NCBI GenBank assembly: GCA_964036045.1
Contig: OZ038378.1
Span: forward strand, 10,230,001 to 10,294,000
DNA from: Eutreptiella sp. 'Long Island Sound 2002'
Lineage: Eukaryota; Protista; Euglenida
Reading direction: 5' to 3'
DNA length: 64,000 bases
The position numbers and the translations under genes are program-made. The notes under the pieces are model-generated. The model was not told the DNA's origin and made no database searches. It worked only from the letters and a program-made list of their open reading frames with translations. Shown piece by piece: positions 1 through 64,000 of this stretch (position 1 is its first letter; every line of letters begins with the position of its first letter).

Positions 1-1920
1 TCCGTATGAACTGCAAGTGGTCCATAAATAATTTTTGGGGGAAAATCATTTTGGACCACCTTTTGACCAATATGTGACCCCGCTAATCCACCCAAGCACA
101 TGCATGGCGTACCACCTCCTCGGTGCCAATGGGGCATTGAAGGGTGTTGGTGGTGTGGAAATAGCCTGCAAAAGTGCCCATTCATCATTGTTTATCACTA
201 CAAGGGTGCCCAAGGCAATACATGGTTGATTTTGGCCATTTTTGATATCCAAAAGTGGTTCTTGAGATTGCTAGTCGGGTGTGAAAGCTATCAGACGGTG
301 CCCTAAGGTGTTTCGTCATCATCTAGGTTGGTTCTAATGCAAATGGCTCCCTCCACAAACATCATTGACACCCAAAACAACCAAAAAAAAGCCTTTTTTT
401 GCATTTTTTGAGAGATTTTGGAACCTAGATTTGCCACTTGCAACGCCCGTTGCTAGCCGCCATTGTTAAATTTCTGACTGAAACTTTGTGTGATTGTACT
501 CCATACTCATTTATACTCCATACTCATTGCCCATTACTGAGATCCCCCTTCTAGTGAACCTTGCACAGGGTTCGGAGACTCGGGGCGGGGCCGCGCGCTC
601 CCGCCCGTCAGATGGTTGTTCGACTTATACTGTGCCTGTGTCTTGAGGGCAGGGAGGATCAAGAGAACCAGCCAAACCTTGCACAGGGTTCGGAGACTCA
701 ACACACTGCTCAACACAAGCTGAGATGAAAGTTACAAAGTGCCGATGATACCTCTAGAAAGTGTGCTGCGCGCAGCGGCACACCACCCCCAACCTCCCCG
801 CCCCTAATGGGGATGAGGCTGCACTCTCACAAACCAGTCCGGGACTGCCAAGCTGTGCCCGGGCTGGCAGGGGTGAATGGACACCCGCCCTTCCTGATGC
901 AGCAAGGCTTGCCCTTCCAACACTACACCATGGTGTACACCGTGCAATCTAACCGGCAGCAGCTGCGTGAGCACATAGGGCATGGCCAGGCAACCTCTGA
1001 GCAAACATAACCAAGGACAGCCGTGGTGCCTCTTGTTCTGTCGGCACTGAAGGCACTCTGCCACGTGTCCCTAGAGGAAGCAGCGGTGGGAATAAGTGCA
1101 CTTCAAGCCCAAGGGGTATGCTCCTAAATATGCACACACACACACACACACACACACTCTCTCTCTCTCTCTGACAGTACCCCAAACTCACAGTATGTAT
1201 TCACCAAAATTTTGGCCAAATTCCAACCACCACGACGGATATCTAATTTGCACCCATTTCCTGCTTGCTTGCTGCTTACAGGGATAGCTCCACCCTACAT
1301 CCTAAAGAGGGTTATAAATTCTAACTGCTTCCACTAGCTCGTTGACCCTATCCCTAACATTAGGTATATATCTACCAACATACTGCATTCGGATTGAACT
1401 GAAGCAGACTAGCATGGGGTCATGACCATGCTGAATAACTCAAATTGTGCTGTCTTCCTAGTGTAGTTCCTCACCAAGCATTGTGTTGTTTCTGCCTTCT
1501 TCATGAAAATCTCTGCATTATTCATGCATAGTTCCTATCCTGTTGCACTTGCTGACTGAATTTGGGTCTCCTATATTGTATCTCCCCTGCTTTGTAGGCC
1601 TTTTGGAAAACATTCACTCATTCTTCGAAAGGATGCAAGCTCAGTCTGTCCAACAGTCTTGCATAAACCCAAGGTACCAATACAATTGACATTCAAGCAT
1701 AAGGCAGCACCAACCATCCCACCAGTGTGCTGCATTTCTTCACAGTGCGATGTGTTATCCGTGGGTCCAAGATGTGTTTCTTTGTTCATTATCTCTGCAA
1801 TGAAACAGATTTCTTTCTTCTTCACTGAGTGTTGCACAAACCTATCCATAACCTATGCGTAGTTCCAGTCTGATTTCTGAAAATCGTTACAGTTCGGAAT
1901 TACACCAATCCGACAGCTGC

Positions 1921-1996
1921 CACCCTCCCTCTGTGCCACTCCCTCCCATCCTCTCCCCCTCGCCCCCTTCCTGTCCAAAGTGCTCCTGCTTTTCAG
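1921..1996 (+). promoter_or_regulatory. Polypyrimidine tract + AG, candidate spliced-leader trans-splice (or 5'UTR intron) acceptor of the RRM gene
   Basis: Long C/T tract ending ...ctcctgcttttcAG (1995-1996), 32 nt upstream of ATG 2029. Euglenozoan mRNAs are SL trans-spliced. Confidence 0.55.
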
Positions 1997-2028
1997 GTGC
2001 ACAGGTGCGGCGTAGTGCTGCGCTCAGT

Positions 2029-2890
2029 ATGAGGGGACTGCATAAACCGCCCTCTGTTGGCATCGCCCTATGCGTGACTGTTGCCCTGACTGCACTGGTC
2101 ACCATCTTAGGCACCGCCACCCCCTCGGCGTTCTGGGTAGCCCCCCTCCGGCACCCGTCCAGCACCAGCACGCTTCCTCTTGGGGCTTTGCCGCATGCCC
2201 TGCCGGCACATACTGCACGAGCAGCCCCCGGACGAGGGTCCACTCAGCCAGAGACCAGTGCTCACCTGCGGTTTTCCCAAGCGGTCCCTAAACCGGCTCT
2301 CGCAGCCTCCACAAGTCCCAGCCCTTGGGGCAGCTGGTGGATGGGGGTTGTGCTGCTGCTGGCCCCCACTTTTGTCCTGGGCCTCCGCCGCAAGCGGTGT
2401 GGGCGGGGCCAAGAGGGACAGTGGGTGCTGGCAGCCGCTTCTGCCGAGCCCCGGCAGGGGGCCCGGCGGGTATTTGTAGCCAGGCTGCCGTTTTCCGTGA
2501 CGCAGCGGCAGCTGAAGGAGCACTTCAGCGTGGCAGGGGATGTGGTGAACGTGTGGCTGGCCACAGAGGAGGGCACGGGGGAGCCGAAGGGCTACGGGAT
2601 TGTGGAGTACAGTATGGCAGAGGAGGCGCGGCACGCCATCCAGATCATGCGGGACCACCCGCTGGAGGGCGCGACGCTTGCGGTGCGCATGGACCTTTCT
2701 AAGGCTACGCGCACCCGCCCTCCGCCCCCTAGTCAGCCCGACAAGGCATCTGCGGCGGACGGGCGGCGAGTGTTCGTAAAAAACTTGCCGGCAAATGTGA
2801 CATGGCAGGAGCTGAAGGACCACGCCAACGTGGCGGGGGACGTGGCATACGTATGGGTGGCGACGGATCGGCATACAGGGGAATCCAAAG
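2029..2890 (+). CDS. Exon 1 of putative plastid-targeted RNA-binding protein (bipartite presequence + RRM1 + start of RRM2)
   Basis: Presequence: hydrophobic signal (VGIALCVTVALTALVTILG), S/T/A/P-rich segment, second hydrophobic stretch (WWMGVVLLLAPTFVLGL), then RRKR. RNP2/RNP1 motifs RVFVARLP..KGYGIVEY and RVFVKNLP..ESK. GT donor at 2891 (phase 1). Confidence 0.88.
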
Positions 2891-3524
2891 GTTGCTCACC
2901 CTTTTGCCCCTACACTCTTGCGATGCACCCCTGCACAGAGAGCTGCAACATCTTACCCCCCGCCCCCCCTTGCAATCCCCCCCCCCACCCCTCAGGGAGG
3001 GAAACCGTTACGACGTTGGGGGGGTGATTTTCAAGAGGGGGGTACCTGCAGGCCCTTGCCTGCCCTGTGCTCTTGCTACGCCCTTGCTATGTCCCTGCTG
3101 CACGCTTGCTGCACCGTCGCTGCGCCCTCATTGCACCCGTGCACCACCTTGGCTGCACCCGCAAGCATGCAGCGGAGGTGGCGCATGGGGGCAGCAGCTG
3201 TGCAGCCAGCCTGCAGCAATGATGAAGCAAGCGTGCAGCACAGGTGGGCACCCTTCTGGCGTCTGTCCCACCCTTGCTGCACCCTGGCCGCAACTTTGCC
3301 GCACCCTTGCTGGCGGGTGCAGCAGGGATTCACATGGGAGCAGTATGGATGCAGCAAGACCCATTCCCTGCTACAAACATGGTGTACCCGTGCTATGCCC
3401 TGATCACGCACTTGCCGCACACATGCCCCACGTTTGCTGCGCCTTTGTTTGCTTCGCCTTCACTGCCCCCGTGCTGCACACATGAACCCTCGCTGCACCC
3501 TCCGCCTCTGCTGCATTGCTCAAG

Positions 3525-3808
3525 GGTACGGAGCTGTGGAATATTGGACGAAGGAGGACGCCCAAAACGCTCTTGATGTGCTGCCCTCTCACCCGCTGTA
3601 CGGTGCGACGCTCAACGTGCGCCCAGATAATGTTGGACACAAGTGGCGCCCTGGGACACCGCGAACCTATGACACTCGGGAGTGGTCAGAGAAGACCACA
3701 GCCTCTACACCGCGGGACGAAGCATTTGCGGCGCAAGTGCCAGATCTACTGTTGTTGCGTGATGAGTACCGCAACAGTGGCGATTGGGAGAACGCAGACC
3801 GAGTGCAG
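3525..3808 (+). CDS. Exon 2: end of RRM2 and start of CysRS-like repeat 1
   Basis: caAG|ggtac restores RNP1 ESKG-YGAVEY in frame. Encodes LLLLRDEYRNSGDWENADRVQ. GT donor at 3809. Confidence 0.88.
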
Positions 3809-6290
3809 GTCGTGTTCCGCCCTCAGTTGTAGCTTCCTTGGCTCCCTCTCCCCAGGTCAGTTTTTCAAGTGCCCCCAGCTCAGCCTTCCTTTGGGCCCCT
3901 CTACTGCCGCCGTGGGATTCTGGCTACCTTCTGAGGCCACCCCGGGGATGTGCATGCGTTCAGGCTGCATCTCCCCTTCCATTTCATGAACACCCTTGAA
4001 CCCAGTGTTGATCGACGGCATACTTGCTGTCTGCCTGTCACCCTCAGAATGTGTGTCCGTTGTGGATACATATCACCTGCCATCTTTGGGCCACTTTCAG
4101 CGCGAGGGTAGATTCTAGCGACGTGTCCCTTGCCACTTGCCACCGCCACTTTCATGATGAGCACGGATTTTAGCCACATATTCCTTCCATCTCTACCTGC
4201 CACTTTGGGGGCCACGGTCAGATTGTATGTGCATTGTGTCCCCGGCTGTCTTAGGCCCACCCTCAGAATTAGCGTAGATTTTAGCTACATGTTCCATGCT
4301 GTTGGTGCCACCCTTAGAACGAGCATGGGCATATCCCGTGTCGACCGAGTGTCACCCTCGGAATGTGTCTGGATCATGGCGGTGCATTGCATTGTCACGA
4401 GGCCACCCTGAGAACGAGGGTGTACCCTTGCTGCACATTCCCTTGCGCCTTGGGACCATTGGCAGAAGGAGCATGGACTGCCACGACATATCCCTAGCTG
4501 TCTTGGGGCCCACTGGAATGGGTGTGGCTATGTATTGTGTGCTTTCTCATGCCATCCAGGTAACGAGCGAGGATTCTTGGTGCTTGGCCTAACCTGAGAA
4601 TGAGAGTGGATCCTGGTTGCATGTGGTGTTGGAGACACACTCAAAATGTCTATTCATTGTGGCTACACATCTCTTGCCCCCTCGCATATCTCTCTGGGAC
4701 ATCCGGTTCATGCCAACACGGAGCGTTTTCACATTTTTTCAGACTTTTCTCAACTTTTGGCGTAATGCACCAAAATGTCGTCACCTTGGGGGGGGTATGT
4801 GTATGCTTTTCGAAATCTGTGGGAAAACGCCGTTTCAGAAATGTATGGGTTGGGGGGGGTAGGTGGTCACAGTTTTGCGCACCGAGCTGTACAAGGGAGG
4901 ACACACAGGGCACAGGCAATGGTCCAGGGATCACTCATTATTCCGAATCCGATTCGTTGTCATCGTTGCCCCTTTCTGCAAGGGCCGGGACTCCATTGGG
5001 GCACACATCCCCGTGCTTGTGACTGGGAACATATTTCTTCAGTTTTTCCCAATCCTGCAGCCTGCGTGGCTTCACTGGTACCCACCCTGTGTTCAGGGGC
5101 ATGGCCCACAGGCCGTCAGTTGTGAGGTCCACATTTCGCTGTTTGGTGAGCTGGACCTTGCGCCATGGAATGGCCTCACTGTACCCTGATTTCACCCAGA
5201 CAAAACCGGGGTGGGCAAGTCAGGCCGCCGCGTCACCTGCACCCAAGTTTCACCCCCAGATCGCGCTCTTTTTCGCACCAAAGGTTTCAGTGGCGCATCA
5301 GGGGAAGCAACAGCACGTTGTGTGAATTTGTATGAAGACATGGTGGCTGCCTGTTAGCAAAAATAGGCAGCAGGCAACACAGGCACTGTCCAAAGCGGAG
5401 AAAAATCTCAAACATGTCGTTAGCACAGCATGCAAACCTGGGGTGTTCCGAATAGCCCTTTTCAAGGGCTTTCCGAATATGCCCCACATACCCCCCCCAA
5501 CCGGACACTCAGCGGGCACAAATGAGACCACAAAGGCACCAACCCCTGAAAACGCTCCGTGTTGGCATGAAACCGCACGTCCCAGAGAGATATGTCCTGC
5601 CATTTGGGACTGCACTCATTGGGGGAGCACCTGACGCAGCGCGCGCGCGCAGTGCAGAGAACAGGCAGTCTGGCCCAACCAAGCATCCGCAGTTACTTCT
5701 TCGGGGACAAATTGAGTGCACCGGGGCCGATCCTGGTCAGGACCCGACCCCAAAGGGGGGGGGGGGGGCGGTCCCCCCCCCCCCCTCTACAGACCCCAAA
5801 ATGGTTGTACAGAACAATGGGTTTTGTGGGCGCCAGAGGCGCCGGATATTTTGTTTTAGGCATATGGCAGGGGGAAATTTTTTTGTTCGACCCTATGTGT
5901 CTGTACTCAAAATACTCAGAATTTTGTGGAGAATTCAAAAATGGCTGAAAAGCACAAAAAAGGATTTTGACCCCGACCCGGCCTCCGGGTCGGACCTTGG
6001 CTGATGGGAGCCTGAGTTGAGGGTCTGTAGTGAAACCTAGTAAAAAATTTTTTTTTTAAAAAGTTTTTTTTTTTACTAGGTAACAGTTTACTAGGTAACA
6101 CGTTTTTTTACTAGGTATTGGGAACCTAGTTAAAAAAAAAGTTTTTTTTTTTACTAGGTTTCAAAACCTAGTAAAAAAAAAAGTTTTCGTTTTTACTAGG
6201 TTTCAGAACCTAGTAAAGAAAAAAGTTTTTGTTTTTACTAGGTTTCAGAACCTAGTAAAAACAAAAATTTTTTTTATTACTAGGTTACTG

Positions 6291-9200
6291 GGTAGCCACC
6301 TTGCCCACTTGTGGGCCACTTCTGATTTTGCCCCCCGCTCTGCAGCGGTGGGGCTCCCCTATACGGCAGGGGTGAGGTAGCCAATTTGCCCACTTGTGGG
6401 CCACTTCTGATTTTGCCCCCCGCTCTGCAGCGGAGGGGATCCCCGATACGGCAGGGGTGAGGTAGCCAATTTGCCCACTTGTGGGCCACTTCTGATTCTG
6501 CCCCCCGCTCTGCAGCGGTGGGGATCCCCGATACGGCAGGGGTGAGGTAGCCACTTTGCCCACTTGTGGGCCACTTCTGATTTTGCCCCCCGCTCTGCAG
6601 CGGAGGGGATCCCCGATACGGCAGGGGTGAGGTAGCCAATTTGCCCACTTGTGGGCCACTTCTGATTCTGCCCCCCGCTCTGCAGCGGAGGGGATCCCCG
6701 ATACGGCAGGGGTGAGGTAGCCAATTTGCCCACTTGTGGGCCACTTCTGATTCTGCCCCCCGCTCTGCAGCGGTGGGGATCCCCGATACGGCAGGGGTGA
6801 GGTAGCCACTTTGCCCACTTGTGGGCCACTTCTGATTTTGCCCCCCGCTCTGCAGCGGTGGGGATCCCCGATACGGCAGGGGTGAGGTAGCCACTTTGCC
6901 CACTTGTGGGCCACTTCTGATTCTGCCCCCCGCTCTGCAGCGGTGGGGCTCCCCGATACGGCAGGGGTGAGGTAGCCACTTTGCCCACTTGTGGGCCACT
7001 TCTGATTCTGCCCCCCGCTCTGCAGCGGTGGGGCTCCCCGATACGGCAGGGGTGAGGTAGCCACTTTGCCCACTTGTGGGCCACTTCTGATTTTGCCCCC
7101 CGCTCTGCAGCGGAGGGGATCCCCGATATGGCAGGGGTGAGGTAGCCACTTTGCCCACTTGTGGGCCACTTCTGATTCTGCCCCCCGCTCTGCAGCGGTG
7201 GGGATCCCCGATACGGCAGGGGTGAGGTAGCCATCTTGCCCACTTGTGGGCCACTTCTGATTTTGCCCCCCGCTCTGCAGCGGTGGGGATCCCCGATACG
7301 GCAGGGGTGAGGTAGCCAATTTGCCCACTTGTGGGCCACTTCTGATTCTGCCCCCCGCTCTGCAGCGGTGGGGATCCCCGATACGGCAGGGGTGAGGTAG
7401 CCACTTTGCCCACTTGTGGGCCACTTCTGATTTTGCCCCCCGCTCTGCAGCGGTGGGGATCCCCGATACGGCAGGGGTGAGGTAGCCACTTTGCCCACTT
7501 GTGGGCCACTTCTGATTCTGCCCCCCGCTCTGCAGCGGTGGGGATCCCCGATACGGCAGGGGTGAGGTAGCCACTTTGCCCACTTGTGGGCCACTTCTGA
7601 TTTTGCCCCCCGCTCTGCAGCGGAGGGGATCCCCGATACGGCAGGGGTGAGGTAGCCACTTTGCCCACTTGTGGGCCACTTCTGATTTTGCCCCCCGCTC
7701 TGCAGCGGTGGGGATCCCCGATACGGCAGGGGTGAGGTAGCCACTTTGCCCACTTGTGGGCCACTTCTGATTTTGCCCCCCGCTCTGCAGCGGTGGGGCT
7801 CCCCGATACGGCAGGGGTGAGGTAGCCACTTTGCCCACTTGTGGGCCACTTCTGAGTTTGCCCCCCGCTCTGCAGCGGTGGGGCTCCCCGATACGGCAGG
7901 GGTGAGGTAGCCAATTTGCCCACTTGTGGGCCACTTCTGATTTTGCCCCCCGCTCTGCAGCGGAGGGGATCCCCGATACGGCAGGGGTGAGGTAGCCAAT
8001 TTGCCCACTTGTGGGCCACTTCTGATTCTGCCCCCCGCTCTGCAGCGGTGGGGCTCCCCGATACGGCAGGGGTGAGGTAGCCACTTTGCCCACTTGTGGG
8101 CCACTTCTGATTCTGCCCCCCGCTCTGCAGCGGTGGGGATCCCCGATACGGCAGGGGTGAGGTAGCCACTTTGCCCACTTGTGGGCCACTTCTGATTTTG
8201 CCCCCCGCTCTGCAGCGGAGGGGATCCCCGATACGGCAGGGGTGAGGTAGCCAATTTGCCCACTTGTGGGCCACTTCTGATTCTGCCCCCCGCTCTGCAG
8301 CGGAGGGGATCCCCGATACGGCAGGGGTGAGGTAGCCACTTTGCCCACTTGTGGGCCACTTCTGATTTTGCCCCCCGCTCTGCAGCGGTGGGGATCCCCG
8401 ATACGGCAGGGGTGAGGTAGCCACTTTGCCCACTTGTGGGCCACTTCTGATTTTGCCCCCCGCTCTGCAGCGGAGGGGATCCCCGATACGGCAGGGGTGA
8501 GGTAGCCAATTTGCCCACTTGTGGGCCACTTCTGATTCTGCCCCCCCGCTCTGCAGCGGAGGGGATCCCCTATACGGCAGGGGTGAGGTAGCCACTTTGC
8601 CCACTTGTGGGCCACTTCTGATTTTGCCCCCCGCTCTGCAGCGGAGGGGATCCCCGATACGGCAGGGGTGAGGTAGCCAATTTGCCCACTTGTGGGCCAC
8701 TTCTGATTCTGCCCCCCGCTCTGCAGCGGAGGGGATCCCCGATACGGCAGGGGTGAGGTAGCCAATTTGCCCACTTGTGGGCCACTTCTGATTCTGCCCC
8801 CCGCTCTGCAGCGGTGGGGCTCCCCGATACGGCAGGGGTGAGGTAGCCACTTTGCCCACTTGTGGGCCACTTCTGATTCCGCCCCCCGCTCTGCAGCGGA
8901 GGGGATCCCCGATACGGCAGGGGTGAGGTAGCCACTTTGCCCACTTGTGGGCCACTTCTGATTTTGCCCCCCGCTCTGCAGCGGAGGGGATCCCCGATAC
9001 GGCAGGGGTGAGGTAGCCACTTTGCCCACTTGTGGGCCACTTCTGATTCCGCCCCCCGCTCTGCAGCGGAGGGGATCCCCGATACGGCAGGGGTGAGGTA
9101 GCCACTTTGCCCACTTGTGGGCCACTTCTGATTTTGCCCCCCGCTCTGCAGCGGAGTGGATCCCCGATACGGCAGGGGTGAGGTAGCCAATTTGCCCACT

Positions 9201-9499
9201 TGTGGGCCACTTCTGATTCTGCCCCCCGCTCTGCAGCGGAGGGGATCCCCGATACGGCAGGGGTGAGGTAGCCACTTTGCCCACTTGTGGGCCACTTCTG
9301 ATTTTGCCCCCCGCTCTGCAGCGGTGGGGATCCCCGATACGGCAGGGGCGAGGTAGCCACTTTGCCCACTTGTGGGCCACTTCTGATTTTGCCCCCCGCT
9401 CTGCAGCGGTGGGGCTCCCCGATACGGCAGGGGTGAGGTAGCCAATTTGCCCACTTGTGGGCCACTTCTGATTTTGTTCCCCGCTCTGCAGCGGTGGGG
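6291..9499. repeat. 85-bp minisatellite, ~38 copies
   Basis: Unit GCCACTTTGCCCACTTGTGGGCCACTTCTGATTTTGCCCCCCGCTCTGCAGCGGTGGGGATCCCCGATACGGCAGGGGTGAGGTA. The 85-aa periodicity of the - strand ORFs equals three 85-nt units. Confidence 0.97.
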
Positions 9500-11043
9500 G
9501 TTCGGCTCCAAAAAAAAGAAAGCCGCCAAGAGGAGCCAAGAATTGTCAGACTCCAATTCTGATTCACATTCTAACTCCTCATCGGATGGTAGCTGTGACG
9601 GAGACTCCCTAGCCCTTGCACCACTTGTGAAGCGGGAATTGGACCGTGGAAGCAAGCGGTGGCATTCCATGCACCTATACCGCCCTCCCTTCACTTGTGG
9701 GCAGTGCCATCGGAAAGTTTTCTTATGGTGCGTCTATTGCGAGGGGTGCATGTGGTGTTTGGAAGGTGAGGAGTGCGTTGCTCGCAAGTTTAAAGATAGA
9801 GATGAGTCGCGCTGGGTCTTGCAAAAGTGGGAGGAGGAGGTTGAGGTTGGGAAGATCTTGCATCCCACGCAATCCCATACTGAAACTACCCCCTCCTCCC
9901 CTTGTGCTTTGACGCCCCCCTCCACACACCCGGATGGTGACAGCAGCCTCCCCGCAATTACCCCCGCAAATGCGTCTCCTACCAGCCCGCCTCTAGCCAT
10001 GGAGGAATTGGCCGACCATCCCAATGCTGGGACGGAGACTGTCCCCCCACCCCCATGCTCTAATACCACCCCGCCGTCACAGACGGGAATGGTTATTACG
10101 AGGCCTGTTTGTGGACATGACGTCTTGGCCGCAGTGTGCCATGCCCTGACTAATGGCCCAGGCGGCCCTACTGCCCAATTGCAGCATGTTGAGTCATTGC
10201 TCCATGACGAATGGGAACGACCACTTGACGTGATCATTCCAAGTTCTGGGTCTCAACAATATAAGCTAGAGGCACGCCATTTGAGGGAGGTGGGACAAGT
10301 TTTTGGGTGAGTTCGGCAGTGTAGCTTTTGCTATAGCCCCCCTCTACTCCACCTTCCTACATCAGGACGACGGTGTGAGCTGCCATCCTGCCTGCCTTAT
10401 GATGCTACATTGCCTTTTGTCTAGGCGTGTTGTCAACGGTAGCATCCAACTTCCACAAGACAGATTGTGGTTGTTGCGTGAGATTGCACAGGCAGCTTTG
10501 CACTATCGCAGTTCTCCGCCTGCCCCCCCTATTGAGACCACACCCAGTTGGGCCTTGGCACGGATGTATGCTACGCCCTATTGTTCACCCAGCCGTTCGT
10601 CGTGCTTTTTTTGCGACGACACAGCCCACATCACGTGCCCTGAATGTGGAGTTTATCAGTGTGCCCTGCATGCTTCCGGTTTCTGTTCCACGGAGATATG
10701 TGTGGCATTGCGCAAATGGAATGTGCAATTTACTGCCACACTGGCATGCATTGTGTTGGCATTCGCCTTGGGTGACCGGCTTGTGGTTGACAAGTCGCCT
10801 TCTGTAGATGAGGTCCGTCCAAAGGTGGTGATCCGTGGTGAAGAATTTTTTGTTCCAGAGCATTACCCCAAAGATGCCTCTGGGAGATTGGAGTATGACA
10901 AAAATCTAATCAAAGAGTTGGAAGAAAAGACCACGGGCGTGATTCGCAACATGTGCAAGCACAACCCTCCCTCTGCACAACCCACCTACAAAGACAAGAA
11001 GTCGGACCTCATCTACAAGCGCGTGTTTTGCGACTTTATATAA
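9500..11043 (+). pseudogene. Element-borne Cys-rich protein gene, 5'-truncated and split by one frameshift at ~10300 (Zn-finger motifs, C-terminal SAP/HeH-like domain)
   Basis: ORFs 9447-10310 and 10303-11043 join if one T is removed from gtttttggg. Motifs CGQC..CVYCEGCMWC and CFFC-x7-CPEC-x4-C-x2-H-x4-C. C-terminus homologous to ORF 15861-16271. Confidence 0.55.
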
Positions 11044-12462
11044 AGCACGCGTGTGTGCACCTCATATATGTATATATATATTTATCATATAAAAGCTCCT
11101 TCTTTTCTTGAGCCTCATTTTATTTTTGTTGACCTTGCAATACACGGTTTGGCCCGGGTGGGGCGCCACTTACACAAGTGGCCTGGAATAGACCAGGGGG
11201 CACCATGCCCTTAAACATAAATACCACCTACCGTTGACCCCCCCCCCCCATAAACTTGGTTTTTTTTGTTCAAATTCAAGTCCAAATTTGTCACTACCTA
11301 GTAACCTAGTAAGGGAAAATTTTTGCTTTTTTTACCTAGTAAAAAAATTTTTTTTAAAATTTTTTTTAAAATTTTTGCTTTTTTTACCTAGTAAAAAAAA
11401 ATTTTTTTTTTAAAAAATTTTTTAAAAAAAATTTTTTTTACTAGGTTTTGCTACATTTTACTAGGTTTTGCTACATTTTACTAGGTTTTGCTACGTGCAT
11501 ACTAGGTTTCACCAAATGCCCCTGAGTTGATGGGCAATTTTTTTTGAACAATTTTTTACCCCACTTGTGCATATTCAAAATGATCAGTGTGTCATGGGGA
11601 TCATTTTGAGGTATGTATGTTGGGTTACCCACCAACCCCCCCCTGGGGGCCCGGCAGCTGACCGCCCGACCCGCCGACCCCCAAGGTTTGGGTCAACCAA
11701 GAGGGGGGGGGGGAGGGGTCCCCTCCCCCCCCCCTACAGCCCCCCAAACTGTCGCACACCCCTCGGGGTCACACATTGGCTGGCGGCGGCCCCCGTGATT
11801 GAGTGGCCCCTTGAGTTGGGAATATTCGTATCTTGTGCATTTGACCCAATTTTGTATTTGGCACCAAGTTTGGTACCCTTGTTATGGCCCTTGGCCCCAT
11901 GTGCCCTCCTTCCAATGGCTGCATTCAAGCACAAACCCCTGCCAGGGGGTGTTTCCTACTGACCATAGGCCTACCCCCACTGCCCCTCAGAAGTGACCTT
12001 AGTCAACCAAAGAGGGTCATAAAAAGATGTGGCACTGTACTGCATGGCACCAACCCGCCTTCGGGGAATCCCCCAACGGCTTGAGCAATGGCATTTTGGA
12101 GGGCAGGGCTCAGACACACAAAAACGGTGCCCCACAGTTATGTGCCCCTCCCATTAGGCTGAAAGCAGCCTGAAAGCTCTTGGGGGATGGCTTTGGCAAA
12201 CAAGATCAGTCTTCCGGAGGTCCCATCTACGCCATTTGCCTGCCATCCACATGTCTGGCCTGACTTAAAAGTGGTGCTTGCGGCTGAAAAGTGTGGCACC
12301 CCCTTCCCAGCTCAAGCACAGGCCTGACCTCTTGGTCACATGGTGTGGGTGTCTGTCACCATCAGTCCTATGGAAGTGGAGGTACGGGAAGGAGCATGTG
12401 CCAGGTTAGATCTCGGGCTTCGTAATCGATAGCTACAGCCCCTGGTCGCCCCCTCCTCAGGC

Positions 12463-13404
12463 CAGGGCTCCTTTTAACAACTCGCCCCCCCCCCCCCCCA
12501 GAATAAAGATGCACTTATGCCTGACTGTGGAGTGCATTACCTCTGGTTTGCATTTGTCTGTTTTTTAATTAGGTCACACCCCCCCCCAAGGGGGGGGGTC
12601 CCAGGGTCCCACACCACCCACCCACCCCCCCTAGACCCACCCCAACCCCCCCCCTTCAAAGATTGGGCCAAAATTTTGCTTGGGCGCCTTCGGCGTAATT
12701 GATCCCTGTAGTCGCCGTCCTTGTACCCTGTACTGCATTCGTTGGTCTGCCATTGCCAACTCTGTTACTTTGTCGTATTTTGGGTCCCTGTACTGCAGCT
12801 ATGGCATCTGTGTTCATGAAATGGAGGAAGCCCAACACTTCCCTTCCATGGTCAGGGTTGGATATCTCCAATCGCAGTGACAGTGACAGTAGCAGTAGCA
12901 GCAGTTCTTCATCCGATTCGACATCAAGTTCTTCATCAACACGTCGCAAAAAAAGGGCCCGCAAGTAAATTCTCGTCCTTCGGTTAAACCTGATTGGTTG
13001 CATTTGCCTGTTGCAGTTTTGTATGTATGTAAGTATGTATGTGCTCAGTGACATCAGTCGCTGTACTGTGATTCCACATGGGACCCCCTCCACAAACCCT
13101 GGCTTTGACAGCATGCATGACATTGCGGCACATTCACATCCCTTCGGGGAGATGCCATTGCATGCCATGGCTAAAGCTGCGGCCTTTTTGCCTTTAGAGA
13201 TTTTCGAAAAAGGCTTGGAACCCCCAGTGTGGAATTCAGTATGGCAATTGTTGTTTGCTGGTGATCTGTTTTTTCATGTTGAGTCACACCGTTTCACCAA
13301 AAATTCATTTCGCCGCCCTTCAAAACTCGGCCCCCCCCCGGGGGAGGGGGGTGCCCAGCCAGACCCCCCCCCCCCCTGGACCCCCCCCCTTAAAAGGAGC
13401 CCTG
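12463..13404. mobile_element. hAT-superfamily non-autonomous element, 942 bp
   Basis: 15-bp perfect TIR CAGGGCTCCTTTTAA / TTAAAAGGAGCCCTG. 8-bp TSD CCTCAGGC (12455-12462, 13405-13412). Confidence 0.85.
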
Positions 13405-13445
13405 CCTCAGGCCCCTCTGCGTCAAACCCCCCGCCCTATCTGCAG

Positions 13446-13703
13446 GCAGACTTGCTGTCGCGCGGGGTGCGTGTCAACGATGCGGGGCGGACCTGGTACT
13501 TCATGCCCCCCACGGATCCCAGTCACAATCTGCAGCCCTGGGCGCGAGCGGCCGACGACGCGGCCGCCGATGGCTCTGACGCCGACGTTATGTTTGCTGC
13601 GGAGATCAATGTCATGGTCAACGCGCGGGAGGCGCGGCGTGCGGCGGGGCTATGGGAAGAGGCTGACTTGATCCGCCGCCAGATCGTGCTCAGGGGCGTG
13701 CAG
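13446..13703 (+). CDS. Exon 3: CysRS-like repeats 1/2
   Basis: ctgcAG|gcagac, phase 0. ADLLSRGVRVNDAGRTW completes repeat 1, followed by AREARRAAGLWEEADLIRRQIVLRGVQ. GT at 13704. Confidence 0.85.
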
Positions 13704-14669
13704 GTGCCGGACTGAGACCATATGATCGTCCAGATGTGATTTGGTGCATAGGACGATCCTGGGCTGACAGGGCGCTTGTCCTGTGCCACCCCCCGCCTCA
13801 ACAAAACAGATCCCTAGGGTGCCTGGGGCACCACACCAGGGGTATTTGCGTACCGCAGTGTGTGAAATTGGACGTTTGTCTGTGTACAATCATCCCTTTG
13901 GGAGATCAAATTATCCCCCAATGAAATTTTCGATTTTGCCCCCTCAAAACGTGGTTGGCAATTGCGGCCACGACATGTCGATGCGTCGATCCAGACCCAG
14001 GCCCCATAGCACCCTTTTCTTCTATATGGACCTCCAAACCAATGGGTGGGGGTCCCGGGTTCTATCTCCACGTATGGGCCCCGCTATGGGGCCCCGCAGG
14101 TGAGGACTTAGGCTGGCATGGGATGGCTCATGGGGGTGGGGTTTGCCGGTCCAAGGACGTGAAGTAGCCCCCCCCCCCCCCCAAGAGGGCCTTGGGCCAC
14201 AGTGAGTTATGGAGGAGGGGGGTGCTACTTCACGTCATACCCAAGGAGGTGCCCCCACCCTGGGTTGGCTGAAAATGTTGCTTTTTTTCCCAGGGACCTG
14301 TGGCGGCCCCTCTGTACCCTTGGGCCAGACTTGGGTCATCATTCGGTGACAATGGGCGCACATAAAGACCCATGGGGAGCCATGTGGCCCCAATTAGGCG
14401 CACCTACTTGGTGCCATTGGCTCGTAAAAGGGCCGTTCTGGGCTGTCTTGGGCTGGGGCTCCCCAAGGGACTCGTACACAACCGTATGTTGTAATTCGTG
14501 TAATTTTTTTTTCCGCTGTAAATGCGCGTAACAAAAAAACCGTATAGTCGTGTAATTATTTTTTTTTCGCTGTAAGTCGTGTAAGCCGGCTTACACGACT
14601 TACAGCAAAAAAAAAAAATTACACGACCTTACGGTTTTTTTGTTACACGCATTTACAGCAGAAAAAAAA

Positions 14670-15011
14670 GGCGGCAGGGGTTATGTAGCCACCTTGCCCA
14701 CTTGTGGGCCACTTCTGATTCTGCCCCCCGCTCTGAAGCGGTGGGGACCCCCTAGGCGGCAGGGGTGATGTAGCCACCTTGCCCACTTGTGGGCCACTTC
14801 TGATTCTGCCCCCCGCTCTGAAGCGGTGGGGACCCCCTAGGCGGCAGGGGTTATGTAGCCACCTTGCCCACTTGTGGGCCACTTCTGATTCTGCCCCCCG
14901 CTCTGAAGCGGTGGGGACCCCCGAGGCGGTAGGGGTTATGTAGCCACCTTGCCCATTTGTGGGCCACTTCTGATTCTGCCCCCCGCTCTGAAGCGGAGGG
15001 GATCCCCTAGG
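14670..15011. repeat. 85-bp minisatellite variant, 4 copies
   Basis: Same backbone, with diagnostic GAAGCGG..GACCCCCTAGGCGGCAGGGGTTATGTAGCCACC. Confidence 0.93.
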
Positions 15012-15137
15012 CAGGGCCGTCCTTAAGGGACGAGATTTTTTTTTGTGTTAAGGACAGCCCTTAAGGACAGCCCCTAGAGGCCTTTTTGCCCCGGCCGAAC
15101 GTGGGCCATGTCTACCCCCCGGGCCCTCTTTTGGGCA

Positions 15138-15760
15138 CCACTTCTGATTTTGCCCCCCGGTCTGAAGCGGTGGGGATCCCCGATACGGCAGGGGTGAGGT
15201 AGCCAATTTGCCCACTTGTGGGCCACTTCTGATTTTGCCCCCCGCTCTGAAGCGGTGGGGCTCCCCGATACGGCAGGGGTGAGGTAGCCAATTTGCCCAC
15301 TTGTGGGCCACTTCTGATTTTGCCCCCCGCTCTGCAGCGGTGGGGCTCCCCGATACGGCAGGGGCGAGGTAGCCATTTCGCCCACTTGTGGGCCACTTCT
15401 GATTTTGCCCCCCGCTCTGCAGCGGTGGGGATCCCCGATACGGCAGGGGTGAGGTAGCCATTTCGCCCACTTGTGGGCCACTTCTGATTTTGCCCCCCGC
15501 TCTGCAGCAGTGGGGCTCCCCGATACGGCAGGGGCGAGGTAGCCATTTCGCCCACTTGTGGGCCACTTCTGATTTTGCCCCCCGCTCTGCAGCGGTGGGG
15601 ATCCCCGATACGGCAGGGGTGAGGTAGCCAATTTGCCCACTTGTGGGCCACTTCTGATTTTGGCCCCCGCTCTGCAGCGGTGGGGCTCCCCGATATGGCA
15701 GGGGTGAGGTAGCCATTTCGCCCACTTGTGGGCCACTTCTGATTCTGCCCCTCGCTCTGA
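15138..15760. repeat. 85-bp minisatellite, ~7 copies
   Basis: Nearly the unit of 6291-9499, plus a ccatttcgccc variant. Confidence 0.93.
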
Positions 15761-15860
15761 ATTTTGTCCCCTTTTGTTTTTGCCCTTCGTGTATGCAACA
15801 GTGTCCTTCAAGCAATGCTCTGCGAATGGCACCGGGGCATACACGAAGAAATCGGCCACA

Positions 15861-16271
15861 ATGAGTTCCGTGGGCACGGATGATACCCAAGTTGAAGGTG
15901 CACTTTCGGCTAAGGAGGACAGTGTTCAGGCCACCCCCACCCCACTCGAAGGCAAGGAGGCCTCCGCCGAGCAGAGCGTGGAAAGCCCGGAGGCCAGGCC
16001 GCAACCTTCCGTGGACACTCCCACCGAGGAGGAGGACACCCGTCCCAAGGTCCTCATCCGTGGAGAGTGGCGCAAGGTGCCGGATGGCTACCCAGCAGAT
16101 GCATCTGGCCAGCTGGAGCGTGACCAGCTTTTCATTGATGACCTGTGCAAGCAGGTAGTTCCAGAGTTGCGCGCCGCTTGTCAGCTTAACGCCAATCCTG
16201 GTGCAAAGCCAAAGTCCGGTGACACAAAAACGGACTTGATCTACAAGCGTGCATTCTGCAACTACTTGTAG
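15861..16271 (+). CDS. 136-aa acidic protein with conserved C-terminal SAP/HeH-like domain (may be a terminal exon starting at 15802)
   Basis: RPKVLIRGEWRKVPDGYPADASGQLERD..VVPELRAACQ..SGDTKTDLIYKRAFCNYL* aligns without gaps to RPKVVIRGEEFFVPEHYPKDASGRLEYD..KKSDLIYKRVFCDFI* of the first element. Pyrimidine tract + AG at 15800-15801. Confidence 0.65.
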   Translation: MSSVGTDDTQVEGALSAKEDSVQATPTPLEGKEASAEQSVESPEARPQPSVDTPTEEEDTRPKVLIRGEWRKVPDGYPADASGQLERDQLFIDDLCKQVVPELRAACQLNANPGAKPKSGDTKTDLIYKRAFCNYL

Positions 16272-17457
16272 CGGGTGCATGTTTTGTGGGCTGTATTTTC
16301 CTCCGCCGTTTGGTGTACCAATGGTTGGCCCCATGCCAGTGCCTTGGTGGCCTCTAATGGTGGCAGTAGCGTTGGCCATGGCCCTGTCGGGACTCTTTTT
16401 CTTGAGCCTGATTTTGTTCCCAGTGCAGGCACACTGGATGTTGGCCATGGCCCTGTCAGGACTCTTCTCTTGGGCCTGATTTTGAGTCTAGTGCCAATGA
16501 CAACATGTGAAACTATGTTATATTGGCCGAGTCCCAACTAATTGGTGGCCACGCAGAGTACTATGTGCTTTGTGGACTCGGCGTCCCATCGTTAAGGTCG
16601 CTATGGGGTGCCGTACGGAACCGGCACCTGTACATATTGCGCATGTATTGCAAAGGTTGGATTTCTTTCAATTTTTCAATTTTTTTTATAATTTACACGA
16701 CTTACCGCAAAAAAAAATTACACGACTTACCGCAAAAATTAAAAAATTCAATTTTTTTTTATAATTCACACGACTTACAGCAAAAAAAAAAATTACACAC
16801 ATTTACAGCAAAAAAAAAATTACACGACTATACGGTTTTTTTGTACACGACTTACATTTTTCACCAACCGGCTTGTGCAATTTTCACCCCAAGATCAGGT
16901 CAAAAGCCAAAAATTCGACATTGTGACCACCCGTAATGGTCAATTATATCACGTGTGAGATCGGGGCCAGGTAGTACTAAGCCGTCCTGGGGTGTCCTCA
17001 TGACCCTGCAAGTCGAAGGGGACTGGGGACGTTTCGCCAGTGCCCGGAGATGGCACGGGGCTACCATGGGGACCCCTTCCCAAAGATACGCACGATTTGT
17101 GTGGTTCCAAATTTCTGCCAGTAAACGACTCAAATCCGCCTGAACGGCTTTGCTGCTTCCTACCCTTTTTTCCGAACCTCGCGCCCCAGCAATTTCTTTG
17201 CGTTGCCGTCCTTTGCTGAGCTTTGGTGCGCCTTGGCATGACCCGCTGTGCCCTGCTGTGCCTTGATGCCCTGATGCTGCCACACCCAGAAACCCGTTGC
17301 ATCCCGTGCCCGTAGCCAGGGACCGGTGATCATGCGCTGTCTGCTGGCCGCAAGGGGAAAGTCTAGCGCCCACAAACCTATGACACACGACTCAACCAAA
17401 TGCGGTCGGGCGCCCGCGGAATGCCTCCGCGCACCTTTTGCACTGTGCTGTCCGCAG

Positions 17458-17850
17458 GTGAGCGACCGAGAGCGTGTGTGGTGGGTGGGGCCCCGCACCC
17501 GAAGGGCGTCCGGCGGGCGTCGCGCGCGCCAGCCCTGGCGCCGGGACGTCTACGACATTGCGGCGGACGGCTCGGTACAGGACAAGACCTTCGAGGCCAA
17601 GACCAACCGCACGTTCGCCAAACGGGAGGAGCTGCGGGCGGCGCAGGACTACGACGGTGCGGACCGGCTGCTGCAGGAGCTGCTCGCCCAAGGCGTCAGC
17701 ATGGACCAGAAGAAGCGGCTGTGGTGGACGGGCCCCCGCAACTTCGAGTTGAGGCCCTGGTCCCGTGCGGAGGATGACACCGGGAGAAAGGGATCTGAGG
17801 CCGATGCAGCGCTGACGACGGAGATCAGCGCCCTCCTTAACAAGAGGGAG
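17458..17850 (+). CDS. Exon 4: CysRS-like repeats 2/3/4
   Basis: tccgcAG|gtgagc, phase 0. VSDRERVWW..KREELRAAQDYDGADRLLQELLAQGVSMDQKKRLWW..ISALLNKRE. GT at 17851. Confidence 0.85.
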
Positions 17851-18179
17851 GTCCGTGTCCCGCCCTTCCAAAATGAAGCAATGAAGACCGTCGTGGCAGG
17901 CGCGGTCGGAGCTAATTGCAGTGAAGCAAACCTGACCCATTGCGGCCTCCCTTCCGCCCCCCCTTCCCCCCTCACCCACGGCTCTGGGGTTGGGCTCCGG
18001 GGGTCCACGGACCTTCAGCCCGAGCGCAGAGCCCCAGAGGACTGCCTGGCCGATGGCACAGGGAGCGCCAGTGATGTGTAGCAGTTTGGCGGTCCTGAGA
18101 CCCCTGGCCCTGTCATAACCTTCCCATATCAGACGTGGTGGAGAGCACCGTCCAAACCCAACGGCCATGGGAATGACTG

Positions 18180-18500
18180 AGTGTGAAGCCTGTGGCAGGG
18201 CTGCCCCCCCCGATAGACACACAGGACATCTATCAACAAGCGGCCGGACTACAGGGTGCCCAACCATGGCTTTTCGGAACACCCCTCCTCGGAACCTCCA
18301 ATGGTGAGCATGTGGTGATCTGGGTTTCTATTTTCCCGTGGTATACAACGCACTTGGGCGGTGGGGCCAGCGTCACCAACCACGTAATACGCACACTCCA
18401 TCCGGCCGATAGCCAGCGTACAGGAAACAGGTACAGGTGAATTACGGGTGCGACTATTTTGCGACTCAAAGTCCATCATTCTTGGCATTTATGGCTCCTC
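18180..18500 (-). pseudogene. Possible degenerate non-LTR reverse transcriptase fragment
   Basis: MDFESQ..AQVR..IGGSEEGCSEKPWLG loosely follows the spacing of RT motifs (DfekAfD..a.vr..GvrQGcplSP). Broken by stops and frameshifts. Confidence 0.2.
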
Positions 18501-19549
18501 CTGCACATGGGCCAAATGTGCCCACAGCTGGTTGGTTCCAGCATAGTTGCTGCTTTGTGATTTAGAGCACATCATTTTCAACTCTGTTTACACCCTACAC
18601 ATGGCCCTATCCTACAGTCGTAACACAACACACCTCTGCTAGTGTGGCAACAGTGTACGAGAGCGAAAGGCTGTATGACGCCACTGAGGCAAACTGGAGC
18701 CCAAACAAATAGACTTAGAAAGAAGGTGCGGGGAGAGCCACGACACACCAAGTTAGGGTTAGATATGCACGCACTTAGGGCTGCAATCGCTCCTAGACTA
18801 ATGGCACGTAGTGTCCTTGGGACATTTTTCTCGGCCTCATTCATAAGGTGCCAAGGCGCAGTGGTTTGGCACTTTCTGGGAAATTTTTGCAAGTTTGGGA
18901 GTTGTGGGGGGATGAGCCCCCCCTCCCCCCCCAATATTTTGAGGGTGGAGGATTTATTTTGGAAGGTTTCAGGTCACCATTTGATGATCTGTCCGAGATT
19001 TTCTGGTTTTGGTTGAAATTTTGGCCATTTTCGCCTTCTGCTGCCAGACTGCTCGCAAGGGAAGAAATTGCGACATGATGGTCACCGGTGTCGCTTTTTC
19101 TAGTTTTTGGTTGGGCATCCACCCCCTCCATCCTATTTTGGGGGGAGGAATCCAATTTTCAGAGTGTTGGGTTGTGGTTTGATGGGATGATGTGGGGACT
19201 TCTGATTTTCAGGCCGCGTGCAGGAGGTGCCTGGAGATTGACAAGTGTGGCAAGTGTGGCAAGTAGGAAAAAGTGGCATCCAAGGCCAAGTGAGGTCAAT
19301 TTCTGACGGTGTTGGTGCGTTGCTGCTGTATTGTGTGTGTGCAAATGTTTCCAAAAAAGCCTCGGGTATCAAAACAAGTGGTCAAAACAATCATTGACTA
19401 CATACCTGTGGTGCGGTGCAGTCTGACACCTGACGAGAAAAGGCCAAAAAAAAAACCCCTTGGGGCCACTCGCTACTCCCCCTGCCAAGACCCCCCCCCC
19501 CCCCCACCCGCAGCATTGACAGGGACGCCAGGGATGGCGGGAGCTTCAG

Positions 19550-19620
19550 CAGCACCAGGATCGAAATCTGCGCCTCTTGAGTTCGGCCGCATGCTCTACC
19601 ACTGAGCCACCCGGTCTCTC
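19550..19620 (-). pseudogene. tRNA-like remnant (possible SINE head)
   Basis: - strand GGGTGGCTCAGTGGTAGAGC (A box, D arm) ..GATTTCGATCC (degenerate B box). No intact acceptor stem. Confidence 0.45.
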
Positions 19621-19895
19621 CCATAGATTCCGCTGTGCCCATGGAGCGTTGGGATGGATGCAGTGGCTGTGGAATATGAAGCTGACATGGGGGGCTGCAC
19701 TGGGAGAGATTGATCGGAATTCAAGTGAGAGCGCGCCACCCATTGTTGCCGGCGATCTGCTTAGCAGCAGAGTGTACAATGCATTTGTGGTTCGCTGCAT
19801 CTCATTACTTGAAGCTCGCAGTTTATATGCGAGCGGATCGCGTTATGGCCACGACCAGTCGCTGGTGTTTGACGACCTGCACCCTTCTTCTGCAG

Positions 19896-20039
19896 GAATT
19901 CCGGAAGGTGCGCGACTTTGGGGAGGCAGATAAAATTGCAGCAGATCTTACAAACAGGGGCATCGTGCACGATGACCAGCTGCGAATCTGGTGGACTGGC
20001 AAGCGGTTAGGCATTCTCATCCCTTGGACCCGTGCAGAG
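19896..20039 (+). CDS. Exon 5: CysRS-like repeat 4
   Basis: tctgcAG|gaattc, phase 0. EFRKVRDFGEADKIAADLTNRGIVHDDQLRIWWTG..PWTRAE. GT at 20040. Confidence 0.85.
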
Positions 20040-20104
20040 GTGTGTATCATTGTGCCTGTTCCAATCGTTTGTGCACTTCCCAACTTTCCTGTCTGCTTGC
20101 CAAC

Positions 20105-20360
20105 AGCAACAACAACAACAGCAGTAGCAGCAGCAGCAGCAGCAACAGCAGCATTAACAACAACAGCAACCAAGGCAAACAGCACCGATTTGTATAGCAC
20201 GTTAAGCGTTCTGGGGCAGGCGATGTGGCCCACCGTAAGAGCACCATCATCCAATCCAACCCAACCCAACCACCACCACCACCACCACCACCACCACCAC
20301 CACCACCACCACCACCACCACCACCACCACCACCACCACCACCACAGCAAAATTAACAAT

Positions 20361-20397
<37 letters not shown>

Positions 20398-20660
20398 CTA
20401 TCCACAACAGCACTAACAACAACAGCACCAACAACAACAGCACTAGCGACAACAGCACTAACAACAACACCACTGACAGCAATACCACTAACAACAAGAC
20501 CACTACCACGAACAACACCACTAACGCTAACAACAACACTGTCACTAACACCAACAACGCCAACACTAACAACAACAACGCTACGACCAATAACACTAAC
20601 AACACCAACACTAACAAGATCAATACTAACAACAGCAACACTAACAACAACAACCAACCA
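20105..20660. repeat. Compound trinucleotide microsatellite (CAA/CAG/CAC/CTA)
   Basis: Directly visible; includes ~25 CAC units at 20270-20345. Confidence 0.95.
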
Positions 20661-21130
20661 CCCTCCCATTTCGGGGACCCGGTTTCCCTGAATCAGCCCG
20701 AAACATTAGACCGGATTCGTCGATTTCTGCTGTTGCTGGCAAAAAAGACCATTTAGTGAAGGTGCCTGTGTTGTGGTGAGAAATACCCATTTGCAACTTT
20801 GTTCCATCCCTGCTAACAAAGACGTCTCATGGCAAATTGTTCTGCTTGTGGCAGCAGGCAGCGGGTCAACATTGACTTCAACCTTGGCGCAACTCAACAG
20901 GCCCGTTTCAGGAACAACATGCGGAAAAGCCAACAGGGTCTATGTTGTGCACATTGTGCCTTCAAACGGCACCGTGTTTTGCAAAGAAGACTGCAACCTT
21001 GTGAGTACCAGGGACCAATGAAAGCAATGTGAGGACTGCTGCCAAGTAGACCAAACCTGATCAGCCGCACCCCTTTGCCCTGGTTTATGCCGATTTACCC
21101 GAGCCCCCCCAAAACGGACTGGGGGTTGAG

Positions 21131-21975
<845 letters not shown>

Positions 21976-22644
21976 CACCAACGCATTTACCAAGGTTGTG
22001 GGGTATGTGCTGGTTTGAGAGGCCACAGGCAAGGGAATCGCTTTTGTAGAACCATCGGCGCTCACACAGCACTGGGAATTACGCCTGGGGCTCACTTTGC
22101 TTTCCCCAGCAGCAGCATACAAAGGTTATTTAGGCTCCATTTTCACAGAGTCCTGAAAAACGGCCTCAGGTGGACCTGTACCTGGATATCTGACATTTTT
22201 GCTGCAGCGGCGTGGCTTCAAGTTGCCATGCTGTGCGGGTATCGGGGAGAGGCGGCCATGCGTGCAAGGGGATTCACAGGGCATACGTTCACAGTGCCCA
22301 TGACCCATGATTAAAGCCCTATACTCATTAAGTTACCAGATGCCGCTGCCCCCGTGTGCTGTAGCACGCCACATTGCATGGTGGCTCAAGGAACACACAT
22401 TTTGGGAGGGGGGCAGGTATGCATCATGGCGGCTACCGGCTGAGTTGGTTGTCCAACGGATTACGGGGGACTGGTGTGATGACTTTCAATGCCTTGAAGT
22501 TATACAACAATAAAGCACTGCAGCAGACTGTGTGTGTGTGTAGCCCCCAGGCGACTGGGCGCCATAGCAAGCATGACCTGGTAAATGTAGACCAATTTCG
22601 TCGTGAACCATACAGCAAAGAGAGATGAAAGCAACACTGAGTAG

Positions 22645-22765
22645 TGCTGAGCCGAGCTAGGCTGTCTTGGACAGGGCTGGCATCAGGGCTAGGCAGAGCT
22701 GGGCTGGGCTGGGCTGGGCAGAGCAGAGCAGAGCTGGGCTGAGCTGGGCTGGACTGGGCTGGGAC
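22645..22765. repeat. Pentamer repeat (GGGCT/GAGCT/GCAGA)
   Basis: Directly visible. Confidence 0.85.
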
Positions 22766-23079
22766 TGTTGTTGTGATGCCTGTGGCACTGCTGTCGGCGC
22801 AGCAGTGCTGACGCGCACTTTCTTCACGGCTGACCCTGCGGCGCTGCTGCTGGACATCTCTTGCATGCTGTACCTACAGAAAGGTGCATAGCCGCCGATG
22901 GTCATGCTTCTCTTTGACTGTCGCATCGGCCTGACGAGAATCCTTACACTCAGCGCCTTTGTAGTGCCTGTTTCTCACGTTCATCGTGTGTGTGTGTGTA
23001 ACTGTGAGAGTGCCAATGAGTGTGAATGTGCCTGATTACAAGCGTAATATCTATGCACTGAGTGCCTGCATGTCTGCAG

Positions 23080-23316
23080 AATGATACCGGGGCAGACGGC
23101 TCTGATAATGATGAACACCTTGCGCTGGAAGTCCGGAGAATGCTTGACATGTGGGATGAGCAGCGGCAGAACGGTGGCTATGAACAAGCTAAAGAGACTA
23201 TCAATGAACTGCGGGCCAAAGGCATCAAGTTCAATGACAAGCAACGGATTTGGTGGAAGGGCGAAGTAGATGGTATTGAGATGGACATGGGGCCGCAACA
23301 AGCTGTGGGCCATTGA
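23080..23316 (+). CDS. Exon 6 (probably last): CysRS-like repeat 5
   Basis: tctgcAG|aatgat, phase 0. NDTGADGSD matches the earlier linkers; ..EQAKETINELRAKGIKFNDKQRIWWKG..GH-TGA. A further exon outside this model is not excluded. Confidence 0.8.
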   Translation, partial: NDTGADGSDNDEHLALEVRRMLDMWDEQRQNGGYEQAKETINELRAKGIKFNDKQRIWWKGEVDGIEMDMGPQQAVGH

Positions 23317-24799
23317 AAATAGGAAGGCAGTGGGGCCCGTTGTTTTCTCTGTGTTTGCACTTTTCTGGAGAGTCGGGTCTCTGGAGGGTTGGGCTTCCAA
23401 GGGCTCCAACAGTGAGTGTTCGCACCCATTCACACAAGCAATGCGATGCGTCTGTTGTTCATTTATGTGCGGGGATGTGTGCCTTGATTTTGGGGCTGGG
23501 AGCGGTTTCTTCCTTTCTTTTGCGACATCCACGAGGTTGTTGAGGGGATGTGCAGGGCATAGCTGCTGACGGATGTGCTTTCCTGGGGGTTCTCCAATCC
23601 GATCAGCCCCCCCACCCTTTCGACAACAAAATGCATGATGGCCACCTTCCGGGTTGCGTTTTTTTGCTGAGATAGACAAGTCTGCATGGATATTTCGGTG
23701 GGAAATTGGCCTTCGGCCCCACATCTTTTCCTACAACTTGCCCCAGGCATAAAGTGCACCATGGCTGGGGCATGAACTGGTCACTGGGGGGAAGGTCCTG
23801 ATCTCAAAGCTACCGCCACATGACCAATGTTCTGGGTAAGCCGCGAAAGGTTCCACGATTTAATGGGGAAACCCCGCACTGCGCGTCCTGCGAGGAGAAC
23901 ATCTCTGTTCCGAGGATGCCAAACGGCTTGTTAATACTTCCGATGTGCCGAAATGGATTTGTTGATATTGTCACAAGGCCAACAACATGTGTGCACTTTC
24001 TTCGGAAAATTTTGCGCTCAGGATGTGCGTTTGCCCTGAGTGAACTTGCATTGATTCTCCTGGACGCAAGCGGACAATTTGCTGAGTGATAAGAACATAT
24101 GTTTTGAGTGCCAGCCGTGGGACCCATGGCCTGAATGCTTGGAATGCTGCACCCATCAGCCACCTCCATACCGCTGCCCCATTCAGTGTTGTTGCTGACT
24201 TTGCACCTGGTGCTGCTGATTGCGCCCTAGTGGAGGGGCTAGGGTGGCTACACTGAGAACACTGCAAATTTTGCGTGGCACAGTCATGAGAGGCTGTCCT
24301 GACACCTTTCGGGGCGTCCAACCCACCCACACCCCACCACATGTATGCTACATTCCTGTGACTGCCTTTGGTGAGCCATGCCGGCTTCTTCCGGTGCTCT
24401 ACAAAGGCCGATGTCCCCCCCCCTTTTTCTTGGATCATTGGATATCTTGGTGTATCCACTGTAGATCTGGGCCATCGACCCGCCAGGATGGGCCATCACA
24501 TGCACACCGGCCCACAAGCACACCCTTGTCCCATACAAGATGCATGGCAAGTATTCCCACCGGCGAAAGGCCTGGGCGGGGCACAGTGGACTTCGTTTTG
24601 TTGGTGGAGGACGTGTGAGAGCGGCAGTGGGCTGGGGGACGGGGGCTGCGGGAGGGAGGCCAGTTTTGGACATGAGAAAGGAATGTTTGTCTAAAGCCCA
24701 CTGCCCCTGGGGCGTCCACCCCCCTACCAGCGCTGGCAGAGGCTTCGCATTCAGTCATCCCAGACTGGGAAGGTCACTTCACTCTGATGTTGGAAGTGT

Positions 24800-26300
24800 A
24801 TAGCATGCCCAGATGTGGGAGGTCGGGGGCGTCCCTGGGAATATCGCATGGCCTGCTGCAGGCACTGCAGAGTTCCTTTTTGGGGCAGCATTGGTGAGTG
24901 AGGTGCGAGATACTGGGCTTGCGGCACCAGAACCCCTCAAAATGGAGGAAGGTGCCTTTCGTCCCAGCACCTCTCCCGTCCTTGCCGCCATTGCGGCTAC
25001 TGCTACTCCTGCTGCTGTGACTGGTGCTGCCTGTGCGTTGAGACTGCTTCTTCTTCTTCCTCTTCGTCTTCTTCTTTCATGGCCTGTGAGCGGTGTGCTT
25101 GGAAACATCATTTGCAGTTGTCTTTGCGAAGTTTAACTCTCCCAAAACAGTTGACAAACAGCACCCCCACTCCATCTCCTCCACCAACCCAAGCAGGTCG
25201 CACGAAGATGTGGCACTGGATACCGGGTGCATGACACGGTCTCCAACCACCCTTCGTGGAACACTCCACCACCACCACCACTTTCCACACCTCTCTCCAC
25301 ACCTTGCATGTGCAGCTAACCCATCCCAGGTCTGCTGCCTCGGCTGCACGTTTCACATCTGCTGCAGCGTGTCTGCCTTTGTCAATCCCATCAAAACGCT
25401 CGCGACATGTGAAACCCCCTGCATTCTTGGCCTTCCTAGTAACATCACAGTAACATAAGGAACAGCATCCGTTTGGTTTCAAGCTGTTCCCCAACAGACT
25501 ACCACAAGGTTCCGGTTTCAGGCCGGATAAGGCTCCAGGTTGTAACCCAAGGACACCTACCATGAACCCACTGGAAGAAGCAAGCAACCTTCCTCATGTC
25601 TGGGTGCACGTCGATAATTGAATTTTTCTTCAAGCTGCCTCAAATTCCACGCCCCCCTACAAAAGATGCACTTGGGGCTGCAGGACAGGGTGCAGAGGCA
25701 GTTACTGGTGGTTGTAAATCCAGTTGGAGGGCTGTATCTGGCGGGTACAGACCGGCTGAAGGGCTGTTGGGGACAGAAGCAGTGCCAGGGTTGGCCGTTA
25801 CCCAAAAGACAGGTGGGGGCATACCCTTCTAACCCCAAAGCCCTGTTAATGGAGGGCATGGTTGCAGGGCATGGCTGATGAGTGGTGTGCAGGGCAGGGC
25901 TGATAAGGGGTGCAAGACGAAATGGCACTCGGGCAGTGGCAATAGTTTGGGACGTGTAGGGCTCGACTGTGGAATAGAAGGTGCACATGAGTGATGCAGG
26001 GCAGCGCATGGCTGATATTGAGGGGAGAGCGCACGGTTGACTGTATGGCTTCCAACGGTTTATAGAAATTTCCATGACCAGAAATGATGACCCAAATATG
26101 GCCCACAGGCCCCGCATGCCCCCAACGAAACCAGCCAGCACTCTCTGGTGCAAAGACGGCCAATTTATCACTTGCAAGGTCCCATAAAAGGGTTGACTAC
26201 TGTTTGCATGGGGTTTGCATGGCTTGGCTCCTGAAACAATGCAAGCTGAGCAATCTAATCTCAATGGTTATTGAATGCAGTGTGCCTCATGCTGATGCAG
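24800..26300 (-). pseudogene. Degenerate retroelement remnant, possibly DIRS-like RT
   Basis: ARVPFRLAPLISP..RALGLEGYAPTCLLGN resembles the RT lPFGl..aP....lr..G...YlDD region. Heavily decayed. Confidence 0.25.
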
Positions 26301-27899
26301 AACAAACCGTTGGCCCGTTCCAAACACGTTGTGATGAAAATAGGCAATCTGACGGGGCTGTTGCGTAGTGTGGCGGACACCCTACCCTGCGGGGGATGGG
26401 TGGGTTGGGTGGGTGGGTCAAAGGCTGGAATGACCCGCCCCCCCCCCCCCTTCGTGGCAGGGGTGGGCTTGTCCTGGTGCTAGTGCTGGGCTTGCTAGCC
26501 TTGGGCCTCAAGGTCATTGAAATGGTGTATGTCATGTGCAGAGCAGCAAGTTCGGCCGCAACATGTTTCACAAAATATTCCTACTTCTTCTTGGCTCAAC
26601 CCTTGCTCCACCCATGGCTTTATTCAGCCTGCAGATTTGTTAGGCCCGCACATAGCAAGAGATTGAAACAATGGGTAAATCTGGACACTGCAGCACACAC
26701 CAACAAGATACATGCAAGACACATGCAAGAAAAGGCCTACGTGCCTTTGCGAGTGTTTCTGCACCATGTGTGCCCAGCGCATGCACAGCGCACGGTGCCC
26801 CCTGCTGTATCATGCATTATCTTTACCGTTATTACACCACAAACCACCAATCGGAGTGGCACAGGCACCCACTTTGCCTAAGGCTGGGTCCAGAAATTAG
26901 AGCAGCACAAGCACCCCCCACCTTGCCCAAGGATGCATCTCCCCATGGTGTACACCGAGCGTTCTGTCAAAGGGTGTTACGCACATCTCCCTTGCGGATG
27001 CAATGAACCCAGCCTGCACCAGCTCTTTTACTTGCCTCAAGGGATGACATTACTCAGTGCTCGGTTGGGCATAATCCTGTGACCGTGCCCTCTTGTGAAA
27101 AGGATGGGGATGTGGGCAGGTGTAGAGGAGAGGGCAGTGAACAGGGGAGAGCGGGCCTTTTGGGGTGGAGACCGAGGGTGGAAAGCGGCGGGCAGGGGGG
27201 GAGGATCAGAGGAGTTGTGCTAGTGGGCCAAACAGTAGCACTGAACGCGCACTGTGAGCGCACTACGCTCAAGAAGCCGTTTGTGAAGCCCAGGTGGTGA
27301 CCAACACCAGACATGGCCTACTTTGTTGGCCAATATGCACATAAAACCCCTCAATTGGATTTCATGCATGCCACCTTCAATCTTCAATATCCCATGTGCC
27401 AAAGTGCATGCTTGAATTTTGGTAGGCTGGTGTGTTTCTCTGTTGCCGTGCAGCCACTTCAAACTTTGTTACAAAACAGCTAATACAGCTTGATGGAGCC
27501 AAGCAAAGAGGTTGCTTGGCACTCATCTTCTGCTAGAACTTGGGTACTTGGCTTTTGCTTTACTTGGCACTATTGCACCTACTGCCAATGCTCCAAAGTA
27601 GAACATTGGCGGTGACATGGCGCTGTGCATTGGGTCGTGGATGAATGAATGTGGCATTGGTGTGGTGCAGAGGGGTCATAGCAAAGCACATGCACTTGTC
27701 GAGGGAAATGACATGTCATCCGAACTGGGCAAAGGGTGAGTGCGTATTGTGAACGTCCATCTGTTTTCGGGATTCCGTCGCTCGTGAGTTCATTGCTCCA
27801 CGAAAGTTCCACATAAAAAAAAGTGGGGAGGGTAAATTGTGGACCAGGCAGGCCGATCCAAAGCGGATCAGATCCCAAGAGTCCAGTCCTTTGTGCGCA

Positions 27900-28260
27900 C
27901 ACAAAAACACCGCTGATACCCCCCCCCCTCCCTCCCCCGAGTGACGAGTGACAGGTGACAGATGGATGTGCCGGCAGCCAAGGGCCGACTTGGAGGTTGG
28001 GTCAGGGGGTTGAAATTTTTTTCGTGTTCTTTGACCCATATTTGAATTCTCCACAAAAATTTGAGCATTTTGAGTATAGACACATGGGGTGAAAAAACTT
28101 TTTGTCCCCCTCCGACAGGCCAAAAAAAATTTCGGGGTCCTTCGGTGCCCCATTTTCCCCTACATCTGTGCCAAAATATGTGTCACTCTCCCCATTTGCC
28201 ATTCCCATCTGTCACTCTCCATCTGTCACTGAGTGACAGATAGCCCAACCCCCCACACCA
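27900..28260 (-). mobile_element. Copy of the same MITE-like family in reverse orientation
   Basis: aattctccacaaaaatttgagcattttgagtatagacacat is the reverse complement of the core at 5895-5935 and 32221-32260. Confidence 0.7.
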
Positions 28261-29569
28261 CGAAAAACTTTGACCTGTTCTTATGCACATCCCTGGCTGA
28301 TACACTCCGCAACACATGGTCTTCTCAGCACACTGACTGGGGGGGGGGGGGGTTGCATATTGCAGTCCTTTTTCGCTGGAACTGAGCAGCAGTCCCTCAT
28401 ACCACAGTACATCCTATGCAGCGCACACTACATGTTCAAGGGATCAGCGATTGGATCCTTTTCAGACCAGTGCAGCACAGGGTGATCAAACTGCATGCAT
28501 AGTGCATTATACGTGACAGATATGACAACATATTTGATGTGCACAGCACACCATGCGAAGGGGACCCCAAGGGGGCCTGCCACCCTCATGAGTGGGTGAA
28601 GGACAAAGTATGGTTCTGATAGTTTGTATAGTTTGTAGTTGGCTTGAAATCTCCTAGCACATGCGCCTCGCAAAACATAGTACAAAGTGCATAGCAGTAG
28701 GGCTGCAAGAAGTGCGATAGTGAAGAGTGTTGCTAATCCATGCACTGTTGCTATATTGGCCGTGGTCTGCCATGTTTTGTTCACCAGCCGCTATGATACA
28801 CCTCGCTTTACGAAATACATTTGAGTGAGGAAACACAGGGAAGGTTAAGGCTGAGTAATTTTTGTGATGGCTAGAATAAGGTGGGTCATAGTAGAAGTGA
28901 GTAATTATCCTGTTTTGCTGTACAATCAGCACAGCCAACGGGCACTCCAGCGCACCAGCCAATTACTCGCTGCCCAACCGCCTCACGCCCAGTCACTGCC
29001 TGATGGCATCGCACCAAATCACGAAATTGCATCCAATGTGCAAAAGCCTCCGTCAGCTGCTGACGTGGTGTTCCGTCATCATGTTTTTTGTAGCTGTTTT
29101 GTGCTTTTCTCTCCCAAGAATGGGTGTTGCGTCCTCCATCGGGCCTCACCAAGAACAGGATGTATCGCATCAGAGCGGCACATGCAAGCCTATTTTGCGG
29201 GTGACCTTGCGTCTGACTGCAGGTACCCACCCCGCCCCTTTTGCGGCACGCTACTAGTGCCTCAGGTCCTGGTGTCTGTCGTCCCCCCTTTGCGACTTTT
29301 GTGGACACAATTCAGACAATTCAGACAAGAGCATTCCACACTCTGTGTTGCATCTACCCCAAGTCTGAAGCGTGAATAAGTGTCATTGAATGAATGGGCC
29401 AAAGGGTGTTGTTATTTGTTATTCGAAATGGTTTTGGAGGATTTCCCCTTGGGTCATGGTGGTGTGCCTCGGCATGCACAGGCTTCGAAAAAGCAATCAA
29501 TCATTGGTCACCTCCCTCCTCCCTAGCCTAGGTGTAGGGCTCGCAACCATTGTACAGCCTGCAATCCCT

Positions 29570-29635
29570 CCATAGGAATCGAACCTGAATTTCCTGGACA
29601 CACGGCAAGCGCACTGACCCCTGGATCACTGCCAC
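29570..29635 (-). pseudogene. tRNA-like remnant (possible SINE head)
   Basis: - strand B box GGTTCGATTCC preceded by a degenerate D/anticodon region. Confidence 0.35.
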
Positions 29636-29899
29636 TTCTTCAGCCAGTTAGGAGCGGAGAGGAGGTTAAGTGGAGTGGCAAAGGGGGCGCACTTAGCGTA
29701 GTGCGCTATTTTGGGCGTGTGGCTGTACTAGAGACCCATACTTTGTGATACTACAGGGGCATCTTTGTTGTTTTAGAGTAGGTTTTGATACTTCTTCCAC
29801 ATGGCATTTTTGGGTTTTCACCTAGTTTCACCCATTTCCACCTTTTTTCACACTTTTTTGCTCATTTCCACCACATCCACTCTTTCCCAGGTTGATTTC

Positions 29900-31000
29900 T
29901 CCCCACCATGGGACCTTGAGAAGGCAGAGGTGATGTATCCATGTTGTTTTCCCCCCATCATGGGGACCCCGAGCAGGCATGGCTGATGTTGGACCTCAGG
30001 ATCATGATCAAGGCTAAGGGACAATGCAGCATCCTCTCCAAGTGCTGTATCATGTCCAAGTACTGTAATCGAAGGTGACCTCACGGGCTTGATCAACGCC
30101 AAGGATTTCGTGCTAGCCCAGACGTACCATGCCGTCATCCCGAGACGGATAGGCAGCGGGGCTATGCTAGACGGCCATACCCAGCACCCCCGGGTCCATC
30201 GTCCCACCCCCATTCGTGGAAGATGGACCACCTCCCGCCCCCACTGAAGGAGGTCCTCCCAGGGTCTAGGGTCTACAGTGGGACATGCTCCTGAGGCAGG
30301 GGTGATATAAGGGCGTTTGGAAGGGTGTGCTTGGGGAATCTTCAGAGGGAACCTGGTCTAAAAAGTAGCGCGCAGTGCAAAGGGCGCCCCCAAAGTTGCT
30401 CATGAGGTTGCCCAACAATCGACAGCATTGGCTAGTGCAAGAGCTCCCCAATCTTGGCAGATGCCTAGGCCACAACACCGAATCGTGGGATCCCAAGACT
30501 GAGGTTGGGTGTTGTCCACCGATGTCCCAAGATTGTGGGTCGAGTGTAAGAACAGCGTTGTTTGAGCGTAGGGTCGCCGGCTGACCTTTCCTTTCCCTGA
30601 CTTCGGGGGGTACATCCTCCCGGCAAGCACACAGCAAACCTCTCTGCCTGTGAACTATATTACAGCTATTGCCCTTCGACTCCCTTCCATTCCTATTCCC
30701 AGCCCCCCACCCCCTCACCACTGCTTTCCTCTGCCCCCTCTTTGGCTACCCCTGACCTCTTTTCGCTGGTTGAGGTGGAAGGCTGTCTGGTGTGCCTTTG
30801 CATCCAAGTGGACGGGGGCAATCGTCGACTGACGTCCCAAGATTGTGGGGAGGTTGCCAGACTGCTTTGTAGGGTACTCCAACTCTGCACATCCTTGTCT
30901 TAGGTAGTGGCGCTCAGAACACTGACAGACACACGTCCCATTTCACTTTGCTGGAGAGCCTGAGTCTGGATTTGAGCCGGAACACTTGAAACAGAAGGAG
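29900..31000 (-). pseudogene. Degenerate retroelement remnant, possibly DIRS-like RT/RNase H connection
   Basis: RLLGNLMSNFGGALCTARYFLDQV resembles the DIRS l.G.l.......r.flr.l segment. Many stops. Confidence 0.2.
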
Positions 31001-32070
31001 TGGTGTTGCGTCCGACAAAACCAGAACAAGGTATAGTCATGTTTGACCCGCCTTGCCATGTGCCACCCTGCCCCATCTTGTCGCATGCTATACCTTCCCC
31101 CTCTCCTTTCCCTTTGCTAACCCCCACCTCCACCCCAGCCCCAAGCTGTAGAAGAGACGAAGAAGGGGTGTGACTGAGGGTTACTCAAGGCGCCGAGGAT
31201 CCGCAAGCCGCTTGGGATCTTACGCACATGTGTATCCCCTGCCTTGTCCAAGCCGCCTTGTCTATGGGGGTGTGGCTTGCACAATGCCAGCATCAGGGCA
31301 TTTTGGAGCATCAAATAGCAAGTAGTCATACCTCTTGGGGACAGTTGAAGGCGCCAAGGTGTTTGCAATACAAACATTTTGTCCCAAACCCTCCTGACTG
31401 ACGCTATCCAAGGGGCTTTCCAACTCCTCCCCACTGAGGGCCCCCCAACACAGCAATGGCTATGTTGCCACACTTATGTCCCCACTCATCCGCACCGCTT
31501 TGGGGATCCCCATGCGGCAGGCGTCATGTAGCCACAACTCCTCCCGACCAGGTACGTCAGGTATTATGCAGCGACCAAGGGTCATGCAGCGGCACAGGAC
31601 CAACGGGGGCATGGGAAGAGGAGCAGCAGCAGTACAACACGTGAAATATGTGAAATTAGCAATGCAGAAGAAGCACGACGCTGCGATTTGGTAAGGACAC
31701 AGAAAACGTTCCAACATCCCGCATTTTGCCGGAACAATTACATCATTGCCTCGGTGCTACCCTGTTTCGGATAAGGAAGACCACCTAAAGACAGGGTTCA
31801 GGGTTGCATGAGATACACACCGTTGGCTGCGTGGTCGGGGCTTGTGGTTTGGACTTTTCTGGTTCTGCGGTGCCAGACTGGGTCAGCCGTGCTTGTGCCT
31901 AGGTAGGGCCTTTTGGTGAAATCGGCCAACACGCTGTGCTGGTGTTGACCGGGGGATATTTTTGCACTTGGGGCCTACACACGTGGACTGCACGGGTGAA
32001 CAACAATACCATCAGTCAAAACAGGTTTGTCTGCAGACAGGGGGGACTTTTTGCGCTTTTCCCAAGGTGT

Positions 32071-32567
32071 GCGGCCTGTTTGAATTCCAGACCCCCCCCC
32101 CCCCTCCAGACCCCCCCTAAGTTTTCGAACCCGTCTTTTTCCGTTTTGAGATTTTGGGGGAAAGGGTCGGCGGGAAAATTTTTTTTTGCCCTTCCTGAGG
32201 GGGAATTTTTTTTCCCCCCTATGTGTCTATACTCAAAATACCCAGAATTTTGTGGAGAATTCAAAAATGTTTGAAAAACACAGAAAAATTTTTGACCCCT
32301 GACCTGACCTCCGGGTCTGACCTTGGCTGATGGGAGCCTGAGCTAATGGGCAAATTGTTTCTGAAAATTTTTTTTACTCCATTTGTGTATGTTCAAAATG
32401 ATCAGCGCGTCATGGGGATCATTTTGAGGCATGTATGTTGGGGTACCCACTGAACCCCCCTCTAGGGACCCCGGCGGCTGACCGGCCGACCCACCTACCC
32501 CCCCCCCCCCCTCCAGGCCCCCAGAAGTTTTCGCACCCGGTTGGGGTCTAGAATTTCAACAGGCTGC
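32071..32567 (+). mobile_element. Uninterrupted MITE-like element
   Basis: Imperfect TIR gcggcctgtttgaattccagaccc / gggtctagaatttcaacaggctgc. Body matches 5732-6020 + 11531-11782. Confidence 0.7.
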
Positions 32568-34304
32568 CCCCCTTGGCTTTTCCTCCACTGCTCTACCGTT
32601 TATGTACAGATATGTGGAGATCATGGACTTCCAGCAGTTCCATATCATGACTAAGGCATAGTGCAATGGAGGAGCACCTGCAGCGTGATCGTGACAGAGA
32701 TGGTGCCGAGATTTTGCGGCTGGCAAAGTGATCCAGAACAGCGACTCTCCGGTGGTAAATGTGAGCTGCAAAACCCGCAAATACAGACCACTGCCTGATT
32801 TGCAGCAGAATATGGGTCGCTGGGGCTGTCGTGTGCCCTTTTCACCCCATATCTTCGTGGGCGGGCCGTGGTGTTCCGACGTCCAAACTGCCGGTTTTAT
32901 TTTCATTTGTTTTACCCAGACTCTCCCAAACGTCCAGCAGGTCTTTCAGGTTCTTCGTCTCAGATCCACTCATTGGTTCCCTCAAGGGCTCGCCCCGTCC
33001 CCAAATGTGACACATCTTATCTCAATACGTTGCATACCCCTCCCAGCCCCAAACATACAACACCTTCGCTTAGCTCACTTCAATCAGCCCCCCCCCCCCA
33101 GTCAGGACAGCAATTGGCATTGTGTCACAGTCCCTTCAAACACCTCTGGTGGCATGGCCAAAGTGACGCCTTTCCTGAAATAATGAAAGACACACAGTTC
33201 GTAGTGAGATAGACACAGAGCAAATAGCAAAGGTGTGGCATGCTCAAAATGACCATTAATTGGCTTTCAGATGTCTCTGCCAACTGAGAAACAGGCTCAG
33301 TCTTCCACTTTTTTGCCGAGATGATTTCACTTTAAAGATCATGCTCAACAGGGGCTGGGATGAGCTCTCCCATGTAGGTTGCATGTAGGTTGGTCTGCAG
33401 ACTTGGCTGCCACTTTGGCAGAGGGTTTGATTGCAACCTGTTTGACATTGGAGAGGCAGCAGGCGCTCTGTGGGCGTGCCACATCAGGCCATCTGAGACA
33501 TCAAACATGTGACTATCAGAACTTGTACTGGACGAGAAGTATGGTACGTGTCAATGTAACCGACGCCCATGGTGCACGTTGCGTATACGGAAGGGTTCTG
33601 CATAAAACATGGGGCAATGGATTGCCATGGATGTACAAGTGGCATTTATAACACAGCCCCCTTTGCACAGTCCACTGGGGGGGGGGGGCGGGGGGGCACC
33701 ATCACTTGTCCAAAAAGTGCACGGCGCCAAAGGCGACGAAGAAAAATTTCCTCCAGTTACAATGTAGTTGTAGTGGAAAGGTCAGGTTTGGGCCCTAGCA
33801 CATAGTCCCCTTGGGGAGGGGGGCAAATGGAGGAAGGGGGTGGATAATCATTGTGTGTATTCTCCACCCGTGATGGCCGTACAAGAATGTTTGTCTTTTG
33901 GCGCCCAGCGCACCATCCTCGTGGCCGCGGAGTACTGCAGTGTGGTGTCGAAAGTGCCTTGCAATTTGTGCTGGTCACAGGAGGGTGACAAGAGTGCTGG
34001 CCACTTGCATCTGAACTCCATGGAACTCGCTGTTTGTCACAGTGGAAGGTGCACACATGCAACTGCCCGCGAAACACCAAAGAATGACTTGCATGTGGGT
34101 CACATGTAAGCGCAGCATGCATGGGCTGTGTGGGCCAATGTATTCTGGTGTCTTGGCCTGTGACATTTTGGGTGCCTTTTATGTGTGCAAATGCTGTTTC
34201 AAATTTGGAAATTGATGAAGCACGCAAAAAAAATCTCAAGCAGATCACCAGTGACAACGTCATATGTGCCTTGAGCTTGGGTCTAGAGGACACAGGCTCC
34301 ACCA

Positions 34305-34397
34305 CACAACCACACCACAACACAACGTAACGCAACACAACACAGCACAACACAACACAACGTAACGCAACACAACACAGCACAACACAACACAATA
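34305..34397. repeat. Pentamer repeat (CACAA/CGTAA)
   Basis: Directly visible. Confidence 0.85.
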
Positions 34398-35518
34398 CTC
34401 TGCACCCTGTCCACCGCACGCCCTGCACGCCTTGCTCTGCAAACCAAGCACTATGTACACTGTACATCTTGCGCCACATCGAGGATGATTGCTGATCAAG
34501 CCCCACGTCCAAAAAAAATACGGGTTGCGCGAGCCGCACTACAACGACATGTTTAGGAAGAAATCCTGACAGAGCCTGATGGAAGGAGGAAGTGGTCGAC
34601 GCAGAGAGGGCTGGATAAAATTTCTGAAAGATGACTGAGGCAGAAGTGTGCCGAAAGAGACGGCTGGGGCTGCAGGGGACGTAGAACGCCCGCCCATGTG
34701 GCAGCCTGCGGAGGGCACTTGGCCTCCTCCCATGAACGTGCACCACACAAGCCTTAAACAAATTGTTCAGTTGTCATGGCAGACGGCACCGTTGACGGTT
34801 GGCTGACCCCCCTGCAGCGCGGCGGGGAGCGTGAACCAACGGTCAACAAATGGCAATGCAATTCCATCGCAGAACCCTCCAAATACCCCCCAGAAGTGAC
34901 AATAATGCAGACATACCCAACGTGATCACCACATGTTTGCTGTGCATTTCGAGCTCCGCAACACGTCACGCCCCACCTTCCCCCCCCCTTTACTCTCAAG
35001 AGAGTAATGGGGGGTCAAGAGAGTAGTGGTCTACCACCTTTTGGACCCATTGCAGGTGATGGGGCACCACTTTGTATCCCCCCTTTCTGCCCATTTGACG
35101 CCATGAGCACCCTTGGTGACCGTGGTTTGGGCACAATGGCCCAATGGCGCAAACGGGACCCAAAAATGACCAATTTTCTTTTGAGGATTTCGGCTTCTTT
35201 TGACCGCTTTGCACACGATGTCCTGCCTCCAGGACCATCGTGATGAATGATGATGAGCCGCACTGGTAGACAGCCTCCTGCGCATGTCCCATGGGCACTT
35301 TGTACGCTGTGTTCGTCCATCAACTCTTCTGTGCCCCGTGTGCAGAGTGCGTGCAGAGTGTGTCATCACGTCGCAGATGCTGTTTGGATCTGTTCCCATG
35401 GATCATGGGTTGTCGATCGGCGGAACACAAGCAGCGGATGCCGGGTACCTGCGCCCCCCCAGACCCTCCCGACAGCACAACTCTCAGGCCTTTTGGGCGT
35501 GGCCCCCCGTCGCCTGAG

Positions 35519-36823
35519 ATGGCCCCTGCCGCCCAGGGCACGTGCAGTCTGGAGCTCGCATGGTCGCTTCTCGACGCGCAGTTGTGCGCCACAGCGGCGC
35601 TCTGGAACGTGGAGCCCTTCAAACACGTCGCGGACGACGGCCACCAGTGGACACATGAGCACCACCGCACGGCGCTGGAACTGACCGATGCAGAGGCCGC
35701 CACGGCCGCCATTGACGAGGCCGCGCTTGAGGCCTGGATCCCGGAGCTCCGCGATATCCGCCGGATCGCCGAGTCGATCGTCGTGCGCGCGGGGGCTACG
35801 CCCGTGGGGCCGCCGTGCGGGGGCGGGCGCGCCGCGACGGGCGTTCCGGGGCGGAAGCTGGAGCAGATCGCGGCCTTTGCGTCGCACGTGCCCCGAACGG
35901 AGACGGTGGTCGACTGGTGCTCCGGGAAGGGCCACTTGGCGCGATGGCTGGCCCAGTGCGGCCGCTGCCGCGCCGTCCGCTGCCTCGAGCGCGACCCCGC
36001 CCTCGTGCGCGCCGGCCGCGGGCTCGCCGCCGCCCTCCCGATCGAGTTCGCGGAGGTCGACGTGCTCGCGTCGGCCGAGCCGCTGCCGGTGCACTTCCGC
36101 GACGGCGCCGCAGAACTGACGCACACGGCGCTGCACGCGTGCGGGGACCTGCACCGGCAGGCGCTGCGCTGCGCCGCGTCCACGGGGGCCCTCCGCGTCG
36201 TTCTTGCCCCGTGCTGCTACCACAAGCACAAGCCGCCCGACGGCTGCTCGTCCGCGTATCGGCCGCTCTCCGCCGCGGCGTCCGCGGGGTCGCGGCTGCT
36301 GCCGCTGCTGAGCCGCTCGGCGCTGCACTTTGTAACCGCCGCGACCGTCATCGCGGGCCGTCGCTGCGTCGCCCTCCGTGAGCGTGAGCAGCAGCTGCGC
36401 CTCGCGTTCGACGTGTGGCAGCGCCGAGTGCGGGGCGGCGGCGGCGGCGGCGGCGTCCCGTACCTCAGTGCCCCGTCCGCCCCCGAGAGTCTGCTCCGGC
36501 GTGGCACGTTCCGTGAGTTCTGTGAGTTCATCGTCGGCGCCCCCGGTCACACGTCGGAACTGCGCGCAGAGCTGCGCCCGGCGCTGGACCGGCTGACGGA
36601 CGCCGAGGCGGAGGAGTGCATGTCGCGTGGCGAAGAGCTCCGACACTGCGTGACGCGGCTGGAGCTCGTGCGCCGGGGATTCCGACGGCCCCTTGAGCTC
36701 TGGTTTGTGCTGGACCTGTGCCTCTTCCTGCGGGAGCAGGGCTACGCCGTGGAGGTGCGCATCCTATGCGACCCCTCGGTCACGCCACGCAATCTTTTGG
36801 TGTGGGCGGAGCGTGTGCTCTGA
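35519..36823 (+). CDS. Intronless SAM-dependent methyltransferase (Methyltransf_32-like), 434 aa
   Basis: Motif I VVDWCSGKGHLARWL, post-I CLERDP, LHACGDLH, APCCYHK, C-terminal RRPLELWFVLD..EQGY..TPRNLL. Strong GC bias. AG immediately before the ATG (cctgAGATG). Confidence 0.88.
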   Translation: MAPAAQGTCSLELAWSLLDAQLCATAALWNVEPFKHVADDGHQWTHEHHRTALELTDAEAATAAIDEAALEAWIPELRDIRRIAESIVVRAGATPVGPPCGGGRAATGVPGRKLEQIAAFASHVPRTETVVDWCSGKGHLARWLAQCGRCRAVRCLERDPALVRAGRGLAAALPIEFAEVDVLASAEPLPVHFRDGAAELTHTALHACGDLHRQALRCAASTGALRVVLAPCCYHKHKPPDGCSSAYRPLSAAASAGSRLLPLLSRSALHFVTAATVIAGRRCVALREREQQLRLAFDVWQRRVRGGGGGGGVPYLSAPSAPESLLRRGTFREFCEFIVGAPGHTSELRAELRPALDRLTDAEAEECMSRGEELRHCVTRLELVRRGFRRPLELWFVLDLCLFLREQGYAVEVRILCDPSVTPRNLLVWAERVL

Positions 36824-37036
36824 GCGCGTGTTTCGCTGTGCAGCGTGGCATGCACAGCCTCTCCCCGAACGGTGGGGGTCTCCCAGGGCCCCAATCTTGG
36901 CAAGCACAACACTGCCCTCCGAACTGTTGAAAGACACTACCGGCCGGTCGCATGTCACTGTGATCAACATCTGGTATGGACCAAAAAATCTCCCGTTGTT
37001 AACTAAAAAAAAATCCCCAAAAGGTGTGGCAACCTG

Positions 37037-37440
37037 AAAATTGCTCTGCGGGGGGGGGGGGGGGGGGCGACATGAACGCCCGCCGAAGGAGGAGGGGGGG
37101 GGGTTGGAGAAATGGGGTTCCGTGTCGGGCCCTTTGTTTTGTGTAAGAACGGATGTTGGCGCCAAACGCACAGGAACACAAAATTTGGCCCGAAAAAGTT
37201 TTTTCCACCAATAATTCCCCCCCCCCCCCCCCCACATTTGAGTAGTCAAAATGATCAGCGCGACGTGGGTATCATTTTGAGCCATAGATGTTGGGTTGAC
37301 CCCCCCCCCCCGGCACGGCAGGTCGGGCGCCCCCGCCCTGAACCCCCCCTCCCGTCACGGCGGCCAAGGAGGGAGGGGGGGGGGTTGGGAAAATGGGCCT
37401 CCGTGTCACCACCCCCCCCCCCCCCGCAGAGCAATTTTCT
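37037..37440. mobile_element. Inverted-repeat-bounded MITE-like element
   Basis: gaaaattgctctgc(G)n / (C)ngcagagcaattttc. Internal caaaatgatcagcgcg..atcattttgag motif shared with the 32071 family. Confidence 0.55.
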
Positions 37441-37589
37441 TCCCGCCTGTTTTTTTTTTTTTTGGTAAGGTTAGGGTTCGGTTTTTTTTGGTTTTTGGTC
37501 AGGAAAGGGTTTACTTTTTGTAATTTTTTTGGGGGGGTTTCTGGTAAAGCCCAGGGTTATGAGCCGTATTTGCCCCCCCCCCCCCCTGA

Positions 37590-37925
37590 CAAGGTAGGGG
37601 TTATGCAGCCCCTTTCGTTTCTTTCTGCTCTGGAGACCCCAAGAATGCAAGGGCCATGTAGCCACTTTGATTCCAGCCCCGCTTTGCAGATCCCCAAGAA
37701 TGTAGGGGCTGCATAGCCACTTTGATTCCCTCCCCATGTTGGGGCCCCCCCAGACGGCAAGGGTCATGTAGCCACTCTGCCCACATTTCGGCCCCCAAGA
37801 TGGCAGGGGCTATGTAGCCACTTTGCCCACATTTGGGGCCCCAAGACAGCAGGGTTCATGCTGCCACTTCGACTTCCTCGCCATTTGGGCCCCGAAGACG
37901 GCAGGTTTATGTAGCCACTTTGCCC
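37590..37925. repeat. Diverged ~46-bp tandem repeat related to the 85-bp unit
   Basis: gtagccac(t)ttgcccac anchors at 37768, 37814 and 37860, period 46. Confidence 0.7.
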
Positions 37926-38100
37926 ATCCTCACCAAAAAAAAAACCCGTTTCATCACCAAAAAACCCTATCCCCCCCCCCCCAATCTTACCGAAAAACCT
38001 GCCAGACCCCCCAAGTGTTTGGACAACCCTGTAACACACATACCAAGAACCATTGGTCCTCACATAGTTGAACAACAAACACAAAGCACCAAAACATGTA

Positions 38101-38499
38101 CCCCCCCCCCCCTTGTATAAGCTACGCCCTTGTCCAAGCTACAGTAGGCGTAGGGACCGTATTAATTTGGGACCTAATTTTAATTCGGTACCAAACGTAG
38201 TGCAGCCACATAAGACATGGGTTTGGTGACTGATTTGCGAGTCACATAGAGTCATGGACACATTTGTTGTGAGTGTTTGCCACTTGAACCCACATAGCTC
38301 TGATTTTTGGGATGTTTGTGCATTATATGCCCCTTTCTTGCACCGGCTCACCATGCAATCCTCTCTTTTTGAACCTGGGCGCCCGGTGTTGGTAGTTGTA
38401 TGTGTCGCGAGCAAGCTACGCCCGTGTCCAAGCTACAGTAGGCGTAGGGACTGTATTAATTTGGGACTTTGGCGTAGCTTATACAAGGGGGGGGGGGGG
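38101..38499. mobile_element. TA-flanked MITE with (C)nTTG termini
   Basis: TA at 38099-38100 and 38500-38501. TIR (C)12TTGTATAAGCTACGCC / GGCGTAGCTTATACAA(G)n. Internal ~55-bp direct repeat. Confidence 0.75.
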
Positions 38500-41400
38500 T
38501 ATAACACGATGCTGCGGTGCTGCTAACAGTACAAAGCTGCAATGCAGCAATATGAAATTGCATATGATAGCCATGCACACAACAGCTTACGAAAATGGTG
38601 AGTGTCTGGGTTGCTGCCAAGTTGCAGGTTCCCTGGCACTGGCACTGGCAAAGAATTGGCAGGGGTCTGGGCCTGTAAAATGAACTGAGGGTGCTCCATT
38701 AGCGCCAAACGGTGGTAACAGCAACATATGGCTGTCTTGTTTCAATTAGAAGGGTCGAAGGATGCTTCCCTCGCCTGCCCAAGGGAAACACCTCAAACCC
38801 AACCAGCACCTTTTATGTTGTTGTGAACCCATGTGTGGGGACCCATTTCGAGCAATGAACCCGCTTCAGGGACAATGTTTCCATTTTCTTTACTCAGCTT
38901 TGCAACAAAAACCACGCTACATCAAAAATCAACAAGGCTTACATTGCTATCCCCTAATCACCCTTCAATACACCGCCACACTGCAGGTGAGCCGTGAGCA
39001 GTGGTACCCTTCATTATGCCACTATGGTGCAGGCAGGTAGTGGGCAGTGGGATCCTTCAATACATTGTGTGTGTGTGTTTGTGTGTGTCTGTGTGTGTGT
39101 GTATGCTGATTGTGATGTATGTGTGTGTCAATGTGCAGACGCATGTACCAAGGTGTGTATGCCATGTGGCGTGGGAATAGTTGTCATTGTCTCAGATCTG
39201 ATCGGCATAGGGAAAAATGTTTGAGTGTGTGCATCTCCCAGCCCAGCAGTTTCACTGTTTGTAAATCCATTGAGGCAGGGCAGTGTCTGAAGCCTGCTAC
39301 AGGCTTCACACATGGATTGAATTGGGTTGTCTATTCGTTTTATCTGTGTGATCATTAGGAATTAATTGGGGTTTTGGCCAACCTTTGTTTGCCAATTTCT
39401 TTTGTATGTTTCTAAATTGCTGAAACCTTTGGGCAATTGGTTTCATTTTGCTGGGTGTTGGCCATTTTACTTCGTCTGTTGCTTGTGTTGTTTAAGGCAT
39501 GGTGGGTTGCCCCGCCCAAAATTAACACCATTCTGCTCAACTGCAAGGTTCTCCGAAGGACAGCTGCAGGTGTAGAACCCTATTCAAATTCTGCCAGAGC
39601 AAAAAAATAAACAGGACCAATTGTGCTCAAGCCCTCACAATCCCAAGGTGCATTGCACTACCTGTTTGTTACTTGTGTCGTTCAACTATTTTTATAATAC
39701 ATTGTGCTTTGATAACGTGATGTTTATGTATCTGCTTGTTTGCTTTTGTTTGTGTTGCGGGGTTGCTCAGACCCTGCACAATGTTTGCACAATGATTTTT
39801 ACCACTCATCGTTTGCCATAAAATCATTGGATTTCTTCAAAGAGCTTTCCAACCCAGTCATTTGACTGCTGATATGTCTAATTTTCATGTTTTCCCATTC
39901 CATTTTTGGGGGTTTAGGATTGGCTCCTTTTCTCTGTTTTTCTACCAAGTGACCAAGGCTGTGATTTGGCAACAGCACTGTTGCACACTGCTGCAATTTT
40001 GAGCCAGGTTTTCACCCAACGTCCTGCTGCAGCTTTATCTGAAGTTGTTTGTCTTTTATTGATGTGCTCCCATGCTTTATTGGTGAAAGCAATAGCACCA
40101 TTTTGTTTGAGTGTTTGTTTGATGAAACATTCCCAACCCTTGCACACCACACTGACATTGGAACATTTGAACCTGTCTCAATGTATACAGTCCCATCAGT
40201 TTCTTGATTAATGCTGTCATTTCTGCCTCCGTGCATTGCCATAATAATTCAAGGTTGCTGGAGGGCATTCTGAAACACAACGAGAGTATTATGTTCATAG
40301 AATCATTTTGCTCTACGTCTGAAATCATATTGGTAGCAGAGCAGTATTCACACGTCGCAAGAAAGATCAAATGTGCCAACGAATAACAACAACAAAGTAA
40401 GAACTGAAGACGTCACAGTTGAAACGGCTGCAACCAGCTCAGGCGCGATGAGAAATCACAAGACAGAACCTGATCAAGATGCTCAATTGAACGCCGAGGT
40501 GCAAATTCGCAAGCAACGCACAACCTGCGATTCTTGAACAAGTCGATTATCAGAAGTTTATTTAGTTGAATCACACCAGCATGTTTTGTAGTGTTCCTTC
40601 AAAGGAGTTTTGGACGATTATCATGAAGGAAAAAAACGTCGCAAAATTTTTCAATGGACGTGTGCAGCGCCTATTATGGAAGTCGCATAGATGGATTGCA
40701 CTGATGCACGTGGCGGGGGATAAATGCTTGGAAGGTGCCCCATGTGATCAATTCGCATCTTCAACGAGCAACATCGCAAAATTGAGAATTTTTCATTTTC
40801 TCCCGTAGTTCTGCTTCTCTACTCGGGTATGAAGCAAGCTAGAATCCCGCCGCCACAAAAGAAACAACCATTGCACTCTCCCATTCCTTTTCACTCAAGC
40901 TCTGGAAGCAGATGACGGTGGCTTTCGGTATTACATAACATGATACACATTTTCAATATTCAATTTCCTAGGATGTTAGCTCTGTCTACACCCGCACGTG
41001 CTTCATCATCCCCATGTTTCTTTTGCGGTTGAATGCAAACTGCTCCTCGCCCATGAGGGTGACAATTCATGCCATTTAAGTTGATGTACGACCTGATGTT
41101 GTTGAACTCAATTTAGTTTTCACAAGTGTAGTCGAAGGCCAACCCTTTAGCGAAGTTTACAACATAGTTTTCCGAAATGATTGTTTGTTTGTTCGCAACA
41201 ATATGTCCGAATTTACGGTTCCAAAACGCAATTGCCTCAACCACACTCACAAGCAATCCAAAACGTGGAGTTTTTAACGCACAGCACTCGTCATGACAAA
41301 GCATTTGATCATGTGCAAGAGTGGAGCCGGGGTTCACCGATGAATCCAAACCCACTATTTGATCGAATGCATAGTGGGTCGTTTAGTTTGTTAAGGTTTG

Positions 41401-42260
41401 ACTAATTATTTTGATTGTATGGCTTTATTTCTGTCTTTTGTTGTTTTACAAGTGGCAACTCCGCACCCGAATCCAACAAGTGACAGAGTAGCGCATGAAA
41501 TAATGTAACCCAAGATGGAGAGCAATGATTCTATACATAGAGTAAAGGTTGGACATTATAAGTTCTATGTACACATCACAAACTCTCACGCACAACACTA
41601 TGACCACTCATTCATCACACCATGCACGCCAAAAGCAACTCCACAACACACCCGAGCCAACACTAGACTTGCAGTGCACAACATCCACAGCAAACATACC
41701 ACAACTCCGTGTGCGAGCCAAAATGGCCACACATGGCCTAAAACCAAGCTGCAATGCAAGCAAATATGTGAAACCGTTGCATGTCTGCAGCTATGAATGC
41801 AACTAGCAAGTGCGCGGCACACTAAACAACCACAAAATTCTTGAGCGTCCCTACACCACCAGAATTGTCACTACTTCTGTACACTTTGTAACAGGCACAA
41901 CAATCGCACAATGTATTGTGCTATTCCTAGCACGCTTTATTACCCCTTGGAAGACTCAAGGTCTTGGCAACAGAACGACAACAACGCTTTGCCCTTGCTA
42001 GAACCCTACCACCAAAGCGTATCTGCTTGCCCAAACCCAAGTTAAACAAACCAAAACAACCCTTCTGCGGGCGTTCACAGCAGCGGCACTTGACCACACC
42101 ACCTGAATGTTCTACTTTTTTCGTCCGTCACTTTGTGGTTGTTGTGGCTCTTGGACCTCCTGCTTAGTAGTTTGATTCTTCAACCTGGAATGCTCCTGCA
42201 AAAGCCCATTAAATGCAACGCCTCGACATAAAGCAAGCCACATCTTGCAAAATAGGACGT

Positions 42261-42424
42261 ACAGAATGTAGAAGCAAAAGAGCAGAATATTAAGGTCGCA
42301 ACAGCACCGTTGCACATTGACAGAAGACATAAAGCAAGCCACATCTTGCAAAATCGGACTTTTGTCAATGTGCAACGGTGCTGTTGCGACCTTAATATTT
42401 TGCTCTTTTGCTTCTACATTCTGT
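42261..42424. repeat. 62-bp near-perfect inverted repeat (hairpin, 40-nt loop)
   Basis: Arms 42261-42322 and 42363-42424 with one mismatch. Confidence 0.92.
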
Positions 42425-45400
42425 CAACCATTGGCGCACCGGAGCTAAAAGGGCTACTTCTTACACTACACTTTCCGTTTCAAGGACTCTTCAATAAAGT
42501 GTTCTCCTCATTTTTGCTCCGGGGACACATCACTACCCTGCTTGAATTTTGGATCTCCAACATCTCCGTTTTCTTGGTCCGACTTTTTTGTCTTGGTGGC
42601 CAGCAGTGGGAAGGAAATGTAGATTGACATGATCTTACTTCGTAGGTAATTGGGCTGCATGTGTGCATTGTTGCTTTGGCATCATGGTGGTTACGATGAC
42701 ATCCTTTCCTTCAATAATGTAGGCTATTCGAAGTACGATGCGTGATTTGAGCAACTAATGCGTCTTCCACATACTTTTGCACCTATCTCTGGACACTTTA
42801 GATTGATGCTTGAGCTTGCTGAAGCTCTTCTGCATGAGTCGCTCCCTCTTCGTGTGATCTCATCTCGTAGGTAGCAAAGCAGATGCTCCAGCTAGGTGCA
42901 ACATCGTCTGAAGGTACGGATGCGTTTGTCATCTCCTTGGTCCTTTTAGGGTGTCTAGCATGTCTTTGTACCCATTAGGCAGCTTTGATGTAGCGTGTGT
43001 CGATGTCGTCATTTTTGGACCTGAACAGGTCGATTGAACGGCAATATATCACCGGTTTAAATATCACTGCAGAATCTTGAAAGCTTCTTTCTGCTAGTGT
43101 GAAACTGGTAACATTAAGCAAGAAAAAGTGGACTCTCAAGAATGGCGCCGACGAAGAGCAAGGCCAAAACACAATCTCGTAACTCAAATAGGTCTACAAG
43201 GATCATTAAAGAGCTGCATAGTGATAATATAGTAAAAAGAACGACACATCAACAAATGAATTTCATCCATACTTCATGCACCAGTATTTCATGATGTTGC
43301 ATGACGGTGGATTTAGGTTGGAGCTAGCCATAAATGAGTGGCGTCAAATGCCACCCATGGTGGTGCACATGTGCTCCACTTGGGCATGTCTTCATACAAT
43401 ACATCATATCATCCTGCTTTCAATCACAATGTGATTTGTTGTTGTCTGAACGATGCTAAGTATTAAAACTAGAGTAGGCACGGGAGAAACCCAGAACATT
43501 GTATCGATATCTGAAACAGTGAATGCTGAAATGCATGAATGCTCCTAAGTTACCGTAACTGAAAATACTGCGGTTGCATACACATGTGTCAGTCTGGTTG
43601 CACCCCCCTAAGACACAACAGTGCAGTCAGCTGAAAATCTTGTTAACAACACTAACATCCGGTGTGGTGTGCAGTGCTGCCCAAAATAAGATAGCACTAG
43701 TGCACACACCAACTGGTGCCAACATGGGTGGAGTTCAGACCCAGGGCACACAGTTCCCCTGAACAAATCTAACACATTGAAAAAAGTGACAAAAACTGCC
43801 CTTTTGTGCTATAGATAACAAAGAAATAAACCATGAGAACAATTTTTGTCCATTCAGAAGCATGTTTCGTGCATGCCACAATGCATGGTTTGGCGTTTCG
43901 ATGAGAGCATGTTGATATGTTTGCAAACCCGTGCATGCAACGCCTATGGCCACCTTCCGGGCTGTGTGTTTTTACTGAGATAGACAAGTCTGAAGGGAGA
44001 TTAATCAGTCCCATGTCTTTTCGTGCAACTTGCCCCGGGCACAATGTGCATGATGGCTCGGGCATGACCTGATTGGCCACTGGGGGGAGGGTCTTCATCT
44101 TTTTAATAGACATGTAAAAATACCTAAGTACCAAACCATGTCCTAAGGTTAAATTGTTAGAGAAAATCGCACTAAATCAGGGCTCCACGCGCCCTGTGAC
44201 CTGGGATTCAGGTCGTCGACGAGTGTCGTCGACAGGAACTGTCCTATGGTCAACAGATCTAAGTCAGTGTGGGGTCATAACAGGGTCAAACCAGTCAAAC
44301 ATAATCAAAAACATGTTGAAAACAAGGTTAAAACTTGAAACATGGGTCTCCCCCCATGCGCCAGCCTAGGGGCCTTAGGGCAATCTGGCGCCATATACTA
44401 TTTTTCTTCAAAACCTACAGACATATGCAGAATATCCCCCATAGGGGAGGGAGTGGCCGTCACTTCAGGCCACCAGGAGAAAATTGGCAACTTAGTGCAT
44501 TTTTAAGAAAAATGCCATATTGTACCCTAAAAATCCATCATAATTCAATAAAATTTAATATAAAAACAGCTTTTCTGTAGCTTTTTACGACATTTACAAC
44601 ATTTAACAGCTGCCGGATGGAAATGGAAACAAACAAAAACAGCAGCAATGCTCAGCAGTCCAAGGGATGATTCAAATATACTACTTGGGAACATGACCTG
44701 AAATGTGTGGTTTTTGCGCCCAAAATGAAGGCACCATCAGCCCATCAGCCCAGTGTGTATGCAACACTGCGTTGCTGGTAATTGGCCACTATGGCTGGGA
44801 ATATATATATGTGCTTGGAACCAGTTTTTGCCGAGGCCTTAGGCCTGCGACCTACGCTGAGGGGAGGCAAGAGGTGTTTTGGACTCCTAGGGACCTAAAA
44901 TCAATTTTGACACTTTTTCTCCATCGGAGGTATTTTCGTCCAAAAACGCCTAGGGGTGAGCGGTTGTGTTAAGTTCCTTCAGGCAATCTTAGTCGCTTCT
45001 CTACAATAGCGAAACATTGCCCAATTAACTCTTGCCATTTGTCCGATAAGTGCACAAAAGTAGACACTCGAAAGACTAGTTTCATTACCCACTTGATATG
45101 AGCTTTGAGTCAGGCCATTTGGGACAAAGCCGTCGATGATGTTTGCTGATAGCGCCGAGCAACACAAGTTGATCCAAGCTCATGTAACGTGGGAAAAGCA
45201 GCCTGATATACCGAAAGAAGATACAAGATATCGCCGAGTTGGACTAAGTAGTCCAAAAAAGATCGTATCGCACTGTGGGCAATCGTTACCCAGACGAAGA
45301 GAGCTTCAGCACCAGACAAGAAAAAAATTTGACACGTTGTAGATAGAATATCTTTAGTATGTCTGTGGAGCATTGTGGAGAGCTTTGTTTCACAATACAT

Positions 45401-47166
45401 GTGCTATGACAATGTCTGAATGAAAGGTATGCACACATAACTTAGTGATATCATGACACGACAATTGTGATATGATATGATGTGATTACAGGATGGTGGC
45501 ATTGGCCCAAACCCAGAGAAGCAGTTTTGAAGCAGGTGTCAAAAACCGTCGACGCCTTTTGAAGGTCATGCAGTTCCGCGGATTGCAACCTCTGCCTGCC
45601 AAAACGTAACCAACAGGAACCAAAATACCAAATCCAGGCACAAGGAGGAGTGATGACAAAAAAAAGGCACGCAGGAGCAGTTTCATATGTTTGACTTGTT
45701 TGAGTACTCGCGCAAACACTCATGCATTGCACACACAAAATATCAGGCAAAACCTTGCCCACAGCAAAAACTAGCCTGCGGTCATCCTCAGTCCAACCAC
45801 ACGAGTGTTCCCACACAAGAGGCACATACAGCAAAAGCATAGACCGAAATCCAGCCTAGTGGTTCATTGCATTGTTCTCTGCCAGCCTTAAACAAGCATA
45901 CCATCCCTCAATGAACAATACTTCCTGAATGTGAGACACCACACCTCAATAAAATGTGGTACCCCCACTCCCATGACAGTCCCCTCACACCCCTGAGGGT
46001 CCCCCCCCCCCCCCGAGAAAAGCTAGGATCTTGGATCTGTCCCTCAAAGGTTGCTGGGTCACTGGAGTCGAACTGTGAAAAATCAGCAGGGCGTTTGATG
46101 CCAGAACGTCAACCCAGGAAATGCACAAGATGAAAAAGGAAAGCATTTGCCCAAAAATCGTGCAATTTGGGGTTTTACTGCAATTCGTTGACGGTTCATA
46201 TTTCCAGAAACAAGAGCGGTGTTTGCAATCACACAAATGACAGACACCCTACATGCAACTGCAATAGGGGTCTGAGTGTGTCCCACAAGGCAATGTGGCA
46301 TTCATGGTGGCGGACTTTGGGCGGTCATCCCCACAACCGGTGACATTCATCGGCCACTAGATGTTACTCATGCACTGACTGCTAAACCAGTGCCTCTTGT
46401 GCAAACTGCGCTGTGACTGTGCAAATCAACTTGGTAACAATTGGTGAGTGTCCAAGCCACACGCCAGAGACCTGTCATGCGTGTTTGAGCATCAAGATCT
46501 TGACAGATGCTGCTCACAAAGAAAAAATCTGCTCGGGTAAATTGGGTGGCCCCGGTCGCTGCATACAGAGGCGAGCAGTAAGGACAGAGACGTTGCATCC
46601 GTTTCTTGGACAAAAGCTGGAGCACCTTCCATCGCAATTTCTTTACTGAATCCATGAGGAGGAGCAGCCTGCCACAAATGTGGGAGATTGGAGGGATAGA
46701 GTGCAAACACCACAGATGCTACAGGCATTTCGTCGCAGCAAAATATCATTTGCAAAGGTATAAATAAAAGAAAAAGTTGTGCAACAGCAGAAAGGGGGGG
46801 GGGGGGCTTGGGGGCTGTCAACGCTTGTTTTTTGACACTTCTCCCCATGAAGTTGCTGCAACAATACTTTACAGTACTTTGACATCCAACTCTGCAAAAT
46901 ACGCCTGACACACAGGGAAAGGCACCACATGTGTTGTCAGATTTTATACGTAATCGAAAGCATGGTGCTTCCAAATCCTGAGAACGAGACCTGCGTCCAG
47001 ACAGAATCAGGTCTGGACCTTAGTATAAATATAGAGCCGCATATGCAAAGACTTTTGCTGGTCCGCCACATGGTAGTCAAGTAGAGCATGATCGTCTTAA
47101 TAAGTATGGTGGACCTCTTTTGACATGGACACCGTCAACGAGCAATGGAAGTACAGGAGCACGGGG

Positions 47167-47333
47167 CTCAAGGGGCCATGCAACAAAGCGCGGATTGCGA
47201 GTCCCTAACCCCAACTCAAGGGGCCACGCAACAAAGTGTGGATTGCGAGTCCCTAACCCCAACTCAAGGGGCCACGCAACAAAGTGTGGATTGCGAGTCC
47301 CTAACCCCAACTCAAGGGGCTACGCAACAAAGC
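47167..47333. repeat. 48-bp tandem repeat, 3.5 copies
   Basis: ctcaaggggccacgcaacaaagtgtggattgcgagtccctaaccccaa units at 47167, 47215, 47263 and 47311. Confidence 0.92.
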
Positions 47334-48572
47334 GTGGGAAAGAGAACAAGAAAGATGAAAGAAAGAACGCAGTGCGTTCGCCCCTGAAAGAATTTGGCGC
47401 TGCACTTGGACCGGGGTTTTGCTCTGAATGCAGGATCTTCACTTCACAACAAACGACATTTGTATAGCGCCTCGTCTTGCTAATCTGGCGCTCAAAAGCT
47501 CTGATCAAAAGTGGCTACCTCAAAATCAAAATTGGCTACCTCACCCCTGCCTTCTTGGGGGCCCGCAAGTGGTCGGAAATGCTACCTAACCCCTGCATTC
47601 TCGGGGGTCCCCAGCAAAGGGGACAAAATTTTCGGGCGCCTTCGGCTCGCTGCCATTGACCCTTGGTAACTAAGTGGGCCCGGAGGGCAGGGGGGGGGGA
47701 GTCGCGTACCCCCCGACGTCCCCCCCATGCACAGGAGTAAGAAAGAAGCAAGAGAGGCATATGAAAAGAGGTGTGAGAGGATGAGGACTGCTGCTGAACA
47801 AATCATCATGGCTGTGAACAGTGTAGCCCAATTGCGAGGTATTCACAAGATTGAAATTTGCATGACCCACTGTTCTACTCAAGCCCCCCTTCCCAATCTC
47901 CTGCCCTCATTCTTTGATTATTCTCTTGGAGATTTGTGCACGACAAAGAGGTGCCGGACTCGGCTGCCAACGGCGGTCCCCGTCAGGGGTTTCTTGCATA
48001 CAATGCTCAGCTTCTTCAGCCAGCTAACATTCATTATTGTATCAGCACAACCAACGCAGACGCCACTTGATCTTGCTCAAGCATGTCGACCGGCAGTGGC
48101 GGCAGAGGGTGGTGGAGCAGTCGGGATTGACGCCGTCACCTGCGCACGGTGCACCCATTCCCCGTTGGCCCCTTGCGGCAATGCGCTGCGGGAGCCAACA
48201 ACCATCAGTCACTTTCCCTTTGACCATGTCGAGGGGAAGGGCTGCTCTTAGGACAGCAACCCCGCGAAAACACCATCAGGTATGGCCCCTTCCAAGTACC
48301 ACGTGGGGGTGGGGGCAACGGGATTAAAGGCAAGCGTGCAGACCCTCCTCTCGGCCTCTCGGAGAAGAATTTAACGCATAACAACGCATCTGTCGGCTGT
48401 GCAGAGTGCACCAATCAAGTGCACCAACATGTGCACCGGTCGTGGTACACAGATGTCACGTCACGTGGCTGTCCATTCCACTCCACTTCACTCCCGCATG
48501 CTCCCCTTCGCCATCATTCTCATGCACCCGTTTTGTTTTGTTCTCACATTCTCTGGGAGCAGGGCCACTGGG

Positions 48573-48812
48573 TCACACTGCTTTCATTGCGGCTGCAACC
48601 ACATGAAGAGATGTAGACACGCCGCCGATTGAGGTCAAGCGGCCCTGGGCCTTGGCATGTCCTGTATACCGAATGCGATACAAGCCGGGCGCCGCATCCG
48701 GTGGAATGTTCCACCGCACTTCGATGATGGAGCAATTAGGGGCATCTCGGGACCAAATAAATTGGGTGTCTGGACTGTTGTCGGTGGCCACCACTTGCCA
48801 CTCATTCCCCAC
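48573..48812 (-). CDS. Neutral ceramidase exon 8 (last)
   Basis: tttgcAG|gtgggg. WQVVATD..FIW..VRWNIP..PGLYRIRYTG, typical C-terminal Ig-like domain. TGA at 48575-48573. Confidence 0.88.
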   Translation of the reverse strand: MGNEWQVVATDNSPDTQFIWSRDAPNCSIIEVRWNIPPDAAPGLYRIRYTGHAKAQGRLTSIGGVSTSLHVVAAAMKAV

Positions 48813-50281
48813 CTGCAAACAACCAGAACAACACCTGACCACGAGGGATGTGTGTGTGTGTGTGGGTGATGATGACATCCCGTTTTACCCACACGCTTGT
48901 GCAGTATTGGGCAGGTTTGTGCAGTCTTGGAAAGGGTGGAGGGTCTGAGGGACGCGGAGGTTGGAGAAGGTTGGCTCAGGTTGGAAATTGGCACCAGCCG
49001 ATGTGTGGCATGTGGTGTGGTGTGGTGTGGTGTGGTCGTGCCGGGTGCCGCGCCGGACGCGGCAGAGGCCTGGGAGTGCACCATCACGACTTTGTGCGCG
49101 CACAGAACCAACACATAACACCGGGAGGCAGGCGGCGTGGGTCGTAGTCATGCAATGCCCAAAGGCATCCGGTGCAGGGCCGCGGACCGTGGGCTGCCCC
49201 GGGAACGTACACCGCAAAGACAGAGGCTGTCAGCGTCATTTGGTTCAGGAAAATGCGACCATCTTGTCATGCATTCAGCCCCTGGGGGCTGATGTGTGCC
49301 AGCTCCGCTGCTGCCATCTTGTGAAGGGAGGCCCCAAATGGTCCGGTTGCAGTGTCCGCATGAGGCTCCAGCCGTGCCTGCCCCCCATGGCCTTCTGCGC
49401 CCACTGTCCGAGCAATCGCTGAGGTTTGCGCAATTTGCCACCGTGGTTCGGTTTGAGAGGCGCCCCCCCCCGCAGTAGAAGTGGGGGGCTGGGGGGCCCA
49501 ACATAAATGCATCAAAATTACATCCAAATGATCGCCACTTCGCCCCGATCAACTTGAGGCAAATACGTTGGCCTTAAAAAAATTGCAGCGGGGGTCCACC
49601 CCCCCCCCCCCCAGCCCCCCCGCCCGCCCAGTGGTGCCGAATGCACCGAAGCAAATTTTTGGTCTCAACTAATTGGCGCCGAAGGCGCTAGAGAAAAATT
49701 TTGATCGGCAGAAGACCCGGAAGAAAATTTGGCCCGATCTTTCAAGGGGGGGGGGGGGGGGGGCTCCCCCAAGTGGTGCCGAGTTGTTCAAAGGAGCCCT
49801 GGGCTCCGGGGGGTTCATGTCGTTCATGTGGGGCAGACGGCGGCGGCATGATACCCGGTGTCTGGCATCCCTCAACACCTCCACCCTCCACTGCCAAGCA
49901 GCAGCCTGTGCCAGCGCCATGTGGACATGCGTCATTGCCATTGGTGTGGTAGGCTGCAGTCGACAGAATTTTACTTCCGGCGCCTTCGGCACCAATGGTC
50001 ATGTCAGGCCACAGCATGGCTGTGTGGGGCGACTGGGCAGTTTGGCCCAAGGCCAGGGAAAGGGGAGGGGCGGTCTGGCAGCTGAGGGGTCGACCCCTCC
50101 CGCCCCCAAGAATTCCCTGGGCTTGAGGGTACTACTACTACTACTGCAGCGCCATTCGTCGGCTGGGAACGGGACAAATGGCACTCGTACCCGGGTCGTG
50201 CCAGGGTCCCTCCGCCTGCCTCACCCGCCTTACGCACTGGGGCCATCCAACCAGCAGTTGTCTGGGGGCAGAAGGCGAGAC

Positions 50282-50445
50282 CTGGCGTTCCACCCAAATA
50301 TATGACGAGTCGGTCTGCAAACGGTTGTTGGGATGTGCCCCTCGGAACTTGACGACGGCCCACTGCCCAGGCGTCACAGGGCCCTGGGGGACATCCTGCA
50401 GTATGTCTCCGAAATGTTGGGATGGGGGGAGCGCATCGTCGGGCA
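50282..50445 (-). CDS. Neutral ceramidase exon 7
   Basis: ccacAG|tgccc, phase 1. FGDILQ..FRGAHPNNRL..WVERQ|GT. Confidence 0.85.
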
Positions 50446-51019
50446 CTGTGGCAAAGAAGCAACACAACACAATGCATCGGGACGAGGGTGGGCCACGATA
50501 GCACAACTTTTACGACGGCCGTCCCACCCGCATATCACCCACAGTCACAGAAGTCCCTGACACCGTGGACGACTGGGGCTGCCCATCAGTTCACGCAGGG
50601 GGCGTCGCGGACCGCCGTCCACTACCGCCATCACGCCCCAGACCACTGGTTCATGGATGGGGTTTCGCCAGAAGCTCCCAACTGACATGAAACCGGGGAT
50701 GAGCACCGCAGTAGTCACAGCAATAGGTCCGCCTGCTGTCACGGGCCGGTGAGCACACCACACTTTTGGGGGCTTCCGTTTCGGGGGTGGGCTTGGCCAT
50801 GGCAAATGCATACATTTCCGGGGCCTTGGAATAGGGTATGTGCACGGATTGCTGAGCATCGGCCGTCCACAGTGTACGATCCAGCAGCCCCCCCCGTACC
50901 CACTCTTCACCAAGTTCGATCAAATCCATCAGAACGCCTCACTGATTGTCCTCAGTTCACCGCTTATCAGGCGAGCGCTCACCGTTGACGGCACGCTGCA
51001 CCGCGGCTTGCACGCCCTC

Positions 51020-51095
51020 AGGCACAGGCACGGGCACGGGCACGGGCACGGGCATACGCACAGAAGGAATGGGCACGGGGACAGGCACGAGGCAC
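51020..51095. repeat. (GGCACG/GGCACA)n hexamer repeat
   Basis: Directly visible. Confidence 0.8.
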
Positions 51096-52274
51096 GAAAG
51101 ACACTGCACAGGCACATCGCACAGGCCCTCTGCAGAAAAGGCGTGGCACATGCAACGGCCCCCGTGGTCCTGTCCTCCTCCTGAATGCCCGTCTGTCTCC
51201 TGCGGCCCAGGCAGATCGCAGATCGCCTGAACGGCCCAATCCCAAGCACCGAAGATGAAAGCAGAGCTTGTCAGTGGCCATGTGCACAACCCTCAACGTA
51301 CTTGTACCGTGCCTCGCTCTCTCGCACAAGTACGGCCCAAGTCAGACGGGCATCCCCCGCTAACACACGCCCGACACACAGGGAGCGGTTCTTGGGGGGC
51401 AAGCGCCAGGGCCAGCGCCATCGGAGGGCGGTAGGACATGTGCGTGACCTACGGTATTCCTCAGTGTGCCCTGCAGTTCTGTGCACGACCGCTGCCCGCT
51501 TGCCATGGGCTGTGCCAGTGCCGGAGGAGGAATACGTGATACTCAGTGGAGAGAGGAATCGTGGCGAGGTCTTCTTTATTGCAGACAGGACACGAAGAAG
51601 GGGGGCGTTAAGCGTGGTCTAGCGCCCGACCCTTGCGGCCTGAGTTGGGGGATCCAGAGCAGACGGGGGGTGGGCTAGGGGCAAGGGGGGCATCCGAGGG
51701 GGAAGGGGGTGGGGAACCCCAACATGCGTACGAAGTGGTCGTAGAAGGGCGGTGATACAGTCCGGAGCCTCGACGTCTGAGCACCAACCTTCTCCCTCAA
51801 TCAAGAGTGCGTCCATCCCACGGGGCCGAGCGACCGACGATGGTCAACGGGCCCATCTTCGGGGCCTGGGGCATATGCCAGTCCCACAGGGGTCTGTGTG
51901 TAGGTCGTAAACTTGTGTTTTTACTATTCTTTATGAGGGCCGCCCCTGCCTGGGTCTCATATCGGGAGGGGGTCATGCACGGCACGGGGATTCACGTAAA
52001 CTGACCGCACGACGGCAGGGAATCGCGGGAGCGTTGCTTGCCAGAGCGAGTACCTCTTGCATTCGCACAGGCCCATCCTCACGACAGCAATGGCGACAAC
52101 ATGAACATCAACGAACAAGCCTTACCCACCATCGCAGACACACACCACAATATCTTTGTCGCCACCCCATTCCTCCCTCAGATCTCCCCTTCCTCCTGCG
52201 CAGTATGGCCGGGCTCACCCGAACCTCTCCGTGGCCCAGGCCCGTACGCCACATGGGAAGGGGGAGGGGAATAC

Positions 52275-52487
52275 CTTGCACCGTGGCCAACCTTTTGGGC
52301 TGCTGGCGAACAGGGCTCAGGCCCGTGGTCACAACGGGTGTTGTTTGCATTTGGCCCAGCAGCTCTACCAATTCCTGCTCAAGGGCGTTCAGTTGGTTGG
52401 GGCCGAACAGGGTGGAGCAGCCCTCGTACGCTTGCTCGGCGTACTCCTCCCGCGTGGTCAGGTATCCGGCGTAGGAGTTGGAGGGGC
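52275..52487 (-). CDS. Neutral ceramidase exon 6
   Basis: gacAG|gcccc, phase 1. SNSYAGYLTTREEYAEQAYEGCSTLFGP. Donor caag|GTattc. Confidence 0.88.
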
Positions 52488-54068
52488 CTGTCCCAAAAAG
52501 AAAGCGGCCGTATGATACGGTATGCAGCATACGTACTCTGCGGAGGTGAAGATGGCAGTGGGATCCGTAATGCACTTCGCCAATAGTCACTCAGAACTCT
52601 TTGTAGCGCCGCCAGAGAATTCGCACTTTACACCTACATCCAGGCCATCTGTGCTGTATCTCACTTTGTGGGTCAGCACACGAAGCAGATGTGCCCCTTG
52701 AGACTGCTCCTGATTCTGCGATACGGAGCTGTTGAAACTACCCGACTGAATTGAGGCCAAAGCTGACGTTGACACCATGGGGTCTTGTGACGGGGCACGA
52801 CTGCAATGGCAATGGGATGAGGCCACGGCTACGTGACTTAGGAGGCAAAAGTGGGGTAGGTGACGGCACCAGGGTATACCCGACTGAATTCCTTGCATTG
52901 GTTTGCCCTTTTGCACAAAATCAGCCTCAGTCACATTCTCAAACACGTTCACATACCTTAATCTCAAGAGCAGCCTCAAGGGACGTGCAAGGGTTATGGA
53001 TTGAACGCAGGCTCTTGGTCTTGCGGCGGAACAGGCCCCTTATATCGTCGAATTCCTGCCTGAACTATGACTCAAAAACGGTTCCGTTGCAGATGCAGGT
53101 CACGATGGCCGGCTCCGAACAGCACCATAGGGGTGGGGGCCATGGTATGTCCTGGGGCATTCGAAGCCCCCCCCCCCCCCCCGCCTTTGTGTCTAAGAAC
53201 CGGCAATGTTTGACTGCGGAACCAGGCGTCGGTTCTTGCGCACGGCCGTGAGCAGCCCCGTACCGCGGAAACGATGATCAGTGCGGCCTCCTGTGTGGAA
53301 CTATTACTTGTGGGGTGACAAGCCTTGGGCCGCAAAAAAATTAGTGATCTCCGTTTGCTTCTGGACAGGTTGCGCACCGGGTGGACGTCTGTGGTACATA
53401 ACAAGGAATGGAAGAAGTGGTAAAAGTAAATATGTCCTGAGAAATACCTCAAATTCGGTCCCATGTGCCTCAATGTGCATTACAAATGCATGCATTGCCG
53501 TGCAACACACATGAAATGTTGTCCTGCATTCCTGAATAGCTGTCCTGTATCCACCACAACCATGAACAACTCAATTCCGTGGGGAAAAAAGTTGCAACGA
53601 GAAAACTGCCGTGGAACCAGGGAGCGGTTGTTGCACACGTGGGGGGGGGGGGTACGATTGGCCTATGCACCAGGTATTCGCCCAATGATTAGCAGTGCTC
53701 TCAGCATCATGGCCTGATGATGCATTGGCTGGATGGGCGAAAATCAAATCCACCATACCCCCAATGCGAAGGAAGCATCAAAAACCTGTTGTCAAACAAC
53801 AATGATGCCCCTAGTGTCACAAAGTATGGGTCTCTAGTACGGCCAAATAGTTGCACTGCGCGCGCACTGCGCTAAGGACACCCCCGTAGGGTGCCATCGA
53901 GGCTGCCCCCAAGGGTGCCAGTACCGTTGAGACTCATGAGGAGGCGTAAGCCCAGAACAGTCACGAGATCGCATTTGTTGGCCACGTCGACCACTGTCGA
54001 AACCGCAACCACTCATCCCGGCGTAAGGGGGCATGCACTTTGAGGGGTGCGGTGTCTTTGGAGCAGAC

Positions 54069-54198
54069 CTGACAGAACAATATGCTCGGCGCCCAATGCC
54101 TGCAACGGCTTTTGCACGGTCCCACGCAGTCTGCGGCCGGCCATTGTTGTGAGCTCGAAAGGTGTGCCAATGATCGCCAGGGGCCCCAGAATCATCAC
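54069..54198 (-). CDS. Neutral ceramidase exon 5
   Basis: ttgcAG|gtgatg. PFELTTMAGRRLR. Donor tcag|GT. Confidence 0.88.
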
Positions 54199-54842
54199 CT
54201 GCAACAGCGTGGAGTCGGTCGGCAAAAGGATTATGGGGTGCTGGTAAAATGTTGGTGCAGTGGTCATGAAGTGCCAGTGGAGTGGCTGTGTAGTGGTGAT
54301 GGAGCGGTGATGGAATGGTGGCAGAGTGGTGTGGGCGAAGTGGCTATGGAGTATTGGTAGGGTGCCGGTGGAATGACCATGGAATGGTGGTGGTGTTGCG
54401 GCTCAGTTAGGCCGAAGTGGTTGTAATATGTTGGTGCATGGGGTGGTGGGGTGGCAGTGAGGTGGCGGTGGAATGTCTGTGGATCAAGTGGTTGTAAAGT
54501 GGCGCTGGATGCGTGGACGTGGTGGTGGCTGCCAATGGACGGTTTAAGTGTCATGCAAGTGTGAGTGTAAGTTGTGCTGGGGCGGTGATGGAGCCACAGT
54601 GGAGGAATGTGGTGCAGTACCAATGGTGGAGCGGCGATGCAGCAGCGGCCGTGTGGCCATGGAGTGGCGGCGGGGTCGTGGGAGAATGGTGGTGGAATGG
54701 TTGCCGAGGCTGTGGAGGGGTGGCAGCGAGGTACTTCGTGGTTCTGGCCTGTAAGCCCTTTCAGCCCTGACCAAACAGGACAACAGCCACATCACCATAA
54801 GACTGCACTGCGCAGTAATCATAAAGAACAGGCACGCAGTCA

Positions 54843-54912
<70 letters not shown>
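54843..54912. repeat. (CA)n microsatellite
   Basis: Directly visible. A (CA)n(CT)n run also occurs at 1133-1172. Confidence 0.95.
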
Positions 54913-54914
<2 letters not shown>

Positions 54915-55276
54915 AGTACACATAGTCGTGCGCGGATGCACCGACACATACACGCATCCACACCAACCCACACCTACACGCATACACCCTCAAGCAATCA
55001 ACAACAAACAGAGAGGAAGTCTGCATGGACCAAGGGGTAATCCCGTGCAAAGGGCTTGTAATTCCCCCACGCGAGCCACACCCCTTATCTCTGCAAAGCC
55101 GAGCCACGTGTTTCTTTCATCTCCCCTTTATTCCGCCGTCAGTCTCCGGTCAGGATGTTTTTTCTTGCAAATGTGGCAGCAGATGGGCTCTTCTGAGGTT
55201 GCGGTCCCCAATTTGACTACGTCTCTGCAATCGAAGCCATTGATGAATACTCAACCGTCCTCCTCGGCCTCCACAC

Positions 55277-55816
55277 CTGCAGGGGCAGCACCTCCGGCAC
55301 GGCGTTGAGGGCCCCGAGATCCACCAACACACTTTTCTCCCCCTGATCTGGGCTCCGCTGCGCCATCATTTCCACGAAACTGGCCGCCCCGTAGTCATCC
55401 ACCGGGCCATCCGCCGGGGCGCCCTTGATCACACCCGCCCCATACGTCGCGGACGAGGTGTGGTCAGGGGTGCCCAGGGGACCCGCCGCGTACTGATGGT
55501 ACTGCGGGCGCAAGTGAATGCCCGCAAAGTTCACATGCATGACGCCACACCGCACCAGCCCCGTCAGCGGCGTCGAGGCAGACGCCAGCAGCCGCTCCGC
55601 GCACTCCGCCTGCCGGCCCCCAATGGTGCGCATGCGCAGCAGGTCATGCGTGCCGTCTGGAGGCCCCCAGAGGTTGGGGGACACGTCGCCCTCGTTGCTC
55701 TGAGCAAAAGCGGCCACGAAACCCGGGCTGCGGTGTGCCTCGACCGCATGCGCGGCGAAACCCTTGTTGTCGCTACTGACCAGAGTGCTGGTGTTGCCCA
55801 TGCTGGTGGGGTGTAC
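55277..55816 (-). CDS. Neutral ceramidase exon 4
   Basis: ccacAG|gtacac. VHPTSM..SSDNKG..FAQSNEGDVSPN..VPEVLPLQ|GT. Confidence 0.9.
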
Positions 55817-56083
55817 CTGTGGACAGATGCATCAGGTGCAGCATGCATCAACATGCACAGCATTTGAATGCGGAAACAGTTGGTCACTGTGGTCCGGGAG
55901 CCCAATCTTTCTCAGCGCTGTGGACGGCTCGCCCCTATTCGTTTCCATGGCAATTCCCATAATATTGGAGGGGGTCCAGTCAACCCATGTACCACAGTTC
56001 GGAGGAGGCCCCCACCCTCGTGTCCCTTGACTTGACTTCTGGGAGCTTCATGAGATTTCCGCGGCATTTCTGGGACGAAGTTA

Positions 56084-56687
56084 CAGGGGGGGGCTTTAAT
56101 TTAAGGGGTTTTTTTTCGGATGACCAAAATTAAGGGGGTAAAAAATTGGTACTGCTCCTTAGAAATGAAGGAAAAATTTGGTACGAGGCCCCTTGCTGCT
56201 GCTTCCCGTAGCATCCATGTCCTGGGGGTGCAGGCACATGCAAACATGCAGACCTGCAGACATAAAAAAGACCAAAAAAGCGAAGCAAAAAAAATTACCC
56301 AAAGTTTGGTACGAGGCCCCTTGCTGCTGCTTCCCGTAGCATCCATGTCCTGGGGGTGCAGGCACATGCAAACATGCAGACATGCAGACATAAAAAAGAC
56401 CAAAAAAGCGAAGCAAAAAAAATTACTCAAAGCCGGGTTTGAACCCAGGAACCTTAGAACTAGAACCTAGTGCAACTACCTACTAAGCTCCATCACGATC
56501 TGTGATGGGTTGTCACATCAGAGTGTGAATGTCATAGTGAAAAAAAAAGGGTGAGTGTCGTTATGGCACCCCCTGACACAATATGGCACAAAGAATCCTT
56601 AAAATTGAAGGAAATATTTGGTACGAGGGAGGGCTTCGAAATTTGTCCAAACAAATTTTTTCACCGCCTAATTAAAGCCCCCCCCTG
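56084..56687. mobile_element. Tc1/mariner-type MITE
   Basis: TA TSD (56082-56083, 56688-56689). TIR CAG(G)nCTTTAATT / AATTAAAG(C)nCTG. Internal ~120-bp tandem duplication (56177-56425). Confidence 0.8.
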
Positions 56688-58121
56688 TATGGAATTTTTT
56701 GGGGTGTCTCAAGATACGGCGGTGAGGGACCCTGTTTGCGCACTTGCTTCCTGTGGCATGCATCTTTTCACACAGGTGCATCTCTGATGAGGGCACTGTG
56801 CATAACATCGCTGCACTCCCTGACATGGGGAGGGGGGAAATAATGAACACTCAGTTCTCGTGCTCCCGGTGTGGCCATTTGCGCCACAAACTACAGCCAA
56901 TGCACCACATGCACCATTTCGCAAATCTTCAGTCCCAACCCCAGCCAACGCAGCTCCCACAACATGCCACTCCCATCCCCCAGGGAGCCCACTTTTTGCT
57001 TCATTCATGTTCTACGTGACAGACAGGCACTGGCCGAAACGCAGCAAGAGTGCTCCCTTCTCGTCAAGTGAGAGGTCTGTGGCATTGCAGCGTCAGCTAA
57101 ATGACGATGACGTGCAAGACGCTCATCGCAGTCCAATCAGGGCCCATACGTCATCGCCGTGACCCCTCCACCGGAAAGAAAACCAGATGGTTGCACAGAT
57201 GATGAAAACGATACTCATACTGTTCTGTGAACGCATATGCCCCACAGAGCTGGGGGATGCTGCACAACACTGTCATCTTTGGTACTGTAACAACCCCTGG
57301 GATGAGGATTAATGTGCAATGAAGAGCAAAGATGTCTCAGCAGGAGATGTTACGGAAAACATGCACATCTTCCGTCACGAGGCACCCGTGTTCGAGCTGC
57401 GCGTCGCTTCCGAGGTGGGGGGGGGGGGGTGCCATGAGGGAGGGCCCAAGGGGCAGGAGGGATAAAGGTCGAGGAAAGGTCGTTGGGGTTCTGTGAGAAA
57501 GGTCTCCATCCCGTGGACTGCTGATGTTGGACAGTTCACAGCACATGTCACTTTGTATCAGACAACCGCAATGCACGCACGTGGAGCCGGGCGCGGGGGG
57601 GGGGGGGGCATTCGGGGTGCAACAGCGCCCCACACACGGCCTGAAATAAAGTCAAAACCGATTTTGCTTCCGGACATGTTAAGTGTGCTGTGTACCTCAT
57701 CTTGTGTATTCCACCGAGGCACCATTTGCCACTCCTTGCAGAGAGGGTTTGGGGGGCTGAAAGGATTGATGAAAGTTGAATCTTCCAGCAAGGCCGCCAT
57801 CCATGCAGAAGATTGATGAGGGTTGTTGCAGATCATGAGCTGCGGTTCAGGCCATGAGGTGTTGAGAGCTCTTGAAGGTTGCTCAGCGTGCGGGTGGATG
57901 CTGCTTGAGGGCTGTTGCCCGTCGGAGCGAGGCACACAAACTTGTTGGGAGTTGTTGAGGGGTGGATGAGCGGCCGGTGCATCATTGACACTTTGTTGAG
58001 GGCAGTGGAGGGCTGTGTAACGGATTCAGGATCACCCAGTCTTGCTGGTGAGTGTGCGACTCTTTTGGCTGGGGGTCACAACTGTGAGGCTTAGACCGCC
58101 AGTCTTTGCTGTGTAACACAC

Positions 58122-58562
58122 CGGCAACCAATTCAGCAGCCCGTTGTCGCCGATACGGAGCCCTGTCATCACTGCGTCGAATTTTTCGTGGTACTGCGCA
58201 CGCTCTCCCGGTGGATTGGCATCGTACGCCTGCGGAGACCGATTCTTCTGCGCCCCAGCCACAGTAGCAGTGCCGAGGCTGACGTCCTGCGGAGCCATGG
58301 AGGCATGAGCCAGGGCCACTGATCGAACAATACCCGCGACGATGGCGTCGAAGTTGACCTGGTCGAACCCCAAAGACGTGGTGTCGTACAACAGGTACCC
58401 GGAGAAGCCTCCGGGGGCGGTGTGCGTATGTGAGGCTGTCAGCATCGTGTTGGCCATGTGGTACAGGTCCCCAAACGAGGCCTTGAGGCGGTCCAGCACC
58501 TCCAAACGGATCAAATCAGACATTTGATTTATATCCACCGCCACAAATGCCGCCCGCTGACC
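58122..58562 (-). CDS. Neutral ceramidase exon 3
   Basis: ctcAG|ggtcag. SHTHTAPGG (metal-binding HTH), NRSP, LNWLP|GT. Confidence 0.9.
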
Positions 58563-58591
58563 CTGAGCAGAGGTGTGCGGCAGCGATCGTA

Positions 58592-58972
58592 CCCCCCCCC
58601 CCCTTGCGCAAGCACGGCCGCGGTCCCAGAAGTCCGGCCAAAACGGCGGTTCAACGCCCACCCCGTGCTTAGACAAGGCCGTGCATGCGCGTGACACATG
58701 TGACAGCCAGACCGGGAATAACATTGTCAGCCATGGATGAAAATCACATCAGAACAAGCAGCATGGGGTTCCAATGTGTAGTACAATGTTGAACAGACTG
58801 CACCATCACAGACATGAATGAGCCCCTCTTTCCCTGTACAAACGCTCTACAGACACCCAATCCTCAATTCTGGACCACAAAAACAGCGGTCCCAAAAATT
58901 CCTCAAAACGGCGGTTCAACGCCCACCCCATGCTTAGACAAGGCCGTGCATGCGCAAGGGGGGGGGGAGGGG
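58592..58972. mobile_element. TA-flanked MITE with (C)nTTG termini
   Basis: TA at 58590-58591 and 58973-58974. TIR (C)nTTGCGCAAGCACGGCC / GGCCGTGCATGCGCAA(G)n. Internal ~68-bp direct repeat. Confidence 0.75.
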
Positions 58973-60472
58973 TACCCTGTGGATTGTATGTACATCGCGC
59001 ACCAACTGCCGTATACCTCCATGTCTTTGCGTGAATCAAAGGAGAAGCAAGCAGGCCATCCTGGGAGTGTTGAGCGAAGCGGCGTCGCACCGTGCATCCC
59101 ATCACTCCATCCAAAAGAGGCCTCGCACCTTTTCCTCCCACCAAATGAATGCACCATATGCATTCCAGCATTCAAGAGCAATAAACCTGGCGACACATGA
59201 TAGAACGTGCGCAAACGGGAAAGAGTGCACATGAGTGAAAAAGAAAATTATTAGTGTTGCTGCTGGGTTCACTTTTTCATTAGGGACAACCCTATTTCGA
59301 CATTGGGGAAGCATCCTTCCCTGCTCTGAAGACTATCTTTACGATTTTGCTCCTGTTTCGTCTCGATATACCTCTTTCCCCTGAACTCCACACAAATCTG
59401 CAACGACTTGTGCGCAAGATGGGCCATCGAGCTGCGGCACCAGTGTGTGGTCGCAAATAGGTGCGTTAGGCTTTTCAAAGATCTGATAGGGTGCGGTAAG
59501 AACCCTGCAGCGGGCTTTGTTAGATCGAGCACGGGCACACTGCCCACGTGTGAGAGTAGGGAGGGTACGTGATCTCCGAACGAGGTGTGTTCCTGACACT
59601 TGCTGTCTTGCGCTCACGTGCAGTCACATTTCACACACAGAACACACAACATGCACAGCTAATCGCGCTTATTCACAGAAATGCAAAAATGATATCCATT
59701 GAAAACGGACTGTGTGCGCCCTAGACCAAACAAAGATGTACTAAGTGACGCACGCCTTCCGATCCACATTCCTTTATCGCCCCTTCGAGGATAACTGGGC
59801 TTGCCTTTGGCTTGTGTTTCGCATACCTTGTTAGTGCACTGCATCCTCTCATCGTGCGCACTTGGGGTCAGAAGTGGGGCACTAGATCCCGAAACTTCTA
59901 GAAGTCAAGCAGGCGAGTAGTGGGCCGCTGGCATCAAGCTCTTATGGATCAGGCGTCCAGGCACAAAACGCCGAAATGGACCTTGTGGCACGTATCGATC
60001 TTTGGCAAAAAGTGGGAAAAAACTGAGGCCAAGAAAAGAAGCATTGCATCAAAACAGCCGCGCATTTTCAGGCCTTCAGCACAATACAGGCTCGGTCACG
60101 GAAGCCCCGTTCCAAACTACTCCCGAATGTGCCCCCAAGAGAAATGGTTCTTGTAGCTCTTGTTGGACGGCCGTGTTCAACAACGTCAGTCCACACTGTT
60201 CGTCGGCCATGTGTAACGTGGAACGGTGCTTGTAGCTGTACCGGGTGGACTTGCCCGGCCTCCCCTCAGGCCCTTGTGCGGCAGCCCCCGACTATGGGTA
60301 ATCCAACACGGCGCCCTCGCAGACACACTTTCCAATCCCCCGTCCTGTGTTGCCTCACCAGCGGGGGGTCTTGCCAGGATTACTCTTCCCCCCCCCCCAA
60401 CACTTGCCCCCGCCTCACCAATGAAGGGGCCAAACGCAACAACAGAGCACGCACGCACACACGCACACTCAC

Positions 60473-61014
60473 CTGCGGATCCTCAAAGATGAAGGCCCGA
60501 CTGTACAGCCTCGTGAGGATCCCCTTCCCCTTCTCCTGAAAGTTCCCGTACCCCAAGAAGGTGGTCTCGGCACAAGGGCCCGTGATGTCCGCCTTCCCCA
60601 CGCCCGCTTTGAATGCGGGGCCCACAGCCACCGATGAACCCGCGGCCAACGCCGAGAGGGAGTGGGCCCCAGGGTCAAGAGACGGGCCCGGAGCGCACTG
60701 GCGGAGCGCACTTCCGGAGCCCGGCTGCTTCAGCAACGCCCTCAAGCGCGCCACTGCCTGACGGGCATTGCGTTTACTGGACCCGCCAGCGCGAAGCACG
60801 AGGCTGAAGGGCAGCCGGGGCTCATAGTAGGCGGTCTGGCAGTCGGGGTGCAGCCCAAGGGCGTGGCCGAGGGTCGGCGGGGCGGAGGCAGTACTGAGAG
60901 ATGCATCGTGGTCCATGGAGAGGTGTTGTTGTAGGTGCTGGTGCGTCAGGAGGCCAACGGAGGAGGATGTCTTAGTGCTGGTGGCCCGGTACGTGGCAGG
61001 GAACAGCTGCAGAC
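60473..61014 (-). CDS. Neutral ceramidase exon 2
   Basis: Pyrimidine tract ..cctcAG|gt, phase 1. GVGKADITGP..GYG..RLYSRAFIFEDPQ|GTgagt. Confidence 0.85.
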
Positions 61015-61449
61015 CTGAGGAATGAAGGGGATAGAGGAGGGAAAAGGGGACGCTTGTGCGGTGTGCCTGGGATTTGCTGAAGTCGCGGGGGATGGCCGGT
61101 CGACTGACACAAGCGTCTGTGGCAAACCAACTGTCAGTCAGTGGCGTGTCAGTCAGTAGCACCAGCGATTGCTTCAATCAAGCCCCAAGCCCAAGGGTAT
61201 GGGCAAGAAAAGGTCCAGGTCCGTTCTCATCAAAGGGGTTTGCTTGAGTGGAACACAGCCCAACAGCACTCTCCCCTTTCGCCACGCACACACACAACTC
61301 AACACAATCCACAGCCTCACAATGCCTACGCACACATTGCACATCCCCACAACGTGAATGTACACAGCCACATCCTCTCGACGGCAGTGCACAGAATCCG
61401 CACACACAATGCCAATTGCTGTGCAATGAGAGACCAGAATCTGCCTTAC

Positions 61450-61528
61450 TAGCACTGATGCTCAGGATCAGGTATCGCATCCAGGCCAAGCCCAATACTG
61501 TCAGCAGGATCCAGAAGAGTATCGGCAT
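61450..61528 (-). CDS. Neutral ceramidase exon 1 (signal/anchor); start codon tentative
   Basis: MPILFWILLTVLGLAWMRYLILSIS. Donor a|GTaagg matches the phase of exon 2. An upstream exon via the AG near 61577 is possible. Confidence 0.65.
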
Positions 61529-63039
61529 CGTGATGCCCAGGCCCCACTGAGCTTGGCCATTGGTCACGCTCTCGCTGCGGACAACCATGACCCCAGGGGC
61601 TCTACTCACAGTACGCCCCACAAGGGCGGCAGCACCAGATCGCTGCACCTCAGCACGAGGGCTGGCAGTTCCGGTGGTGACTGGAAGGGTTGCAATGGGT
61701 CTGGTCTGGACATGAAACTCGATGTTTGTGCATGGAGCCACTGATGCCATCAGGAAAAGCACAAACACAACGGCTGCTGAAGCGCCCAAAACCCGGAGGG
61801 TCTGGCTGCTCTGTGGTGAATGGGCTTTGAGCGGGCAGCAACCGTGGTGGCAACACATTGCAAGAGCAATGAAGACTTTGAACACCCAAAGATGCGGGAA
61901 AAGGAGGAAGAAGGTGGGTATGAGGTTCCTGTGTGTGTTTGCATGCACGCATGCACACCACCAAGTGATATCTGTCTAGTGCACTGCTAAATACAATGCC
62001 TTTTCACGGACATGCGTGACCTCCATGTACAGAGCAGAAGGAGGAAGAGAGAAGAAATGAAATGAAATGAAATGAGTCTGCAAGACGCCTTTCCTCCCAA
62101 GTGCCCCCAAAATGGCCCTGTTACAAAAATATTGTTCCTTGCCCTCCCAAGCCCAAACACAATATGCAAAATGCAATAGGGCACTTTGGTGTGAGTTGTG
62201 CTAGAGTGCACTTTCGATGAACGCGCAACTTCGATTTTGGGATTCCTACCCAAACAGGATGTGGCAATCGTTCTCCAAAACCATGAGGTTTGCACTTCCT
62301 ACTTTGGGTGTTCATAGGTATATTCAAGTACAAGTTTGGAGACGGCAGGATATTACACATGCTTCTCTTGCTGCTTTCTCCTGTTGTACAGAGGCAGTGG
62401 GTGGGTTTGGGTTGGTTTCCTATCTAGTGGGATTTGCTGAATGTGCGCCCAATGCAACAACTTTGCCCACTAGCTATGTGTCATATCTCCCACACCATCA
62501 CTGGCATGCAAGATGTGCACATGTTCAAATGCCACACTCAAATATATCACCTAGGTGTGCACACATTGACAACAAAAACCATTTTTCATCCTTTGCGGAG
62601 GCTTCCTCGTGCCCACACAAACTCAGGTACATGAGGCCAAAGTCCATTAGCTATACCTAATTTGCCCGTGGGCTCAAGTCAACAAAAGGCCCATTTTCAC
62701 AAGTGGTAAAGTGCACGCGAGGCAGAGTGCCTTGGTTTGGATGCCCCTCCCAACCGCCATGCCCCAAGTGGGTGAAATACCCAGCAAAACATGACCCCTA
62801 GCACGCGAGCCCCATCCCCATAGCAGCTTACAAACGAGCCCTGCCGCTCATGGGGCCAAGTGCACGCGAGGCAGAGCGCGCTAGTTTGGATGCCCCTCAC
62901 AAGAAAGGAAAGGAACGAAGGAATGCACATCAAGGAGCATGCACACCACTCCGGATTCCCATGCAGAGGGCAGGTGAAATGCGCGTTAGATGAATCACCT
63001 AATCACCTATAGGTCTTGCAAGGGGTGGAGTCTACTCCA

Positions 63040-63700
63040 CCCACACCCACACCCACCCACACCCACACCCACCCACACCCACACCCACACCCAAACCCAC
63101 ACCCACACCCACACCCACACCCACACCCACACCCACACCCACACCCACACCCACACCCACCCCCACCCCCACCCCCACCCCCACCCACACCCACCCACAC
63201 CCACCCACACCCACACCCACACCCACACCCACATCCACACCCACACCCACACCCACACCCACACCCACACCCACACCCACACCCACACCCACACCCAGCC
63301 ACCCCCACCCCCACCCCCACCCACACCCACCCACACCCACCCACACCCACACCCACACCCACACCCACACCCACACCCACACCCACACCCACACCCACAC
63401 CCACACCCACACCCACACCCACACCCACACCCACACCCCCACCCACACCCACACCCACACCCACACCCACACCCACCCCCACCCCCACCCCCACCCCCAC
63501 CCCCACCCCCAACCCCACCCCCACCCACACCCACACCCACACCCACACCCACACCCACACCCACACCCACACCCACACCCACCCACACGCACACGCACAC
63601 GCACACACACACGCACACGCACACGCACACGCACACGCACACGCACACACACACACACACACACCACACACACACACACACACAGACACCACACGCACAC
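63040..63700. repeat. (CCACAC)n / (CCCCAC)n / (CACACG)n / (CA)n compound microsatellite
   Basis: Directly visible. Confidence 0.96.
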
Positions 63701-64000
63701 TCATACTTGCAATGATGCAAGAAAGTCCCAAAAATGCAGAGGCGGACAACATTCCCCTGATGGCAACAAAATTCAGAGTTGGTGTTGCGTCATTGTAGTG
63801 CATGTTTACGCCAAGCAAGTAGCATGCCGCACTGTGCAGAGTTTGGATTGATTGGGTGGTGACACGTGTTATCGGTGCAAAAAGCACAGAGAATGACAAG
63901 AATTCAATAAGCCCCAAGTAGCAATAAAAAATTAATTTGTCCCCAAACCCTCGAGCAAAATTGACCAACAAGTAGAAGCTCAGATGCAGTCCAACTTTAG

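Follow-up and report, generated by a model that had tools for sequence, protein, structure and literature searches.

Two neighbouring elements in a 64-kb stretch of the genome of Eutreptiella sp. 'Long Island Sound 2002' (the whole stretch analysed here, hereafter the window) both carry subterminal repeats, an array of 85-bp units and an ORF, and they raise the question of whether this layout is a new kind of transposon cassette or a derivative of a known one. The initial annotation regarded them as Mutator-like elements (MULEs) with their own satellite and a small, separate accessory protein, possibly a cognate binder of the 85-mer, and knew of no named family with such a layout. The repeats, arrays and ORFs are indeed present in both elements; the subterminal motifs are unrelated, being CTAG-based in element 1 and of the TTACACGAC type in element 2, and the two ORFs share a homologous C-terminal domain (39 of 86 residues, 45% identity, E 4e-22), of which no third copy was found in the 64-kb window. 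We consider that they most probably represent two sister MULE families, each as a non-autonomous copy that has undergone internal deletion or rearrangement, and that the shared domain is not a separate small protein but the tail of a transposase-protease fusion ORF.

Organization of the two elements

Element 1 spans exactly 6021-11521, as first delimited (Table 1), and its 9-bp target duplication is perfect and lies directly outside the termini. The terminal inverted repeats are short and imperfect: over 22 positions, 16 match in element 1 and about 14 in L001, a fuller copy related to element 2, and subterminal repeat arrays occur at both ends of the elements. By TRF, the 5' foldbacks of element 1 have a period of 42 bp (4.4 copies), and its 3' subterminal region includes three tandem 20-bp copies at 11436-11495; the right terminus recurs in L003 and L005. 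The limits originally given for element 2 (14468-16884) had to be revised to 14484 and 16864 after base-by-base comparison with L001, to which its 3' part is homologous up to the duplication-flanked end of the latter; TRF rows in this 3' subterminal region cover 16675-16825. The GGG termini and 9-bp duplication initially cited as MULE hallmarks are seen in element 1, but element 2 has neither a GGG terminus nor a clean duplication, its flanks reading TACACAACC and CAACCGGCT. Perfect duplications also flank L001 (9 bp), L004 (9 bp) and L006 (10 bp), and no clean one was resolved at L002 or L005. Together with a MULE-type DDE domain in the ORF of longer copies, these duplications of 9, 9, 9 and 10 bp support, at the level of sequence, the assignment to a Mutator-like lineage.

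Table 1. Features of elements 1 and 2 (positions are those of the window; a dot marks features given no strand)
Feature	Position	Strand	Evidence
Element 1, left target-site duplication CTGAGTTGA	6012-6020	.	identical 9-mer at 11522-11530
Element 1, 5' terminus (GGGTCTG...) and CTAG-based foldback subterminal repeats	6021-6290	+	direct families D1-D4, inverted pairs I1-I5
Element 1, 85-bp minisatellite, variant A, 37.7 copies	6291-9499	+	TRF score 5933, 97% matches
Element 1, fusion-gene remnant, ending at internal deletion junction	9500-10287	+	tblastn with L001 ORF
Element 1, protease C-terminal half, HIT-like zinc finger, hydrophobic stretch and C-terminal domain	10288-11043	+	
Element 1, 3' non-coding region	11044-11290	+	motif at 11100-11120; between-family conserved block at 11146-11232
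Element 1, 3' subterminal CTAG-based repeats and terminus ...AAATGCCC	11291-11521	+	repeat families D1-D4
Element 1, right target-site duplication CTGAGTTGA	11522-11530	.	identical to 6012-6020
Element 2, 5' terminus and TTACACGAC-type subterminal repeats	14484-14671	+	97% identity to L001 4284-4470
Element 2, 85-bp array, variant B block, ~4 units	14672-15010	+	
Element 2, leader-like insert	15011-15139	+	matches L006 6430-6560 and L004 5975-6070 by eye
Element 2, 85-bp array, variant A block, ~7 units	15140-15761	+	
Element 2, last ~130 codons of fusion gene	15885-16271	+	96% identity to L001 6178-7186
Element 2, 3' non-coding region, TTACACGAC-type subterminal repeats (16675-16864) and terminus ...TTTTTCAC	16272-16864	+	

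Neither window ORF is a complete gene. The first coding remnant of element 1 contains a basic, Ser/Asp-rich stretch, a C1-like Cys-rich finger and a Pro/Thr-rich linker, and by tblastn residues 51-169 of the L001 ORF match 9654-10052 (34% identity, E 2e-20). It ends at a deletion junction (10287/10288), visible both by comparison with L003 and as contig loose ends, where the reading frame shifts; the part that follows carries the protease motif Q-x-D-G-x-S-C, a weak zf-HIT match (Pfam, E 0.03) and the conserved C-terminal domain (~10810-11040), and is 90% identical to residues 131-381 of P0121, residues 1-130 of which have no counterpart in element 1. An intron at 10309-10426 (GTGAGT...TAG), which would restore the frame, was considered and rejected: the segment encodes the conserved catalytic-Cys region in longer copies, and no splice joint was found for it in RNA-library contigs. 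Metatranscriptome contigs tile 9504-11220, but the array-to-unique depth ratio is similar in the RNA and DNA runs, so DNA carry-over is possible.

Element 2 retains only the tail of the gene, with no conserved start: an acidic linker and the C-terminal domain (16032-16268), everything upstream having been deleted, and the full upstream protein that it lacks can be seen in P0242 and P0509. Its array (12.8 copies, 83% matches by TRF) is split by an insert into two blocks of different unit variants, the consensus of the first being 98-99% identical to the L003 and L005 arrays and 87-89% to variant A, whereas that of the second agrees at 98-99% with the element 1 and L001 arrays. As the insert resembles a leader that in family 4 separates the array from the 5' subterminal repeats, element 2 is, judged from its sequence, a visible chimera.

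Downstream of the stop codon, the initial annotation noted a motif common to both window elements. This was confirmed, and it is also present in L001, but six other loci of the families lack it, and when up to 3 mismatches are allowed a 14-mer of it occurs 12 times in the window; as it is missing from six of the nine loci, it was rejected as a feature of the lineage. A nearby block of element 1 (11146-11232) is 87% identical to L002 11452-11538, compared with about 67% for coding DNA.

A probable fusion gene of transposase and protease

A continuous ORF without stops runs from the transposase part to the C-terminal domain in P0517 (914 aa), P0516, P0521 and P0509. In P0517, which starts in the middle of the DDE domain at the junction with the array, the order is a Mutator-type DDE transposase, a SWIM-like finger, a C1-like zinc finger, a Ulp1-like (CE-clan) protease and the C-terminal domain. 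Domain order is colinear in all families, the C-terminal domain being in every case the one encoded at the element's 3' end. The full fusion protein, comprising transposase, C1 finger, CE-clan protease and tail, is estimated at roughly 1,150 residues or more. Pfam profiles matched the transposase in L007 (MULE, PF10551; E 5e-4, 20.9 bits, profile positions 14-97 of 99) and in P0517 (PF10551, E 0.0019; Transposase_mut, PF00872, E 0.0066), with every score under the curated cut-off (27.6 bits for MULE), and the named Atlas neighbours of the transposase part were MULE, SWIM or Mutator clusters in ten cases out of ten. The C1/DC1-like finger matches PDB 1v5n (E 0.0026), and no PHD finger was matched in P0517, P0509, P0521, P0242 or P0271 (Pfam, E thresholds 0.1-1).

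None of the copies recovered is an intact, full-length autonomous element. L007, the best candidate, is a decayed full-length copy with several stops and frameshifts, its gene (~9420-12864) directly following an array of at least 9.3 kb. No transposase was detected in the window by tblastn with the P0517 N-terminus as query, and the ORFs flanking the L006 element have no Pfam match. Copies of the ORF families number in the hundreds (243, 158 and 111 matches in the assembly), and the commonest forms make up two clusters, P0242 with 155 members and P0271 with 68, whose ORFs are intact and begin immediately 3' of the transposase part.

The protease assignment comes from modelled structure and conserved residues. 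In the P0242 model (residues ~186-340, pLDDT 60-87), the best 50 Foldseek matches are all CE-clan enzymes, SENP2/7 and Ulp1 among them, as are the 50 VIA-align entries shown (Z 5.6-10.1; HopZ1a 10.1, CidB DUB 8.9, XopD 7.4); further matches include NopD, Den1, the de-sumoylating protease 5lnb and adenain. Residues H240, W241, Q291, D293, S296 and C297 are at least 90% conserved in 20 sequences from both clades, the catalytic acidic residue lies within a conserved W-E-P-L or F-D-P-L motif, and the overall signature (H, W, D/E, Q-x-D-x-x-S-C) is nearly invariant in both. Since no match to Pfam Peptidase_C48 (PF02902) emerged with E allowed up to 1, and a YopJ-family match at E 0.27 was the sole signal of this kind, the domain is described here as CE-clan-like and not as a C48 member.

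The C-terminal domain

The tail was modelled as about 78 residues (pLDDT 88) forming a beta-hairpin and three helices, the last two arranged as a helix-extension-helix. Of the SAP/HeH-like character first proposed for it, at most a weak likeness of fold remains. The SAP profile PF02037 failed to match either the window ORFs (E up to 1) or 39 aligned tails (E up to 10), but the modelled fold weakly resembles the helix-extension-helix of the SAP/Rho_N/LEM kind, and the motif E-L-R...K-x-D-L-I-x-K-R resembles the SAP consensus, although the inter-helix linker is longer and the hairpin and a further helix precede it. The last ~47 model residues superpose on the Rho N-terminal domain (rmsd 2.1-2.6 Å over 43-47 residues) and on several SAP domains (2.9-4.4 Å), with Z values of 2.8-4.1 that lie within the chance range of small helical motifs (Rho_N 4.1, SIZ1 SAP 3.5, PIAS1 2.9, Hcc-1 2.9, E1B-AP5 2.8), as does the best overall structural match, the unrelated T4 endonuclease VII (Z 5.0). 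Among the Atlas rows for the tail, four of ten are Rho_N/SAP clusters (rmsd 2.1-2.6 Å), and Foldseek against the PDB returned nothing under E 4. A likeness to ribosomal eS17, suggested by weak PDB-sequence profile matches (E 0.016-0.36), was judged to be chance.

A profile search of 1.84 billion representative proteins gave 261 matches; the 150 listed are all 51-263 aa long, and eight that were sampled all come from the Eutreptiella assembly itself. Values of dN/dS for the tail are 0.36-0.64 within families and lower between them; a further comparison gave 0.45 between subfamilies and 0.2-0.3 between families, where dS is saturated. These values support the view that the domain is conserved and does not evolve neutrally.

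The 85-bp satellite

The 85-bp unit occurs in two variants, each 96-99% alike across families, and is common to four or more families that differ in their subterminal motifs and have protein identities of only 41-48%. When the consensus sequences of 10 arrays are compared, 70 of the 85 positions are invariant, and the palindrome within the unit keeps its arms and varies at its centre. Within the array of element 1, units average 98% identity to the consensus. In each of seven copies a different position of the gene adjoins the array.

A nearly unchanged satellite shared by otherwise diverged element families is, from these comparisons, the unusual feature of the group. It could be that the unit is not a passive satellite but a functional cis module that four or more MULE families have kept or passed between them, and we regard this as a doubtful suggestion. 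It might act as a promoter common to the families, as a platform against silencing, or as one to which some conserved part of the fusion protein binds, and the unit could at the same time be a homology hub at which families recombine and shed their middles.

Origin of the elements and alternative explanations

In the explanation that we prefer, that of deletion derivatives, the full-length gene would be one long ORF in which an N-terminal region is followed by a MULE-type DDE transposase, a SWIM-like finger, a basic stretch, a C1/DC1-like zinc finger, a CE-clan (Ulp1-like) protease, a low-complexity linker and the C-terminal domain, with the 85-bp minisatellite placed between the 5' subterminal repeats and this ORF. 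Deletions of the middle, probably arising by interrupted gap repair or template switching after excision, would spare both ends and so leave what looks like a cassette of satellite plus small protein; the last exon-like part of the gene adjoins the 3' end and would for that reason survive in most copies. Transposase supplied in trans may recognise the family-specific subterminal repeats, the protease may remove SUMO- or ubiquitin-like modifiers or process the fusion protein, the tail may tether the protein to DNA or chromatin, and the common satellite may serve as a hub for recombination between families.

The alternative that survives best is that the short elements do produce a genuine accessory protein, either the C1-protease-tail protein or just its tail. 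Such a role could be argued because the commonest forms are intact ORFs starting after the transposase part, in clusters of near-identical members, because element 1 and L001, though of different families, both have their junction at the same basic stretch, and from the dN/dS values of the tail. By analogy with VANC/KIU of plant VANDAL elements, it might for instance be a sequence-specific repeat binder that counteracts silencing; Ulp1-carrying VANC proteins recognise motifs in non-coding repeats (PMC13317346). However, in P0517, P0516, P0521 and P0509 the frame runs upstream into the transposase, the near-identical copies may be merely young, and neither window copy could make the protein, one being frameshifted and the other a tail without a conserved start. 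Nor does the 85-mer co-vary with the protein, being 96-99% alike where the domain is 41-48% identical, so that the binder-site pair originally envisaged is not favoured. An accessory protein is accordingly judged unlikely.

It is very improbable that the 85-bp array is a general genomic satellite in or beside which the elements have landed. The summed contig depth of the array, about 10^4 times that of the unique part, could be taken to suggest this, as could a 7.3-kb array in L003 that is in reverse orientation and has no adjoining subterminal repeats. Against it, in element 1, L001, L004 and L006 the target duplications enclose the array, which has the same orientation in each and is placed after the 5' subterminal repeats and before the gene, in agreement with the satellite being the elements' own, and it is carried by nine of nine loci that had been picked through the protein. 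Least credible of all is that the domain is a host gene fragment captured twice by unrelated elements (transduplication of the Pack-MULE type), as is usually supposed for the Ulp-like domains of plant MULEs, since no long host protein with the tail is found among the 150 listed of the 261 profile matches, the domains are colinear in all families, and the tail is always at the 3' end of the element.

Relation to known elements

Contrary to the first impression, the layout has precedents. Rehavkus elements, relatives of MuDR/MULE, have a 9-bp duplication and an internal minisatellite (Repbase, as summarised in PMC6446971 and bioRxiv 10.1101/2024.12.02.626372). [quoted passage not shown] Mutator-like elements that carry Ulp1 include Kaonashi/KIU and VANDAL20 in Arabidopsis, CUMULE in melon and MuDR-type elements of hydra and lancelet (PMC2836005, PMC13317346, PMC2528002). 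These likewise encode a CE-clan protease, have many copies without transposase, and conserve the protease, suggesting a role in the life of the element. The Eutreptiella protease differs in being too diverged for Pfam Peptidase_C48, in sharing one ORF with the transposase, in having a C1-like finger before it and a lineage-specific tail after it, and in its euglenid host.

A DDE transposase and a C-terminal Ulp1 or OTU protease domain also occur in one polypeptide in Ginger1, but the Ginger1 DDE is of the integrase type, and that of Eutreptiella of the MULE type with 9-10-bp duplications. Ginger1 duplications are 4-5 bp long.

Conclusions

Protease-bearing and satellite-bearing Mutator elements are hereby extended to the euglenids, for which a literature search found no published description of a MULE. 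What appeared to be a new cassette becomes, on the explanation preferred here, a set of Mutator deletion derivatives whose transposase is fused to a SUMO/ubiquitin-type protease. Euglenid genomes are large, repeat-rich and barely annotated, and with the domain map given here hundreds of orphan ORFs in this assembly could be annotated as transposon remnants. The near-unchanged minisatellite in families diverged beyond DNA alignment, together with the chimeric element, offers a case for studying how satellites are maintained, exchanged and expanded, and for asking whether transposon-borne satellites drive the formation of non-autonomous elements.

Structure of the two elements

The two transposon-like elements are real and well defined, and are mostly ordinary biology, namely non-autonomous Mutator-like elements (MULEs), each with an 85-bp array and a plus-strand ORF. 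The initial annotation described arrays, unrelated subterminal repeats and homologous ORF ends in both, and this was confirmed, since arrays, ends, distinct repeats and homologous ORF ends were all found. The shared C-terminal domain (the tail, about 78 residues) is identical at 39/86 residues (E 4e-22), and no third copy was found in the window. The termini of element 1, GGGTCTG... and ...AAATGCCC, are imperfect inverted repeats that agree at 16 of 22 positions; a copy of the 9-mer CTGAGTTGA occurs on each flank, and A/T-tract foldback repeats with a CTAG core lie inside both ends. The subterminal repeats of element 2 are of the unrelated TTACACGAC type; its ends lie 16–20 bp inside the approximate limits first proposed, and neither a GGG terminus nor a clean target duplication was seen there. 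Clean duplications flank element 1 and, among other loci of the genome fetched through protein relatives (L001–L007), L001 and L004 (9 bp each) and L006 (10 bp), and are consistent with Mutator-like transposition.

In all of the fetched copies L001, L002 and L004–L007, the 5' subterminal repeats are followed by the 85-bp array, then by the gene and finally by the 3' subterminal repeats. The point of the gene that adjoins the array differs, being the middle of the DDE domain in L006, a basic stretch before the C1 finger in element 1 and L001, the inside of that finger in L002, and a short spacer before the linker in element 2. The copies are internal-deletion derivatives, which are usual among cut-and-paste transposons, and the tail therefore survives, as the coding sequence nearest the 3' end. 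About 437 bp that are present in L003 and code for the N-terminal half of the protease (P0121 residues 1–130) are missing from element 1, and its reading frame shifts at 10288. In the 3' non-coding region, a block of some 87 bp that contains the palindrome GCCACTTACACAAGTGGC shows 87% conservation across families with coding DNA only about 67% identical, and may be a candidate cis-acting site. Telomere-like repeats were also observed in L002.

Coordinates of features in the window and at related loci
Feature	Locus	Positions	Basis or description
Element 1	window	6021-11521	exact; termini and flanking duplication
9-bp duplication	window	6012-6020, 11522-11530	
85-bp array, element 1	window	6291-9499	37.7 copies, 97% matches (Tandem Repeats Finder)
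3' non-coding block	window	11146-11232	
3' non-coding block	L002	11452-11538	
3' non-coding block	L005	~9230-9320	
Element 2	window	14484-16864	comparison with fuller same-genome copy L001
85-bp array, element 2	window	14672-15761	12.8 copies, 83% matches (Tandem Repeats Finder)
Leader interrupting array	window	15011-15139	
Leader counterpart	L006	6430-6560	
Leader counterpart	L004	5975-6070	
Stop-free array minus strand	window	6280-9567	3/3 frames
Stop-free array minus strand	L006	6464-9847	3/3 frames
Stop-free array minus strand	L007	4246-6681	3/3 frames
Shorter repeats	window	37740-37935, 47533-47564, 31501-31535	46-52-bp satellite and isolated pieces
Variant B array	L003	1731-9001	7.3 kb, reverse orientation, upstream of family-1 gene
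Decayed whole gene	L007	~9420-12864	
41-bp satellite	L007	13367-21108	189 copies, 7.7 kb
Telomere-like repeats	L002	12985-13058	interstitial CCCTAA/CCCTAAA, inside or beside family-3 element
CysS_C-like ORFs	window	13011-13715, 17326-18081	plus strand; Pfam CysS_C E 0.01 and 0.26
Microsatellite tracts	window	20100-21972, 63038-63700	long, CAG/CAACAA-type and CACCCA

The long gene and its remnants

Word-index protein searches with the two window ORFs returned 243 and 158 relatives (40–100% identity), all except one from a single ENA assembly of megabase contigs. Longer relatives have extra protein upstream of the window-ORF part, with a domain in which H-W, an acidic residue and Q-x-D-G-x-S-C are nearly invariant, and with a Cys-rich finger that the element-2 family has in common with element 1 (34% identity). 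The intact proteins P0242 (494 aa) and P0271 (532 aa), which in a third protein search represented 155 near-identical sequences and a cluster of 68, respectively, run from finger through central domain and linker to tail. Members of these clusters (P0517, 914 aa; P0521, P0516 and P0509) extend upstream, stop-free, to include a region that is transposase-like and has a SWIM-like finger. The window ORFs are remnants of this far longer gene rather than the small protein originally proposed, and the longer copies carry the transposase in the same ORF as the protease and tail.

P0517 matches Pfam MULE (E 0.0019) and Transposase_mut (E 0.0066), and L007 matches MULE (E 5e-4, profile positions 14–97 of 99), with scores under the curated cut-offs; in the ESM Atlas the ten nearest named clusters are all Mutator/MULE/SWIM families. 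The region is a predicted MULE-type DDE domain, termed diverged because of those scores. L007 has the whole gene, decayed by several stops and frameshifts, directly 3' of an 85-bp array that spans 9.3 kb or more. A 41-bp satellite begins directly after this gene, at the expected site of the 3' subterminal repeats, and looks like an expanded subterminal repeat.

In the AlphaFold model of P0242, confidence is limited to residues ~190–333 and 417–494. For the former, the best 50 Foldseek hits are all CE-clan cysteine proteases or acetyltransferase relatives, as are all 50 entries listed by a second aligner (VIA-align). Matches to the protease fold include HopZ1a (Z 10.1), CidB deubiquitylase (8.9), XopD (7.4), NopD, Den1 and adenain, with SENP2/7 and Ulp1 among those from Foldseek, and the catalytic residues are conserved. 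The model thus predicts a CE-clan protease fold; membership of C48 is not supported, because Pfam Peptidase_C48 had no match in the window ORFs or the longer proteins scanned. For the finger at the N-terminus, the resemblance is to a DC1/C1 domain (PDB 1v5n, E 0.0026).

Modelled alone from 39 sequences, the tail forms a beta-hairpin and three helices (pLDDT 88). None of its structural neighbours is significant, the top match (Z 5.0) being an unrelated helical region. Helix-extension-helix domains turn up repeatedly in the weak matches, namely the Rho N-terminal domain (Z 4.1) and SAP domains from SIZ1, PIAS1, Hcc-1 and E1B-AP5 (Z 2.8–3.5); Rho_N/SAP clusters fill 4 of 10 Atlas rows (rmsd 2.1–2.6 Å over 44–47 residues). 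What stands of the SAP/HeH-like protein suggested earlier is a weak fold resemblance over the last ~47 residues; Pfam SAP was matched by no member among the window ORFs and 39 aligned tails.

The two CysS_C-like window ORFs have in common a weak motif similar to the C-terminal domain of cysteinyl-tRNA ligase; this may be a motif repeated in the genome. The microsatellite tracts show strong strand skew in composition.

Selection, origin and expression

The initial annotation named capture of an ordinary host gene among the outcomes that would refute its reading of the domain. Its profile gave 261 hits in 1.84 billion representative proteins; the 150 listed are all 51–263 aa long, with no long host protein among them or other sign of such an origin, and the eight looked up all came from the same assembly as the window relatives. 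Neutral decay would give dN/dS near 1, and the ratio is 0.5–0.8 for pairs within a family, 0.45 for two subfamilies (L002 vs L005, dS 0.55), 0.2–0.3 between families, where dS is saturated, and 0.36–0.64 for the last 78 codons alone in five of six pairs. Domain and array are associated at all nine protein-selected loci. None of the three refuting outcomes named initially (host-gene capture, dN/dS near 1, lack of association with the array) was thus observed.

Estuary metatranscriptome contigs cover window positions 9504–11220, with no splice joints. They may represent DNA carry-over, since the array/unique depth ratio is about equal in the metatranscriptome libraries and DNA runs.

Comparison with known elements

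Rehavkus, a sister group of MULEs, combines 9-bp duplications with subterminal repeats and with a minisatellite expandable to tens of kb (PMC6446971; bioRxiv 10.1101/2024.12.02.626372). The present elements share these three traits, but in Rehavkus the array is at the gene's opposite flank, and the PHD finger described for its transposase was not found in Pfam scans of the longer proteins. Ulp1 domains occur in Mutator elements of Arabidopsis (Kaonashi/KIU), melon, rice, grapevine, maize, hydra and lancelet, and Ginger1 transposases have C-terminal Ulp1 or OTU domains (PMC2836005, PMC13317346, PMC2528002). No published description of euglenid MULEs was found in the literature searched.

An 85-bp satellite shared across families

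Consensus sequences of ten arrays split into variants A and B, 87–89% alike. Within a variant, identity across families is 96–99%; across all ten consensus sequences, 70 of the 85 positions do not vary. The families sharing the unit have tails 41–48% identical (38% for the subfamilies furthest apart), coding DNA about 67% identical with synonymous sites saturated, and different subterminal motifs (CTAGGT, TTACACGAC, ACTCAGT and CGCGACTTACGC). Families 1, 2, 3 and 4 all have variant A, and variant B is present in families 2 and 3b and beside the family-1 gene in L003, a distribution that does not track families. Family 4 has a leader, with a 13-bp tandem TTAAGGACAGCCC, between subterminal repeats and array. 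Element 2 contains both variants and is a chimera, recombinant between families, because they are parted by the family-4 leader. Judged from these consensus sequences, the families have evidently exchanged sequence at the arrays, since variants cross families and element 2 is chimeric.

The L003 array has no subterminal repeats on either side and is a rearranged or array-only context. Minus-strand array ORFs reach 1,095–1,127 aa and were called as proteins by the assembly's gene caller; they are probably spurious, and will pollute protein databases.

The shorter window repeats carry the GGCAGGGGT.ATGTAGCCAC...GCCCAC part of the unit, so that other repeats of the genome also use this motif. Contig depth suggests that the 85-bp unit is extremely abundant. 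Its palindrome arms (GCCCAC/GTGGGC) are kept around a variable centre and it folds better than shuffles (z -2.7), features from which functional constraint is possible. It is this minisatellite, shared and exchanged between diverged families, that is worth following.
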